A stretch of 64,000 bases of DNA from an uncultured candidate division Zixibacteria bacterium (GCA_963713865.1 OY970208.1:736001-800000); one strand, 5' to 3'. Shown: positions 1 through 64,000, counted from the stretch's first letter. The notes: generated by a model from the letters alone, not told the origin. Program-made: numbers and translations.

Positions 1-160
1 CATATTTGGTGCAAAAAGTATTCTTTATTCTTAGTTTGATTTCAAGGGAAATTATCAGGAGAATAAATAGTGTAACGAAAGCTGGACAGTTATAAATTTT
101 CTCTAACTTTTTTATGATCTTAGAGTTAATTTAATTTTTCTAAAAATTAGAGAAGAAAAA

Positions 161-257
161 TGTTTAAAAACTGAACAATCAAGACAACCCACTAATAAAA
201 CTTTTATGGTTAAGTTCAGAAAAACATACGAGTTATCAAATTGGCAAATCAGTTGCT
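161..257 (+). promoter_or_regulatory. Putative sigma-54 promoter with upstream TGT-N11-ACA activator site
   Basis: TGGCAA-N5-TTGCT at 242-257 fits the -24/-12 consensus; TGTTTAAAAACTGAACA at 161-177 is TGT-N11-ACA; both precede a PEP-CTERM gene. Confidence 0.6.
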
Positions 258-314
258 TATATTTATATATTATTAATACTCATTAAAAAAATTTTAATGA
301 GGGAGGATGGATAA

Positions 315-962
315 ATGAAAAAAGTTTTAGTCGTATTATTCTTTTGGGGAATCTTAGGTCAAACTTCTTACTCTCAGGCTACACTTTTTGATGGGTGGAT
401 GTCTTTCTCCTGTAATTATCTGAGTGATAATATCTATGAATACAGTTACAAGTGGGGTGCTAGCACAACCCTGAACCAAGAGGAGATTGATAATCTCTTT
501 CCGTATGAAACAGGTCCATGTATGAACGATGGGTTATATAGAAGAGCAATTACTGGAATAGGCACAGATTTTGGATTTGCCCTTTGGTGGACCAATACGG
601 TTGATGTACTTTATATCTCTTCAATTTTAGATGATGAACCTGAAATAGAAAATAGAACAGATATAGGTTCTGTTTTTTATGGCTGGGGAGATAGAGCTGC
701 CTGGAATCAGAACAGGGAACTTACCTTTAGAACAAGGAGAAATACCGGGAGACAACAGATACTGGTTAATATAGATTATTATGCTTCATACAACTTAATA
801 TCTGGAGTGGATAGGCCTGGCTTTTGCCTTACTGCAGGAACCCCTCTACAACTTACTGGAAGTTTCGAGCCTGCACCTGAGCCAGGAACTCTTCTTTTAT
901 TAGGCTCAGGTCTATTAGGTTTGGCTGGGTTTGCAAGGTTTAGATCGAAAAAGAAAAGTTAA
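315..962 (+). CDS. PEP-CTERM sorting domain-containing exported protein
   Basis: N-terminal signal peptide; C-terminal APEPGTLLLLGSGLLGLAG followed by basic tail RFRSKKKS. Confidence 0.9.
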   Translation: MKKVLVVLFFWGILGQTSYSQATLFDGWMSFSCNYLSDNIYEYSYKWGASTTLNQEEIDNLFPYETGPCMNDGLYRRAITGIGTDFGFALWWTNTVDVLYISSILDDEPEIENRTDIGSVFYGWGDRAAWNQNRELTFRTRRNTGRQQILVNIDYYASYNLISGVDRPGFCLTAGTPLQLTGSFEPAPEPGTLLLLGSGLLGLAGFARFRSKKKS

Positions 963-1068
963 AAATAGAACAAAAAGCGTAGGTCAGCCATATCCCGCCA
1001 AGAGCGGCTGGTTGACAGTCTATTTAATAATTTAACTTATTAGCTAAGCAGGCCCTGCTATGCCTGAG

Positions 1069-2058
1069 CTACTTAAAGAATTTCTCTTTTACTGGGAAAA
1101 GGCCAAATCCTCCGCCGGTGTGCAAGAATATAACATCTTTATTTTTAAAGAACTCGCCTTTCTTTAGCATATCCAAAAAGCCAAACATCGCTTTACCAGT
1201 ATAGACCGGGTCGAGAAGCATTCCAGTCTGGGAAATAAAAGCTTTAATAAATTCCAGTTCCTCTTTTGTATTCAGGGCATATCCTTTTCCCACATAACCC
1301 TCAATTATCTTAATCTCTTTTTCTGAGAATTTTATCTTCAACCGGTATTGTGAAATGGTTTTTTCCAAAAGCGAATAAATCTTCTCAGCAGGATATGACG
1401 GGAGAAAACGAACATTTATACCTACAACCTCTGTTTTCCATCCAGAAAGTTTTGCACCCAGGAAAAGCCCGCCATAGGTCCCGGCAGAGCTTAAAGCAGT
1501 AAAAATCCTGCTTATTTTCAGATTAAATTTATCTATTTGTTTTTTCATCTCGAAAGATGCTCTGATATAACCCCAGACCCCAAGTGGACTTGAGCCACCC
1601 TCAGGTATGATATAAGGATTTTTACCCTGAGATTTTAATTCTTCTGAAATCTCTTCCATTGTCCTATCCACATTACCATATTCACTAGAGGGAATAAATC
1701 TTATCTCCGTTTTACAAAGTTTATCTAAAAGGAGATTTCCATCAATCTGAGGAGTTTCGTCCCCAAAAAGAATCAGGATTGATTTTAATCCCAGGCGAGC
1801 AGAAACCAATGCAACAGCTCTGGCATGATTAGATTGAAAACCTCCACAGGTGATTAAAGTATCTGCTTTTCTCTTCAGAGCATCATAAGCTAAGAATTCC
1901 AGTTTTCTCACTTTGTTACCCGAAAGACCGAACCCGGTCAGATCATCCCTTTTTATGAATATCTTGTATTCTGAAGGAATAAGCGGAATATCTTTGAGTT
2001 TTTCCAGAGGAGTAGGAATATTTGCCAGATTCAAAGATTTAGGAAAAGATTGTTTCAT
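1069..2058 (-). CDS. dcyD: D-cysteine desulfhydrase / ACC deaminase family PLP enzyme
   Basis: KRDDLTG..SGNKVRKLEF, QSNHAR, IPEGGS, LDPVYTGKA and FLHTGG motifs. Confidence 0.85.
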   Translation of the reverse strand: MKQSFPKSLNLANIPTPLEKLKDIPLIPSEYKIFIKRDDLTGFGLSGNKVRKLEFLAYDALKRKADTLITCGGFQSNHARAVALVSARLGLKSILILFGDETPQIDGNLLLDKLCKTEIRFIPSSEYGNVDRTMEEISEELKSQGKNPYIIPEGGSSPLGVWGYIRASFEMKKQIDKFNLKISRIFTALSSAGTYGGLFLGAKLSGWKTEVVGINVRFLPSYPAEKIYSLLEKTISQYRLKIKFSEKEIKIIEGYVGKGYALNTKEELEFIKAFISQTGMLLDPVYTGKAMFGFLDMLKKGEFFKNKDVIFLHTGGGFGLFPVKEKFFK

Positions 2059-2120
2059 ATTAATTTTAAATTAGTTAATCTTGACTTGGAAAACAAGAAA
2101 ATTCCATTAATGAGTTTCTT

Positions 2121-2147
2121 TAGGGGTGGGGTCACCCCGTCCCTACA
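2121..2147. repeat. GTAG-type REP-like palindrome (near-identical copy at 28239-28266)
   Basis: TAGGGGTGGGGTCACCCCGTCCCTACA vs GTAGGGGCGGGGTCACCCCGCCCCTACA. Confidence 0.7.
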
Positions 2148-2450
2148 ATTTTGCGATCCTGTCCTACGGTGCCTACGGCAGATGTAGTCGCCGTTATTAG
2201 GAAAAGGATCGCACTACGAAATAAAACCTCTTTACAAATTTAGGGCTTGGTTTTAAATTGGTTTTGGATTATTCCCCGCCTTTGAGGGCAAGGCGGGAAT
2301 ACCTGGTGGTAGAACAGACATTCGTGTCTGTTCAGTCAGAGAGCAAAGCATGACCTACGGAGGCGTAGCCACGTAGCCACAGGAATATCTGACCTACTAA
2401 ATGGGTAAACCCAGGTTGCCCTCAACTTGGGTCCATATCCAAGTATATAG

Positions 2451-2891
2451 ATGAGACGTATTTTAGGAATAGATTTCGGTGAAAGAAGGATCGGGTTGGC
2501 ATTATCTGACCCTCTGGGTATAATCGCCCAGCCCTTTTTGACCTTTGATACCCAGAAAGATGGAGACATCTTCAAGAAAATAGAAGAGCTAATCGAAGAG
2601 AAAGGCATAGAAGAGATAGTCCTGGGGATGCCCAGAAATATGGACGGTACCATTGGAGAGAAAGGGAAAGTAGTTCAGGAGTTCTCACAGATGCTTTCCA
2701 ACAGAGTGCAAATACCAATTATTTTTCGCGACGAGAGGTTAAGCTCCGTTGAATCCTTAAGGATTTTGAGGGATGCAGGGGCAAAACTGCACAAATATAA
2801 AAAATCCGTGGATAAACTCTCCGCCGCCTTGATCCTTCAGGGCTATCTGGACAGCTCAAAGCGAAAGGAAGATGAAAAATCAGAGTTTTAA
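2451..2891 (+). CDS. ruvX: Holliday junction resolvase-like RuvX/YqgF (pre-16S rRNA nuclease)
   Basis: ILGIDFGERRIGLALSD, DERLSS and D..SAALILQGYLD motifs. Confidence 0.93.
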   Translation: MRRILGIDFGERRIGLALSDPLGIIAQPFLTFDTQKDGDIFKKIEELIEEKGIEEIVLGMPRNMDGTIGEKGKVVQEFSQMLSNRVQIPIIFRDERLSSVESLRILRDAGAKLHKYKKSVDKLSAALILQGYLDSSKRKEDEKSEF

Positions 2892-4020
2892 AAGCTCACT
2901 TTACCAGTGGACAATCTTCATTCTTTCTACTGTTCTTATTTTCCTCTCTTCAATTCTACTTTTCGTATCAGCTTTGATAATCAACCTGTTTTTACTGGTG
3001 AAAAAAATGACCTATCATTTCAGAAAGAAAACTCTGGTTAAAACTCTTTTATCTTCCTGCATAATCTTACTTTTAATCGTTTTATATATCTTCTTTTATC
3101 CTTTGAGCTGGAAAGTTGAGAAAGACAGTTTCTTTATAGTAGTGGAAAAAGGCGATAATCTGCCAATTATCTCACAGAAACTGAAAAATTCAGGTTTGGG
3201 ATTTAACTCTCCAATTCTCTTTATCTCCTCCAAACTACTGGGCATCGACCGGAAGATCCTCCCTGGAAGGTATGATTTTCAAAAAGGTGTAACCCTTTCT
3301 AATCTCTTAAGAAAATTCTACAAAAACGAAACCTCTTCCATCGACGTTACCATCCCTGAAGGTTATAATCTCTATCAGATAGCCGGGCTTTTAAAAAAAG
3401 AGATAGGGCTGGACTCTGTCCTTTTTGTAAAGACCTCCCTGAATACCAGTTTGATTCACAGCTTGGGATTGGGCACTAAGAGTTTTGAGGGTTATCTTTT
3501 TCCCAATACCTACAGGCTTTTCTGGAAAATGGAACCGGAGAAAATCATCGAAATTATGGTGCAGGAGTTCAAGAAAATTATTGATGTTACAATCCCTATG
3601 CAATTAAAGAGCCTAAATCTGGACCTTTCAAAAATAGTAACTTTAGCCTCCCTGGTGGAATCTGAAGCTAAAGTAGACAACGAGAGACCTTTGATCTCTG
3701 CGGTTTATCATAACCGCTTGAAGATGGGGATGCCTTTACAGTGCGACCCTACGGTTATCTATGCACTGGGCGGGCTGAATCGACCCTTGACCCACGAGGA
3801 TTTAGAAGTTGATTCACCGTATAACACCTATAGATATCCCGGACTTCCTCCAGGACCTATTAGTAACCCTGGAAAAGCCTCCATTCTGGCAGCCTTATTT
3901 CCGGCTAAGGTGAATTATCTTTATTTTGTGGCAAAAGGTGACGGCTCTCATATCTTCTCTGTTAGTTTAGAGGAACATAATCAAGCTATTACTAAAATAA
4001 AAAGGGGAAATAAAAGTTAG
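2872..4020 (+). CDS. mltG: Endolytic transglycosylase MltG
   Basis: TIPEG, EGYLFPNTY, LASLVESE, LQCDPTVIY, SPYNTY..GLPPGPISNPG; follows ruvX. Confidence 0.93.
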   Translation: MKNQSFKSSLYQWTIFILSTVLIFLSSILLFVSALIINLFLLVKKMTYHFRKKTLVKTLLSSCIILLLIVLYIFFYPLSWKVEKDSFFIVVEKGDNLPIISQKLKNSGLGFNSPILFISSKLLGIDRKILPGRYDFQKGVTLSNLLRKFYKNETSSIDVTIPEGYNLYQIAGLLKKEIGLDSVLFVKTSLNTSLIHSLGLGTKSFEGYLFPNTYRLFWKMEPEKIIEIMVQEFKKIIDVTIPMQLKSLNLDLSKIVTLASLVESEAKVDNERPLISAVYHNRLKMGMPLQCDPTVIYALGGLNRPLTHEDLEVDSPYNTYRYPGLPPGPISNPGKASILAALFPAKVNYLYFVAKGDGSHIFSVSLEEHNQAITKIKRGNKS

Positions 4021-4200
4021 AAATGAAAGTTATCAGACAGAAGTTCAACTCCTACCCAAGAGGTAGAAGAAAAAAGTTTGCTTGTTATTAGTCTCCTGAC
4101 TAAAGACCTTTTCCTCGTTAGAGAAGACACCAATGAAGAGCAAGAGTTCTATCAGAAGTAACTGGTGGAACAGGCATCTTGCCTGTTCCTTACAATTTCT

Positions 4201-5271
4201 ATGCGTACCGGAATAGCCTATCTCCCTTTACACTACGGCAAGGCACCGGCCTGGCTTTTCCAGAGGATGAAAAAGCTTGCCCGGGAGATAACCATAATCA
4301 TCGTCTCAGATTTTGGAGCAGAAGAGTTTTTAAAAAGGGTATCAGACCCTTTCTGGTTTCAGTCCTTTGGCTGTGTCTTAGGTTTTGACTGGCATTCCTC
4401 CGGGGTTACTACAACCGTGGGTGGAGCTTTGAAAGAGGGGCTAAAAGGATTAGAAAAAGAGTTAGGTTTGGTTGTCGCAGGAGGTAAAGGTGGAACCTCA
4501 AGGAAGACTCCTTCTGAAATAGAAAGTTTCGGAGAGATTCTATCTTTGCCACAGGAAAAAATTAAGAATCTGGTATATGCTTCCAGGATGAGCGCTAAAG
4601 TCGATACCTCTGCCCTGCAGGATGGTTTTCAGCTTTATCATCACAATTTTATCTTCACCCGTAGGGGAGACTGGGCAGTATTCCAGCAGGGGATGAACCT
4701 GGATTTAAGAGCGGCAAGAAGATATCACTGGCTTTCATCAAGCTTGGAGGATTTTGTAGAAGAACCACATACTGCTATTTGTACTGAGAAAAGATCAACT
4801 ACCCTGGACTTAACCGCTAAAGTAAGTAAAACCACCAGAGAGATGAATGTGGAATTAATTAAAGAAAATTTCCCAACTCTATTGAGAGACCTGAAAAAAT
4901 TGGATACATTAATTTTGCCAAAGTCCCATCCAATTTATCCGGTGAACTTTGATGTTAAAAGATTAGACAAAATTTTAAGAAGCATCAATGATAGAAAACC
5001 AGGGGATTTTGAAAGGATGTTAGGTTTATCCGGAGTAGGTCCAAAAACCATATTAGCTTTAAGCTTAATCTCCGAGCTAATCTATGGCACCAAGCCTTCC
5101 TGGAAAGACCCGGCCCGATACTCTTTTGCCCACGGAGGAAAAGACGGCTATCCCTATCCGGTGCAGAAAGAGACCTACGACCAGTCGATTGAGATTTTAC
5201 GCCAAGCCATAAAAAAAGCAAAAATCGAGAGGTCTGAAAAAATAAAAGCTTTAAAGATATTAAGACCGTAG
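4201..5271 (+). CDS. DUF763 domain-containing protein
   Basis: LPLHYGKAPAWLF, GFDWHSSGVTT and FAHGGKDGYPYPV motifs; ATG at 4201 preferred to the GTG at 4165. Confidence 0.85.
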   Translation: MRTGIAYLPLHYGKAPAWLFQRMKKLAREITIIIVSDFGAEEFLKRVSDPFWFQSFGCVLGFDWHSSGVTTTVGGALKEGLKGLEKELGLVVAGGKGGTSRKTPSEIESFGEILSLPQEKIKNLVYASRMSAKVDTSALQDGFQLYHHNFIFTRRGDWAVFQQGMNLDLRAARRYHWLSSSLEDFVEEPHTAICTEKRSTTLDLTAKVSKTTREMNVELIKENFPTLLRDLKKLDTLILPKSHPIYPVNFDVKRLDKILRSINDRKPGDFERMLGLSGVGPKTILALSLISELIYGTKPSWKDPARYSFAHGGKDGYPYPVQKETYDQSIEILRQAIKKAKIERSEKIKALKILRP

Positions 5272-5471
5272 CGTTGCCACTCCTGTGGCAACGAATGGAC
5301 GTCCTCATAGGAATGAGGACGCTACAGTTTTTTGGAGTACATTATCCGTGATGATGCTGTGCATCCTTTGGATGCATTCAGTAAAAATCCTACGGGCGCT
5401 ACTAAGACCTCGGTATCCCACTTTGCCCTCAAGGTGGGATTTTTCTCTGTGGAGACGCATGCAATGCGTCT

Positions 5472-7928
5472 CTACTTCAATAACACTAATTTCTTTGCCT
5501 CAGAAAAATCTCCAATTTTTATCTGATAAAAATAAATTCCTGAAGCAACCTCTTTTCCTGAATTATCCTTCCCATCCCAGAGAACAGACTTATAACCTGC
5601 AGATAAATTTTCGGAAACTAAAGTCCTCACTTTTCTACCCAAGATATCATAAATCTCTAAGCTGACAAAACCTGAATTCACCAGAGCAAATTCTATCTTG
5701 GTGCTCTGATTAAAAGGATTTGGGTAATTCTGAGACAAGGAAAACTGTTTGGGCAATTGGTTAATTTCCTCTTCATCTTCTACGTTGACAATAATGGTCC
5801 GATTAAAAAGAATGGATACATTGTCGCTCCAATCATTTGCCACTGCCAGGTCTAAATCTTTATCCCCGTCTAAATCCGCACAAAAAATAGAAGAAGGAAT
5901 AGATCCTGCACCATAATCCACCCTGGTCTGAAAAGTCCCATCCCCGTTGTTCTTTAAGATGGAAACATTGTTGCTACCACCATTTGCGACCGCCAGGTCC
6001 AAATCTGCATCCCCATCTAAATCCGCACAAAAAACTGAAGTAGGACTATCTCCTGCACCGTAATCGACCTTGGTCTGAAAAGTCCCATCCCCGTTGTTCT
6101 TTAGGATGGAAACATTGTCGCTACCACCATTTGCGACCGCCAGGTCCAAATCTGCATCCCCATCTAAATCCGCACAAAAAACAGAAGTAGGATAAGTTCC
6201 TGCACCATAATCCACCTTGGTCTGAAAAGTCCCATCCCCGTTGTTCTTTAAGATGGAGACATTGTCGCTACCATAATTTGCCACTGCTAAGTCTAAATCT
6301 GCATTCCCATCTAAATCCGCACAAAAAACAGAAAAAGGACCATCTCCTGCACCATAATCCATCTTAGTCTGAAAAGTCCCATCCCCGTTGTTCTTTAGGA
6401 TGGAAACATTGTCGCTAAGCCAATTTGCCACTGCTAGGTCTAAATCTGTATTCCCATCTAAATCCGCACAAAAAACAGAAGAAGGACTAGATCCTGCACC
6501 ATAATCTACCTTAGCCTGAAAAGTCCCATCCCCGTTGTTCTTTAAGACGGAAACATTGTCGCTACCACTATTTGCCACTGCTAAATCTAAATCTGTATCC
6601 CCATCTAAATCCGCACAAAAAACAGAAGTAGGATAAGCTCCTGCACCATAATCCATCTTAGTCTGAAAGGTCCCATCCCCGTTATTCTTTAAGATGGATA
6701 CATTGTCGCTCCAGCCATTTGCCACTGCTAGGTCTAAATCTGTATCCCCGTCTAAATCCGCACAAAAAACAGACCAAGGAACATTTCCTGCACCATATTC
6801 CACATTAGTCTGAAAAGTCCCATCCCCGTTGTTCTTTAGGATGGACACATTGTTGCTACCACCATTTGCGACCGCCAGGTCTAAATCTGCATCCCCATCT
6901 AAATCCGCACAAAAAACTGAAGTAGGACTATCTCCTCCACCGTAATCGACCTTGGTCTGAAAAGTCCCATCCCCGTTGTTCTTTAAGATGGAAACATTGT
7001 CGCCGTCCTGATTTGCCACTGCTAAGTCTAAATCTGTATCCCCGTCTAAATCCGCACAAAAAACAGAACGAGGACTATCTCCTGCACCATAATCCACCTT
7101 AGTCTGAAAAGTCCCATCCCCGTTGTTCTTTAAGATGGAAACATTGTTGCTACCACTATTTGCCACTGCTAAGTCTAAATCTGTATCTCCATCTAAATCC
7201 GCACAAAAAACAGAAATAGGATACAATCCTGCACCATAGTTGACCGCACTCTGAAAAGTCCCATCCCCGTTGTTCTTTAAGATGGAAACATTGTTGCTTC
7301 CATAATTTACCACTGCCAAGTCTAAATCTGTATCCCCATCTAAATCCGCACAAAAAATAGAAAAAGGTAATTGTCCTGCACCATAATCTACTTTAACCTG
7401 AAAAGTCCCATCCCCGTTGTTCTTTAAGATGGAAACATTGTCGCCGTCCTGATTTGCCACTGCCAGGTCTAAATCTGTATCCCCATCTAAATCCGCACAA
7501 AAAATAGAAGCAGGATAAACTCCTGCACCATAGTTGACCGCACTCTGAAAAGTCCCGTCCCCGTTGTTCTTTAAGATGGAGATATTGTTGCTTCCATAAT
7601 TTGCCACTGCTAAATCTAAATCAGCATCCCCATCTAAATCCGCACAAAAAACAGAATAAGGATTATATCCTGCAACATAATCCACCTTAGCCTGAAAAGT
7701 CCCATCACCATTGTTCTTTAAGATGGAAACATTGTCGCTACCCCCATTTGCCACAGCTAAGTCCAGATCGCCATCCCCATCTAAATCCGCACAAAAAACA
7801 GAACGAGGATCCAATCCTGCGTCATAGTCTATCCTTGTATCAAAAAGCGGTTCAAAAGCTTGTGCGAAATGTGGGAAAGTAAATAAGAATAAAAAAAGGG
7901 CTGTGAAAAACTTGCCTTTTGAAGACAT
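5472..7928 (-). CDS. Secreted FG-GAP/VCBS repeat protein (14 repeats, probably two 7-bladed beta-propellers) with C-terminal secretion-tail/FlgD-like Ig domain
   Basis: Signal peptide after AAGGAGG RBS (ATG 7928); 14 x 49-aa repeats containing [15 protein letters not shown]; tail LSQNYPNPFN..WDGKD..SGIYFY. Confidence 0.88.
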   Translation of the reverse strand: MSSKGKFFTALFLFLFTFPHFAQAFEPLFDTRIDYDAGLDPRSVFCADLDGDGDLDLAVANGGSDNVSILKNNGDGTFQAKVDYVAGYNPYSVFCADLDGDADLDLAVANYGSNNISILKNNGDGTFQSAVNYGAGVYPASIFCADLDGDTDLDLAVANQDGDNVSILKNNGDGTFQVKVDYGAGQLPFSIFCADLDGDTDLDLAVVNYGSNNVSILKNNGDGTFQSAVNYGAGLYPISVFCADLDGDTDLDLAVANSGSNNVSILKNNGDGTFQTKVDYGAGDSPRSVFCADLDGDTDLDLAVANQDGDNVSILKNNGDGTFQTKVDYGGGDSPTSVFCADLDGDADLDLAVANGGSNNVSILKNNGDGTFQTNVEYGAGNVPWSVFCADLDGDTDLDLAVANGWSDNVSILKNNGDGTFQTKMDYGAGAYPTSVFCADLDGDTDLDLAVANSGSDNVSVLKNNGDGTFQAKVDYGAGSSPSSVFCADLDGNTDLDLAVANWLSDNVSILKNNGDGTFQTKMDYGAGDGPFSVFCADLDGNADLDLAVANYGSDNVSILKNNGDGTFQTKVDYGAGTYPTSVFCADLDGDADLDLAVANGGSDNVSILKNNGDGTFQTKVDYGAGDSPTSVFCADLDGDADLDLAVANGGSNNVSILKNNGDGTFQTRVDYGAGSIPSSIFCADLDGDKDLDLAVANDWSDNVSILFNRTIIVNVEDEEEINQLPKQFSLSQNYPNPFNQSTKIEFALVNSGFVSLEIYDILGRKVRTLVSENLSAGYKSVLWDGKDNSGKEVASGIYFYQIKIGDFSEAKKLVLLK
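5800..7830 (-). repeat. Intragenic tandem array of 14 x 147-bp coding repeats
   Basis: Core such as CCCCATCTAAATCCGCACAAAAAA recurs with a 147-bp period; boundaries approximate. Confidence 0.95.
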
Positions 7929-8204
7929 CTCTGCCTCCTTTCTGGGATACATGTGTGTAACAATATATTCATAACTCAAAAATGAAAAAAGTCAATATAA
8001 ATATTCTAAAAAATATGGAGTGCATCATCCGTAGGATGCTTTAAAATCACCTCTCCCCTCTACGAGCCGTAAAGCTATAATCGGTTTGTGAGAGAGGGCT
8101 TCGGTGGGAGCTCAGCCGAACAGTTATGGTGAGGGGGAATAGAAATAGTATCACCCTCCCCCTACCCCCTCCCATTAAGGGAGGGGTAATAAGCATTAAC
8201 ACGG

Positions 8205-8278
8205 TCAATGCACTCCATAAAAGACGTCCGGGATAAACCCGGACGCTACATTCTGTAGCCCCACCTTGCCCACAAGGT
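8205..8278 (+). repeat. ~75-bp direct repeat (second copy ~11026-11101) flanking the second FG-GAP gene
   Basis: TCAATGCACTCCAnAAAAGACGTCCGGGATAAACCyGGACGCTACATTCT..CCCCACCTTGCCCACAAGGT present at both sites. Confidence 0.8.
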
Positions 8279-8306
8279 AGGATTCGACATCCGTCATGAT
8301 TTTTTA

Positions 8307-10724
8307 TCATTTACAGAGCGGAGGTCCAGATTTAAAAAGGTAATTGATAAGATAGACTATATCCGAAAGAGAGGTCTTGCCATCACAATTGGTATTTCCA
8401 GCCTGGCTCGGAACAGGAGCAGGGCCGAATTTGAAAAGATAATTTATCAGATATACCACATCCGCAAGACTTGCCGAGCCATCACCATTTACATCCCCTG
8501 CGATGTAAGCGGGGATGTTACTTAGGTTAAGCAAAATGGAAACGTTATCGCTATTAAAATTTGCCACTGCTAAATCCAGGTCCAGATCGCCGTCCAGGTC
8601 CGCACTGAAAACAGATTGAGGATCATCTCCTACAGGGTAGTTAGTTTTAGACTGAAAAGTCGCATTCCCGTTGTTTTTTAAAACGGAGATATTGTCTTCA
8701 CCAATATTCGTTACTGCTAAGTCTAAATCTGAATCTCCATCTAAATTCGCACAAAAAACAGAAGTGGGGCCATCTCCTGCCAAATAATCGACTTTAGCTT
8801 GAAATGTCCCATCTCCGTTATTCTTTAAGATGGAAATACTATCGCTGCCAAAATTTGCCACAGCCAAGTCTAAATCTTTATCCCCGTCTAAATCTGCACA
8901 AAAAACAGAAGCTGGATAATCTCCTGCACCGTAATCAATTTTAGTCTCGAACGTCCCATCCCCATTATTTTTTAATATAGAAACATTGTCGTTTAGATAA
9001 TTTGCCACAGCTAAATCATAATCCAAATCACCATCTAAATCTGCACCAAAAACAGACTGGGGACCATCTCCTGCTGCATAGTCAACTTTAGGTTGAAATG
9101 TTCCATCACCGTTATTCTTTAAAATGGAAACGTTGTCAGTAGCAAAATTTGCCACGGCTAAATCTAAATCCAGGTCCCCATCTAAATCTGCACAAAAAAC
9201 AGAAGCGGGGTAATCCCCTGCACCATAGTTAACTTTAGTCTGAAATGTTCCATCTCCGTTATTTTTTAAGATGGAAACGTTATTGCTTAAATAATTTGCT
9301 ACTGCAATGTCCAAATCTGTATCCCCGTCTAAGTCTGCACAGGAAATGGAAACAGGATAATTCCCGGTTCCATAGTTGACTGCAGTTTGAAAAGTCCCGT
9401 CCCCGTTGTTCTTAAGGATGGAGATATTATTGCTGTAAAAATTAGCCACAGCTAAGTCCAGATCTTTGTCCCCATCCAAGTCGGCACTAAAAACAGAAAT
9501 CGGACCATCTCCTGCTGTATAGTTTACCGGCAGGGTAAAGTAAGCGAAGTTAGCCTTATAAAGTGCCAGAGCATAATCAGAATTTGCCTTAAGCAGGTTC
9601 TCGCTTTGCCCGGCTACTACCCCAAAAACCACTCTGATAGAATCACCAACCAGCAAATCAAAAGGACCGGTCCCCTGGCAGAATCTTTTGTCCTGAGGGG
9701 AAGTATCATGGTCGAAAGGTCCACCCGGACGGGGTGATCCGGAAGTGGTCAGCCCTGCCATCAGATTGTATCTTTCCACGTCATTGGCTGGATCAGTATC
9801 TATAGTGAACAAAGTCAAAGAGGTCAAACCCAAAGGACTACCGGATGTATCTTTTGGGCTTTCCAAAAATCTGAAACCCATCATTCCCGGTACACCGCTG
9901 ATGTCCTGGTCATATAGAAGATTATAATTATAAACCCAGCAAAAGTCTCGAGTGGAATCAAACCCGATCATATCATCCGTTGCATTCCCCAAATCCGGGT
10001 CACAGGTGATTCCGAGGTAAACCGAGTCCAGATTCTGGTTTCCTTTATTGAAAATATCCCAGATCATAAATATGATGTCTTTGTCATATTTGGAATTAAA
10101 AGCATAAGTAGTCTGTTTGACCAGGATATTTAACTGATCTCCGGGAATAGCAAAGGGATCATGATAATTAATATCTGCATCGTTATAAAAACACCAGCCG
10201 TCCTCAGCTGAAACGAATTTCGGATTACCCTGAGTATCCTTGACTGGCCAGTTCAGACTATCCTGATGAGACCAGGTTGTAACCTCAGTGGAAAGCAGAA
10301 TCGGATAAGTTGGAGGTGGTCCTGAAATCCCATGGTCAGCTGAATCCGGCTGAACGATAATCCCGGGTCCCCACTCGGAGTAACCATCATTCGGATTATA
10401 TCCAACTGATACCACTTTTTTTAAGCCTCCGCCATCTGCTGGAATCTGCGCCCCAATCCAGATACCTGCTCCGAAGATATACAAATTTCCGGTTCCTTGT
10501 AGCCATTCAGTTCCAGCCCTGCCAGTATAAGGGTTCTGACCAAAAATAGCATCATTTTGAATCGGCATTTTGATATGGTTAACCGTCAGATACTTGGCAT
10601 CAGTTGGGATATTCAAGGGTTTAGCTTTCTTAGCCAAATTACTAGCCTCAATAACTGCTGGTATAGAAAAGGAGAAAAATAAAAAAAGAAAAATGATAGT
10701 AAAGATCTTAAATTTTGGAGACAT
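8307..10724 (-). CDS. Secreted protein: uncharacterised N-terminal domain, 7 FG-GAP repeats, C-terminal dockerin-like domain
   Basis: Signal peptide; 7 repeats of the same 49-aa unit; [45 protein letters not shown] duplicated EF-hand-like tail. Confidence 0.85.
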
Positions 10725-11111
10725 CTTTACCTCCTTTTTAACGTTAATAGTTTATATTTGATAATATCTCAAAAATGTAGAAAGTCAAGGGAAGATATTC
10801 TAAAAATATGGATGTTTACTTGCTCAAGGCGGATGTTATCATACGCTTGTGCATTTAAGTTGGTTCGGGAAATGGACTTCCCGAACCAATTCTATTCAAT
10901 TAAATGCGGGAATTCCCTCGCTTACCACGGGGTCTTGATGACAATTCCCGCACCAACGAGATGCGGAATAGGAGCGCATCAGCTTGTCGAATTTGACCTT
11001 GAGGCTGATGCTTGCATTGACAAGTTCAATGCACTCCAAAAAAGACGTCCGGGATAAACCTGGACGCTACATTCTCGGTAACCCCACCTTGCCCACAAGG
11101 TGTGGTTTGAC

Positions 11112-11861
11112 CTAAACCACTACTTTTCTTCTCAAATTATATCTTTCCAGAAGCTGGGGGTCTTTTAAAATCTCTTCCGGGTCTCCTTTGGCAGAAAGGT
11201 CTCCTTTGGAATCCATCAGATAAAGGGTATCCGCAATCTGGGGAACCAACTCCACATCGTGCAAAGCGGTTATCAGAGTAGTATGTTTTGATAAATTGAT
11301 CTCTTTTAAAATCTGAATCATCTCTTCTTCTGATTTAGGGTCTAAATTTGAAAAAGGCTCATCCAGGATCAAAAGCTCAGGCTCCAGGATTAAAGCCCCG
11401 GCTAAAGCCACTTTTTTCTTCTCTCCCCCGGAAAGGTAATGAGGTATTTTATTTTTCAGATGTATGATCCCTATCCTCTGCATTATCTTATTTGCCAACT
11501 CTTCGGCTTTCTCAATCTCATAACTATAATTCAAGGGAGAAAAAATTATATCATCGAAAACCGTAGGACCGATTATCTGCTCGTCCACCTCCTGCAGAAC
11601 CACTCCGATTTTCTCCCTGATCCTCTCAAACTCTTTTGCCGGATTAAGCCCGAATACCTCAACCTCACCTTCCTTCGGGATTAAAATCCCTAATATATGT
11701 TTCAACAATGTAGATTTACCGCACCCATTCGGTCCTAAGATAGCAACTTTCTCCCCTTTACTGACTAAAAAATCCAGTCCGCAGATTTTGACCTGGGTCT
11801 TGTCCTGATAAGTATGACTGATACAATGAACCTTGACTATTATCTCCTGGTCCAAGTGCAA
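11112..11861 (-). CDS. cbiO: ECF transporter ATPase (CbiO-like)
   Basis: Walker A GPNGCGKST, LSGGEKKK signature, LILDEP Walker B. Confidence 0.85.
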   Translation of the reverse strand: MHLDQEIIVKVHCISHTYQDKTQVKICGLDFLVSKGEKVAILGPNGCGKSTLLKHILGILIPKEGEVEVFGLNPAKEFERIREKIGVVLQEVDEQIIGPTVFDDIIFSPLNYSYEIEKAEELANKIMQRIGIIHLKNKIPHYLSGGEKKKVALAGALILEPELLILDEPFSNLDPKSEEEMIQILKEINLSKHTTLITALHDVELVPQIADTLYLMDSKGDLSAKGDPEEILKDPQLLERYNLRRKVVV

Positions 11862-12490
11862 AACCTCCTCTGATGTTCAATTTTCCCTTCAAACCCTCTG
11901 AGCTTTATCCCTTCATAAAATCTCTGACTGTCATCCATCCCTTTGAGTATCAAATAGCCGATAGCTTTGGCAAAATTAAACAAGCTCCTTTTAGGATGTT
12001 TGATTTGAAAACCTCCCCTTAGCTTAAAACCGGTCCTGATGTTTTCAAAAATCGAAAAGAGAATGAATATCGACCGGTAGGTCATAAAAAAGATGGGTAT
12101 TAAAAAACCAGGTAAGACCTTTCCCAGGTTCGAAAATATGCAGGGATAGGGCGTGGTGGCGAAAAGGAGTATCATGGTGGTAGCAGTTGCCAGAACCCTT
12201 AAAAGGATGATAAAAAACCATTCCCATCCTTTTCCCATACTGGCAAAAGCAAAAATCAAGGCGAAAATCATTGGATACAGGGAAATCAAGAAAATCTTTT
12301 TAAAAGGCAGCCGGGCTAAAAATATCAGGCCATAGAGGAATAATAAAATTATGACTAAAGACAGAACCTGCTGGATGGAAATGATTGCCCCGATAAAGAT
12401 AAGAAAGAGTACTATCTTTAATCCTACAGAAAAGCGGTGTAAAAAGCTTTTTCCGCTGGTAGCCAGATAATCTAAATAAGCTAAATCCAT
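11840..12490 (-). CDS. cbiQ: ECF transporter transmembrane T component (CbiQ-like)
   Basis: Hydrophobic protein with LRG..LRGF coupling motifs, lying between the S component and the ATPase. Confidence 0.8.
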   Translation of the reverse strand: MDLAYLDYLATSGKSFLHRFSVGLKIVLFLIFIGAIISIQQVLSLVIILLFLYGLIFLARLPFKKIFLISLYPMIFALIFAFASMGKGWEWFFIILLRVLATATTMILLFATTPYPCIFSNLGKVLPGFLIPIFFMTYRSIFILFSIFENIRTGFKLRGGFQIKHPKRSLFNFAKAIGYLILKGMDDSQRFYEGIKLRGFEGKIEHQRRFCTWTRR

Positions 12491-13219
12491 TTAATAACCC
12501 TCAAATAATCCCGGTCTTACTTTATGAAGATACTTTAAGATCCCGGCGGTGATCAACCCTTCCAATGCCCAGCCCATAGAGCCAAAACCCAGGACCAGAA
12601 ACAAAAACTTTTTGAAATCAAATTCCGCCAAAGGTTCTTCTTTTTGTTTTTCAGCCTCTTTAGTTTCAAACTTTAAAAATCCTTTGTCTGTTTTTGAATG
12701 GAGTTTTTCTCCAATGCCAAATGCCTTTGATATGTCAGATGTTCCCAACGATACGATTCCTAAGGCAAAAAGAGTCGAGAGAAAAAGGGCGAGAAAAGTG
12801 GAGACAAAACCAGCCCAGAATATCTTTTTAAGAATCGACCAGAGAGTTTTGAAAAGAAAATATCCCAAAATTCCTTCAAAGGTTATTACCAGGCTGTTTA
12901 AACCCACCACCGTTATCCCTCCATGCCCGAAAAAAGCCAGGATAAGGTTAACCACAAAAGAACACAGAATAAACCAGCCCGGACCCAAGATTATTGCAGA
13001 GACCACTGAAAGGTTTATATGATAAAGGATTGGAACGATCTCCAGGGACATCGAAATGACCATTATCGCAGAAAATGTCGCCACCAGCGGAATTTTTGCA
13101 GAGAATCTTTCTTTTTCATAAAATCCTTTAAATATTAATATAAATGAAGCCAATAAAATCCAGCCCAAAACCCAGAGCCAGACAGGTAATATTCCATCGG
13201 GAAGGTGAATGTGAGACAT
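12491..13219 (-). CDS. cbiM: ECF Co/Ni transporter substrate component (CbiM/NikM family)
   Basis: N-terminal MSHIHLPDG, HGGIT..GLN and C-terminal EGLIT motifs. Confidence 0.8.
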   Translation of the reverse strand: MSHIHLPDGILPVWLWVLGWILLASFILIFKGFYEKERFSAKIPLVATFSAIMVISMSLEIVPILYHINLSVVSAIILGPGWFILCSFVVNLILAFFGHGGITVVGLNSLVITFEGILGYFLFKTLWSILKKIFWAGFVSTFLALFLSTLFALGIVSLGTSDISKAFGIGEKLHSKTDKGFLKFETKEAEKQKEEPLAEFDFKKFLFLVLGFGSMGWALEGLITAGILKYLHKVRPGLFEGY

Positions 13220-13242
13220 AAACTTTTTAAAATAATTTTAAA

Positions 13243-13716
13243 TTATAATCCTGCTTTCAATGCCTGGCATAGAGCCTGAGGATTATCTGAGGTTAGAACG
13301 TACTCCCTTTTCTTATTCTTAACCTTTATCCTCACCCCTTTTCCGAAACGGGTGTTGTAACAGACAGTGCCATCCATGCCCAGGCGGATACCGATACCTC
13401 CGTATCTCAATAAAGTAATTGAAGTCTCCTCGCAGGAGACGATATCTGATCGAAGAATTTTCTTTTTGATGATTCCAAACCCGAACTCTAAAAATCTCCC
13501 CTGAACTTTTATTTCCAGAATACGGAAATTAATAAAAATGAAGAAAAACAATATGCCCAGAAGGATCAAAAATGGAGCAACCCAGAAAGGAGTCTCTGGG
13601 TCCTGGGGAGAAAGGATAACACCTAAGATTATCCCCCCAATAATGAGGAGGAAAAGATATTTAACCCACCAGACTAAATTCTGTTTCTCCGAATAAATCA
13701 TGGATTTCCTTTCCAA
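13243..13716 (-). CDS. Hypothetical membrane protein (two TM helices plus PH-like GGIGIR domain)
   Basis: Two hydrophobic segments, RYGGIGIR and LTSDNPQAL; start uncertain. Confidence 0.6.
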   Translation of the reverse strand: MERKSMIYSEKQNLVWWVKYLFLLIIGGIILGVILSPQDPETPFWVAPFLILLGILFFFIFINFRILEIKVQGRFLEFGFGIIKKKILRSDIVSCEETSITLLRYGGIGIRLGMDGTVCYNTRFGKGVRIKVKNKKREYVLTSDNPQALCQALKAGL

Positions 13717-13748
13717 TATTTCATTTTCAAAATATCATTCTTTTTAAC

Positions 13749-13777
13749 TTGACACAAGGATTTTCTTTTTTTAAACT
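13749..13777 (+). promoter_or_regulatory. Sigma-70-like promoter
   Basis: TTGACA-17 bp-TAAACT upstream of the isochorismatase gene. Confidence 0.55.
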
Positions 13778-13851
13778 AAATTCGAATTATGTTAGGCAAA
13801 AGCCACCCAGATTCGCTGGATGGCTTTTTTAATTTTAAAAGGAGGTTTTAT

Positions 13852-14502
13852 ATGAATTACTATGTAACCCAGAATAATTTGAAAGAGAAAACCAGGGCCT
13901 GGCTGGAGAAGATTTCTCCTTTTAATACCCATAGGTTAAAGTTGGATTTAGGAAATTCCGCCCTTCTGGTCATTGATATGCAGAGATACTTTTTGGAGCC
14001 ACATTCACCAACATTTATCTGTGGTGGTCTGGCGATCCTTCCTCATATTAAAACATTGATAAATTTCTACCGTTCCCGGAAAAGACCGGTAATCTACACT
14101 TGTCATGTCCATCATCCGGATGGAATCGATGCCGGGATTATGGGCTGGTGGTGGCAGGGGATGTGCAAAGAGGGAACTAAGGAAGCAAAAATTTATCCGG
14201 AAATAGAGCCTCTACCTGAGGAGAAGATAATTTATAAACATCGCTATAGCGCCTTTTATAATACAGATTTAGAGACCATATTACGGTGTTTAAAAATAGA
14301 GGATTTGGTTATCTCCGGAATAATGACCAATATGTGCTGTGAATCCACGACCAGGGATGCTTATTTTAGAGATTTTCGCATAAAATTCTTAGCAGATGCC
14401 ACCGGGACAGTTTCCGAGGAGATGCACCTTGCCAGCCTGTTAAATCTGTCTTATGGATTTGCGGATGTCACTACAGTGGATGAGGTTATTAACACGCTTT
14501 AG
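13852..14502 (+). CDS. Isochorismatase family cysteine hydrolase
   Basis: ALLVIDMQ, K.RYSAF, SGIMTNMCCESTTRDA; ATG 13852 follows AGGAGG. Confidence 0.88.
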   Translation: MNYYVTQNNLKEKTRAWLEKISPFNTHRLKLDLGNSALLVIDMQRYFLEPHSPTFICGGLAILPHIKTLINFYRSRKRPVIYTCHVHHPDGIDAGIMGWWWQGMCKEGTKEAKIYPEIEPLPEEKIIYKHRYSAFYNTDLETILRCLKIEDLVISGIMTNMCCESTTRDAYFRDFRIKFLADATGTVSEEMHLASLLNLSYGFADVTTVDEVINTL

Positions 14503-14788
14503 ATTATAGGGGTTCATCCACTTTTAGTGGACCGAATCCATTATTCATCCCCAAATCAAGTTTGGGGATGCATTGGCTACGCTACAAAATCAAAAGAATG
14601 GAAGTCTAAAAACCTCCTCTACATTTTTCGTAATGGAAGGCTTCAGCCTTCCATTTATTTTCTTTAAAAAATTGAAGAATAACTGTTCTGCCGATTTTAA
14701 TACTTGACAAACTATATAAGTATATCATTATTAAAATCCGATTTTAACCTGGTTTAAAGTATATGGTTAATCAAAAATTTTAAGATAA

Positions 14789-15901
14789 GTGATGAGAAGA
14801 TATAAAATTCTTTTCTTAAACTCTATCCGAGAGAATGTTCTGGGGTGGGGGGAAAATCTGATTTACAACTACTCAGTTCATCTGACCAAAAGGGGGCATA
14901 AAATATATATCGCTGGCAGAAAAAACAGTGAATTCCTAAGCCATTTCTCTCCTGAAAAAATCAATTTAATCCCCATGAAAATCAAAGGAGACTTTGATCC
15001 GGTAAATATCTTTTTTTTAGTCCAATTAATGTCTAAAGAAAAAATAGATTTCCTCTGGGTGAATTTCAACAAAGATTTAAGGCTTGGCGGAATCGCCTCC
15101 AAACTAATCCGGGGACCTAAAATAATCTGGGGGATGGGGGTATTGCTTCCGGAAACTTCTTTAATCCACAGGCTCACGGGAAAATTTTTACCGGATATGA
15201 TTGTAGTTCCCAGCCAGAACTTAAAAGACCAGCTTGGAAGATTTCCCTGGCTGAAACCGGATAAAATCAAAGTTATTCACAACGGTATAGACCTTTCCTC
15301 TTTTGAATTTGATATAAAGAAACAAAGGGAGAAGCTTTTTCAACGTCACAACCTTGATCCCAAACTTACCCTGATAGGAGTCTCTGCCAGATTAGTCCAG
15401 GCAAAAGGTCACCGCTATCTTCTCCAGGCTCTGCCTGAGATAATTAAAGTCCACCCGGATATCAAACTATTTATTGCAGGCGACGGCTCGGAAAAGGAAC
15501 ATCTGATAGAACTGTCTTGTAAATTAAATTTAGATGACTATGTCATATTTGCTGGTTATATAAAAGAGATATTTGAGACTATGGCTGGATTTGACCTACT
15601 GGTTTTGCCCTCGATCATCGAGCCTTTTGGACTGGTTTTAGCTGAAGGTATGGCGCTGAAAAAACCTATAGTCGCTACTCGTGTAGATGGTATTCCTGAA
15701 GTAGTTCAGGATCAGAAAACAGGAATTTTAGTTCCTCCTGAAGACCCTCACTCCTTAGCGCTGGCTATCATCTCTTTACTCAAGGATAAAAATTTAGCTT
15801 TTAGTCTTGGAGAGGAAGGAAGAAAAAGGGTAGAAAAGCTTTTTACTATCGAGAAAATGATAGGCAAAATCGAAGCGCTTTTAGGTGAAATGTCCCGATA
15901 A
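14789..15901 (+). CDS. Glycosyltransferase family 4
   Basis: VIHNGID, RLVQAKGH, EPFGLVLAEGMA..KPIVAT motifs. Confidence 0.9.
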   Translation: MMRRYKILFLNSIRENVLGWGENLIYNYSVHLTKRGHKIYIAGRKNSEFLSHFSPEKINLIPMKIKGDFDPVNIFFLVQLMSKEKIDFLWVNFNKDLRLGGIASKLIRGPKIIWGMGVLLPETSLIHRLTGKFLPDMIVVPSQNLKDQLGRFPWLKPDKIKVIHNGIDLSSFEFDIKKQREKLFQRHNLDPKLTLIGVSARLVQAKGHRYLLQALPEIIKVHPDIKLFIAGDGSEKEHLIELSCKLNLDDYVIFAGYIKEIFETMAGFDLLVLPSIIEPFGLVLAEGMALKKPIVATRVDGIPEVVQDQKTGILVPPEDPHSLALAIISLLKDKNLAFSLGEEGRKRVEKLFTIEKMIGKIEALLGEMSR

Positions 15902-15940
15902 AAAAGGCTCTATCCACCTCAGTCAGACAGAGCCTTTTTA
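15901..15940. terminator. Bidirectional intrinsic terminator between convergent genes
   Basis: AAAAAGGCTCT...AGAGCCTTTTT stem with A/T tracts on both sides. Confidence 0.7.
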
Positions 15941-15960
15941 CTTGAATTCAGATCTTCTTT

Positions 15961-16692
15961 TTATTTTTTAGGAGTGGTAGCTGGTAAAGTGTTAAATATT
16001 AATGGTATCGAAATCCGGGTCTTCTCTTTCCCCTCCAATTCTAAAGTCAAAGAGCTCTTAAGCCCTTCCTTGGGTAAATCTTTCACCGGTTTTACCTTTA
16101 ACTCAACCGACTTCCCCGGTTTAAGCTTCTTACCTAACTTAACTTTGAAATACTCCTCGGGATAATCGATTAAAGAAACCTTGTACTCCTCTACATCCGA
16201 GTTTTTCAAAGAAAGCTTTTTCTTCTGGGGTTTCCCCTGAATTACAGTGAAATCCAGCGAGGAAGAGGTTAATTGAGCCTTGAAAGTTGAATCCGGCACT
16301 GGAACAACCTGACCATTTAATTTTATATTCTGCACTTGAGAACTGGTATCTTTATAGGAGACATTAGCATATTTGGCAATCTTACCCGAAGCTTTGGTAG
16401 AAGTATAACTTACTATAAGCTCTGTGCTATCACCGATAGCAAGCTCCGTCTTTTTTAAAGGAGCCTTGGTGCACCCTCAGCCAACGCTAACGTTCATACC
16501 CCGCAGAGTATCAGTGCCCACATTCTTTAACCAGAAGCTGTGGCTTACCACAGAATTCTGAGGAATACGACCCCAATCCCAGTTCATCTCTGAAATCTCC
16601 AATTTGGGGGTTCCGGCTTCTAAATTCGTGAAAGCCAGACTTGAAAAGAGAATCGACAATAGAATCGGGAACAAAAACCTGTTCTTTTTCAT
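15961..16692 (-). CDS. DUF1573-like Ig-fold exported protein, candidate selenoprotein (in-frame TGA 16477-16479)
   Basis: ORFs 16477..16698 and 15961..16335 are one frame with a single TGA: ...NVSVG-(TGA)-GCTKAPLKKTEL...; WDWGRIPQ..FWLKNVGTDTL matches DUF1573, which normally has CGCT here. Confidence 0.8.
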
Positions 16693-16817
16693 TTTCACCT
16701 CCTCCGTTCAGTTAAAAATCTTTATCTATATTTACGAAAAATTCGATTAAAATCTTTAGTTAAATCTGTTTGGTTTTAGATGCTTGTCTTCCCTAGTTTC
16801 CCTTAATCGGGAACGAA

Positions 16818-17531
16818 CTATTTTCCAGTAGGTTTCTCCTTCTTGACTGGAATGGTAATCCTGAATTCCTTTCCTCCTTTAACTTGTAAAGTAATCGACT
16901 TCTTAAGTGTGTCAGGTGGAAGTTTCTTGAGCGGTTTGACTTTGAGCTCTATGACCTTGCCGGGTTTAAGAATATCCCGTTTTAGTTTCACCTCGAAAAG
17001 CTCTTTGGGATAGTCTATTATCTTAAGTTTATATTCTTCTTTACCAGAATTATTGAACTCGACTTTCCTTTCCTTTGTAGCTCCTCCCTTCTCCTCTATG
17101 AACTCTATGGTATAAGGAGAATATCTCAGCAAAAGTAAAGTGTCGGGCTTGGACTTCACATCTGCGGTTATCTCCAATCTATTATACCCGGAGGTAGTAT
17201 CATTAGAGCTCACCTCCACATATTTAGTTTCCTTGGTAGTAGCAGCCCTATTAGTGTAACTAATCTCCAATTCAGTGCTATCGCCGATAGCCAGCTCCGT
17301 CTTTTTCAATGGAGCCTTGGTGCACCCTCAAGGTGTTTTTACGCTGATCCCTTTAAGAATATCAGTCCCGACATTCTTAATCCAGAAGATATGCGTAACT
17401 GTGGAATTTTGTGGTACCCTTCCAAAATCCCAGATCCGCTCGGAAAATTCTATCTTTGGTGTTCCAGCCTGAGAAAAAGAGCAGGATATAAAAACCAGAG
17501 TTATGGCTAAAAATAAACCTTTTAATCTCAC
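16818..17531 (-). CDS. DUF1573-like Ig-fold exported protein, paralog 2, candidate selenoprotein (in-frame TGA 17328-17330)
   Basis: ORFs 17328..17531 and 16818..17309 are in frame: ...SVKTP-(TGA)-GCTKAPLKKTEL... Confidence 0.8.
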
Positions 17532-17959
17532 CCTACCTCCTAAAGTCTACATTAGAATTATAATTGAAAGAATCATTTTGTCAACCATTTTCTATGTATA
17601 TTTTCGCAGTTACCTGATTTATCAGGCATCTTTATTTCTCGACAACTTGAGTAAATACTTTTACTTATACTAATCGTTTCTCATTTTACCTTAATGATTA
17701 ATCCAGAATATATAAAATCCTGCGAAAATTATCAGTAATCCGCTCACCTTTTTGGCAATATTCGAGAAATTTGTTATCCCCTTAGAGTGGGCAAAACTCT
17801 CCACAAAACCAGTTGATACACCGGCTAAAACTATTGACGCATAATGTCCTATGGCGTGGACAAAAAGAAGCGAAAACCTGAAAAAACACTTGACAAATCG
17901 TCAGGAGATAGACTTATTTATGAGGAGAAAAAATCCGTGAGAAAAGCTTTCTTGACTGA

Positions 17960-18137
17960 GCGGGCCACTTGTCATACGCACCGATATTCTTTCGCCACTC
18001 ATTTGCTGGAAAGTGGTTATGACATTCGAACGGTACAGGAGCTTCTCGGCCACAACGGTGTGAGAACCACAATGATCTATACCCATGTGCTGAACCGTGG
18101 CTGCCGAGGGGTAAAGAGCCCGGTGGACAGCCTATGA
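17960..18137 (+). pseudogene. intI: Integron integrase C-terminal remnant
   Basis: [53 protein letters not shown] is the IntI C-terminus; no N-terminal part upstream. Confidence 0.85.
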
Positions 18138-18276
18138 GGAGGGAGTGGTTGCGTATTATGCGGAAGCCATATAAGACGCAGAAGCATAACAAGATCCCTC
18201 GTAATCCATTGAAAATAGATAGATTACGCGGAAGTCTCATTGGAGTATTCTCTGGAAGCAAAACCCGAAAACGGGT

Positions 18277-18307
18277 TTATACGGAAACCATATAACCATC
18301 GTTGGGC
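18277..18307 (+). mobile_element. attI-like recombination site, integron unit 1
   Basis: CATATAAC-CATC-GTTGGGC simple-site geometry; 19-nt motif TTATACGGAAACCATATAA also present (17/19) at 18156-18174. Confidence 0.65.
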
Positions 18308-18377
18308 GTCATAATCGTGTGCCCCGACGTCTTAGTCGTAGCAATCTTCACCAGAGCACCAGTAAGGAGCATCACAG

Positions 18378-18815
18378 ATGTCCATCAGTAGCAATGCCAA
18401 AGAGATACTCACTCAATTTACCCGCGAGGTATGGAGCGAAGGCAATATCGAAGCCTCAGATAAATATATCGCACCAAAATACACAATTCATCACGATCCT
18501 GGCGATCCATGGGAAGGTCGGGAACTTGATCTCGCAGGATACAAGGAGCGCGTCAAAACATTGCGTGCGGCGTTTCCCGATCAGTTCTTCGATATACAGG
18601 GACTTTTTGCCGACGGTGACGCTGTTGTGATGACTTGGCTCTGGTCAGCCACGCACAAGGGGGACATTCCTGGATTTCCCGCCACAGGCAAACAAATCAA
18701 GATGTTTGGAGCTACGGTTTACTATTTCGATGGTAGCCGACTTACTGGGCATTGGCAGATCACTGATCGTCTTGGCGTGTATCAGCAGTTACAGCGGGCG
18801 TCTACTGGTGTCTGA
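18378..18815 (+). CDS. SnoaL-like / ester cyclase family protein (gene cassette)
   Basis: W..GN, AFPD, ATHKGDIPGFPATGKQI motifs; bounded by GTTGGGC and an attC. Confidence 0.85.
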   Translation: MSISSNAKEILTQFTREVWSEGNIEASDKYIAPKYTIHHDPGDPWEGRELDLAGYKERVKTLRAAFPDQFFDIQGLFADGDAVVMTWLWSATHKGDIPGFPATGKQIKMFGATVYYFDGSRLTGHWQITDRLGVYQQLQRASTGV

Positions 18816-18823
18816 CGAATGCC

Positions 18824-18890
18824 GCCCAACCAATCATTCCACCGGACCTGCGCGAAAGACCGCGCAGACCGGTGAATTCAAATGTTATAA
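18824..18890 (+). mobile_element. attC site
   Basis: GCCCAAC..CACCGGACCTGCGCG-AAAGAC-CGCGCAGACCGGTG..GTTATAA imperfect palindrome with R'' and R' boxes. Confidence 0.85.
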
Positions 18891-19574
18891 GTTAATGAAC
18901 AAAATGTACAAACCCGCTAAAAAAATCAGAACTCCACTGATTTTCTTAGTGAGGCTGGAGAAGTTACTTACCCCTTTAGACTTGGCGTAGCTTTCCACAA
19001 ATCCCGTTGATACCCCAGCTAAAACTATCAAAGCACAATGTCCTATGGCATATACAAAAAGAAGTGAAATTCCATAGACTATCCTGGCTTTTGTAGCGAC
19101 GAAAGCTAAGATAACTGCTAAAACCGGTGTGGCACAGGGAGAAGAGACTACCCCGAAAAGAAGTCCTAAGAGAAACGCACCCAAGACCCCTTTATGTTTA
19201 GTTTTCAATTCCACAGTTTTGGGAAACGGAATTTTAATCAGGCCTAAAAGATATAAGCCCATAATCAAAGCCACCCCCGCGGCTAAATAAAACCATAACT
19301 TCCCTACATCTCCGAAAAGCTTTCCCAAAAGGGAAGCCATAGCACCTAAAATGGTAAAAGTGATAGATAACCCTAAGGCGAAAACCAAAGAATAAAGCAG
19401 GGCTTTCTTTTTATCCCCCTGAGAATAACCTCCCACAAATCCAATCACCAGAGGGATAATTGCCAGAACACAAGGGCTGGAAGCTGATAAGATACCACCT
19501 AAAAAGATTAAGATATAAGCTAAGCCCGGAGTGTTATTTATTACACTGGATATGTTCCCCAAAATGGATTCCAC
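18885..19574 (-). CDS. ccdA: Cytochrome c biogenesis CcdA / DsbD transmembrane-domain protein
   Basis: Two SPC motifs (SSPCVL, SSPCATP) in a six-TM protein. Confidence 0.85.
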   Translation of the reverse strand: MESILGNISSVINNTPGLAYILIFLGGILSASSPCVLAIIPLVIGFVGGYSQGDKKKALLYSLVFALGLSITFTILGAMASLLGKLFGDVGKLWFYLAAGVALIMGLYLLGLIKIPFPKTVELKTKHKGVLGAFLLGLLFGVVSSPCATPVLAVILAFVATKARIVYGISLLFVYAIGHCALIVLAGVSTGFVESYAKSKGVSNFSSLTKKISGVLIFLAGLYILFINL

Positions 19575-20011
19575 TATTTGACTCCGATCTCCAAAAACTT
19601 TTGTGTGATGGAAGTTTTATCCATAAACCCCTCATGTCTGTAAACTTCTTTTCCAGAAACATCGAAAAATATCTGTGTAGGGATTAACCTTATTTTATAA
19701 AACCTGGCTGGCTCCGGGTCATATCTGATATCTATAATTTTGATTATTGCTCTCCCTTTATACTCATCTTTTAATTCTTCCAATATAGGCAGCATCATCT
19801 TACAGGCTTTACAGGTGCCCCTGCCCAAATCGATTAAGATTGGTAAATTTTTGGCTATTACGCCTGAACTATCATTAGTCGTAGAAATTTTCTCAGAAGA
19901 AGAAGTCTCCCCCTCCTTAAAAGATGCTTTATCTCTTCCTTGAAAGATAATCCAGCCTGCGATTATAAAAACGACTGCCAAGCTAATCACCAATTTCAGT
20001 AATTTATTCAT
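19574..20011 (-). CDS. Membrane-anchored thioredoxin family protein
   Basis: N-terminal TM helix, CKAC motif, IPTQIFFD..G.EVYRHEGF. Confidence 0.85.
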   Translation of the reverse strand: MNKLLKLVISLAVVFIIAGWIIFQGRDKASFKEGETSSSEKISTTNDSSGVIAKNLPILIDLGRGTCKACKMMLPILEELKDEYKGRAIIKIIDIRYDPEPARFYKIRLIPTQIFFDVSGKEVYRHEGFMDKTSITQKFLEIGVK

Positions 20012-20034
20012 AATAAGCTCTTCTCATATCAGTT

Positions 20035-20274
20035 TTACTCTTCTTTAATCAACCATTCTTTAATTTCTGCCAATCCTGGCACCCTGCCAGAACACAGGAC
20101 CTTCCCGTTTATAACTAAAGCAGGTGTCATTAAGATTCCGTACTGCATAATCGATTTAATATCTTTGATTTTAGACACCTCTGCTTCTTTACCTATCTCT
20201 TTTAAAGTCCTCTGCACGATCTCGTAAATCTTCTCACATTTTACACACCCCGGACCTAAGACCTCGATTTTCAT
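20035..20274 (-). CDS. Small redox-active disulfide protein (MTH895/ArsE-like thioredoxin family)
   Basis: MKIEVLGPGCVKC..TPALVING. Confidence 0.88.
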   Translation of the reverse strand: MKIEVLGPGCVKCEKIYEIVQRTLKEIGKEAEVSKIKDIKSIMQYGILMTPALVINGKVLCSGRVPGLAEIKEWLIKEE

Positions 20275-20304
20275 ATCTTATCCTCCTTTTAAATCAAGAT
20301 AATA

Positions 20305-20841
20305 TTATTTTGTAGTTTTTTTGACCTCTTCATCTTTCTTAAGGGCAATAAAATCATTAAGCTCTTTTTGGAAATTAGGAAGAAATTTTTCTTCTTCTTC
20401 ACAAAATTCCCAGACCGATTCGATCTCTTTAAATTCCTCTTTCCCTTTGAATAACTTCTTAAAGCCTAAAGCAGACCAGAAGATTTTATATTTTTTGGCG
20501 GTTGAAGAATCTTCATCTATATTGCATTCCTTGAAGATTATTCTTCGATCTTTGTATGGTTTTGAATAAAATTTCTCTAATCCCTTTTTGGAAAAATTGC
20601 CCACATTTATACAACAGGAACACCGAGCAGTGGGATGAAAATGAATAACCAGTAAACTGTCAAATCCCAGAATTAAAGTAGAATCTGCAACTTCTTTTCT
20701 TGTAGCATCGATCTTCTTTTGAGGAAAATTTGCCGATTTCTCTTTTTGTCCATAACTAACCGACCCTATTAACAAAAAAAGCAGAACTACAATTGAATGT
20801 AATTTGAAATTTCCTCTAAACATTTTAAAATAACGCTCCAA
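20305..20841 (-). CDS. Exported thioredoxin-fold protein, ArsF-like
   Basis: Signal peptide; HFHPTARCSCC resembles the YFH..RCxxC motif of this family; start uncertain. Confidence 0.6.
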   Translation of the reverse strand: MERYFKMFRGNFKLHSIVVLLFLLIGSVSYGQKEKSANFPQKKIDATRKEVADSTLILGFDSLLVIHFHPTARCSCCINVGNFSKKGLEKFYSKPYKDRRIIFKECNIDEDSSTAKKYKIFWSALGFKKLFKGKEEFKEIESVWEFCEEEEKFLPNFQKELNDFIALKKDEEVKKTTK

Positions 20842-21859
20842 AGACCATCCCGGTTATAGTTGCCATTATCATTACTAAGATAATGTAAGCCCCTGTTTTC
20901 CTCCACCCCATAATCCCGATTAGCACGATCATACTGGGAAGGCTCAAAGCCGGTCCGGCTAAAAGCAATGCCAGAGCGGGACCCCTGCCCATTCCTAAAT
21001 CCAGCAAAGCTTTTATGATGGGCACTTCGGTTAGAGTTGAAAAATACATAAAGGCACCGAAGATAGAAGCTATGAAATTCGCTCTTAATCCATTTCCGCC
21101 AACCAATTGTTCTACTATCTGTTGAGGAAGTAATATCTTCATCATCCCGGCAACGAAAACCCCGATTAGTAATATGGGAAAAATCTTTTTCCCTAAATCC
21201 CAAGTTTGAAAAAGCCAGTCTTTAAGCTCATCTTTTTTGAACCAGCGATAGAGGATTAAAAGTAAAGCGAGCAAAAGGATTCCAGTTACCAGCCATTTTT
21301 TTGATGCACCGAATACTAAAATTCCTACCAAGACAGCAAAATATAGAATCGTTATTCCCTCGTGTTTAGGTTTCTCGCTTTGAGGCAGAATCAATTCAGA
21401 AGCATTTTTTTCTTTTTCCAGTTCCTCTTTTCTCCAGATAAAAGCCATAATCAACCCGATTATGATTGAAAAAGATATAGCTCCCACTGCTCTGGCAAGT
21501 CCCAGATCAAATCCCAAAAGCCTGGCAGTATAGACAATGGCTAAAACATTAATAGCTGGACCGGAATATAGAAAAGCAATGGCCGGACCCAAGCCCGCAC
21601 CTCTTTTATGTATTCCAGCAAAAAGAGGTAAGATAGTGCAGGAACAGACCGCTAAGATTGCACCGGAAACTGAAGCGACACTATAGGCTAAAACCTTATT
21701 CGCCTGAGCACCGAAATATTTCATCACCGAAGCCTGGGAGACAAAGACTGCAATCGCGCCAGCGATGAAAAATGCCGGAACCAGACAGGTTAGAACGTGG
21801 GCGGAAAGATATTCCAAAAGTGCATTCCAACCGCCTGAAAGTATCTGGGTGAAATTCAT
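20825..21859 (-). CDS. Permease, ArsP/DUF318 family
   Basis: AVCSCTILPLF, FLYSGPAIN, MYFSTLTEVPI, GPALSLP motifs. Confidence 0.85.
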   Translation of the reverse strand: MNFTQILSGGWNALLEYLSAHVLTCLVPAFFIAGAIAVFVSQASVMKYFGAQANKVLAYSVASVSGAILAVCSCTILPLFAGIHKRGAGLGPAIAFLYSGPAINVLAIVYTARLLGFDLGLARAVGAISFSIIIGLIMAFIWRKEELEKEKNASELILPQSEKPKHEGITILYFAVLVGILVFGASKKWLVTGILLLALLLILYRWFKKDELKDWLFQTWDLGKKIFPILLIGVFVAGMMKILLPQQIVEQLVGGNGLRANFIASIFGAFMYFSTLTEVPIIKALLDLGMGRGPALALLLAGPALSLPSMIVLIGIMGWRKTGAYIILVMIMATITGMVFGALF

Positions 21860-21873
21860 AGATGTCTTTTTTT

Positions 21874-22260
21874 CTACTTTCTCAAAAACTCTTTTATTTT
21901 CTTCTCTATCTTGTCCCTTACTTCTTTAAACTTTTCTTTTGGCTTTTCTTTAGGGTCTTCGATCTCCCATTCAATCCTCTGTTTAGCCGGCACAAAAGGA
22001 CAAACATCACCACAACCCATAGTGACCATATAGTCAAAGTTAGTATAGGGCAAGTCCTTAAATCCTTTGGATTTTTGTTCAGAAATATCAATCCCTTTTT
22101 CTTTCATCACCTCAATCGCCAACTCATTGACTTTTCCGGAAGGATTTGAGCCGGCACTGAAGACCTCTATTTTATCCCTGCCATAGAATTTAGCAAACCC
22201 CTCTGCCATCTGGCTCCTGCAGGAGTTCTCAATGCAGACAAACAAAATCCTCGGCTTCAT
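21874..22260 (-). CDS. arsC: Arsenate reductase, thioredoxin-coupled LMW-PTP type
   Basis: ILFVCIENSCRSQMAEG and MGCGDVCP. Confidence 0.9.
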   Translation of the reverse strand: MKPRILFVCIENSCRSQMAEGFAKFYGRDKIEVFSAGSNPSGKVNELAIEVMKEKGIDISEQKSKGFKDLPYTNFDYMVTMGCGDVCPFVPAKQRIEWEIEDPKEKPKEKFKEVRDKIEKKIKEFLRK

Positions 22261-22269
22261 CTGTTACCT

Positions 22270-23319
<1,050 letters not shown>

Positions 23320-23349
23320 AAAGGAGATACTCCTGTTTTTTGATTGGAT

Positions 23350-23697
23350 TTATTTACATTTGTAGGCATATGCCTGAGAGAGTTTTTTCTTCAGTCTTTC
23401 TTCATCCTGTTTAACTGATTCACTATCAGGAAGAGCATTTTTAATAGTCTGAACTACGGACTTCTCAAAATCGTTCTGGGGCTTGAATAGAGAGTAAAAA
23501 ATCCATAAACCCTCTCTTCGGTCTTCTACTAAACCGGTTGAGCGAAGGATGGTTAGATGTCTGGAGACTTTGGACTGGGATAAATCTAAAGCAGCTTCCA
23601 GTTCGCACACGCACAGCTCCCTTTTCAAAAGAAGCTTCAAAATCCTCAGGCGGGTCTCGTCCCCTAAGGCTTTTAACATCTTAATTTGTATTTGCAT
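23350..23697 (-). CDS. arsR: ArsR/SmtB family repressor
   Basis: KALGDETRLRIL..ELCVCEL..SQSKVSRHL. Confidence 0.92.
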   Translation of the reverse strand: MQIQIKMLKALGDETRLRILKLLLKRELCVCELEAALDLSQSKVSRHLTILRSTGLVEDRREGLWIFYSLFKPQNDFEKSVVQTIKNALPDSESVKQDEERLKKKLSQAYAYKCK

Positions 23698-23710
23698 AGA
23701 ACTCCAGAAT

Positions 23711-23740
23711 TATATTCATATATTCGAATATACGGATATA
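23711..23740. promoter_or_regulatory. Putative ArsR operator
   Basis: Imperfect 30-bp palindrome TATATTCATATATTCGAATATACGGATATA just upstream of arsR. Confidence 0.65.
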
Positions 23741-23888
23741 ATATAGCTTTATTTATGTTTTTGTCAATAAAAAAACGAAAGTGTCGGACGCTGTCCCGTC
23801 CCTATAAAAGAATATTTCTGGAATTTTTTCATTTCCCTTCCCGTAAAATTTATTGTATCTTAAACAAAACTTTAAACCAGGAGCTGTT

Positions 23889-25732
23889 ATGAGAAAAAAG
23901 ATGACCTTACACTTGGTAACCATACTCCTTCTTCTTTTGACAAACTTGAGCTGGGGCATAACCGGGGAGGAGATACTTTCTAAGCATCTCTTAGCTTTAG
24001 GTGGAAAGGATAACCTCTTAAAAATCAAAACAACCTGTATAAAAGGAAAGGTCAATTATGGTGGACTGCAGGGTGAGTTCACTTCCTATTCTCAATTTCC
24101 TGATCTTTCCCGTCAGGATATTGATTTCAAAATGTTTCAGATGAGCACAGGTACAGATGGAAAGACCTACTGGTCAAAAGACCAGAACGGAAAGATAAAG
24201 CAGCTTGAGAAAATCGAGAGGTTTTATGCCTGGAGCGAAACCTATTTTTCAAATTACCTTTATTTCTTCCCGGAGCAATATAAAAGGGAGCTAAATTACT
24301 TAGGAGAAGAGAAGGATAGTTCAAATCAGTACTACATCATGGAGATAAAGCCAGAAGACGGTAATCCACGCAAACTTTTCATAAATAAAGACACATATCT
24401 CTTAGATAAATACCAGCAGAAGATGGATATAGATATCACCACCTCTTATCTAACCGACTATCGCGAGATCGAGGGGATAAAAATACCCTTTCATACCCGG
24501 GTGACCACTGGAAAACCCCAGTATGATGTTGAGATTGAAATAACTGATCTAAAATTCAATTCGGAAGTTGATCCCTCGATTTTCCAGATGCCTCAGGAGA
24601 AGGTTGAAGATTATTCCTTCTCCACTCCGGATAAAAAAACCACTATCCCTTTTGAACTGACTAACAATCATATCTATGTCAATGTTTTAGTCAACGGGAA
24701 AGACTCAGCTTATTTTGTCCTGGATACTGGCGCAGGCGCTCTTGTATCGATTTAACCTTCGCCAAAAATATCGGTTTAGAAGCAGTCGGTAAATTCGAAG
24801 CCAAGGGGGTAGGAGGTTCGGAAGATGCTGGTTTTCTGGAAATCCAATCATTGGAATTAGAGGGTTTGAAAATGTCCAAGCAGAAACTGGTCAGTCTTAA
24901 TATTAGTCCTATGGAAATATATGAAGGCAGGGAGATGAACGGGATTTTGGGTTATGATTTCCTGAGCCGGTTTGTCTTTGAGATAGACTATCAGAATAAT
25001 AAAATCACCTTCTATGATCCGAAAATATTCAATTATAACGGGAGAGGTGAGACTTTAGAGTTAGATCTATATGGAAATACTCCTCATATCAAAGGGATTA
25101 TAGATGGAAAATATGAAGGGTTATTCACCCTGGATACCGGCTCAAGGAAGAGCTTAGACCTTAATGCCCCTTTTGTTCAGGAATATGAATTTTTGAAAAA
25201 ATATCCAAAAGCTATCGAGGCTTTCGCCGGTGCAGGAATCGGAGGACAGACCAAATCTCTTCAAACCAGGATAAAATCGATACAAATAGGGAACTTCCTG
25301 ATAAAGGAGCCAATCACTGGTCTGAGCTTGGCAGAAGAGGGTGCCTTTAAAAGCGAAAAAACCCAGGGGAATATCGGCGGTGGAATTTTAAAAAGGTTCA
25401 AAGTTATATTCGATTACGAGCATAAAAAGGTGATCCTGGAGAAGAACGATTTGCTTGAGCAGAAGGATGAGTTAGATAAAAGCGGTATGATGGTTATCTG
25501 GAAGGATGGGAAATTCATAATCAATCAGATATACAAAGGGACACCGGCTGAAAAAGCCAAAATTGAAATAGGGGAAGAGATAATCTCCGTAAACGACGAG
25601 CCGGTTTACAAATACAGTTTAAGCCAGCTGAGGGACCTGTTTTTAAGCAAAGATGGGACTAAGATAAAATTACAGCTTAAGAAAGACGATAAGTTAAAAG
25701 AAGTTTCCTTTAAGCTCAAGAGCTTGATTTAA
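23889..25732 (+). pseudogene. Exported protein with two retropepsin-like aspartyl protease domains and a PDZ domain, frameshifted near 24740
   Basis: FVLDTGAG at the end of ORF 23853..24755 continues in another frame as SCIDLTFAKNIG.. into ORF 24851..25732 (LDTGS, GNIGG, PDZ); pseudogene or sequence error. Confidence 0.75.
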
Positions 25733-25734
25733 TG

Positions 25735-25796
25735 GTAGGGGCACGTTGCAACGTGCCCCTACAGAAAAGTAGAGACGCTTAGCAATGCGTCTCTAC
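25735..25796. repeat. Pair of GTAG-type REP-like palindromes
   Basis: GTAGGGGCACGTTGCAACGTGCCCCTACA and GTAGAGACGCTTAGCAATGCGTCTCTAC; the latter also at ~5449-5475. Confidence 0.7.
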
Positions 25797-25799
25797 TTT

Positions 25800-27509
25800 T
25801 TATATATTCTCTTTAAACAGAAACCTTTTTATCTTCCTTGTCGAGGTCTTCTCAAACTCCTCTTTTCTAATCTGGAAATGCTTCACCCGTTTATAATCTG
25901 CAATTCCCTCACAGCATCTGGTTATCTCATCTTTAAACAAAAGTCTCATCTTCTCCTCATCCCGGATTTGGTCTCCTGAGATTTGCTGGAGATACTCATA
26001 ATTCGGAACTATTATTGCCTCTACCTCTTCCACTCCTTCAGAAACTTTTTTCCCTAAGATTAAAGCCTCTAAGATAAAAGGTGACTGCAGGAGCTGGTTT
26101 TCTATCTCTTCCGGATAAATATTCTTCCCGGCGCTTGAAACGATAACGTTCTTTTTTCTGCCAGCTATATAATAATACCCTTCCCTATCTTTCCAGCCTA
26201 AATCGCCAGTGCAAAGCCAGCCATTTTTTAAGATTTTATCTGTCTCTTCTTGATTATTATAATAACCTTTCATAACCATATCCCCTTTAGCTAAGATTTC
26301 ACCTACTCCATCCTTATTCGGTTCTAAAATCTTAAGCTCTGCACCGGGGATGGATTTGCCCACAGATGAATACTTAGGTTTAGAATAAGGACTCAAAGTC
26401 AGAACCGGTGAAGATTCGGTTAAGCCATAGCCCTGGAGAAACTTGATACCTAAAAGGTCGAAACATTCCGGGATTACAGCAGGAAGAGGAGCCGCTCCGC
26501 AGACTAAAATCCTTAAACTGGAGAGCCCGGCTTTTTCCCTTAATCCTTTGAAAACAATTTTACCAAAATTTATTCCAGTGATTTTTTTGAAGACTTTTAC
26601 AAAATTAAAGCTGAGTTTAAAAGAAGCACGAGCTAAAATAGATTTTTTCTGGATATTTTTTCTTAAACCGGTGAAAAGCTTCTCATATAGAAGTGGAACT
26701 CCAATTAAAAGAGTAGCTCCAGCATTCTTTATATCCTCTAAAATTTCCTTGGACTTCAAACTCCGTGCATAGGTAACCCTTGACCCGCCGGAAAGCGGGA
26801 TGAGCAGTCCCGCAGTACATTCCAGGGTATGATGCAGAGGAAGAACCGAGAGGAAATTATCCTCGGGAAAAAGCTCTAAAGCTTCTTTTGTCCCCCAAAC
26901 ATCAGAAAGAATATTCTTATGAGTGAGCATCACTCCTTTTGATTTTCCGGTCGTGCCTGAGGTATAAATTATAACTGCAACATCATCGGGGAGAACTTCG
27001 GGCAGCTCGGATTTATTTTCATCACCTTTGGCCAAAACTTCTGCAAAAGAAAATATCCCTTTCTCTTTCTTCTTGTCCATACATATAAGAAACTCAAAGT
27101 CAGGTATATTTCTTGAGGTTTTAAATATATCCGTAATAAATTTCCCTGAGGTAACCAGCCCTTTCATTCCAGAATCTTTGATCAGAATTTCTAATTCCGA
27201 ACATTTCAATAATGGATCCAAAGGCACAACTGTTCCGCCTGAATTTAGAATTCCCAGATAGGCAATCCCCCATTCAGGACGATTCTCAGAAAGGAGTCCT
27301 ACCTTATCACCCTTATTTATACCTAAGGAGTTTAAACCTCTGGCAAAAACATTTACCTTACTTTCAAGTTCTGCATAAGTACAGGAGTAAAATTTCCCAT
27401 CTTTCCAGGCAGATAAAGCTATGGAATTTGAAAAAAGTCCAGCACTCCTTTTAAGCATCTGGGGAATAGTCAAATCTTTTAGCTCTTTTTTATTCCAGTT
27501 GCTACTCAT
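25800..27509 (-). CDS. Long-chain fatty acid-CoA ligase (AMP-binding)
   Basis: YTSGTTGKSKG, QGYGLTE, TGDLG, GKNIYPEEIE; ATG 27509 preferred. Confidence 0.9.
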   Translation of the reverse strand: MSSNWNKKELKDLTIPQMLKRSAGLFSNSIALSAWKDGKFYSCTYAELESKVNVFARGLNSLGINKGDKVGLLSENRPEWGIAYLGILNSGGTVVPLDPLLKCSELEILIKDSGMKGLVTSGKFITDIFKTSRNIPDFEFLICMDKKKEKGIFSFAEVLAKGDENKSELPEVLPDDVAVIIYTSGTTGKSKGVMLTHKNILSDVWGTKEALELFPEDNFLSVLPLHHTLECTAGLLIPLSGGSRVTYARSLKSKEILEDIKNAGATLLIGVPLLYEKLFTGLRKNIQKKSILARASFKLSFNFVKVFKKITGINFGKIVFKGLREKAGLSSLRILVCGAAPLPAVIPECFDLLGIKFLQGYGLTESSPVLTLSPYSKPKYSSVGKSIPGAELKILEPNKDGVGEILAKGDMVMKGYYNNQEETDKILKNGWLCTGDLGWKDREGYYYIAGRKKNVIVSSAGKNIYPEEIENQLLQSPFILEALILGKKVSEGVEEVEAIIVPNYEYLQQISGDQIRDEEKMRLLFKDEITRCCEGIADYKRVKHFQIRKEEFEKTSTRKIKRFLFKENI

Positions 27510-27617
27510 ATCTTCATAACTTTTAAAATACCTGACCCACGTTGAGGGCAACGTGGGTATACTGTTACTTATAGGTATCCCCACCTTACCCACAAGGCAG
27601 GTCATGCTTCAATAGTA

Positions 27618-28145
27618 TCAATCGATTAAAATCAAAGAACAAAACTTACACCCTTCTTCATAAGATTTAACAACTTTCAATTCATAACCTGTATTTGCCA
27701 GAGTCTGATAAACATCAATCCCGCAAGCCTCCATTGAGGGGCGGGCAAGATCCTCAAATTTGCAGGGGTAGGAAAGGTTACACACTTTGCACAGATTACA
27801 GGGACCGCAAGCCATCCCAAAAGCTTTATAATGACCATCTAAAAATATTTCCCTTTCTATTTTCGCAACATCCCTTCTGAGTTTCTTTCTCAAGTTTCTC
27901 TCATTTCTTTCAGGGTGAATATCATAAATCATAATCAGAGCTTGAGAATAATCTTTGAGCATCCTATTAGTTTGTTCTGGAGTTGGTGAATAAGGCGGGC
28001 AGGTCAAGCAAGTTCCATACCGGTTACAGCCGTATTGACATTTCAATCTCACCAACTCCGCAGTAACCACATTTTCAGGGTTCATAATTTTTACCCAGGC
28101 TGCCCCTGATTTTTTTGCCAGGTCAAGATATTTTTTGTATTTCAT
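27618..28145 (-). CDS. DUF2284 Cys-rich metal-binding protein
   Basis: KCQYGC..YG.CLTCPP, CGPCNLC..C and ARPSMEACGIDV. Confidence 0.8.
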   Translation of the reverse strand: MKYKKYLDLAKKSGAAWVKIMNPENVVTAELVRLKCQYGCNRYGTCLTCPPYSPTPEQTNRMLKDYSQALIMIYDIHPERNERNLRKKLRRDVAKIEREIFLDGHYKAFGMACGPCNLCKVCNLSYPCKFEDLARPSMEACGIDVYQTLANTGYELKVVKSYEEGCKFCSLILID

Positions 28146-28278
28146 AAGATTGAACCCAGGTTGAGAGCAACCTGGGTTTACCATTTTAGAATGACGGATT
28201 CATTTCTGTTTGACACATCGAATCCTTCATATCTATTTGTAGGGGCGGGGTCACCCCGCCCCTACAGTATGAAAGAGC

Positions 28279-29778
28279 CTATTTAAAAAGCTCTGAAGCT
28301 TTAATAACCGTTATATCTTCAGGTTTGATTTTAAGGTCAAAGGCTTTGATTATTTCATCCTCTTCTTTGAGCAAAGCACCTCCTGCCCCTGAAGGATACT
28401 CGATCACGGTTTTATCCGAGAGCAGTTCTTTTTTGAAATCGTCTGCATTGCTGACTATCGCTACTATAATTAAATCTTCCGGGAAGTTATATTTCTTCAG
28501 ATCCTGGTTTACCTGAGCTGAGGTAACATTTTTCATCTTTCTCTCGAAATTATCCACAAATCCGTAGTTACCATAAAATTCCTCATTCATCAACTGTCCC
28601 AATTTCCTCTGCGGAGTCTCGATCTCGAAGGGGAAATGGTTGATCTCGAAACTCTTATATCTCTCCAATTCTTTTTCCGGAACCCCGTTTTCAACCAGAT
28701 CGGTTAGGTCTTTCAAAACCAGTTTCATGGCAAATTTCCCATTTATCCTTTTGGGATAAGTCCAGATGCTGAAATATTGATCGTGTCTCGGGGTATTGGG
28801 AGAAGCTAAATTAGACCAGCCTGCTTGCTGAAAATACTCCATATAGCTATAAGCGCCATAGCTTAAACCATGTGCAGTCCTGACTGTGCGGAATAAAACC
28901 CCGAACTGTTCACGGTGTTTTCCAAAATAGGTATTTGCCACATAAAGGGGGAAAAAGATTTTTTCATCTTTTCGGTTGAAACTAAGTGGCTGTCCAAAAC
29001 AGAGCTGGGTTTGATCCCTTCCTTCTTTTTCAATCAAAAATAGCTTTCTACCTTTAAGAGGCTGAACTACTCTTTCCGGATGAGTAACTTCACCCTCTTT
29101 CAACCCGGAAAAATCTTTTCTCACCTTATCAACCAGGTTCTGGTCAATATCCCCGGCTAATCCTATGATCAGGTTATTTTTTACAAAATTGGCATTATAG
29201 AAATTCTGAACGTCTTCTTTGGTAAATCCCTTAATAGCGGACAGGTTTCCAACTGGTGGATGACCATAAGGATGCTCTTTATAGATAAAATCCTGCAAGC
29301 ATTCTTTTACTAATTCCGCATCATCCTGCACCAGCATATTTATTCCGTCTTCCTGGTCTTTTTTCTGTTTCTCTATCTCTACTTCCGGAAATGTTGGTTT
29401 TAACAAAACCTCAGAAAAAAGCGGAAAGAATTTATCTAAGTTTTCCTTCAAAGTAGTTCCGCTTATCACTATTGCCTCTTTATCCACTTCAACATTTATT
29501 CCAGCGCTCAGAAAATCCAAAAGATCCTCGATCTGTTCACGGTTATATGACTGAGTTCCTTTTTTCAAGAGGGAAAAGGTGAAATCAGCTAAGCCCTCTT
29601 TCCCCTGAGGGTCATCGGCTGAGCCGGAGAAAACCATCACCTGGAAATGAACCACCGGTATCCCCGGTTTTTTTACTTCAAGAATTTTGAGCTTCGTGGT
29701 TTTACCACAACCCAGCGAAAAAACTAATAAAAATATCATTAAACCTAAGAGTAAAACTTTTAATCTCAGATTTCTCAT
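28279..29778 (-). CDS. M16 (pitrilysin/insulinase) peptidase, non-catalytic subunit, lipoprotein
   Basis: Lipobox-like LGC; GSADDP..KEGLA lacking HxxEH; R..HGLSYG motif. Confidence 0.85.
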   Translation of the reverse strand: MRNLRLKVLLLGLMIFLLVFSLGCGKTTKLKILEVKKPGIPVVHFQVMVFSGSADDPQGKEGLADFTFSLLKKGTQSYNREQIEDLLDFLSAGINVEVDKEAIVISGTTLKENLDKFFPLFSEVLLKPTFPEVEIEKQKKDQEDGINMLVQDDAELVKECLQDFIYKEHPYGHPPVGNLSAIKGFTKEDVQNFYNANFVKNNLIIGLAGDIDQNLVDKVRKDFSGLKEGEVTHPERVVQPLKGRKLFLIEKEGRDQTQLCFGQPLSFNRKDEKIFFPLYVANTYFGKHREQFGVLFRTVRTAHGLSYGAYSYMEYFQQAGWSNLASPNTPRHDQYFSIWTYPKRINGKFAMKLVLKDLTDLVENGVPEKELERYKSFEINHFPFEIETPQRKLGQLMNEEFYGNYGFVDNFERKMKNVTSAQVNQDLKKYNFPEDLIIVAIVSNADDFKKELLSDKTVIEYPSGAGGALLKEEDEIIKAFDLKIKPEDITVIKASELFK

Positions 29779-29811
29779 CTTTATTCCTCCATTAATTTTA
29801 GAATTGCTTGA

Positions 29812-31152
29812 TTACTTTTTAGGAATCAGAGTAAGAACAGTCCGGTTCTCAGGTGTAAAATATTTCTTTGTAACTTCCTGAATTATTTCCGGGGTAACCT
29901 CTTTAAATTTCTTTTGAATCTCAAAAAGGAGATTATAATCCCCGCCGGTCAACTGATAATGCCCGATGGTATAAGCAACTGATAAGGGACTCTCCATCCG
30001 ATAGACCATCTCGGCTTTCACGGAGTTTTTTGCCTTCTGTAGCTCTTCATCGGTCACTGGGTCACTTTTTAATTTATCGAGCTCCTCCAAGATCAGAGAT
30101 TTTACTTCATCTAACGATTTTCCTCTTTTCAGAGAGGCGCGGATGACAAAGAGACCAGGATCCTTTCTATCATCCATATCGCCTGAGATATGCTCAACCA
30201 ATTGCAAGTCCTGGTAAAGTTTTTTAGTAATTCTGCCTGAGGACATAAACATAATCCGGCTGATTAAATGCAATGCGCAGAAATCGTAATCTTTTAACTC
30301 AAAACTCGGTCCGTGAAAAGCCAAAAGAAGCTTGGGCGAGACCTGACTATCCTTCCAGACATAATTTCTTACCCTCTCCTTAACCTGTTGAGGTTCAGCC
30401 GGGATATTAATCTCCGGAGCAGGTGATTTCTCCCAGTCTCCGTAATATTTTTTTATAAGCTCCAATACCTTCGGAGTGTCGAAATTTCCAGTTACGATTA
30501 TAGTGGTATATGCGGGTGAATAGAAATTCTTTTTGAAATCCAAGCCATCTTGAAGTTTAATATTTTTCTCTAAATCCTCCTCAAAACCTATTACCGGATG
30601 ATGATAAGGATGAACCTGATAAGCAAGCTGAACCAGCTCATCGCTTAAAAAACCATCCGGGTCATCTACATCAAACCTTCTTCTCTCCTCTTTAACCGGA
30701 CCCATCTCCGTGCGAAAAGTCTCGTTGGTAAAGATCAGATTCCTTAACCTGTCAGCCTCAATCGGGATTATGTCTTTTAAGTAATCTTTTTTCACTATCA
30801 CAAAATAGTTAGTATAATCTTCATCCGTAGAGGCATTGGTTCCGGCGCCGAAAGAGGCAACCGCATCGTGATAGACCGGGTATTTTTCAGTCCCCCGGAA
30901 CATCATATGCTCGAAGATATGAGCCAAACCGGTAGTTCCAGGCTTTTCCTCCCTGGAACCAGCATTTATAAAAGTTATATAGCAAACCGTAGGAGCTGAC
31001 TTATCCTCACAGGTTAAGATGGTCAAACCGTTATCCAGGACATTTTTCTGGATATTCAATTTTATCTCTTGAGCCTGCACAGGTATAATTGAAATAAAAG
31101 CCAGCAAGAGCAAAGAAAAAACAAGGGTGATAAAACTTTGTTTCTTGATCAT
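29812..31152 (-). CDS. M16 peptidase, catalytic subunit
   Basis: GLAHIFEHMMFRGT (HxxEH), NAST, EERR, HPYHHPVIG. Confidence 0.92.
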   Translation of the reverse strand: MIKKQSFITLVFSLLLLAFISIIPVQAQEIKLNIQKNVLDNGLTILTCEDKSAPTVCYITFINAGSREEKPGTTGLAHIFEHMMFRGTEKYPVYHDAVASFGAGTNASTDEDYTNYFVIVKKDYLKDIIPIEADRLRNLIFTNETFRTEMGPVKEERRRFDVDDPDGFLSDELVQLAYQVHPYHHPVIGFEEDLEKNIKLQDGLDFKKNFYSPAYTTIIVTGNFDTPKVLELIKKYYGDWEKSPAPEINIPAEPQQVKERVRNYVWKDSQVSPKLLLAFHGPSFELKDYDFCALHLISRIMFMSSGRITKKLYQDLQLVEHISGDMDDRKDPGLFVIRASLKRGKSLDEVKSLILEELDKLKSDPVTDEELQKAKNSVKAEMVYRMESPLSVAYTIGHYQLTGGDYNLLFEIQKKFKEVTPEIIQEVTKKYFTPENRTVLTLIPKK

Positions 31153-31476
31153 ATCCTCTCCTTATCTAGATATTTAGAGGGTATAGGTTTTCACCTGACA
31201 TCTGATTATTTAATCTATCAGGCTCGATTTGTCAAATGATTTCTCTACAAATGTTATTGCAAGATTAAAATGTCCTGTTAGCATGTTTTAGTTAAGTGTA
31301 AATACATATGGTTTTTGCGCTTCTTCCACCTGACCTGCTCCCGCATTTTGCGGGATCGGGTCGGTGGACCCGACAGGTACAAGGATATTTAGATACAGTG
31401 AAAATAATGCTCAAAGGAGGTGAGTTTTTGTAGACCCGATTTCAAATCTCATCGGGGAGATTCCCAAGAAAAATAA

Positions 31477-31504
31477 TTGACAAGATAGCATAAATAATTA
31501 TAAT
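31477..31504 (+). promoter_or_regulatory. Consensus sigma-70 promoter of integron unit 2
   Basis: TTGACA-16 bp-TATAAT; homologous copy on the minus strand at 59743-59770. Confidence 0.75.
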
Positions 31505-31659
31505 GCTGTATATGAATATAATAAATTTCTGTGAAAGTCGGGCTACAGAACACTGTTCATTTGTCAGGTGCGCAGGGCACGTGACCTGAGAGGCTTAGGT
31601 CCAAGAACCGTAAAACGCCCAGAAAGTTTATACGGAAGGGAAAAAACTCTATTTACCGG

Positions 31660-31884
31660 TTTATACAGCCTGTATAAGCCGGAGAGTAATGAAGCAAGAG
31701 AATCATGTCTCAAGATCCAGAATTCGGACAAGACACTAATATTAGGTCCGAATTTGACATTTGACTCAGATGAGGATCCTGTGGACAAGTTAAAACACTT
31801 GGCTTTGTTTTTAAACGACGTATTATACAGAAACGAGCAGCCCGTCTTTGTAGACTTATATGGACTGCATAATCATAGTTAGGC
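31660..31884 (+). mobile_element. attI-containing leader, integron unit 2 (no intact integrase)
   Basis: Homologous to the minus-strand segment 59182-59368; ends TGCATAAT-CATA-GTTAGGC, where homology stops. Confidence 0.75.
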
Positions 31885-31930
31885 CGCAATTCACACACTA
31901 TATTAATTACTTAATCGGAGTGATAGGTAA

Positions 31931-32593
31931 TTGATGATTACTACTAATGTATGGGAAATCTATTGGAACAATCAAGACAATTGGGACTGGTGGAAAAAGC
32001 CTGCGCCTGAAGTGCTTGATTTGATCCACTCTCTGTCGCCCATCGAACGGCCAAAGGTGTTAGACTTGGGCTGTGGTCTGGGCCGCCATTCCATTGCTTT
32101 TGCTTTGGCTCAGTTTTCGGTAACAGCTACGGATGCCTCCCCTACAGCGATTCAGCATTTGAACGGATGGGCCCATAGTTTACAACTTTCAATAGAGACG
32201 TAAGTCTGTGAAGTGCTCACCGAGACCTTGCCCAGTGAAACCTTTGATGTGGTGTTGAGTTATAATGTGATTTATCATGGTTCGCGCGAGCAGTTTGCCA
32301 AAGCAATTCGACAGGTACGAAAACTGCTAAAGCAGAACGGCATATTCTTCTTCACTTGTCCTAGTCGGCAAGATGGGAAATATGGTTTCGGGGAGAGGGT
32401 AGCGCCGCACACCTATCGGTGTACAAAATCGGTCACGCCGGGAGATATTCACTATTTTGCAGATGAGGAGGACTTGGCAGAATTATTGGCTGGTTTTCGA
32501 ACCCTTGCCCGCTGGAAAAGTGAAGGGTATTGGGATAATCAGGGAGAACAGCAATTTTATTCAAACTGGCATATTCGCGCCGAAAAAGTATAG
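31931..32593 (+). pseudogene. Class I SAM-dependent methyltransferase cassette with internal TAA (32201-32203)
   Basis: VLDLGCGLGRH; ORFs 31931..32203 and 32213..32593 are in the same frame. Confidence 0.8.
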
Positions 32594-32630
32594 AGGGCTT
32601 GGTCCACAGATGGATTACATATTCATAACA

Positions 32631-32648
32631 GCGGCCCAACCGTTAGAT
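32631..32648 (+). mobile_element. Collapsed attC (R'' directly joined to R')
   Basis: GCGGCCCAAC-C-GTTAGAT; GCGGCCCAAC is 9/10 complementary to GTTAGGCCGC at the cassette start. Confidence 0.6.
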
Positions 32649-32717
32649 TCATTGTACCACTCGATATAGGATCTGTCGCATGAGATGGTCATTCAAACAT
32701 ACGGGGAGAAAGATAGA

Positions 32718-33551
32718 ATGAGTATTGGTAGTAACATTTTACAGGCTATTGGGAACACATCGTTAGTGCAACTACGCAATGTTGTTCCACCCGGCTGTGC
32801 GCAGGTTTTTGCGAAACTTGAATGAGAAAATCCGACTGGCAGTATGAAAGATCGTATGGCACAGGCTATGATTTCAAGGGCTGAGGAAGAAGGCCGATTA
32901 AGACCCGGGGATGTCATTGTTGAGTACACCGGGGGTAGCACGGGCATATCACTCGCGTTGATTTGTGTTGCGAAGGGGTACCGCCTTCATATCATTACTT
33001 CCGACGCTTTTAGTCAGGATAAGCTGAATCAGATGGCGGCTTTTGGTGCCGAACTCACACTGATACCGAGTGAGGGCGGCCTCACTACAAAGAAGTTGAT
33101 TTTAGATATGATCGAAGCCGCCAGAGAATTCAGTAAGAGACCTCACACATACTGGACCGACCAACTCAACAATCTTGACAGTATTGCAGGCTACTATCCG
33201 CTGGCCGAGGAAATCTGGAACCAAACGAACGGAGCAATTGATGCATTTGTTCAATGTGTTGGTACTGCGGCTTCATCACGAGGCGTAGCCACTGTGTTAA
33301 AGAGCCGCAATCCCAGGATTAAAGTGATAGTCGTCGAACCAGCCGAATCCGCAGTATTATTGGGTGGTCAACCCGGACCTCATAAAATCGAGGGGGTTGG
33401 GATTGGCTATACTCCACCACTCTGGGATCCAAGTCTCGTGGATGAAATTATTGCGGTTAAGACAGAAGACGCGAAGGTTATGGCCAGGCGTTTAGCCCGT
33501 GAGGAAGGTCTTTTTGCAGGCACGTCATCAAGTGCCTTGTCAGTTGCTTAA
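32718..33551 (+). pseudogene. Cysteine synthase family PLP enzyme with nonsense codon (TGA 32823-32825) and truncated C-terminus
   Basis: IGNTSLV..AKLE*ENPTGSMKDR, EYTGGSTG, HKIEGVG; ends abruptly after GTSS. Confidence 0.8.
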
Positions 33552-33814
33552 AAGCAACTGGAATAGATGAAATCAAGGAAATCATTTGCAGTTCACTTTA
33601 GTGAACTGATAAAAGGTGCCTGGTATCTTCAAAGTCCTTTTTTGGTCTGCAGTATTGATGTACAAGCTGCTCGAGCTTCTAAAAATATAGACAAATAAAA
33701 GTGCCAGGAGCGTAAAGCTACTGACCTTATGCAACTAACACCTGGACAAAAACTCATTCTTCCCCTATCAGGTACAAAGATTGGTTTGAGGTATGGGAAA
33801 AAGTTTTTATGCAA

Positions 33815-33831
33815 ATAAGAATTATTCCTAT
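33815..33831. promoter_or_regulatory. Putative Per/Fur box
   Basis: ATAAGAAT-T-ATTCCTAT near-palindrome just upstream of the Fur-family gene. Confidence 0.5.
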
Positions 33832-33848
33832 GTCGTAATAGCTACAAT

Positions 33849-34325
33849 ATGATGAGAAAGGATCAGAACAGCTTAATGGTTTTCTTCAAGCACAAGTGCC
33901 GGGAGCATAATCTGAAGAGTACACCTCAGCGCACGGCGATATATGAAGAGTTAATCAGGTTAAAAGACCATCCTGCTGCTGGTACCATATTTAAGAAATT
34001 AAGGAAGATCTTTCCTTCCATCTCCTTTGATACGGTGAACAGAACACTCCTCACCTTTGCTGAAACCGGAATTGTTTCCACAGTTGAGGGATATGGCGAG
34101 CCGAAACGTTTTGACCCGGACATTGAGTCGCATCACCATTTCAGGTGCCTCAAGTGTAACCGCATAATAGATTTTCACCATAAGTCTTTTGACAAAATCA
34201 AGATCCCCGAAGACATTCAAAGGCAATTTACCGTATTGAACAAAAGAGTTCTACTTGAAGGCATTTGTGATAAATGCATTAAAAAACATTCACCTCAAAA
34301 CCAACAAACAAGGAGGTTAGTATGA
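33849..34325 (+). CDS. perR: Fur family regulator, PerR-like
   Basis: [19 protein letters not shown]-terminal CDKC; overlaps the catalase start. Confidence 0.8.
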
Positions 34326-35791
34326 GTAATCCAAAGAAAGACAAGCAAAAGGATGCCAATGCCCGAGCCTTGACAACTGCATCAGGCATCCCCTATGCTG
34401 ATAACCAGAACTCTATGACTGCTGGACCACGCGGACCTCTTCTGGTTCAGGACTTTCACCTGTTCGAGAAGATGGCTCATTTCAACCGGGAGCGCACCCC
34501 GGAGCGCGTGGTGCATGCCAAGGGAGCAGGCGCCCATGGCATCTTTACCGTGACCAAGGATATAACCCGCTATACCAAAGCCAGGGTCTTCTCGGAGGTG
34601 GGAAAGAAGACAGAGATGTTTGCCCGTTTCTCCACTGTGGCGGGTGAGCGGGGTTCGGCTGACACGGTGCGAGACGTTAGGGGATTCGCCTTAAAATTCT
34701 ACACCGAACAGGGGAACTGGGACCTGGTGGGGAACAATACGCCGGTGTTTTTCGTGCGTGACCCCATGAAATTTATGGATTTCATCCATACCCAGAAGCG
34801 TCTGCCGCAGAATAACCTCAGGTCGGAGATTATGTGGTGGGACTTCTGGTCTCTGGTTCCCGAGAGCCTGCACCAGGTCACCATTCTCTTTTCTGACCGC
34901 GGAATACCCAAGGGTCACCGCCATATGAACGGATACGGAAGCCATACCTACAGCTTAATCAACGCAGACCATGAGCGGTTCTGGGTGAAGTTCCACTTCA
35001 AAACCCTGCAGGGAATCGAAAACTTCATGCAGGAAGAAGCCGACAAAATTGCTGGCAAAGACCCTGACTGGACAACCCGAGACCTATTCGAAGCTATAGA
35101 GCGAGGCGATTGCCCTAAGTGGCATCTGGAGATTCAGATCATGCCGGAAATCGAGGCGGAGAAGTTCCGCTGGAATCCATTTGACTTAACCAAAGTCTGG
35201 CCGCATAAGGATTATCCGGTAATGGAAGTGGGGATTATGGAGCTGAACCGCAATCCAATGAATTACTTTGCGGAAGTCGAACAGGCAGCTTTTGAACCAT
35301 CCAATATTGTACCTGGCATATCTTTCTCGCCTGACAAGATGCTTCAAGCCCGCGTCTTCTCCTATGCAGATACCCACCGTTACCGGCTTGGGGTCAACTA
35401 CTCACTTCTGCCAATCAACCGCCCGCGCAACACAGAGACTGCGAACTATCAGCGAGACGGATTCATGCGTCTGGACGACAATGGAGGTAATTCGCCTAAT
35501 TATGAGCCCAACAGTTTTGGCGGACCAAAAGAGGATCCAACCTTCAAAGAACCGCTCTTAAAGATCTCAGGAGATGCTGACAGGTATAACCAGCCTGTTC
35601 TGGATGACGATTACGTTCAGCCCGGCAACTTATTCCGCTTGATGCCTCCTGAGGCACAGGCACGCCTCATCCAGAACCTGGTGAACAGCCTTAAGAAGGT
35701 GCCGCGTTTTATCCAGGAAAGGATGGTCGCGCACTTCCGTAAAGCTGACCCGAAATATGGTGACGGCGTTGCCAAGGGACTGGGTATCTGA
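34322..35791 (+). CDS. katA: Monofunctional heme catalase
   Basis: [39 protein letters not shown]. Confidence 0.97.
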
Positions 35792-35808
35792 TTATTGATC
35801 CAAAAGCT

Positions 35809-35846
35809 AAACCGCCAGTGCTCCTGAGGTGGACCTGGCGGTTTTA
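35809..35846 (+). terminator. Intrinsic terminator after catalase
   Basis: AAACCGCCAG...CTGGCGGTTTT hairpin. Confidence 0.6.
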
Positions 35847-35938
35847 CATACCTTTAAGGAAAGATTACAGAGTTCCAGGGGCGAGAAATCGTTCAGGATA
35901 TTTGATTAACCGATTCGTATAGGTTAATAAGACAGGAG

Positions 35939-37009
35939 GTGATAAAGATGATGAAGATTGTGAGACCCGTCATCCTGACAGAGTTATTATTTCTAACAGG
36001 AGGAGCAACAATGTCTGCAAAAAGTGAGGTGAACAAGAATACAGCACTCGAAAAAGCTACTTTTGCCGGTGGCTGTTTCTGGTGTATAGAAGATACTTTT
36101 CAAAAGATAGAGGGTGTGATCGAGGCTGTGTCTGGATACACTGGCGGGCATAAGGAGAATCCCACTTACGAGGAAGTAAGCTCCGGAACAACAGGTCATT
36201 ACGAAGCGGTTCAAATCACCTTTGATCCTTCTAAAATATCATATGAGGATTTGCTAAGTCTCTTCTGGAGGCAGATAGACCCCACGGATGAGAAAAGGCA
36301 GTTTGCGGATAGAGGGTCACAATACAGAACCGCTATTTTTTATCACAACCAGGAGCAGAAACTCCTGGCTGAGAAATCCAGACAAGAGCTGGAAAAATCC
36401 GGGAAATTTCAAAAACCCGTTGTTACGCAGATCATACCCTTTACCAAATTCTACCAGGCAGAGGAATACCATCAGGATTATGCCAGTAAGAAATCCCTGC
36501 AATATAAATTATACAAAAAAGGGTCGGGCAGAGAGAAATTCATTAAAGAGGAGTGGGATGAAAAATATGGAAAACTAGCTGAAGAGGAATTGAAAAATAA
36601 ACTAACGCCTCAGCAATACCAGGTTACCCAGAACTGTGGAACTGAGGAGCCATTCAAAAATGAATATTGGAATAATAAAAAAGAGGGAATATATGTGGAT
36701 GTAGTTTCCGGTGAGCCTTTATTCTCATCCAGGGACAAATTCGATTCAGGGACCGGCTGGCCAAGTTTTTTCAAACCGCTTGAACCGGGCAACATCGTGG
36801 ATAAAACAGATACCAGCCTGGGAATGATAAGGACGGAAGTAAGAAGCAAAAATGCGGATTCCCATCTGGGTCATCTGTTCGAGGATGGACCCGCACCCAC
36901 CGGATTAAGATACTGCATCAACTCTGCTTCATTAAGGTTCGTTCCCAAAGAGGATCTGGAAAAGGAGGGTTACGGGGAATACAAGAAGCTGTTCGAGAAA
37001 AAAAACTAA
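35939..37009 (+). CDS. msrAB: Bifunctional peptide methionine sulfoxide reductase MsrA/MsrB
   Basis: [39 protein letters not shown]; start uncertain. Confidence 0.95.
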
Positions 37010-37195
37010 TATCTTATCTCCGCAATTAGAAAAAATAAGCCGGGAGTTACTGACTCCTGGCTTACTTGTTTTATTTTTTCTGATAATATCTTTGCTTTTA
37101 TGCCGTATATTGTTAATATTATTTGGATTTTGTGAGATAGTAGCTTTTATCAGGAAATCAAGTTTATTAAACTATAAATAAATCTGGAGGATAAA

Positions 37196-38824
37196 ATGTG
37201 TAGTTATCGTATACCCCAGCCTCTCAACGAGCCGGTTTACAGTTATGCTCCGGGCTCACCTGAGCGGGATAAACTAAAAATTGCTTTAAATGAGCTGAAG
37301 TCAAAACAGATCGAAGTACCCTTGGTAATTGATGGCAAAGAGGTTCGAACTGAGAAGAAAGTCAAAATCACTGCACCGCATGACCACAGTTTGGTTTTGG
37401 GCTATGCTTATCACGGCAGTAGAAAAGAGTTCCAGATGGCAATTGATTCTGCACTCAAAGCCCAGAAGAGCTGGGCAGCGATGCCAGTGGAGCAAAGGGT
37501 GGCTATCTTTCTAAAAGCAGCTGATTTATTAGCTGGACCTTATCGTTATATTATGAACGCTGCTACCATGCTGGCACACTCCAAAAATCCTTTCCAGGCA
37601 GAAATCGATGCAGTGTGTGAGTTAGCTGACTTCTTCCGGTTCAATGCCTATTATATGCAGATGATCTCTGACATCCAGCCAATCAACCCGGATCCTCTGA
37701 TCTGGAACAGGATCGACTACAGACCCCTGGAAGGATTTATCTTTGCGGTCACCCCCTTCAATTTTGTGTCGATCAATGGTAACCTTCCCACGGCTCCGGC
37801 ATTATGGGGGAACGTTGCAGTTTGGAAGCCGGCCAGGAGCGTGCTTTACACGTCGCATTTTATTATGAAGATATTTTTGGAAGCAGGGTTGCCGGCCGGA
37901 GTAATCAACTTTGTAACGGGCAACTCCTCGGAGATCAGCGAAGTAGTCTTAAACCACGAGAATTTGGCTGGTATCCATTTCACCGGCTCAACCTCTGTGT
38001 TTCAGAATATGTGGAAAACCATCGGAGAGAATATCGCCAGATACAAAACCTATCCGCGTATTGTGGGCGAGACCGGAGGAAAGGATTTTATCTTCGTTCA
38101 TCAGTCTGCTAATCCTGCTCAGGTAGCTACAGCGATAACCCGAGGCTCTTTTGAATATCAGGGGCAGAAATGTTCAGCCGCTTCCAGGGCGTATATACCA
38201 AAATCGCTCTGGTCCCAGATCAAAGAGATTTTGCTAAAGCAGGTAAGCGAGATCAAAATGGGTGATCCCTGTGATTTCACCAATTTTATGAATGCCATAA
38301 TCGATAAGAGCGCTTATGACAGTATCAAATCGTATATCGATTATACTAAAAGCGCCTCCGATGCCAAAATCATTGCTGGTGGTAACTGCGATGATTCCAA
38401 AGGATATTTCATCGATGCTACGGTGATCGAGACCACCAACCCGAAGTTCAAGACGATGGAGGAGGAAATCTTCGGTCCGGTGATTACTATTTACGTGTAT
38501 GAAGATGCTGATTACGAAAAGACGCTCCATTTCTGCGACCAGACCTCACCTTATGCTTTAACCGGAGCTATCTTTGCTACTGACCGGAAGGCAGTAGAAA
38601 CTGCTCAGACTATTTTGCGCAATGCGGCCGGGAACTTCTATATCAACGACAAGCCAACTGGAGCGGTGGTTGGCCAGCAGCCGTTTGGCGGAGCCAGGGC
38701 TTCAGGCACGAATGATAAAGCCGGCGCTCTGCATAATATGATCCGCTGGACCTCACCCCGGGCCATAAAAGAGAACCTTTTACCCCCGACTGATTTCAAG
38801 TATCCTTTTATGAGACAATCGTAG
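37196..38824 (+). CDS. pruA: L-glutamate gamma-semialdehyde (P5C) dehydrogenase
   Basis: NEPV.SYAPGSPER, HFTGST, GETGGKDF, FEYQGQKCSA, GQQPFGGARASGTNDK. Confidence 0.95.
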   Translation: MCSYRIPQPLNEPVYSYAPGSPERDKLKIALNELKSKQIEVPLVIDGKEVRTEKKVKITAPHDHSLVLGYAYHGSRKEFQMAIDSALKAQKSWAAMPVEQRVAIFLKAADLLAGPYRYIMNAATMLAHSKNPFQAEIDAVCELADFFRFNAYYMQMISDIQPINPDPLIWNRIDYRPLEGFIFAVTPFNFVSINGNLPTAPALWGNVAVWKPARSVLYTSHFIMKIFLEAGLPAGVINFVTGNSSEISEVVLNHENLAGIHFTGSTSVFQNMWKTIGENIARYKTYPRIVGETGGKDFIFVHQSANPAQVATAITRGSFEYQGQKCSAASRAYIPKSLWSQIKEILLKQVSEIKMGDPCDFTNFMNAIIDKSAYDSIKSYIDYTKSASDAKIIAGGNCDDSKGYFIDATVIETTNPKFKTMEEEIFGPVITIYVYEDADYEKTLHFCDQTSPYALTGAIFATDRKAVETAQTILRNAAGNFYINDKPTGAVVGQQPFGGARASGTNDKAGALHNMIRWTSPRAIKENLLPPTDFKYPFMRQS

Positions 38825-39140
38825 AGTTGAATCATTAAATAATATGTTTATGCCCCATCTCCGCTTCTTTTGCGGGGGTGGAGCTTTAAATCAGTAAAAA
38901 TCAGTCTTGCAGGTCAGGAGCCCTGTGCTCCTGATTTTAAATTTAATTACTTCTGCACCTGACTTTTGCCCGATATTTTCTTGTTATTATCCCTGAATTT
39001 TATTAAACTATTAACTAAAACTTGACTTTCAGCTGATGATATGATAAAATAACGGAAACTAAAGCTGATAGCTTGAAATATCAAGGAATCTAAACACAGG
39101 TATGTTTATCTGGAAAACAAGAAATTAGAAGGAGAATTCT

Positions 39141-39377
39141 ATGGTAAGGCTGTATGACAAGAATACCGGTCAGTACCTGGGCAGAATAGAGGATGAAGTA
39201 TTTCAATTCTTAATCGATAATCTGGAAGAAGAAAATCTTACAGATACAGATTATTATGTTGACCGGCTGACACTTGATTTTTTGAAAGATAAAGGAATGA
39301 GCGAGGCTCTGGCAAAATTACTTGAAGGGGCTATGGGTGAGGGAGAAGAGATAGAGATCAGATATGAGAAAGAGTAG
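39141..39377 (+). CDS. Small acidic conserved hypothetical protein
   Basis: RBS AAGGAG; FLIDNLEEE..DTDYY; first gene of the NfeD/SPFH operon. Confidence 0.7.
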   Translation: MVRLYDKNTGQYLGRIEDEVFQFLIDNLEEENLTDTDYYVDRLTLDFLKDKGMSEALAKLLEGAMGEGEEIEIRYEKE

Positions 39378-39409
39378 AGAAATGAAAAGCTTACAAAGGA
39401 GACTAAAAA

Positions 39410-39856
39410 ATGGTTATTAAAATATGGTGGGTTTGGATTGCTATTGCGGCTTTTTTTGTTGTAGCTGAGATATTTCATATGGGATTTTTTCTACTGTGGT
39501 TTGGAGTTGGAGCTGCTGTAGCGGGAATTCTGTCACTTCTTGGTTTTGGTATGGGGTGGCAGCTGTTGAGCTTTATTGTTGTCTCAGCAGTGCTTTTTGC
39601 TGTTTCCAGAAGGTTTGCAGAGCGGTTTACTAAAAAACAGCCACCCGGAGTTGGGGCAGACAGATTTATCGATAAAAAAGGGGTAGTGATTGAGGAGATC
39701 AATAATCTTAAAAACACCGGGCGTGTGAGGATAGGGAAAGATGAGTGGCGAGCAGACAGCGATACAGGTGAGGTTATATCTCCAGGACAAACAGTTGAAG
39801 TGATCAAAGTAGAAGGGACGCATTTGATAGTTAAAGTTTCAAAAGGAGGAGAGTAA
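39410..39856 (+). CDS. NfeD-like membrane protein
   Basis: N-terminal TM helices, [22 protein letters not shown]; precedes the SPFH gene. Confidence 0.9.
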
Positions 39857-39857
39857 G

Positions 39858-40748
39858 ATGGTAGTGGCATTAGTCATCATAGCTTTTGTGGTATTCATAG
39901 TTGTAGCCAGCGGCATTAAGATCGTCAGGCCCTGGGAAAGAGGGTTAATAGAGCGGTTAGGAAAGTATCAGCGAACTGCGGGCAGCGGACTTACCATCAT
40001 CGTCCCCATCCTGGAGAGGATGATAATAGTGGATATGCGGGAGCAGGTGGTGGAGGTGGCTCCCCAGGCGGTGATTACCAAAGATAACGTAGTCGTAGAG
40101 GTGGATGCAGTGATCTACTATGAGGTCACTGACCCGGTAAAGGTTACTTATAACGTTGCCAATTTCTACACCGCGGCTACTAAACTGGCGCAAACCAATT
40201 TAAGAAATCTGGTTGGCGAGTTAGCTTTGGATGAGTCCCTTACCTCAAGGGAGCTTATAAACACTAAGTTACGTCAGATCTTAGATGATGCTACGGATAA
40301 ATGGGGAACCAGGGTTACCAGGGTAGAACTGCAGAGGATAGACCCGCCCAAAGACGTTACAGATGCAATGCATCGTCAGATGAAAGCAGAGAGAGAGAGG
40401 CGGGCAATGATCTTGGAAGCGGAGGGTCACAAGCAATCAGCCATACTTAAGGCTGAAGGGCAGGCAGAGGCAATCAAGAAAGTTGCGGATGCGGACAAAT
40501 ATCAGAAATTAACCGTAGCCAAAGGAGAGGCAGAAGCGATAGAAACCGTATATAGAGCCATTCACGAAGGCAAGCCTACCAATGACCTGATCGCCATAAA
40601 ATATCTGGAAGCGCTTCAGAAGATTGCAGACGGACAGGCAACCAAAGTTTTCCTGCCCCTTGAAACTACAGGCATTCTCGGGAGCATTGCCGGTATAGGC
40701 GAACTGTTGAAAGAAAAAATCTCATCCAAGAAAAGCGGAGAAACCTAG
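39858..40748 (+). CDS. SPFH/stomatin (band 7) protein
   Basis: [35 protein letters not shown]. Confidence 0.93.
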
Positions 40749-40816
40749 GCTTAGAGAAAAAAGTTCCGTAGGTCAGGAGCCCTGAGATCCTGACATCATA
40801 TTAAAGAAGTTTCTGA

Positions 40817-41620
40817 ATGAAAAAAGATAATATCACCCGCGAGGATATTACTGCCACTCTTGTTACTGCTTTAAAACCCTTGAATTATGTTTATGCTTTG
40901 TGGGAGGGTGGTTCTGCAAGCTTTGACAGGATAGACCAGTGGTCGGATATCGATTTATATCTTGTAGTTGAAGATGAGAAAGTGGAAGATAGTCTCAGCT
41001 CAATAGAACAGAGTATCTTAAATCTTTCCGAAATCGACTTGAAATTCCGCCTACCAGAACCAACCTGGCACGGGCATTCTCAGGTCTTTTATCGTCTGAA
41101 AAAAACCAGTCCTTTTTTATTTCTGGATATCGTGGTGATAAAGAAATCAAGTAAGGACAAATTCCTTCAATTCCGGATCCATGGAAGGCCAGTCGTCTAT
41201 TTCGACAAAATCGCCGTGGTCAAAGATGATCCAGTTGATCCCGAATATTTTTTAAATAAAATTCAGTCGCGACTGGAAATGCTGAAAACGAATTTCACTC
41301 TGTTCCAGATGTTGATTCTCAAAGAATTAAATCGTGGCAATGAGATTGAAGCTCTTAGTTATTACCTGTCTTATACCTACAAGCCTCTGGTGGAGGCTCT
41401 CCGGATAAAATACTGCCCCTATCATCATAATTTTCATAACAGCTATATCTATTATGACTTACCACCTGAAGTGGTGAAGCGTCTGCATAAACTGAATTTC
41501 ATAGCTAACTCTGAAGAGCTTCGCCAATTACAGGTTGAAGCGGAAGCTTGGTTTTGGGAAGTGGTGAAGAGTATTAATACTGAGGATTTGAAGAGGAAAA
41601 TCTCAGATCAAAATTTATAA
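40817..41620 (+). CDS. Nucleotidyltransferase domain protein
   Basis: EGGSASF..DQWSDID (GS..DxD) motif. Confidence 0.75.
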   Translation: MKKDNITREDITATLVTALKPLNYVYALWEGGSASFDRIDQWSDIDLYLVVEDEKVEDSLSSIEQSILNLSEIDLKFRLPEPTWHGHSQVFYRLKKTSPFLFLDIVVIKKSSKDKFLQFRIHGRPVVYFDKIAVVKDDPVDPEYFLNKIQSRLEMLKTNFTLFQMLILKELNRGNEIEALSYYLSYTYKPLVEALRIKYCPYHHNFHNSYIYYDLPPEVVKRLHKLNFIANSEELRQLQVEAEAWFWEVVKSINTEDLKRKISDQNL

Positions 41621-41665
41621 TTTGTAGTAAAATTTCAGAACCTGAACTGCCTTTAGCTCAGACCA

Positions 41666-41696
41666 GCAGGTCAGGAGCCCTGTGCTCCTGACCTAC
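41666..41696. repeat. REP-like palindrome family GTCAGGAGCCC..CTCCTGAC (also 38909-38934, 40768-40794, 55204-55232)
   Basis: Four intergenic copies, all shortly downstream of stop codons. Confidence 0.75.
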
Positions 41697-41710
41697 TTTT
41701 TGAAGCTGAA

Positions 41711-44089
41711 TTATTTTATCAACATCATCTTCTTAGTCTCAGCAAAATCCTCAGAAATGATCTGATAAAAATAGACTCCACTGGAGACCATAATTCCATC
41801 CCTGTTCCTGCCATCCCAGACGACTCTATGATATCCAGCCGGGTAATACCCATCTACTAAGTCACAGACTAATTCTCCTTTAAGGTTAAATATCTTTAGA
41901 GAAACCGTTCCGGGTTGAGTTAGCTGATAATTTATCTGAGTTGAAGCATTAAAAGGATTAGGATAGTTCTGATTTAATCCGAATTCCTTAGGAATCTCAG
42001 GTGTTGTGTGGTGTCCTGGATTTTCCTCTTCTTCTATTTCTAAAGGAAATCCCCGATTATCCCGCAAATCGACCAGACTAAAAGCTAAAACAGGCTCTGC
42101 TTGTTCCAGAATCTCAAAGGTTATAATAGCTATCTCTCCAGAACCAATAATGGAAGTATTTGCTCCCAGGATTGCCAGGCTGACATCCACTTCATATCCC
42201 ATATCTTTCCCGTAAAAGAAAACCGGCTGAACGCTGTCTATTAACTGATAACTTCTCTTAATATCAATGAACTTAAGCTGTAAAGAATCGTAAGGAAGTA
42301 TAAAGTGGATGCTTTTAACTGTATCCGGATTGTTGTCTAAAAACACTTTTACCTCGAACTCATTACCTAAGATCCAGTTGTCCGTGGATTTGGTCAGCGA
42401 TAGACCCAGATCACTTGAAACTGCCTTACCTGAAGACCCGGACATAACTCTCAAATTGCCTACTACCATGTAATTCATAGCGAAGACGACTAAATCCTCG
42501 AAATCTATTTTATTGTCAGTAAGAGGAATGTCTTCTGCACTATTATTATAAGTGGGACCAATATCAAATTCAGGCAGATATCCTGTATCTCCCGCCTTTG
42601 TATCGTAGATCCCGGCAAAGATCGATAAATCACTAAAATAAACTCTGCCATCCCCATCGATATCACCTAACCAGTAATTAGTGGCTCGTGCAGTATCACC
42701 AGCTGAGAGTTTGGAATAATTTCCCGCACGGTCGTAAGCAAATATGCTATAAAAATAAGCATTTCGCGGGAAGGCAGCCACATCATTAGAGTCCTGATAA
42801 CTGGTTCCACTCCCTTTATACACCAACTGTCCTGAAATATGGCTTGCAGGGTATCCTGAAGGGACAGGATAGGAATCGTCATATTCAGGGTAAGCATTAT
42901 TAGCCCAGGGATTCTTTCGGATTTCCACTCCTTTAAAGCTTCCAGCCGGATTAGTCCAGCTCAATCTGCATTTCCTGTTCCCGGGTCTGACCACAAAATT
43001 AGCCGGAGAGCCGGGTGGGGTTGTATCATAGGTAAAGCTCCAATAATATGAACAGGTATCGTTGTTCACATTCCCCAAATCATCTATCACCCTGAAGAAT
43101 ATATGGTGTGTCCCTTCGGAAATCTGAGGAACTCTCCAGCTAATCGTGGTATCTGAGGAAGCAGAATTATAAGCCCACAATTCACTCCATATTCCTGAAC
43201 AGTTATCCAGTTGATAATATCCTCTATTTAATCCTAAATTATCAGTAAACCGGATGGATAGGGTGGGGAGATAATTAATGGTATCACCAGATAGGGGTGA
43301 GTTGACCACAACTGCAGGATGGGTAGTATCCGCGATTTGAATCTGGAGCGTAGCCCCGGAATTAGAGTGTAGTATGTTTTGGTTAGCAGAATCTCGCATA
43401 ACGGAATTGTTAAAACTTAGACTGGTTGATCCAGCCTGAGTGGATGTAAAGATTAATCCCAATAATTGTCCGGTTCCGGTAAAGCTTCCATCCAAGATCG
43501 CCAGGCTCATCACTACCGAGTCGGTATAAACATTATAAGATAAAAACGAGTTATCCGGAGGAGATAATGCTGTCCCCTTAATCACACTGTTGACCGTAAT
43601 ATAATTATGATCATACCGGATATTGAAAAGTGAAGCTTCCAGTCTGTTTACAGTTTCATTTAAGGAAATCCAGAGAGTATCAATATCACCTCGATTGACT
43701 GAAAGATAATTAGGAGAAAGGAAGACTATTAATGATGGCTGTAGATTTAAGGTAAAATGAAAAGTGCTTGACCAGTCGGAAATCAATGTATCCAGAACAG
43801 ATGAAATCTGCCTGTGCCTCCCCCTCCAGAAGTAAATTGCACTGGAAAGACTTTCCGGAAAGCTGGCATTATAAGTAAATTGACTATCAGGTTCGCAACT
43901 TAGCCAGCCTGACTGGGTTAAATTTCCAATAAACAGGCTATCAGTTGAAGTCTGGATTTGGATTGAATACAAACTATCCCCTGGTATGGTGGTAGAGCTT
44001 GTCTGGAATACAAGCGGGATCTGAACTTCAGCACTGCCACCTACGGTTAATAAAATATAAATCAATAAAAATATTTTAATACATTTCAT
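41711..44089 (-). CDS. Secreted multidomain protein with cohesin-like, Ig/FN3-like and dockerin-like domains and a C-terminal secretion-tail/FlgD Ig domain
   Basis: Two cohesin-like segments (..IRYD..G.LLGLIF; ..LPYD..GEIAIITF), GDIDGDGRVYFSDL, NQNYPNPFN tail. Confidence 0.75.
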   Translation of the reverse strand: MKCIKIFLLIYILLTVGGSAEVQIPLVFQTSSTTIPGDSLYSIQIQTSTDSLFIGNLTQSGWLSCEPDSQFTYNASFPESLSSAIYFWRGRHRQISSVLDTLISDWSSTFHFTLNLQPSLIVFLSPNYLSVNRGDIDTLWISLNETVNRLEASLFNIRYDHNYITVNSVIKGTALSPPDNSFLSYNVYTDSVVMSLAILDGSFTGTGQLLGLIFTSTQAGSTSLSFNNSVMRDSANQNILHSNSGATLQIQIADTTHPAVVVNSPLSGDTINYLPTLSIRFTDNLGLNRGYYQLDNCSGIWSELWAYNSASSDTTISWRVPQISEGTHHIFFRVIDDLGNVNNDTCSYYWSFTYDTTPPGSPANFVVRPGNRKCRLSWTNPAGSFKGVEIRKNPWANNAYPEYDDSYPVPSGYPASHISGQLVYKGSGTSYQDSNDVAAFPRNAYFYSIFAYDRAGNYSKLSAGDTARATNYWLGDIDGDGRVYFSDLSIFAGIYDTKAGDTGYLPEFDIGPTYNNSAEDIPLTDNKIDFEDLVVFAMNYMVVGNLRVMSGSSGKAVSSDLGLSLTKSTDNWILGNEFEVKVFLDNNPDTVKSIHFILPYDSLQLKFIDIKRSYQLIDSVQPVFFYGKDMGYEVDVSLAILGANTSIIGSGEIAIITFEILEQAEPVLAFSLVDLRDNRGFPLEIEEEENPGHHTTPEIPKEFGLNQNYPNPFNASTQINYQLTQPGTVSLKIFNLKGELVCDLVDGYYPAGYHRVVWDGRNRDGIMVSSGVYFYQIISEDFAETKKMMLIK

Positions 44090-44585
44090 CTTCAGCCTCC
44101 CTTCATAAGGTTAGCTTTACTATAACTATTTTTAAGAGACCTGCTAATTTTTCGAAATCGTAGGATTCTCAACGGAGGAAAGATCCATAAACCATTGGCA
44201 CCGGGAAGTAAGATATAGTGTTGTTCTCAAGCCTGGTTTATTACTTATGCTTATAATGTTTTTACCCCTCCCTCACAGATCACATCACCGTTTGGACATA
44301 CAAATAATGTGCCTGAAATTAACTTGATAGTTAGTAAGCAGTTAGCTTCTAAAAGATATCAAAAAACTGCTCACTATTTGAACAGTTTTAAAGCTTTTCT
44401 GTTTGTTCCTGATGTAAGTTCATATTTTGAAATAGTTTAATGTATAATAAGACGTCTGAACCATAGCTTTACATCTTTTCCAAAATGACCTCTTCTTCTA
44501 AAAAGAGCTTGACAATATCAAAAAGGATGATTATTTAATCCAGTGGGAAGTTGAATTAGCAATTATTCATAGGAAAGGAGAAGTT

Positions 44586-45995
44586 ATGAGAAAATCGATT
44601 TTGATTTTGCTTATTATCTTTTTCGGATTATTTACTCTGCCTCTCTTTGCTCAGGATCCAGGTATTGCTGATACAGTCAGATTGGCAACTATCTCTGGAG
44701 AAATCGGAACCCAGGTCTCTTTTCCGGTGTTCTTAGATAACGATGAAGAGTTGATCTCAGTAGTCATCCCGCTTTTGGTGAACGGATATTCTGGCTGGCT
44801 AAGATTCGATTCGGTCTCTTATGAGGGGAGTCGTCTATTAGACCCTCTAGTATTGGATCACCGAAAAACATATGTCTTCGATTCCGACACTTTCACCTTT
44901 GACAATTTGCTTTTATCTTTCTCTATCTCTTCTGGAAATAGTTTACCTGCTGGAGCAGGCAAGCTCTGCAATCTCTGGTTTACCTTGCATTTTGGCGGTG
45001 GGGTTTTAGTGGATTCCTTGCCTGATTCACCCCAGGGAAAACTACTGCTCACTGATTCAAACCAGCACTCTTTTACCCCACAATTCTTTTCCGGTCTGAT
45101 TGAGATTGCCTGTAACTATATGGTCGGGGATGTTGACCAGGATGGAAAAGTATCTATCTCTGATGTTATATCCATCGATAACATCTGGGAGTATGATTAT
45201 CATCTCAATTCTTATCCTGTTTACGACCGGTATGGTCGGGCAGACCTGAAGTGTGACCGCAGGTTAGATTTGCGCGATATCACCTATCTCTGCGGTTATC
45301 TTTTTCGGGGTTTTCCGCCACCATGTACCTGTGGAACTACCAATCCATCATATTATAATGATCCGGCACTTCCGGATACGGTCTGGGTTGAAAACAAAAC
45401 CCTGAGAGCAGGGATTCCTTCTTCGATTTGCATGGGTATAATCAATGATGAGCTTTTAAGCGGTTTGGAATTGAGATTCGAGATAGACGGGAACGCTGTG
45501 CTTGAGTGGGATGCGGATAGCGGGTTGGTACCAACTAACCGTTTAAAGGCTTTTACGCGTTGGGGTGGCGGTGAGCATGCTGATAGTATCAATCCGGAAA
45601 ACTTCAATCTATTCGCCTGGGGATATTTGGTTAATTTTACACCTGGAAGAGAGGCAGTTTGTTGTCCAGTTTTCACTCCCAAATCAGCTGGAACAGCAAC
45701 TTTCCATTTAATCCGCTGGGTGAACGGCAGTGAATCTATGCTGGTCACAGAGGATAATGCGGCCATCTTGCCTGCCTTATACGGTGGAACTATCACGGTA
45801 CTACCTGATCCAAATCACGATGGGATATTCAGCATTGCGGATGTGGTCTATTTGGTTGATTACCTGTTCAAGGGTGGGCCTGGACTCGATCCCTATGAAT
45901 CAGGAGATATGAATTGTGACGGTAAAGTATCTGTCAGCGATGTGGTCTATTTAATTAATTATCTTTTCAAAGGCGGACCACCGCCAGGGTGCTGA
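44586..45995 (+). CDS. Secreted protein with cohesin-like domains and two dockerin-like modules
   Basis: Signal peptide, QDPGIADTV, GDVDQDGKVSISDV, C-terminal [28 protein letters not shown]. Confidence 0.75.
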   Translation: MRKSILILLIIFFGLFTLPLFAQDPGIADTVRLATISGEIGTQVSFPVFLDNDEELISVVIPLLVNGYSGWLRFDSVSYEGSRLLDPLVLDHRKTYVFDSDTFTFDNLLLSFSISSGNSLPAGAGKLCNLWFTLHFGGGVLVDSLPDSPQGKLLLTDSNQHSFTPQFFSGLIEIACNYMVGDVDQDGKVSISDVISIDNIWEYDYHLNSYPVYDRYGRADLKCDRRLDLRDITYLCGYLFRGFPPPCTCGTTNPSYYNDPALPDTVWVENKTLRAGIPSSICMGIINDELLSGLELRFEIDGNAVLEWDADSGLVPTNRLKAFTRWGGGEHADSINPENFNLFAWGYLVNFTPGREAVCCPVFTPKSAGTATFHLIRWVNGSESMLVTEDNAAILPALYGGTITVLPDPNHDGIFSIADVVYLVDYLFKGGPGLDPYESGDMNCDGKVSVSDVVYLINYLFKGGPPPGC

Positions 45996-46311
45996 AATAT
46001 AGTTTGATGTTTGTTCGTTTGGCGTTTGTTAGTAGGGGTTAGTTTCAAACCAGCCCCTAACTACTTATTATTTAATGGATTAAAGGCTAAGCTATCCACC
46101 TCAGTTGAATCGCATATAGTTAATTCCCCAAATACGACTTTTTTAATCTTGTTTATAACTTGACAGAATTTAAAAACTCATTATATTAAAGTTGAAGCAG
46201 GTTGTTTAACGTTCTTTTAACACAAGTAGTTTAATAGTGCAATAGTGAGGGGATGTTCTCATCCCCGTTATTTTTACCCGGGATGATACCATTCCAAAGC
46301 GAGTAAACCTA

Positions 46312-48297
46312 ATGGGAATAATAATGACAGTAAATAATAAATTCAATTATCTTCTGAAACAGGGTGAGAATATAACCAGATTAAAGATTATAATCCTGTC
46401 AGGATTTTTGATTTTTTCAATACCTGTATCAGTCTTTTCTCAGACGATAATCAAATCCTTCCCTGCTCCAGGTGCTGAGCCCAGGGGCTTAGCCTGGGAT
46501 GGGTCCTATCTCTGGTGTGCTGAATATTTCTCTGGGAAAATATACAAACTGGACCCTTCCAACGGTGCAAAAGTTGATTCCGTTTCCTTTCAGATAATGG
46601 GCGATTATGGAGGTATTACCTGGGGTAATAATGGTCAACTCTGGGTAGCTAATGGCAGTTATGTTTATGAAATAAATCCGGTTTCAGGTGATACCATCTC
46701 TTCTTTTCATTGCCCTGGGGGATGAGGTGCTACTTCCTGTGGACTGACCCGTGTGGCCAGCAACCTTTGGGGCTCAGATCGTAACTTGCTTCTTGTCAGG
46801 AAGATGACAACTTCAGGGGCACAGCTTTTCACCTTTAGTTTAGACATGGATAACCCGAAGGATTTAGCAAATGATAGTACAGACCTATGGTTGGTCACCT
46901 CTGATGGAAAGTTATTTAAATATAATCAAAATGGTGAGGTAGTGGATTCAATTATAGGTTTATTATCCAGCGGATGGGGATTAACCTGGGAGAACAAGCA
47001 TTTATGGGTGTCAGACCCTTCTTCTGACTCCATCTATGAGGTAAAATTGCCTCAATATAAGAATATTAGTGCTGACAGTGTTAAGAACTGGATAGAGAGT
47101 GGAGCTAATCTGGTAATACTGGACGTCAGGGAACTGTATGAGTTTGAAAGTTATGGCAGAATTCCAGATGCTATAAATCTTCCCTGGAATTCAGGTGTTC
47201 TGGACACAGCCTATACCCGGTTTTCTCTGAATGATACCATAATTGTGGTCTGCCATAGTGGCAACCGAAGTGCCCAGGCAAGCAATTTCCTGGATGGAAA
47301 AGGATTCCAAAATGTCTATAATATGTTAGGAGGAATGAACGTTTGGCATTACCCTGTAGAGGTTGGAGGACACATTTCTGAGAACGTTACCTGGGGAAAA
47401 GATAAAAGTCCTTTCATTGCAGTGGCAGATATTGTTCTCGATAGTGGCAAAACCCTTACCCTTGAGCCCGGAGTAAATTTAGAATTTGATGGATTCTTCT
47501 CTTTAGATGCTTATGGTAACCTTATAGCCCAGGGGACCCTCGATAGTAATATCAACTTTACATCCTATAATTTATTTTCGTCTAGATGGGAAGGAATCAG
47601 TATTTTTAAAGGCAGTAATAGCTATTTCACCTATTGCAGAATCGATAGTATAGAAAATGGAATCTTGTGTCTTAACTCCTCTCCTATCATTGAAAATTCA
47701 TGGATTATCGGTAATCAGAACTGTTTACATCTTTCTGGTACTTTTGCCAATCCCCCGATTTACAATTGCAAATTGCAAGCAGCAGTTAACAGCTCTGCTA
47801 TATTAATCCTGTGTGATTCTTCATCAGCTCCCACCATCACTTACTGCAGTATTATGGATGGGTTAAAAGGTATGGTCTCTAAAAATGGCTCTAATCCAAA
47901 GTTGAATTACGATAATATATATAACAATAATGATTATGGTGTATTAAATGAAGATTCCTCAGTGATTGTAGATGCAAAATATAACTGGTGGGGGCACAAA
48001 AGTGGTCCCTTTGATCCTGTAGATAATCCTGATGGGCAGGGTAACCGGGTGAGCCAGCGGGTTGATTATATCCCCTGGCTCCAGATCATTTTCCTCTATG
48101 TTTGCGGAGATGCGAATTCTGATTCTTCAACTACGGTTTCGGATGTGGTTTATCTCATAAACTATCTGTTCAAGGGTGGTCCTGCTCCTGATCCGATTCA
48201 AAAGGTAGATGTAAACAGTGATGGCAAAGTAACCGTCAGCGATGTGGTCTATCTGATCAATTATCTTTTCAAAAGTGGACCAGCACCCTGTGGTTGA
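46312..48297 (+). CDS. Secreted beta-propeller + rhodanese + beta-helix + dockerin protein, candidate selenoprotein (in-frame TGA 46723-46725)
   Basis: ORFs 46312..46725 and 46753..48297 share a frame: SFHCPGG-(TGA)-GATSCGLTRVASNLW; rhodanese LDVRE..VVCHSGNRS; dockerin tail; start uncertain. Confidence 0.7.
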
Positions 48298-48527
48298 TTT
48301 AAAAATTAATCTTTTTAACTAAATAGCAAGATTTTATTCTATTTCAAAACCTATCGTAACCTTTAACCGATTTCCATCCAGAGTTATCAGTTATCATGAA
48401 TCATTAAAGGGATTATACTTAGTCCCTTAATAGAGCAGGATAAGTGAACGAAAAAAGTCCAGGTCATTCAGTTGAAAAACCTCTATCCCTAAATGAGGAA
48501 TTACTTCTTATTATTAAAGCTGGATGG

Positions 48528-49301
48528 TTAAGAGGAATCCTTTGGTTCTTCCGTTTGTGGATTTAAAGGTGGTTCATATTCCTCTAAGGTTAGAAAACCA
48601 TATTTTAACATCCGGTTCAGGATTATCTTTCTTCTTCTCTCAAATCTTTTACTGTCTGAGGTGGGAGGGTATTTTCGGGGAAAGGGGAGGGAAGTTGCCA
48701 TCCGGATAGCCTCATTTGGCGTAAGGTCTGAAGAGGATTTTCCAAAATAGGATCGGGAAGCCGCCTCACAGCCATAGATTCCATCTCCCCATTCAATTAA
48801 ATTTAAATATAGTTCAAAAATTCTTCTTTTGCTTAATGCTTTTTCCAGGCGGAAAGCGATTAAGATCTCTTTCAGTTTTCTCAAAGGGTTTTTAGAAGGT
48901 GAAAGGTAAAGATTTTTAGCTAATTGCTGAGTGATCGTAGAAGCTCCTCGTGAAAATTTCTTCTTCTTCCAGTCGATCTTCAAAGACTCTTTCATCTCCT
49001 CCAGGTCTATGCCGCTGTGGGTAAAAAAATTTATGTCTTCTCCTACTAAGATTGCTTTCTTTAAATAAGGCGAGATCTGGCTATAAGGCACCCAGAGGTG
49101 ATGTTCTCTGGTTTTTTTCCCTTTTTTAATATATTCTTTGTTCCTTATCTGGATTAAAGAGGTAGTTTTGGGATTTTCCCTTTGTAGATATTTTACATCT
49201 GGCAGTGTCAGGTATTCGATAAGAAGGATAAGAACGAAAACCAGAATTAACCCCGAGATCACGTAACGCCATTTGAATTTTTTCGGTTTTAGAAAGCTCA
49301 T
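48528..49301 (-). CDS. mtgA: Monofunctional biosynthetic peptidoglycan transglycosylase
   Basis: EDINFFTHSGID, RGASTITQQLAKNL, RKLKE, YLNLIEWG. Confidence 0.92.
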   Translation of the reverse strand: MSFLKPKKFKWRYVISGLILVFVLILLIEYLTLPDVKYLQRENPKTTSLIQIRNKEYIKKGKKTREHHLWVPYSQISPYLKKAILVGEDINFFTHSGIDLEEMKESLKIDWKKKKFSRGASTITQQLAKNLYLSPSKNPLRKLKEILIAFRLEKALSKRRIFELYLNLIEWGDGIYGCEAASRSYFGKSSSDLTPNEAIRMATSLPFPRKYPPTSDSKRFERRRKIILNRMLKYGFLTLEEYEPPLNPQTEEPKDSS

Positions 49302-49532
49302 AACTTCTATTTGGAGTGTGAAGCTTTAGCTTTACCCTTGGTCAATCTAAAGATTGACACTCCAGAGAAAAAAACGACTTGATAAATCAAGCAACTACAA
49401 ATCTAAGGCTTTATTTTAAACTATTAAGTAGAAAACTGCAACAGGATTTTATTATCTAATTTTATGTTTTATAGGCAGGTTGTATAGGTAGTAGTTGTAG
49501 GCGCGGGTTTGGAACCCGCACCTACAAAAAAA

Positions 49533-50793
49533 TTATTTTTTGGCATTTGGTCCTCCATAAGTTCCAATATCGCTTACGCTTCCATCCGGATCGGTTAAAA
49601 AGGGATTGCCTTTGTCGATCAAGGGGGAGGTCGGTTTTAGATGAAAATCTTGCTGGTTTTCGAGAAGAGGGTCAACTGATAAATTTCCGTTCTGCTCAGT
49701 TAAGTCTGGCAGGTCTTTATAGTTCCCGGCATTATTATTCCAGAACATCATTATAGGTTATGGAGAAGTTCGGATTTATATCTGTTGCCCAGATACCCAC
49801 ACAGGGGCAGACCCACTCTTTTCTCCAGCCATTTTCAGTGATAATATTATTTGTGCAGACCCCCTTGCACTCTGCGCTCCAGACTGCAAAGCCGCAGTTT
49901 CCATTGTGAGTGATAATATTATTGGATGCATCCATATAGGATGTGCCGGTGGCGATTATCCCCCAGCCTAGGTTTTCGTGCACTAAATTATTTCGGACAA
50001 CAGCTCTGGAATCACCAAAAGTCCCTATCCCCTTCCAGTAGCCGGAAATTTGATTCCGGTAAACTGTTGCGGTTGCATCCCAGGTTATTCCTATACCTGC
50101 TCCTCTTCCATCACAGATTATATTATCTGTAATGTAGGCAGTTGCTCCCCGATACAATGCCACTCCGTCCCAGCCATTGTTCTGAATCCGGTTATTCAAA
50201 ATAAATATCTCTGAGTTTTCTCTTCCAAAGATACCTCCAACTCCAACCACCACCCCTTCTATTTTATTAGTGTTATCTGAGATTTCCACCTCTTTAACTG
50301 TAACCGTGCTGAATTTGGTAACGATACCAGCATCTGTAGCATTTCCGTCCGGGTCCCTTTTACCCCCGGTTATTTTCAAGTCCGTGATAAGTGAATTTAG
50401 GCTGTTTTCAAATAAAACTCCATATCCAGCATTTGTGATTAAAATGGTCTTCTCTTTTCCACTACCGATTAGGCTCAAGCCTTTATTTTGAATTAAAAAG
50501 CCTCTGGTAGCGTTCACTTTCGTTTTATGTTCCTGACAATTGCCGCATAATTCTTCCATATATTCTTCTGGTTTTGCCTCATACGTTCCCGGAAGAATAA
50601 AGATGGTATCTCCATCCTTTGCCTGATCAAAGGCATATTGTAAATCCCTGAAGGGCTCCTCTTTTGTCCCGTTCCCGGTTATTTTATCCTTAAGGACATC
50701 TACATACCAGGTTCTTTGAGTTTGAGCAGATAAGTTTGTCATCGATATTAAAAGAAAAACAGAGAGTATTATTAATCGAGATAAGCATCTCAT
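49533..50793 (-). pseudogene. Secreted right-handed parallel beta-helix protein, frameshifted near 49745
   Basis: ..ITYNDV continues as WNNNAGNY..GNLSVDPL..DFHLKPTSPLID in ORF 49533..49751 if one base is removed; pseudogene or sequence error. Confidence 0.7.
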
Positions 50794-50893
50794 ACTCTGA
50801 TCCTTTTTTAAAGGTTTTTCAAAGCTACATGCTACTTGCTACAGGCTACTGGCTTATTTAAAAGCTACCTGCTACAAGCTACATACTATTAGC

Positions 50894-51886
50894 TTATTTC
50901 GTTATCTCCAGAATCTTTTTAATTATTTTTTCATCCTTTGGCAATAAATCTACTGAAGGAAGTCTTTTGACCAGCTCTTTCCAGATCGGTTCTTTTTCAA
51001 AAATCTCTTTAAATATGGGCAAAGATTCATCCACCAGATTGTTGTTCACTAAGGCAGTCGCCTCCCAGAATTTTAACTCTATACTCTCAGGATACAATCT
51101 CTTTGCCTCTCCATATTCTTTCAGCGCAGTTTTGAGGTCTTTCTTTTCTAAGGCCAGGTCACCCAAATCCGAATGATGGTAGGCTTCTGCTATCTTGACC
51201 AATCTTCTGAGCTCTTTTAGAGGTTCAGGATTATCCTCCACCCTTAAATCGAGAATTTTATCCTGCCAGGGCTTGCCAGATGATTTCCCTTTAACGATTA
51301 AGATTGCAGCAGACTGTTTTCCTCTTATATCCCCTCCTTCTGCCTGAGCCGCATCCAGGGCGGAAAGCATCCTCTCAGCTAAATTTCCTTTAGTATTCTC
51401 AAAGGCTTTAGCCATAGCAGGCCAGACCTTGTCATTTAACATCAGGTTTGCCTGAACCGAATAGTTTTTACCAATGATATGACCCGCAGAGGGGATACAT
51501 TTGTCTCCAGTATGAGTGGCGACATTTCCTGAGGCATCGATCATCGCTACCTGGCGAACCGCATTATTCTTATCACCTGCAAGTAAAGCTTGCAGGGCTT
51601 CAGGGGCAGTTTTGCCAGCTCTCATTAAATCCAGACCTAAAGGGCCATAAGATATATCAACTAAAGATTGAGTAGCAACTACGCCCACCCCTGCCTCAGC
51701 CCAGGGGACTACCGGTCCAACTGAGAAATAGTGGGATTGAACCGCAACTCCCATTTCACCAGTTATGGTATCCCGGGCAACGATAGAATAGGTGTGACAA
51801 GGATAGGAATTGAATTCCTGCGAAGGTGAAGAATTGTAAGATAAAAACAGAATCGAGAATCCTAAAATGATTTCTTTATAATTCAC
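50894..51886 (-). CDS. DUF1028 (Ntn-hydrolase-like) protein with C-terminal TPR
   Basis: HTYSIVARD..GVAVQS, GGDIRGKQSAA, DLRVED..PL.EL.RL. Confidence 0.85.
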   Translation of the reverse strand: MNYKEIILGFSILFLSYNSSPSQEFNSYPCHTYSIVARDTITGEMGVAVQSHYFSVGPVVPWAEAGVGVVATQSLVDISYGPLGLDLMRAGKTAPEALQALLAGDKNNAVRQVAMIDASGNVATHTGDKCIPSAGHIIGKNYSVQANLMLNDKVWPAMAKAFENTKGNLAERMLSALDAAQAEGGDIRGKQSAAILIVKGKSSGKPWQDKILDLRVEDNPEPLKELRRLVKIAEAYHHSDLGDLALEKKDLKTALKEYGEAKRLYPESIELKFWEATALVNNNLVDESLPIFKEIFEKEPIWKELVKRLPSVDLLPKDEKIIKKILEITK

Positions 51887-52306
51887 CTTTACCTCCTTAG
51901 AAGAATTTTAAACATCCCACCTTGTGGGTAAGGTGGGAATACCGATTTGTGGATGGTCTGACTTAATCGGTAAACCCGGGTTGCCCACAACCTGGGTTAA
52001 GCATAACAATTTCAAAATATGGTATTATTTTGAAAAAAGAATGTCAAGATAAAGTTGAGAGGTCTCTGAAAAACTCAAATCTGCAGGGCTGGGAACCCTG
52101 CCTACGAGCCTGCTGGGTTCGATAAATCGAACACCTACATTCTGATTCGTAGGGGCTTGATTTATCAAGCCTAAGTGCTTTTTCTATTTGACAATCTGGT
52201 GATTACTCCATTTATTAAAGTTGTTGAATATTCAACTCGATAGGTCGATAAAATAATAAGACCATAGCAAAAATATTATTGGAGAAATAAACTAAAGAGA
52301 ACTAAA

Positions 52307-53260
52307 ATGTCAAAGAATTTTGCGATATCTGGTGTGGCGGGATATATTGCTCCACGCCATTTGAAAGCGATAAAGGAAACAGGTAATAGATTAATGGCAG
52401 CAGTAGACCCCCATGATTCGGTCGGTCTTCTGGATAGTTACTTCGAAGACGTTAGCTTTTTCAAGGAATTCGAAAGGTTCGACCGGCATATCGAAAAACT
52501 GCGCCGACAGGGTGAAGACCAGCACGTGCATTACGTTAGCATCTGCTCTCCTAATTACCTGCACGATGCCCACTGCCGTTTTACCCTGCGGGTGGGAGCG
52601 GATGCTATTTGTGAAAAGCCGGTGGTTCTTAACCCCTGGAATATCGATGCCCTGCAGGAATTAGAACAGGAAAGCGGTAGAAGAATATATACAGTTCTGC
52701 AGTTACGGGTACATCCTTCTTTGATTACACTAAAAGAGAAACTGCAGAAAGAGGGACAAACTTCTAAAAAAGAGATCAATCTCACCTATATTACCTCCCG
52801 CGGTCTATGGTATTTAATTTCCTGGAAAGGGCAGGTCGAACGCTCAGGTGGTCTGGCAACCAATATCGGCATTCATCTATTTGATCTTCTAATCTGGCTA
52901 TTCGGCAAGGTCGAACATTCAGAGGTTCATCTTTCTACACCAACTAAAACTGGCGGGTATATGGAACTGCAGGATGCACGAGTAAAATGGTTTCTCTCGA
53001 TTGATAAAAATGATCTGCCGGATGAGACAAAGGAGAAGGGTAAAACGACATATCGCTCAATCACCATTGACGGACAAAAAGTAGAGTTCTCCGAAGGGTT
53101 CACCGATTTGCATACCATCGTTTATAGAGAAACTTTAGCAGGTAGAGGGTTTGGTTTAGAAGATGCCCGCCCCTCAGTGATCTTAGCCCATGATATAAGG
53201 AATGCTAAGATAATTGGAATAAATGAGAATTCCCACCCGTTGGTGAAGAAGATTCTATAA
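52307..53260 (+). CDS. Gfo/Idh/MocA oxidoreductase, WbpB-like UDP-sugar dehydrogenase
   Basis: G.AGYIAPRH, SICSPNYLHDAH, ICEKP, TNIGIH.FD, EFSEGFTDLH. Confidence 0.88.
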   Translation: MSKNFAISGVAGYIAPRHLKAIKETGNRLMAAVDPHDSVGLLDSYFEDVSFFKEFERFDRHIEKLRRQGEDQHVHYVSICSPNYLHDAHCRFTLRVGADAICEKPVVLNPWNIDALQELEQESGRRIYTVLQLRVHPSLITLKEKLQKEGQTSKKEINLTYITSRGLWYLISWKGQVERSGGLATNIGIHLFDLLIWLFGKVEHSEVHLSTPTKTGGYMELQDARVKWFLSIDKNDLPDETKEKGKTTYRSITIDGQKVEFSEGFTDLHTIVYRETLAGRGFGLEDARPSVILAHDIRNAKIIGINENSHPLVKKIL

Positions 53261-53392
53261 ATTACGATTAATCAAACTAACAAGGGTTTAATAAATCAAG
53301 CTCCTACAGAAAAATATTTGTCGGGGTTCGATTTATCGAACCCCGAATCTCTTACCAACACAAGTTTATTTATGAATAAACAAATAAAAAAC

Positions 53393-53773
53393 TGGAGGCG
53401 GTGGGAATCGAACCCACGTCCGAAGATAAGAATCAAAGGACATCTACAGGCTTAGCTTAGTCTTTTCCCCTCCCACCAGAGGCAGGAGAGAATTTGTCCC
53501 GGGGAAGACCGACAAGCAGGTTTAACCCGGAACTATCCTGGTTTTATTTCGCCCTCTTCCCCCAGGAGTAAAAAGAAGGCTATCCTGTTTTTCTCGACGC
53601 CTTAGTCCAAGCCAACAGGCAGGCTCAGGTAAGACGAGCTACCTTTTATTAGGCAGCCAGTGCGTACGAATAGTCGTTTGCACTTAGATTTGTTCCCAAT
53701 GGATTAACGAGGTTACTGGGTACCTCGGCCTGCTTTCCTTTACCCTTAGTCCCCGTCGAAACCGATCGCCCCC
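53393..53773 (-). ncRNA. ssrA: tmRNA, tag (A)ANDYSYALAA
   Basis: 5' GGGGGCGATCGGTTTCGAC and 3' GGTTCGATTCCCACCGCCTCCA form the Ala-type acceptor stem with G3:U; tag frame at 53681-53652 followed by TAA TAA; CCA not encoded. Confidence 0.95.
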
Positions 53774-54349
53774 ATAAAGGTGGCTAACTTCTAATTAAAT
53801 ATACGCTTGAGATTTAATAAAACAACAATATTTTTTAACAGAGTGCTCAGCAAATGATTTTTTAGAGTGCGAACGATGCTCCGGCTGGATGTCCATTTGG
53901 ATCCATAGGATTCTCATCCAGCAGAGAAAGGCGGAAGATAACATCTGCCTGGGAGCGGATATTTATGCCCGAGAAAATAAAAATATAACATTTTGTTTAT
54001 CGGCGGGCTTCTGTTTTCTATTAGGTTGACACTGTATATCAGACCTGCGGTTGATTTGCATGACATAGGGCAATAGCCGGTCTGCTACGTAAAACACATA
54101 TCTTTATCCCCCTTTATAAAAGGGGGGACTTAGGGGGATTTTTCAAATACACCTCTATTGGTGAATCTTAAAGTCGTAGGAAAGGTGTGACCAACACCGG
54201 GCTCCTAACTTACCGTTGCTTAGACTGGTTTTTGTTGCGTATTATCAAAGTGACAGGTTTTTCGGATTGTGCAATAATGTGCTTCGGGACCACCAGGGTA
54301 AGTTTTGCATCGAGGATTTCTGTTACCCGGCACTGCGAAAGGACAAAAA

Positions 54350-55207
54350 TTGACAGCTCCTACCTCGGCCATTATACTGATAGCGCTCCTAGGATTATTC
54401 CTGTTTTTTGCTTTGAGCAAAAGGCAATTTCGTAATTACCGGCGTAACCGACTTAAAAGCAAACCATTTCCGCCTGAATGGGAGGGCATCCTGAATCGGA
54501 ACGTTGTTCTTTATGGTTACCTTCCCGGCTCGCTAAAGAAAGAACTGCAAGGTCATATTCAAATCTTTTTGGGTGAAAAGATTTTTGAGGGATGCGGAGG
54601 GCTGGAAATAACCGACGAGATAAGAGTTACTATTGCAGCACAGGCGTGTATCTTATTGTTGAACCGGAAGCCCACCTACTATCCCACTCTTTACACCATT
54701 CTGGTATATCCCGGTGCTTATGTGGCTAAAAAAACCAAAGTTGTCGGTATGCAGCACTTTGAGGAGATGACTGTTCGTGCTGGAGAATCCTGGACCAGGG
54801 GGGAGGTCGTTCTGGCCTGGGATAATGTGAGGCAAGAGGCAATAGATCTTGCCGGGGGGCATAATGTGGTACTGCATGAATTTGCTCACCAGCTGGATCA
54901 AGAGGATGGAAGAGCAGACGGAGCCCCCATACTGGGGAAGCAAACCAGCTATAAGACCTGGGCTCGGGTCTTGAGTAAGGAATATCAAGATTTAAAGCGA
55001 AAAGCCCTCTCCGGCAGGCCTGATATTATGGATGCTTATGGAGCAACAAACCCGGCTGAGTTTTTTGCAGTCGCCACCGAAACTTTCTTTGAAAGACCAA
55101 AACAAATGAAACTCTCACATCGTGAACTCTATGAAGAACTGGAAAGTTACTATGGGCTGGATCCATTGAAGTGGTTTAATAAGGAAAACCAATACGATAA
55201 AGAGTAG
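54350..55207 (+). CDS. Zinc-dependent peptidase M90 / MtfA family
   Basis: IAAQAC, GESW, HNVVLHEFAHQLD, YGATNPAEFFAV; TTG 54350 follows GAAAGGA. Confidence 0.88.
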   Translation: MTAPTSAIILIALLGLFLFFALSKRQFRNYRRNRLKSKPFPPEWEGILNRNVVLYGYLPGSLKKELQGHIQIFLGEKIFEGCGGLEITDEIRVTIAAQACILLLNRKPTYYPTLYTILVYPGAYVAKKTKVVGMQHFEEMTVRAGESWTRGEVVLAWDNVRQEAIDLAGGHNVVLHEFAHQLDQEDGRADGAPILGKQTSYKTWARVLSKEYQDLKRKALSGRPDIMDAYGATNPAEFFAVATETFFERPKQMKLSHRELYEELESYYGLDPLKWFNKENQYDKE

Positions 55208-55414
55208 CGTCAGGAGCCTGGGACTCCTGACATACCGCCTGTCCTACCAGCTGGACTTACTGGTGTTTGTTTTTAATTTTGTTTAGCCATCCTGCGGGCA
55301 TGAATTCTGTGCATGCATCATATATTCATTCCCCATAAACGGTGGAGCTATTTTTTTCACCATTAAAGTTATAGTTCGAAGCTCACCATAAATGGAATTG
55401 CCTAGATTAGTGCT

Positions 55415-55486
55415 CTGTAACGATAAAGCTCACTTGCCGCTATGGAGCGTAGCGGAATTGCCGTCCGGTGTAGCGCCTTGTTAGAT
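55415..55486 (-). mobile_element. attC site closing the restriction-modification cassette
   Basis: Minus strand ATCTAACAAGGCGCTACACCGGACGGCAATTCCGCTACGCTCCATAGCGGCAAGTGAGCTTTATCGTTACAG. Confidence 0.85.
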
Positions 55487-55510
55487 TGAGATCTTAAATT
55501 TATACCAACT

Positions 55511-56617
55511 TTACTTAACTACAAATATTACGTCGGTCAAAGCAGTAAATGTCTGTGGCTTGTTTTTGTACTTAAAAACAATTTTTAAGTCGGAAATCTT
55601 TTTCTTGGCAAAGTTATCTAAGTAATCTTTGATGACCGGTTTTAGCAACTCCATATTTCGCTTCAACTTCCATGAACCGGTGAAGTCTTCAGTGTCAACG
55701 AGCACCAGAAAGAGCCTGTTTTCAGATCCGAAGCGCGGTTCACTCTGATTTTCATATAGCCATTTTGCGAGTATGTGGGGATTTTGTTGGGCTTGCTTTA
55801 GAATTTGCACCTTTTCATTCTTGAGTGTTTCAATCACATTCTTGCATTCCTTAGTACCCTTGTCTTTCATTTTTTCAATAATTTCATAATAGATGTCCGT
55901 TTGTTTAGCTTTTTTGTCAAAGTCAATTTCTAATTTTCTTGCCTTTGCCTTTAAATAGGTAATCTCAACTGGGAATCCAAACTTTTCTCTCTTTTTCTTG
56001 ATATATTCTGCTGGTAGGTATGTCACCTTCAAATCTATTGGGACATTACCAATAAAGAAATCAACATGCTTTATTTGGCCCACTGCAGGTAACACAGCTT
56101 TATGGGATTTGAATATATGTTCAATGAGAATACTTGACCAGTGATTGTACCAGCTGTTAAGTACATACCCCTGCACTGCTGTGCTTATTTCAGTATCAAA
56201 CTTTGATACGAGAGTATCATAAGACTGGATAACCTTAACATATCGGCTTACAAGATATTTGTCGAGAGAATTCTGATAATCACCACCCCAATCAAACGTC
56301 TTCAGTTTATAAAGTTCAGATACAAGTTTCTTCGTGTCCAACGCAGCCAAAAGGCTTTTATTCTTCTTTTTGAAGTATTTATCCAGGATGCTATGAGATT
56401 GCATGGGATACATCGAGAGATAATTATAGAGCTCAAGGAATTGCTTACTTAGTGAAGTTTCCTTAAGTCCTATTTTGTTCTCGGACACAAACTCGGAGAT
56501 TATTTTTTTTCGCACAATCGATTTTACTTTTAGCCAAAGAAGACCTTTTGTGTCTGAACTGAATTCTTCCAGTTTTTCACTTTCATGCAATTTCTTCCAG
56601 TAATTGAAGGATTTCAT
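55511..56617 (-). CDS. Putative PD-(D/E)xK restriction endonuclease
   Basis: E..VDFF..IDLKVT nuclease-like motif; starts 11 bp after a DNA methyltransferase in the same cassette. Confidence 0.65.
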   Translation of the reverse strand: MKSFNYWKKLHESEKLEEFSSDTKGLLWLKVKSIVRKKIISEFVSENKIGLKETSLSKQFLELYNYLSMYPMQSHSILDKYFKKKNKSLLAALDTKKLVSELYKLKTFDWGGDYQNSLDKYLVSRYVKVIQSYDTLVSKFDTEISTAVQGYVLNSWYNHWSSILIEHIFKSHKAVLPAVGQIKHVDFFIGNVPIDLKVTYLPAEYIKKKREKFGFPVEITYLKAKARKLEIDFDKKAKQTDIYYEIIEKMKDKGTKECKNVIETLKNEKVQILKQAQQNPHILAKWLYENQSEPRFGSENRLFLVLVDTEDFTGSWKLKRNMELLKPVIKDYLDNFAKKKISDLKIVFKYKNKPQTFTALTDVIFVVK

Positions 56618-56628
56618 TTTTTATACTC

Positions 56629-58140
56629 TTATTCCTTTTCCGGGAAACGAGATGACCACCCTGGGATGTTAAAAAAGGCTTTTGATAATCGATATTCACC
56701 ATTGTCTTGACGCTTCTGATATAAGATCACAAAGTCGTTTTTCATGGCACCTTTGCGATTATCTTGCACAACAGATGTGGCCGAGTAAGCCATAGGGAAA
56801 CAACCGACAAACTTGAGGGAATCGGATGTCTTTTCAATGCGTTTTAGATACTGCCAGCTTTCTTCGTCTCGCGCATTAAAATACAGAGCTATGTAACCAT
56901 TTTTCTTGAGGACTCGAGATGCTTCTGTAAAAAACTCTGTCATCTCTGCATTGTAGACACTTTTTGATTTTTGACGTTCCTTTGCATTGGATACGACAAT
57001 TTCCCTATCGAAATCGACCTTATAGCCCAACAAGGAATTCCACAATTCACTTAACTCAAGATACGGGACGCGGTCACTATGAGGGGGATCTGTACAAACG
57101 AACGAGACGCTTTCTGTTGGTATCTTCATAAGCGTTAACCTACAATCCGCATTCATAAGCCATGCGTCAAATGCAGAGGAACCAATAGATGAAGGTTCAT
57201 TCGAGATGGCGTAGATGGACTGTATCTGTTGTGGAAGAGTCTTTAGCAGTTTATTCGCCCGATTTTTGAAGCAATTCCATACATTGATTTCAAAATGCGT
57301 ATTGGGTAGCCAGAAACCAATAACCCAGCTACCAACCTCTATTTTGTTCCCATTCCCGTTTCTCTTGCCATTACTTCGGTTTTTGATGGCAAATACCATG
57401 TTTGACATTTGACCGACCGAAGATGTCAGAGTAAGAAGAAGTGCTCGTTTCAGGTGTAATGGATATTTGGAGATGGTTTCAATTAGCAAGTCAATATTAC
57501 GCATTGCTCTACCAGTGAATATATCACTGACTGACATTGACGGTTTAACATTTATGCGAGAATTCGTGAAGAAACTGAGATCCCTGAAATGTTTCGGCCT
57601 ATAATCTTGGTACGCCGAGAAAGAACTCAAGTCATTCGGAGAAGGCTCAATCTCAATCCGATTTCTACCGGTTTCTGGCTTAATCCATATTGAGACGATT
57701 TTGTCCTTTTCCCAGAGGTAATGGGATGCAATACGGTTATCAGAGGTTTTGTACGTACTATTGATTTTCTCGGCTACACTTTGTTCAATTTCAATCAATG
57801 CCTGATAATACTCTTGATCAGATGGAAGATTAAGCAAGAAAAATGTGTGCTCAATAGAGAAAGGATTGATATCAATGCCGATGAACCGCCTATTTCTTTC
57901 TAAACACTCTCGAGCAATTAATCCTGATCCAAGAAACGGATCCATCACGATATCGCTCTTGCTGGTGCAATTCTCAACAAGGTAAGACAGGCTTTCAGTG
58001 GGTTTCTTCCCCCAGTATTTATGAAAACCTGATAAACCAGTATAGGTTTCAGGGTTCACAAAATCTGCAACACTGGTTGGCGTTGTTGGTGTTGGAAAAA
58101 GGTTCATTTGTATTGTTTCTGATGGTTTGGTAAATGTCAT
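56629..58140 (-). CDS. N6/N4 DNA methyltransferase
   Basis: KYWGKKP, DPFLGSG (motif I), GIDINP, TDPPH (motif IV variant). Confidence 0.85.
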   Translation of the reverse strand: MTFTKPSETIQMNLFPTPTTPTSVADFVNPETYTGLSGFHKYWGKKPTESLSYLVENCTSKSDIVMDPFLGSGLIARECLERNRRFIGIDINPFSIEHTFFLLNLPSDQEYYQALIEIEQSVAEKINSTYKTSDNRIASHYLWEKDKIVSIWIKPETGRNRIEIEPSPNDLSSFSAYQDYRPKHFRDLSFFTNSRINVKPSMSVSDIFTGRAMRNIDLLIETISKYPLHLKRALLLTLTSSVGQMSNMVFAIKNRSNGKRNGNGNKIEVGSWVIGFWLPNTHFEINVWNCFKNRANKLLKTLPQQIQSIYAISNEPSSIGSSAFDAWLMNADCRLTLMKIPTESVSFVCTDPPHSDRVPYLELSELWNSLLGYKVDFDREIVVSNAKERQKSKSVYNAEMTEFFTEASRVLKKNGYIALYFNARDEESWQYLKRIEKTSDSLKFVGCFPMAYSATSVVQDNRKGAMKNDFVILYQKRQDNGEYRLSKAFFNIPGWSSRFPEKE

Positions 58141-58179
58141 TGATGTTTCCTATTCATTTTTCCTGCCGTCTCTAATGTA

Positions 58180-58338
58180 ATCTAACGGATGGCAACTAAG
58201 CTGAGGCAACGATACCTTAAAATGTAACGTTGCATAAATCGACTTCCATGTTGATTACTTTCCAATTTCACAACACCTCTACACACCATGCACAAATACA
58301 CCTACGCTCATTCCGTCAGCTTGAGTTTCTGGTTAGGC
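58180..58338 (-). mobile_element. Long attC site between cassettes 1 and 2 of integron unit 3
   Basis: Minus strand GCCTAAC-CAGAAACTCAAGCTGA ... TCAGCTTAGTTGCCATCC-GTTAGAT; outer arms pair, centre does not obviously pair. Confidence 0.7.
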
Positions 58339-58348
58339 GGCGAATTGA

Positions 58349-59167
58349 TTATGTTGTTAATCCTGCACATTTGAGATAACTTCGGAAGAGAGATTCGTCA
58401 AATCCGCTATAACCATTTGATGATTTTTCTTCAAGTGCGGTAAGTGTTTCTCGCAATTGATCACAGGATAATTTCGAAAGAAAAACCTTCCGTACAGTTG
58501 CCTCGGTCTTCGAAGAGGGAACGATAACTCCAAGCCACGGCTTTGCATCAAAGCGTGCAATTACACATAAAAGATCAGACCATCCGTTGAACCAGCATTT
58601 ATCTCCATCAGGACCAACTGAATAACCACCCAAGAACGACCCGAAAAATGCGGGTGCCCAATAAGAATCATACTTGGCGACACAGTTCTCTATTGTTGCG
58701 CGAATCAGATGCACCGTATCTTGTACATCACTTAAAGCAATTTGCTCATAACTATGCTCGACGCGGTTCCGACGATCTACAGCACGACCCAAAGCCTGAG
58801 CGGCTAAATCGTCGAAGATGCCGCGGCTCACCAATAATTTTGCTTTACCGTCTGCATCATGCGGTATGTCAGAACAAAAAATGAATCCATCGCGAAGTAG
58901 ATATTGATCGGCTAGGCAAGACAAACTGCGACGCGCGTTCATTAAAGCACTTACAGAAAAACGACATTTTTGATCGTTGACTAAAGTAGCAGAAGTAGCT
59001 TCGATGTCTTGAATTGCCCATTTTAGAAATGTTTCGTATCCGAGACCTAATTGTGTAATGCGAATAACAGTCTTCGGACGTAACTTCGGGATAGTTTGGA
59101 TTGCTGACGCAAGGTCTTTAGGATCCATACTTTCGATTTTACATACTGGTGTAAGTATTGTCTCCAT
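58349..59167 (-). CDS. Hypothetical cassette protein with HEPN-like RxxxxH motif
   Basis: RRNRVEH within a helical N-terminal half; first cassette after the attI-like site. Confidence 0.55.
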   Translation of the reverse strand: METILTPVCKIESMDPKDLASAIQTIPKLRPKTVIRITQLGLGYETFLKWAIQDIEATSATLVNDQKCRFSVSALMNARRSLSCLADQYLLRDGFIFCSDIPHDADGKAKLLVSRGIFDDLAAQALGRAVDRRNRVEHSYEQIALSDVQDTVHLIRATIENCVAKYDSYWAPAFFGSFLGGYSVGPDGDKCWFNGWSDLLCVIARFDAKPWLGVIVPSSKTEATVRKVFLSKLSCDQLRETLTALEEKSSNGYSGFDESLFRSYLKCAGLTT

Positions 59168-59181
59168 GTTCTTTTATCGCC

Positions 59182-59368
59182 GCCTAACAGTGATTATGCA
59201 GTCTGTATAAATCAACAAAGACGGACTGCTCGTTTCTGTATAATACATCGGTTAAAAACAAAGCCAAGTGTTTTAACTTGTCCACAGGATCCAAATTCGG
59301 ACCTAATATTAGTGTCTTGCATGATTCACTTGCTTTATTACTCTCCGGCTTATACAGCCCGTATAAAC
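59182..59368 (-). mobile_element. attI-containing leader, integron unit 3
   Basis: Directly follows the intI stop; ends TGCATAAT-CACT-GTTAGGC; homologous to 31660-31884. Confidence 0.75.
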
Positions 59369-59372
59369 AGGT

Positions 59373-59607
59373 TCAGAGCCTATCAAAGAGACTCTTCACG
59401 CCATGTCCTCCTTTGTTAAGAACATGGGTATAGATCATCGTCTGAAGCGAATAAATCGTTTAATCCACAGGCAATAAGTCTGCTCGGTTCCCCCGCCGCC
59501 GGGCGGCTGTAATGGCGGGAACGTAGCACCTGCCGCAGCTGATCCATCAATTTTGGCGGCTGTAGGGCACTTAGTATAGCAACTCTCACTTGATCGTTGG
59601 TGCTCAT
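59373..59607 (-). pseudogene. intI: Integron integrase with large internal deletion
   Basis: PKLMDQLRQVLRSRHYSR / TEQTYCLWIKRFIRF (N-terminus) joined out of frame to [22 protein letters not shown] (C-terminus). Confidence 0.85.
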
Positions 59608-59742
59608 TGTGTATTTCCGAGACATGTCTTTTTTCTCGCTCCCCTCCATATCGCACGCATCCTTTACTCCCCAACCCGAGATACCCCAGCATATATTGCT
59701 TGCCACCGATTTCTGGGGGAACCCAGTATATTTATTTAAGGC

Positions 59743-59770
59743 ATTATAATTATTTATTCAACCTTGTCAA
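59743..59770 (-). promoter_or_regulatory. Consensus sigma-70 promoter of integron unit 3
   Basis: Minus strand TTGACA-16 bp-TATAAT. Confidence 0.75.
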
Positions 59771-60153
59771 GCATTTTTCTTGGGAATATCCCTGATGAGA
59801 TTTGAAATCAAGCCTACAAAAACCCACATCCTTTGAGCATCACTTTGACTGTATCTAAACATCCTTCATGTGTCTGTCGGGTCCCCCGACCCGAAAGCTA
59901 TTATTATTTCCCGCCAGGTCACAGGGGATACATCTGCACTCATACGAGCCTGGCGGTCACGGAGAATTTTTGGGATTGCTTCGTCGTCCCCGCAGGGGAC
60001 TCCTCGCAATGACATTTTTTATACTCTCTATCAAGGGGGACATAAAAACACCCTCTTGGCAAGTGGGGATAAAGGGGGGTTAGAAAACAGAACTTGTGCC
60101 AAAACAGTTAGCAAACAACTTTCAACCAAACGCCGTTTATAGTAGAGAAATGA

Positions 60154-61266
60154 TTGAAAAATTCGATTTTTAAAAACTGTAGTGAAATGATGGGGAAAAA
60201 AATAAAAATCCTAAAGTTTTGTTTATTTTTGCTGGTATTCACATACCTGTTAATTTGCGCTTGCAAAAGCGGAAAGGGTTCTCCTTCCCGGCGCGAATCC
60301 GGTAGATCAGAAGCAAGGGTGCCTGTAGATGCAATGGTGGTCCAGCCGCAGCTTCTCGACAACCGGATATTTACCACCGGAACTCTCCTGGCTAACGAGG
60401 AGGTTCAACTGCAGCCCGAGATCGCCGGAAGAGTTACTGACGTTCTCTTCACCGAAGGAGGCAGGGTAAAAAAGGGACAGGTGCTCATAAAGCTCAATGA
60501 CCTCGATCTCAAAGCCCAGCTTAAGGGGAAGGAGATCGAAGAAAAGCAAGCCTCCGATTTGGAAGCCCGCGAGCGCCAGCTTTTCGAGATCAAGGGAATA
60601 AGCCAGGAGGAATACGACAGGGTTACCAACGCCCTCAATATGATCAAAGCCCAGAAGGAAGTCATCCAGGCTCAGGTAGCCGAAATGGAGATAGTTGCGC
60701 CTTTTGACGGGATAATCGGGCTGAGATATGTCAGCCAGGGAAGTTACGTTTCCACGGATATGGTGGTGGCGACCATGCAGGACATTGACCCTATAAAAGT
60801 CGAATTTTCCGTGCCGGAAAAATACGTAAAGCAGATAAAAAAAGGAACCGGAATCACGGTTCTGATGGGCGATTCCGGAAAAGAATATAAGGGTTTGGTC
60901 TACGCGGTGGAATCAAAAATAGACTTAGCCACCCGAACCATCAAAGCGCGGGCTAAAATCCCCAATCCCAAAGGGGATCTGATTCCCGGCTCTTTTGTTA
61001 AGGTCGATATTACGCTCGAACAGTTTCCCGATGCCATAGTGATTCCTTCGGAATCGGTCATCCCGGAGATGAATGGAGAAAAGGTCTTTATCTGCGTCAA
61101 CGGAAAGGTCCGCTCGGTCCCGGTCAAAACCGGCATCCGGACCGAAACCAGCATCCAGATAGTCGAAGGATTAAATCCGCAGGATACTCTTATTCTCACC
61201 GGCTTGCTTCAGCTGTCCGACGGCAAAGCGGTTGAGATAAGAGACCTCCAAAACACTCAAAAGTAG
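60154..61266 (+). CDS. RND efflux membrane fusion (periplasmic adaptor) subunit
   Basis: GTLLANEEV, G.VKKGQVL, IVAPFDGIIG, V.FSVPE, LIPGSFV; start uncertain. Confidence 0.92.
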   Translation: MKNSIFKNCSEMMGKKIKILKFCLFLLVFTYLLICACKSGKGSPSRRESGRSEARVPVDAMVVQPQLLDNRIFTTGTLLANEEVQLQPEIAGRVTDVLFTEGGRVKKGQVLIKLNDLDLKAQLKGKEIEEKQASDLEARERQLFEIKGISQEEYDRVTNALNMIKAQKEVIQAQVAEMEIVAPFDGIIGLRYVSQGSYVSTDMVVATMQDIDPIKVEFSVPEKYVKQIKKGTGITVLMGDSGKEYKGLVYAVESKIDLATRTIKARAKIPNPKGDLIPGSFVKVDITLEQFPDAIVIPSESVIPEMNGEKVFICVNGKVRSVPVKTGIRTETSIQIVEGLNPQDTLILTGLLQLSDGKAVEIRDLQNTQK

Positions 61267-61272
61267 CCCTCC

Positions 61273-64000
61273 ATGAACCTGCCGTCTATATGCATTAATC
61301 GCCCCGTTCTTTCCATAGTATTGTCTCTCTTGATAGTCCTGTTTGGGGTAATCGGTTACACTTATCTGGGAGTGCGCGAGTATCCCAATGTCGACCCTCC
61401 GGTCGTTACGGTAAGCACCAGTTATACTGGCGCTAACGCTGACGTGATCGAGTCGCAGGTTACTGAGCCGCTGGAGGAGTCGATCAACGGCATTGCGGGC
61501 ATTCGCTCGCTCACCTCCTCGAGCAGCGACGGCAGAAGCAGGATCACGGTCGAATTCGAGTTGGGCATCGATATGGAGGCGGCGGCCAACGACGTACGAG
61601 ATAAGGTCTCCAGAGCCATACACGATCTTCCGCCGGACATCGATCCTCCCACTGTATCCAAAGCGGATGCGGATGCCAGCCCGATCGTCTCGATTACCGT
61701 CCAGAGCGACAAGCGCAGCCTTCTGGAGCTATCGGCTCTGGCTAACGACTTATTCAAGGAGCGCCTGCAGACCATACCCGGGGTCAGCGAGGTCGGCATC
61801 TGGGGCGAAAAAAGATACGCCATCAAACTGCTCATTGACCCGGCACGCCTGGCTTCACAGGGTTTGACACCTTTGGACGTAAAGAATGCCCTGGACCGTG
61901 AAAATGTCGAACTGCCTTCCGGTCGCATCGAAGGGTATAACACGGAGCTGCCCATCCGGACTTTCGGCCGGCTGTCCACACCGGAAGAATTCAACCAGCT
62001 CATAATCAAGGAGGCAAACGGGTCGGTGGTCAGGCTTAGAGACGTGGGCAGAGCCGTTCTGACCGCGGAAAATGAGCGCTCCATCATGCTCGGCAACGGC
62101 AGTATTCCAATGGTAGCAGTTGTCCTGGTTCCCCAGTCCGGATCAAACCAGATTGCCATTGCCAACGCGTTCTACAGCCGTTTGGAGCAGATAAAAAAAG
62201 ACCTGCCGGAAGATATCAAAGTCACCATCGCCATGGACAGCACGAGAAACATCCGCAAAGCGATTAGCGAGGTTATCGAAACCCTCCTGATCGCATTCAT
62301 TCTGGTATTGCTGGTGATTTTCATTTTCCTGCGCCACTGGCGGACAACCATCATCCCCATGCTGGCCATTCCCATTTCGCTCATCGGTGCCTTCTTTATC
62401 ATGTACATTGCCGGCTTCTCCATCAACATCCTCACCTTGCTTGCCATCGTGCTGTCTACCGGTATCGTGGTGGACGATGCCATCGTGGTGCTGGAAAACA
62501 TCTACAAGAGAATCGAGAAGGGCATGAATCCGCTTGAAGCCGGGTTCCAGGGGTCGAAGGAGATTTACTTTGCGATCATCTCCACCACCATTACGCTGGC
62601 TTCCGTGTTCCTTCCCATCATGTTCCTGCAGGGTCTTACCGGACGCTTGTTCAGGGAATTCGGGGTGGTCGTGGCCGGTGCGGTCTTGATTTCCGCATTC
62701 GTGTCCCTTACCCTGACTCCGATGATGAGCGCCCGGATCCTGCATAAAACCAAACATGAGAACAAACTGTTTAAACTAAGCGAGAAATGGTTCAATCGGC
62801 TGATCTCGGGTTATCACCAAACGCTGCGCCGGTTCATCTCCAGGAGATGGTTAGCACTGGTGATAATGGCGGCTTCGGTGGCGATCATTTTTGGACTGGG
62901 ATCACTGCTCCGCTCGGAGCTGGCTCCCATGGAAGACAAGAGCCGCTTGATGGTCAGTTCCACTGCCCCGGAGGGAACGTCGTATGAGGCGATGTACGAC
63001 TATATGGGAAAGATCATGGCTATTGTCGATACGCTGCCGGAGAAGGACGTGATTATTTCGGTAACCGGCGGCGGAATGGGTGGAGGTTCGAACAGCGGTT
63101 TTGTCATGGTCGGTCTGGTGTCCCCAGATGCCCGAAAGCGGAGCCAGCAGGAGATTGCCGATGCGCTTACCCGGGAACTCAAGAACTATACCTTTGCCAG
63201 AACTTACGTGACCCAGGAACAGACTATCGGAGGTGGTCGGGGTAGAGGACTGCCGGTACAGTATGTCATCCAGTCACCGACGTTAGAAAAGTTAAAAGAG
63301 GTGCTGCCGCGCTTTATGGATAAGGTTCAGAACGATCCGGTGTTTCAGGTCGCGGATCTGGATCTGAAATTCAACAAGCCGGAATTAACCGTCGAAATTG
63401 ACCGGGAACGGGCCCGGGCACTGGGCGTTACGGTCAGGGATATTGCCCAGACCCTACAGCTTTATTTCAGCGGACAACAATACGGGAACTTCGTTATGAA
63501 TGGCAAACAGTATTACGTGATTGCGCAAGCGGACCGGGCGGATCGCGATGAGCCGCTGGATTTAAACTCCCTCTATGTCCGGAATAGCCGCGGAGAACTG
63601 GTCCAGCTCGACAACATAGTGAAGCTGTCCTACCGGAGCAACCCGCCGCAGCTCTATCATTTCAACCGCTACGTGGCCGCAACGGTTTTAGCGTCTACGG
63701 CCAAGGGATACACTCTGGGTGACGGGATCAAAGAGATGGACAAAATCGCCTCCAGCACGCTTGATGAGTCGTTTTCCACCAGCCTAGCCGGCACGGCCAA
63801 AGAATACGTGGAAAGCTCGAACACTCTGGTTTTCGCATTTTTGCTGGCATTGATTTTAGTATATCTTATCCTGTCAGCGCAATTCGAGAGTTTTCGTGAC
63901 CCGCTGATCATCATGTTCACCGTGCCGCTGGCCCTGGCCGGGGCAATTCTGTCGCTCTGGCTGTTCGGCCAGACACTAAACATCTTCAGCCAGATAGGAA
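61273..64000 (+). CDS. RND efflux permease, AcrB/MdtC family (runs off the window end; absent from the ORF track)
   Basis: MNLPSICINRPV..LGVREYPNVDPPVV.., GIVVDDAIVVLENI, YLILSAQFESFRDP. Confidence 0.93.
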   Translation, partial: MNLPSICINRPVLSIVLSLLIVLFGVIGYTYLGVREYPNVDPPVVTVSTSYTGANADVIESQVTEPLEESINGIAGIRSLTSSSSDGRSRITVEFELGIDMEAAANDVRDKVSRAIHDLPPDIDPPTVSKADADASPIVSITVQSDKRSLLELSALANDLFKERLQTIPGVSEVGIWGEKRYAIKLLIDPARLASQGLTPLDVKNALDRENVELPSGRIEGYNTELPIRTFGRLSTPEEFNQLIIKEANGSVVRLRDVGRAVLTAENERSIMLGNGSIPMVAVVLVPQSGSNQIAIANAFYSRLEQIKKDLPEDIKVTIAMDSTRNIRKAISEVIETLLIAFILVLLVIFIFLRHWRTTIIPMLAIPISLIGAFFIMYIAGFSINILTLLAIVLSTGIVVDDAIVVLENIYKRIEKGMNPLEAGFQGSKEIYFAIISTTITLASVFLPIMFLQGLTGRLFREFGVVVAGAVLISAFVSLTLTPMMSARILHKTKHENKLFKLSEKWFNRLISGYHQTLRRFISRRWLALVIMAASVAIIFGLGSLLRSELAPMEDKSRLMVSSTAPEGTSYEAMYDYMGKIMAIVDTLPEKDVIISVTGGGMGGGSNSGFVMVGLVSPDARKRSQQEIADALTRELKNYTFARTYVTQEQTIGGGRGRGLPVQYVIQSPTLEKLKEVLPRFMDKVQNDPVFQVADLDLKFNKPELTVEIDRERARALGVTVRDIAQTLQLYFSGQQYGNFVMNGKQYYVIAQADRADRDEPLDLNSLYVRNSRGELVQLDNIVKLSYRSNPPQLYHFNRYVAATVLASTAKGYTLGDGIKEMDKIASSTLDESFSTSLAGTAKEYVESSNTLVFAFLLALILVYLILSAQFESFRDPLIIMFTVPLALAGAILSLWLFGQTLNIFSQIG

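Follow-up and report, generated by a model that had tools for sequence, protein, structure and literature searches.

DUF1573 proteins with a U-G-C motif are a known selenoprotein family, on record since 2007 in published tables (2007/2008, 2022 and 2026). OS_HP2 is entered as a selenoprotein in table 2 of the Olavius symbiont study (PMC1976440) and as 'OS_HP2, pfam07610, UxC' in a table of the GOS study (PMC2398784), and the tables of two reviews, from 2022 and 2026, give a DUF1573 domain-containing protein, PF07610, with UGC (PMC9312934, PMC13188914). Together with the NCBIfam model NF041425, 'OS_HP2 family (seleno)protein', these entries settle affirmatively what the original prediction had left undecided, namely whether the family was already recorded. 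No functional study of DUF1573 was found in our literature search, in which supplementary files may hold family lists, and the one paper listed for Zixibacteria and selenoproteins is, judged by its title and the opening of its abstract, not about this family.

Here we describe two members, genes A and B, from a 64,000-nt window of the genome of an uncultured Zixibacteria bacterium (window positions are counted from its first letter). Like the family in the review tables, both carry U-G-C inside a PF07610 domain; Sec stands at the first Cys of C-G-C-T, and homologues with Cys exist. They differ from the published family descriptions in being a two-domain, signal-peptide form that occurs throughout Zixibacteria. 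Against NF041425 they score 47.8 and 56.9 bits, below its cut-off of 100, and are related to that subfamily without being members as defined, which means that automatic annotation would leave them unnamed. In a set of 5.8 billion proteins, most close relatives are C-terminal pieces of 160–174 aa, and the names these relatives bear assign the lineage to Zixibacteria; because Zixibacteria entries are split or truncated and score below the NCBIfam model, the local selenoproteome is undercounted. Genes A and B are thus a lineage-wide, under-annotated addition to a known selenoprotein family, and the new leads are modest: the SECIS architecture, the functional context, the duplication of A and B from a Sec-containing ancestor and the truncated public entries.

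Architecture of genes A and B

Read with translation table 11, the two genes break into four fragments. The original prediction took these fragments for two genes with one TGA each, and with TGA read as U both are indeed uninterrupted on the minus strand: gene B (16818–17531) encodes 237 aa including Sec68, and gene A (15961–16698) encodes 245 aa from GTG 16698. Gene B starts at a GTG with AGGAGG 4 nt upstream (17536–17541), a ribosome-binding site identified by eye, and 25 nt upstream of its start is a promoter-like site (17557–17584, minus strand; TTGACA, 16 nt, TATAAT) that matches the consensus at 12 of 12 positions. For gene A, ATG 16692 (243 aa), which follows GGAGGAGG, appears by eye the more likely start than GTG 16698. 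The in-frame TGA is codon 68 in gene B (17328–17330; motif P-U-G-C-T) and codon 74 in gene A (16477–16479; motif G-U-G-C-T), and in both it is followed by GCTKAPLKKTELAIGDSTEL. A DUF1573-like start had been proposed, and the PF07610 match spans the TGA in each gene (gene B residues 27–125, E = 2e-22; gene A residues 34–131, E = 5e-18), with scores of 79.6 bits (gene B) and 65.3 bits (gene A), above the gathering threshold of 26.1 bits. The signal peptides proposed for each gene look typical by eye, with predicted ends at FSQA/GTPK in gene B and NLEA/GTPK in gene A.

The two proteins are 50% identical (111/224). Alignment of the genes reproduced the earlier observation that 52 of 56 nt are identical from the TGA onwards, the 41 nt upstream being much more diverged. 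All four differences (CCT/CCA, TTA/TTG, CTT/CTG and GGT/GGC) are synonymous and fall outside the arms GGCTCC/GGAGCT and GCTATC/GATAGC. Contigs from relatives in four DNA runs overlap the region: one covers 16426–17599 with 107 differing letters, and another is identical across 17235–17395. Read depth was highest over the two SECIS bins, and none of the differences listed for the four runs (there are 159 further rows) changes either TGA. No RNA run is listed as covering these genes.

Sec machinery and the RNA element after the UGA

The host genome is a single contig of 2.72 Mb (C1; estimated completeness 94%), and the Sec machinery that selenoproteins would need was found in it in full. A tRNA-Sec (62.3 bits; ARAGORN anticodon TCA) forms one contiguous same-strand cluster with selD, selA and selB, all three above curated cut-offs, at C1:1640358–1645027, outside the window. 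Within selD itself, an in-frame TGA (motif SSGUAAKC) precedes two hairpins. TGA also terminates 306 of the 1,132 open frames of at least 300 codons and is therefore a normal stop in this genome.

Bacterial SECIS elements of the E. coli fdhF type are stem-loops within the coding region, immediately downstream of the UGA. Genes A and B resemble this arrangement and the bSECISearch consensus in having a coding-sequence stem-loop right after the UGA, but differ in having two consecutive hairpins, with the G-rich loop about 43 nt away. Counted from the U of the UGA, hairpin 1 occupies nucleotides +15 to +38 and hairpin 2 (GCUAUC-GGN-GAUAGC) nucleotides +40 to +54. The SECIS region of gene B (17277–17316, minus strand) comprises hairpin 1 at 17293–17316 (GGCUCC/GGAGCU) and hairpin 2 at 17277–17291 (GCUAUC-GGC-GAUAGC); that of gene A (16426–16466, minus strand) comprises hairpin 1 at 16441–16466, with one extra A-U pair, and hairpin 2 at 16426–16440 (GCUAUC-GGU-GAUAGC). 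The bSECISearch rule reportedly calls for an apical loop that begins with G and lies 16–37 nt from the UGA; by this rule hairpin 1 is in range with a loop that has no conserved G, whereas the G-G-N loop of hairpin 2 starts at about 43 nt.

The original prediction called for folding and covariation analysis of the nucleotides after the TGA, and this returned the two hairpins, frozen synonymous sites in the stems and one compensatory pair. Across 39 Sec forms, 94.2% of the cells in the two-hairpin structure pair, against 27–57% with slid partners. Pair 49/57 of hairpin 2 switches between G-C (27 sequences) and A-U (12 sequences, from the host's family), a compensatory change that may represent a single event because related genomes are not independent, and one hairpin 2 pair is a C-A mismatch in 14 of the 39 sequences. 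Among 34 order-level Sec forms (up to 561 pairs), codons for the same residue never differ (0%) at stem codons +5, +10, +11, +13, +14 and +17, compared with a background codon difference of 0.56–0.59 and with about 0.5–0.7 of pairs at loop codons and in the rest of the gene. Mean folding energy of nucleotides +10 to +60 was −16.3 kcal/mol for the 44 Sec forms, compared with −10.6 kcal/mol for the 21 Cys forms; since the relatives are not independent, the p-value exaggerates this difference. Three more distant Sec forms keep hairpin 2, and a different sequence makes a hairpin at the position of hairpin 1. Rfam searched at the gathering threshold over the whole window returned no SECIS or other family, only tmRNA, and at E up to 10 on 15900–17600 gave two chance-level matches and no family. 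The tmRNA gene lies at 53390–53773 on the minus strand, with the tag peptide ANDYSYALAA.

Other UGA codons in the same genome are followed by comparable structures. In selD and two HdrA2-like genes, the UGA precedes a small hairpin and then a hairpin of 6–8 bp whose loop, GUU or GGUC, lies at +30 to +36; since the scan itself required such a hairpin, we treat these cases as illustrative and not as independent evidence. The G-G-N loop of hairpin 2 resembles the GGUC loop of the hdrA hairpins, and the G-rich loop of A and B is farther from the UGA than in selD (+36) or hdrA (+30). On our reading, hairpin 2 may be the SelB-binding element and hairpin 1 may compact the spacer.

The HdrA2-like genes, of 1,016 and 816 aa, lie on the minus strand at about C1:2207484–2210535 and 2199046–2201497. 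Each has one in-frame TGA, at TMDC(A/S)I-U-ILGP, and a GGUC-loop hairpin about 30 nt downstream. This motif is the known Sec site of HdrA, and both genes probably encode selenoproteins. A further in-frame TGA at C1:2294034 (minus strand; KACGY-U-DSSPAEG), with 46 open codons before it, 372 after it and a 7-bp GC-rich hairpin 18 nt downstream, may mark another selenoprotein or merely a stop with a terminator-like hairpin.

Sec/Cys alternation, selection and ancestry

Of 40 relatives searched in six frames, 39 contain homologues (40 of 41 genomes with the host included), many with one TGA and others with none. At the level of the phylum, the family was present in 151 of 151 genomes at 1–7 copies each; by hand count, 93 of the 150 matches listed have one TGA and 57 have none (there are 488 further matches). 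The original prediction proposed looking for alternation of TGA with Cys at the aligned column, and alternation is what the alignment holds: across 65 homologous segments the column is U in 44 and C in 21, with no Trp and no other residue. The segments comprise the 30 best loci, 20 regions chosen so that both kinds were represented and the third copy in the host genome, and we caution against reading 44:21 as a frequency because the loci were partly hand-picked. A full-length relative that is 68% identical has Cys at the Sec position.

With the Sec/Cys column masked and one fused read-through segment omitted, the tree comprises 64 rows and requires at least six switches between Sec and Cys, three of them forced by well-supported branches. 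A and B fall into sister clades with six orthologues each (SH-aLRT 99); their shared TGA was thus inherited from one Sec-containing ancestor, and the phylogeny indicates that the pair arose by duplication of a gene that already bore Sec. The earlier argument that two independent nonsense mutations at one codon are unlikely is accordingly inapplicable, the TGA having reached A and B through one gene duplication. Decay of the downstream halves, which would have refuted the prediction, was looked for and is absent: dN/dS is 0.14–0.19 downstream of the TGA and 0.10–0.23 upstream, values that indicate purifying selection on the halves after the TGA.

The candidate-selenoprotein reading is borne out by the Sec machinery, the column of U and C only, the constrained hairpins, the purifying selection downstream and the use of TGA elsewhere as a stop. 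We regard A and B as functional selenoprotein genes, the best overall explanation, with a probability of roughly 0.85; taken by itself, real Sec decoding of the two TGA codons is very highly probable on the sequence data. In such a mechanism, SelB and Sec-tRNA(Sec) would decode the single UGA of each gene as Sec, and the signal would be a composite coding structure in which a spacer hairpin is followed by a G-G-N triloop hairpin of 6–7 bp that resembles those behind the UGA codons of the host selD and two hdrA genes.

Fold, gene context and possible role

AlphaFold2 run on 63 sequences gave a model of two β-sandwich domains (pLDDT 93.1, pTM 0.89), in which the strand formed by mature residues 42–44 leads into a loop that carries U-G-C; conservation is complete or almost complete at positions that include G16, H26, G34, D36, U/C47, G48, C49, T50 and P53 (mature numbering). 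Structure comparison matched the model best to ASH/PapD-like Ig domains, from HYDIN, CFAP and CEP192 proteins, and to PDB 2qsv (Foldseek E 1e-10 to 5e-8; profile match to 2qsv E 4e-6). A and B resemble these tandem Ig proteins, including the CEP192 SPD-2 domain, in their two β-sandwich domains, but the fold search yielded scaffold Ig domains alone and no functional clue, 2qsv being a Porphyromonas gingivalis protein of unknown function. The fold is Ig-like and the motif U-x-C, not a thioredoxin fold with CxxC or UxxC. A cleavable signal peptide would direct the export of each product. In the model, each consists of two Ig-like (ASH/PapD-type) domains in tandem, and U-G-C falls in a loop of the first of these, the DUF1573 domain.

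On the minus strand of the window, a CcdA/DsbD-type membrane thiol-electron transporter (18885–19574) and a membrane-anchored thioredoxin with C-K-A-C (19574–20011) form a candidate reducing relay, adjoining an ars-type cluster (20035–23697) on the same strand: ArsE-like Trx_3 (20035–20274), an ArsF-family gene (20305–20841), an ArsP_1 permease (20825–21859), LMW-phosphatase-type ArsC (21874–22260), ACR3 (22270–23319) and ArsR (23350–23697). The set at 18885–23697 resembles the NCBIfam-named arsEFG genes (aromatic arsenicals), but CcdA, at 50 bits, falls well short of the ArsG cut-off of 200 bits. The gene pair stands 1.3 kb from this run, and between CcdA and the pair lie, on the plus strand, an integrase C-terminal fragment (17844–18137) and a SnoaL-like gene (18378–18815). 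The stretch 17844–18630 holds a 97-aa ORF whose sole match is to the C-terminal portion of the phage-integrase family, then overlapping short ORFs. In a genome of the same genus, a single strand carries the series from ArsR through Trx and CcdA to B and A without interruption, with CcdA directly followed by the pair; compared with it, the integrase remnant and SnoaL gene look like what is left of an insertion that separated CcdA from the DUF1573 genes. Elsewhere in the window, 8307–10724 encodes a protein of 805 aa in which a dockerin type I domain forms the C terminus and FG-GAP-like repeats occur six times.

Genes around 38 loci were grouped into clusters, which were named through Pfam and NCBIfam; clusters 9 and 13, of opposite-strand ORFs of about 100 aa, were rejected because conservation of the SECIS and N-terminal region most likely produced them artefactually. 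Genes of ars type, Trx or CcdA occur in the fetched flanks of 10 of the 12 order-level Sec loci (CcdA in 7 of 12), a TlpA/ResA-like gene with W-C-A-P-C is directly downstream in 5 of 12, and an ArsR-family regulator is directly upstream of Sec forms in three loci. In the five class-level Sec arrays examined, no ars, CcdA or Trx gene is a neighbour, and the recurrent genes are instead those for GWxTD-domain and MacB-type ABC proteins. Four class-level loci hold tandem arrays of two or three DUF1573 paralogues, Sec and Cys forms mixed, beside GWxTD pairs and MacB-type ABC genes. The host's Cys paralogue (C1:1487534–1488265), also two-domain, has the motif C-A-C. At C1:1487534–1489246 (positions 6534–8246 of locus L093) the Cys-form DUF1573 gene is directly followed by a membrane-anchored rhodanese and then a MauE/DoxX protein with its own C-G-C. 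The trio of DUF1573, rhodanese and MauE stands in 10 loci from three families, and a literature search on MauE with rhodanese found nothing relevant to it.

Known clients of the extracytoplasmic CcdA–TlpA/ResA reducing pathway include ScoI, CoxB and apocytochrome c. A and B are similar to these clients in their predicted export, their short Cys-type motif and their location beside genes for CcdA, an anchored thioredoxin or TlpA-like proteins; they differ in that fold and motif are unlike those of known clients and the link is found in one order only. The occurrence of the family beside two different thiol/sulfur redox membrane modules supports a redox-active U/C-x-C centre outside the cytoplasm, and the contexts of the Sec forms (ars, CcdA and thioredoxin/TlpA-like genes) and of the Cys paralogue point in the same direction, that of an extracytoplasmic selenol/thiol redox role. 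The Sec/Cys pair could then form a selenol/thiol (selenenylsulfide) centre with redox activity, maintained in the reduced state by a membrane relay of CcdA and anchored thioredoxin here and of TlpA/ResA-like proteins in sister families, with arsenicals or other soft metal(loid)s as candidate substrates. We advance such a relay-served centre tentatively, from gene context and motif chemistry; the Ig-like fold, which is not thioredoxin-like, and U-x-C, which is not a classical redox motif, speak against it. Because the context is seen in one order, gene B has a consensus promoter of its own, and an integrase remnant and an opposite-strand gene intervene, the adjacency of the pair to CcdA may be inherited synteny, and much of the context could be accounted for by synteny that the members of one order share. 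The original suggestion that U-G-C is a redox or metal-binding motif has gained support from gene context, and is still something that we infer.

The main rival to a redox centre keeps the selenoproteins real and makes U-G-C a site for soft metals or metalloids (As(III), Cu(I), Hg or Cd), possibly with the nearly invariant His 21 residues upstream, the neighbouring reductases serving only to hold that site in its reduced state, much as TlpA serves ScoI, a copper chaperone. The ArsR-family genes directly upstream in three loci, the ars genes near 10 of the 12 order-level loci and the invariance or near-invariance of His26, Cys49 and Sec47 (mature numbering) are all consistent with metal binding, and several predicted bacterial selenoproteins in the review tables handle metals. 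However, profile searches with A and B matched no metal-binding family, the rhodanese and MauE partners of the Cys paralogue suggest sulfur/thiol chemistry over metals, and the ars link does not extend beyond the order; we consider a metal site unlikely, if still to be reckoned with. A structural role is less in keeping with the data: Sec or Cys would form with the next Cys a selenosulfide or disulfide that steadies the loop, in Ig adhesins or scaffolds with no chemistry of their own. The exclusive match of the fold to scaffold domains (HYDIN, CFAP, CEP192 and 2qsv) fits this idea, yet keeping costly Sec in many lineages through at least three to six Sec/Cys switches would be unusual for mere structure, and the family recurs beside thiol-redox membrane modules in two different ways, which makes a purely structural bond improbable.

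Two further explanations dispense with Sec. UGA read-through occurs in bacteria, and this general precedent, with nothing specific to the locus, is what favours decoding without selenium by a near-cognate Trp- or Cys-tRNA or through genome-wide reassignment. The frames that end in TGA argue against reassignment, the sel set is complete, homologues have Cys but never Trp at the column, and the structure after the UGA resembles those behind known Sec codons of the same genome, so we judge this explanation very improbable. Least credible, and hardly worth entertaining, are true stops that leave pseudogenes or an N-terminal peptide and a separate C-terminal protein, as automatic callers annotate them in a genome where TGA is a normal stop and as the C-terminal pieces in public sets might suggest. 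Against this, the TGA lies in the middle of a β-sandwich domain, the gene halves on either side of it are under equal purifying selection, it is retained at a single column across 44 genes of many genomes and alternates there with Cys only, and the genome has the Sec machinery and the genes the conserved hairpins. We accordingly reject pseudogenes, split genes and code reassignment as explanations.

With A and B taken as functional selenoprotein genes, the practical value of the finding lies in the annotation of Zixibacteria selenoproteins, and the two-hairpin element would offer a clean natural example in which to study the distance that a SelB-binding loop may have from its UGA. DUF1573 is a widespread domain without an assigned function, and the contexts described here give a concrete, testable hypothesis for its C-x-C motif. 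Speculatively, and with considerable doubt, the C/U-G-C DUF1573 proteins might be unrecognised extracytoplasmic thiol/selenol carriers on an Ig scaffold, served by CcdA–Trx/TlpA for Sec forms and by MauE–rhodanese for Cys forms, with the Sec versions as the periplasmic, metalloid-facing part of the order's arsenic-resistance island. If that were true, Sec-containing DUF1573 proteins might bind or reduce arsenicals outside the cytoplasm.
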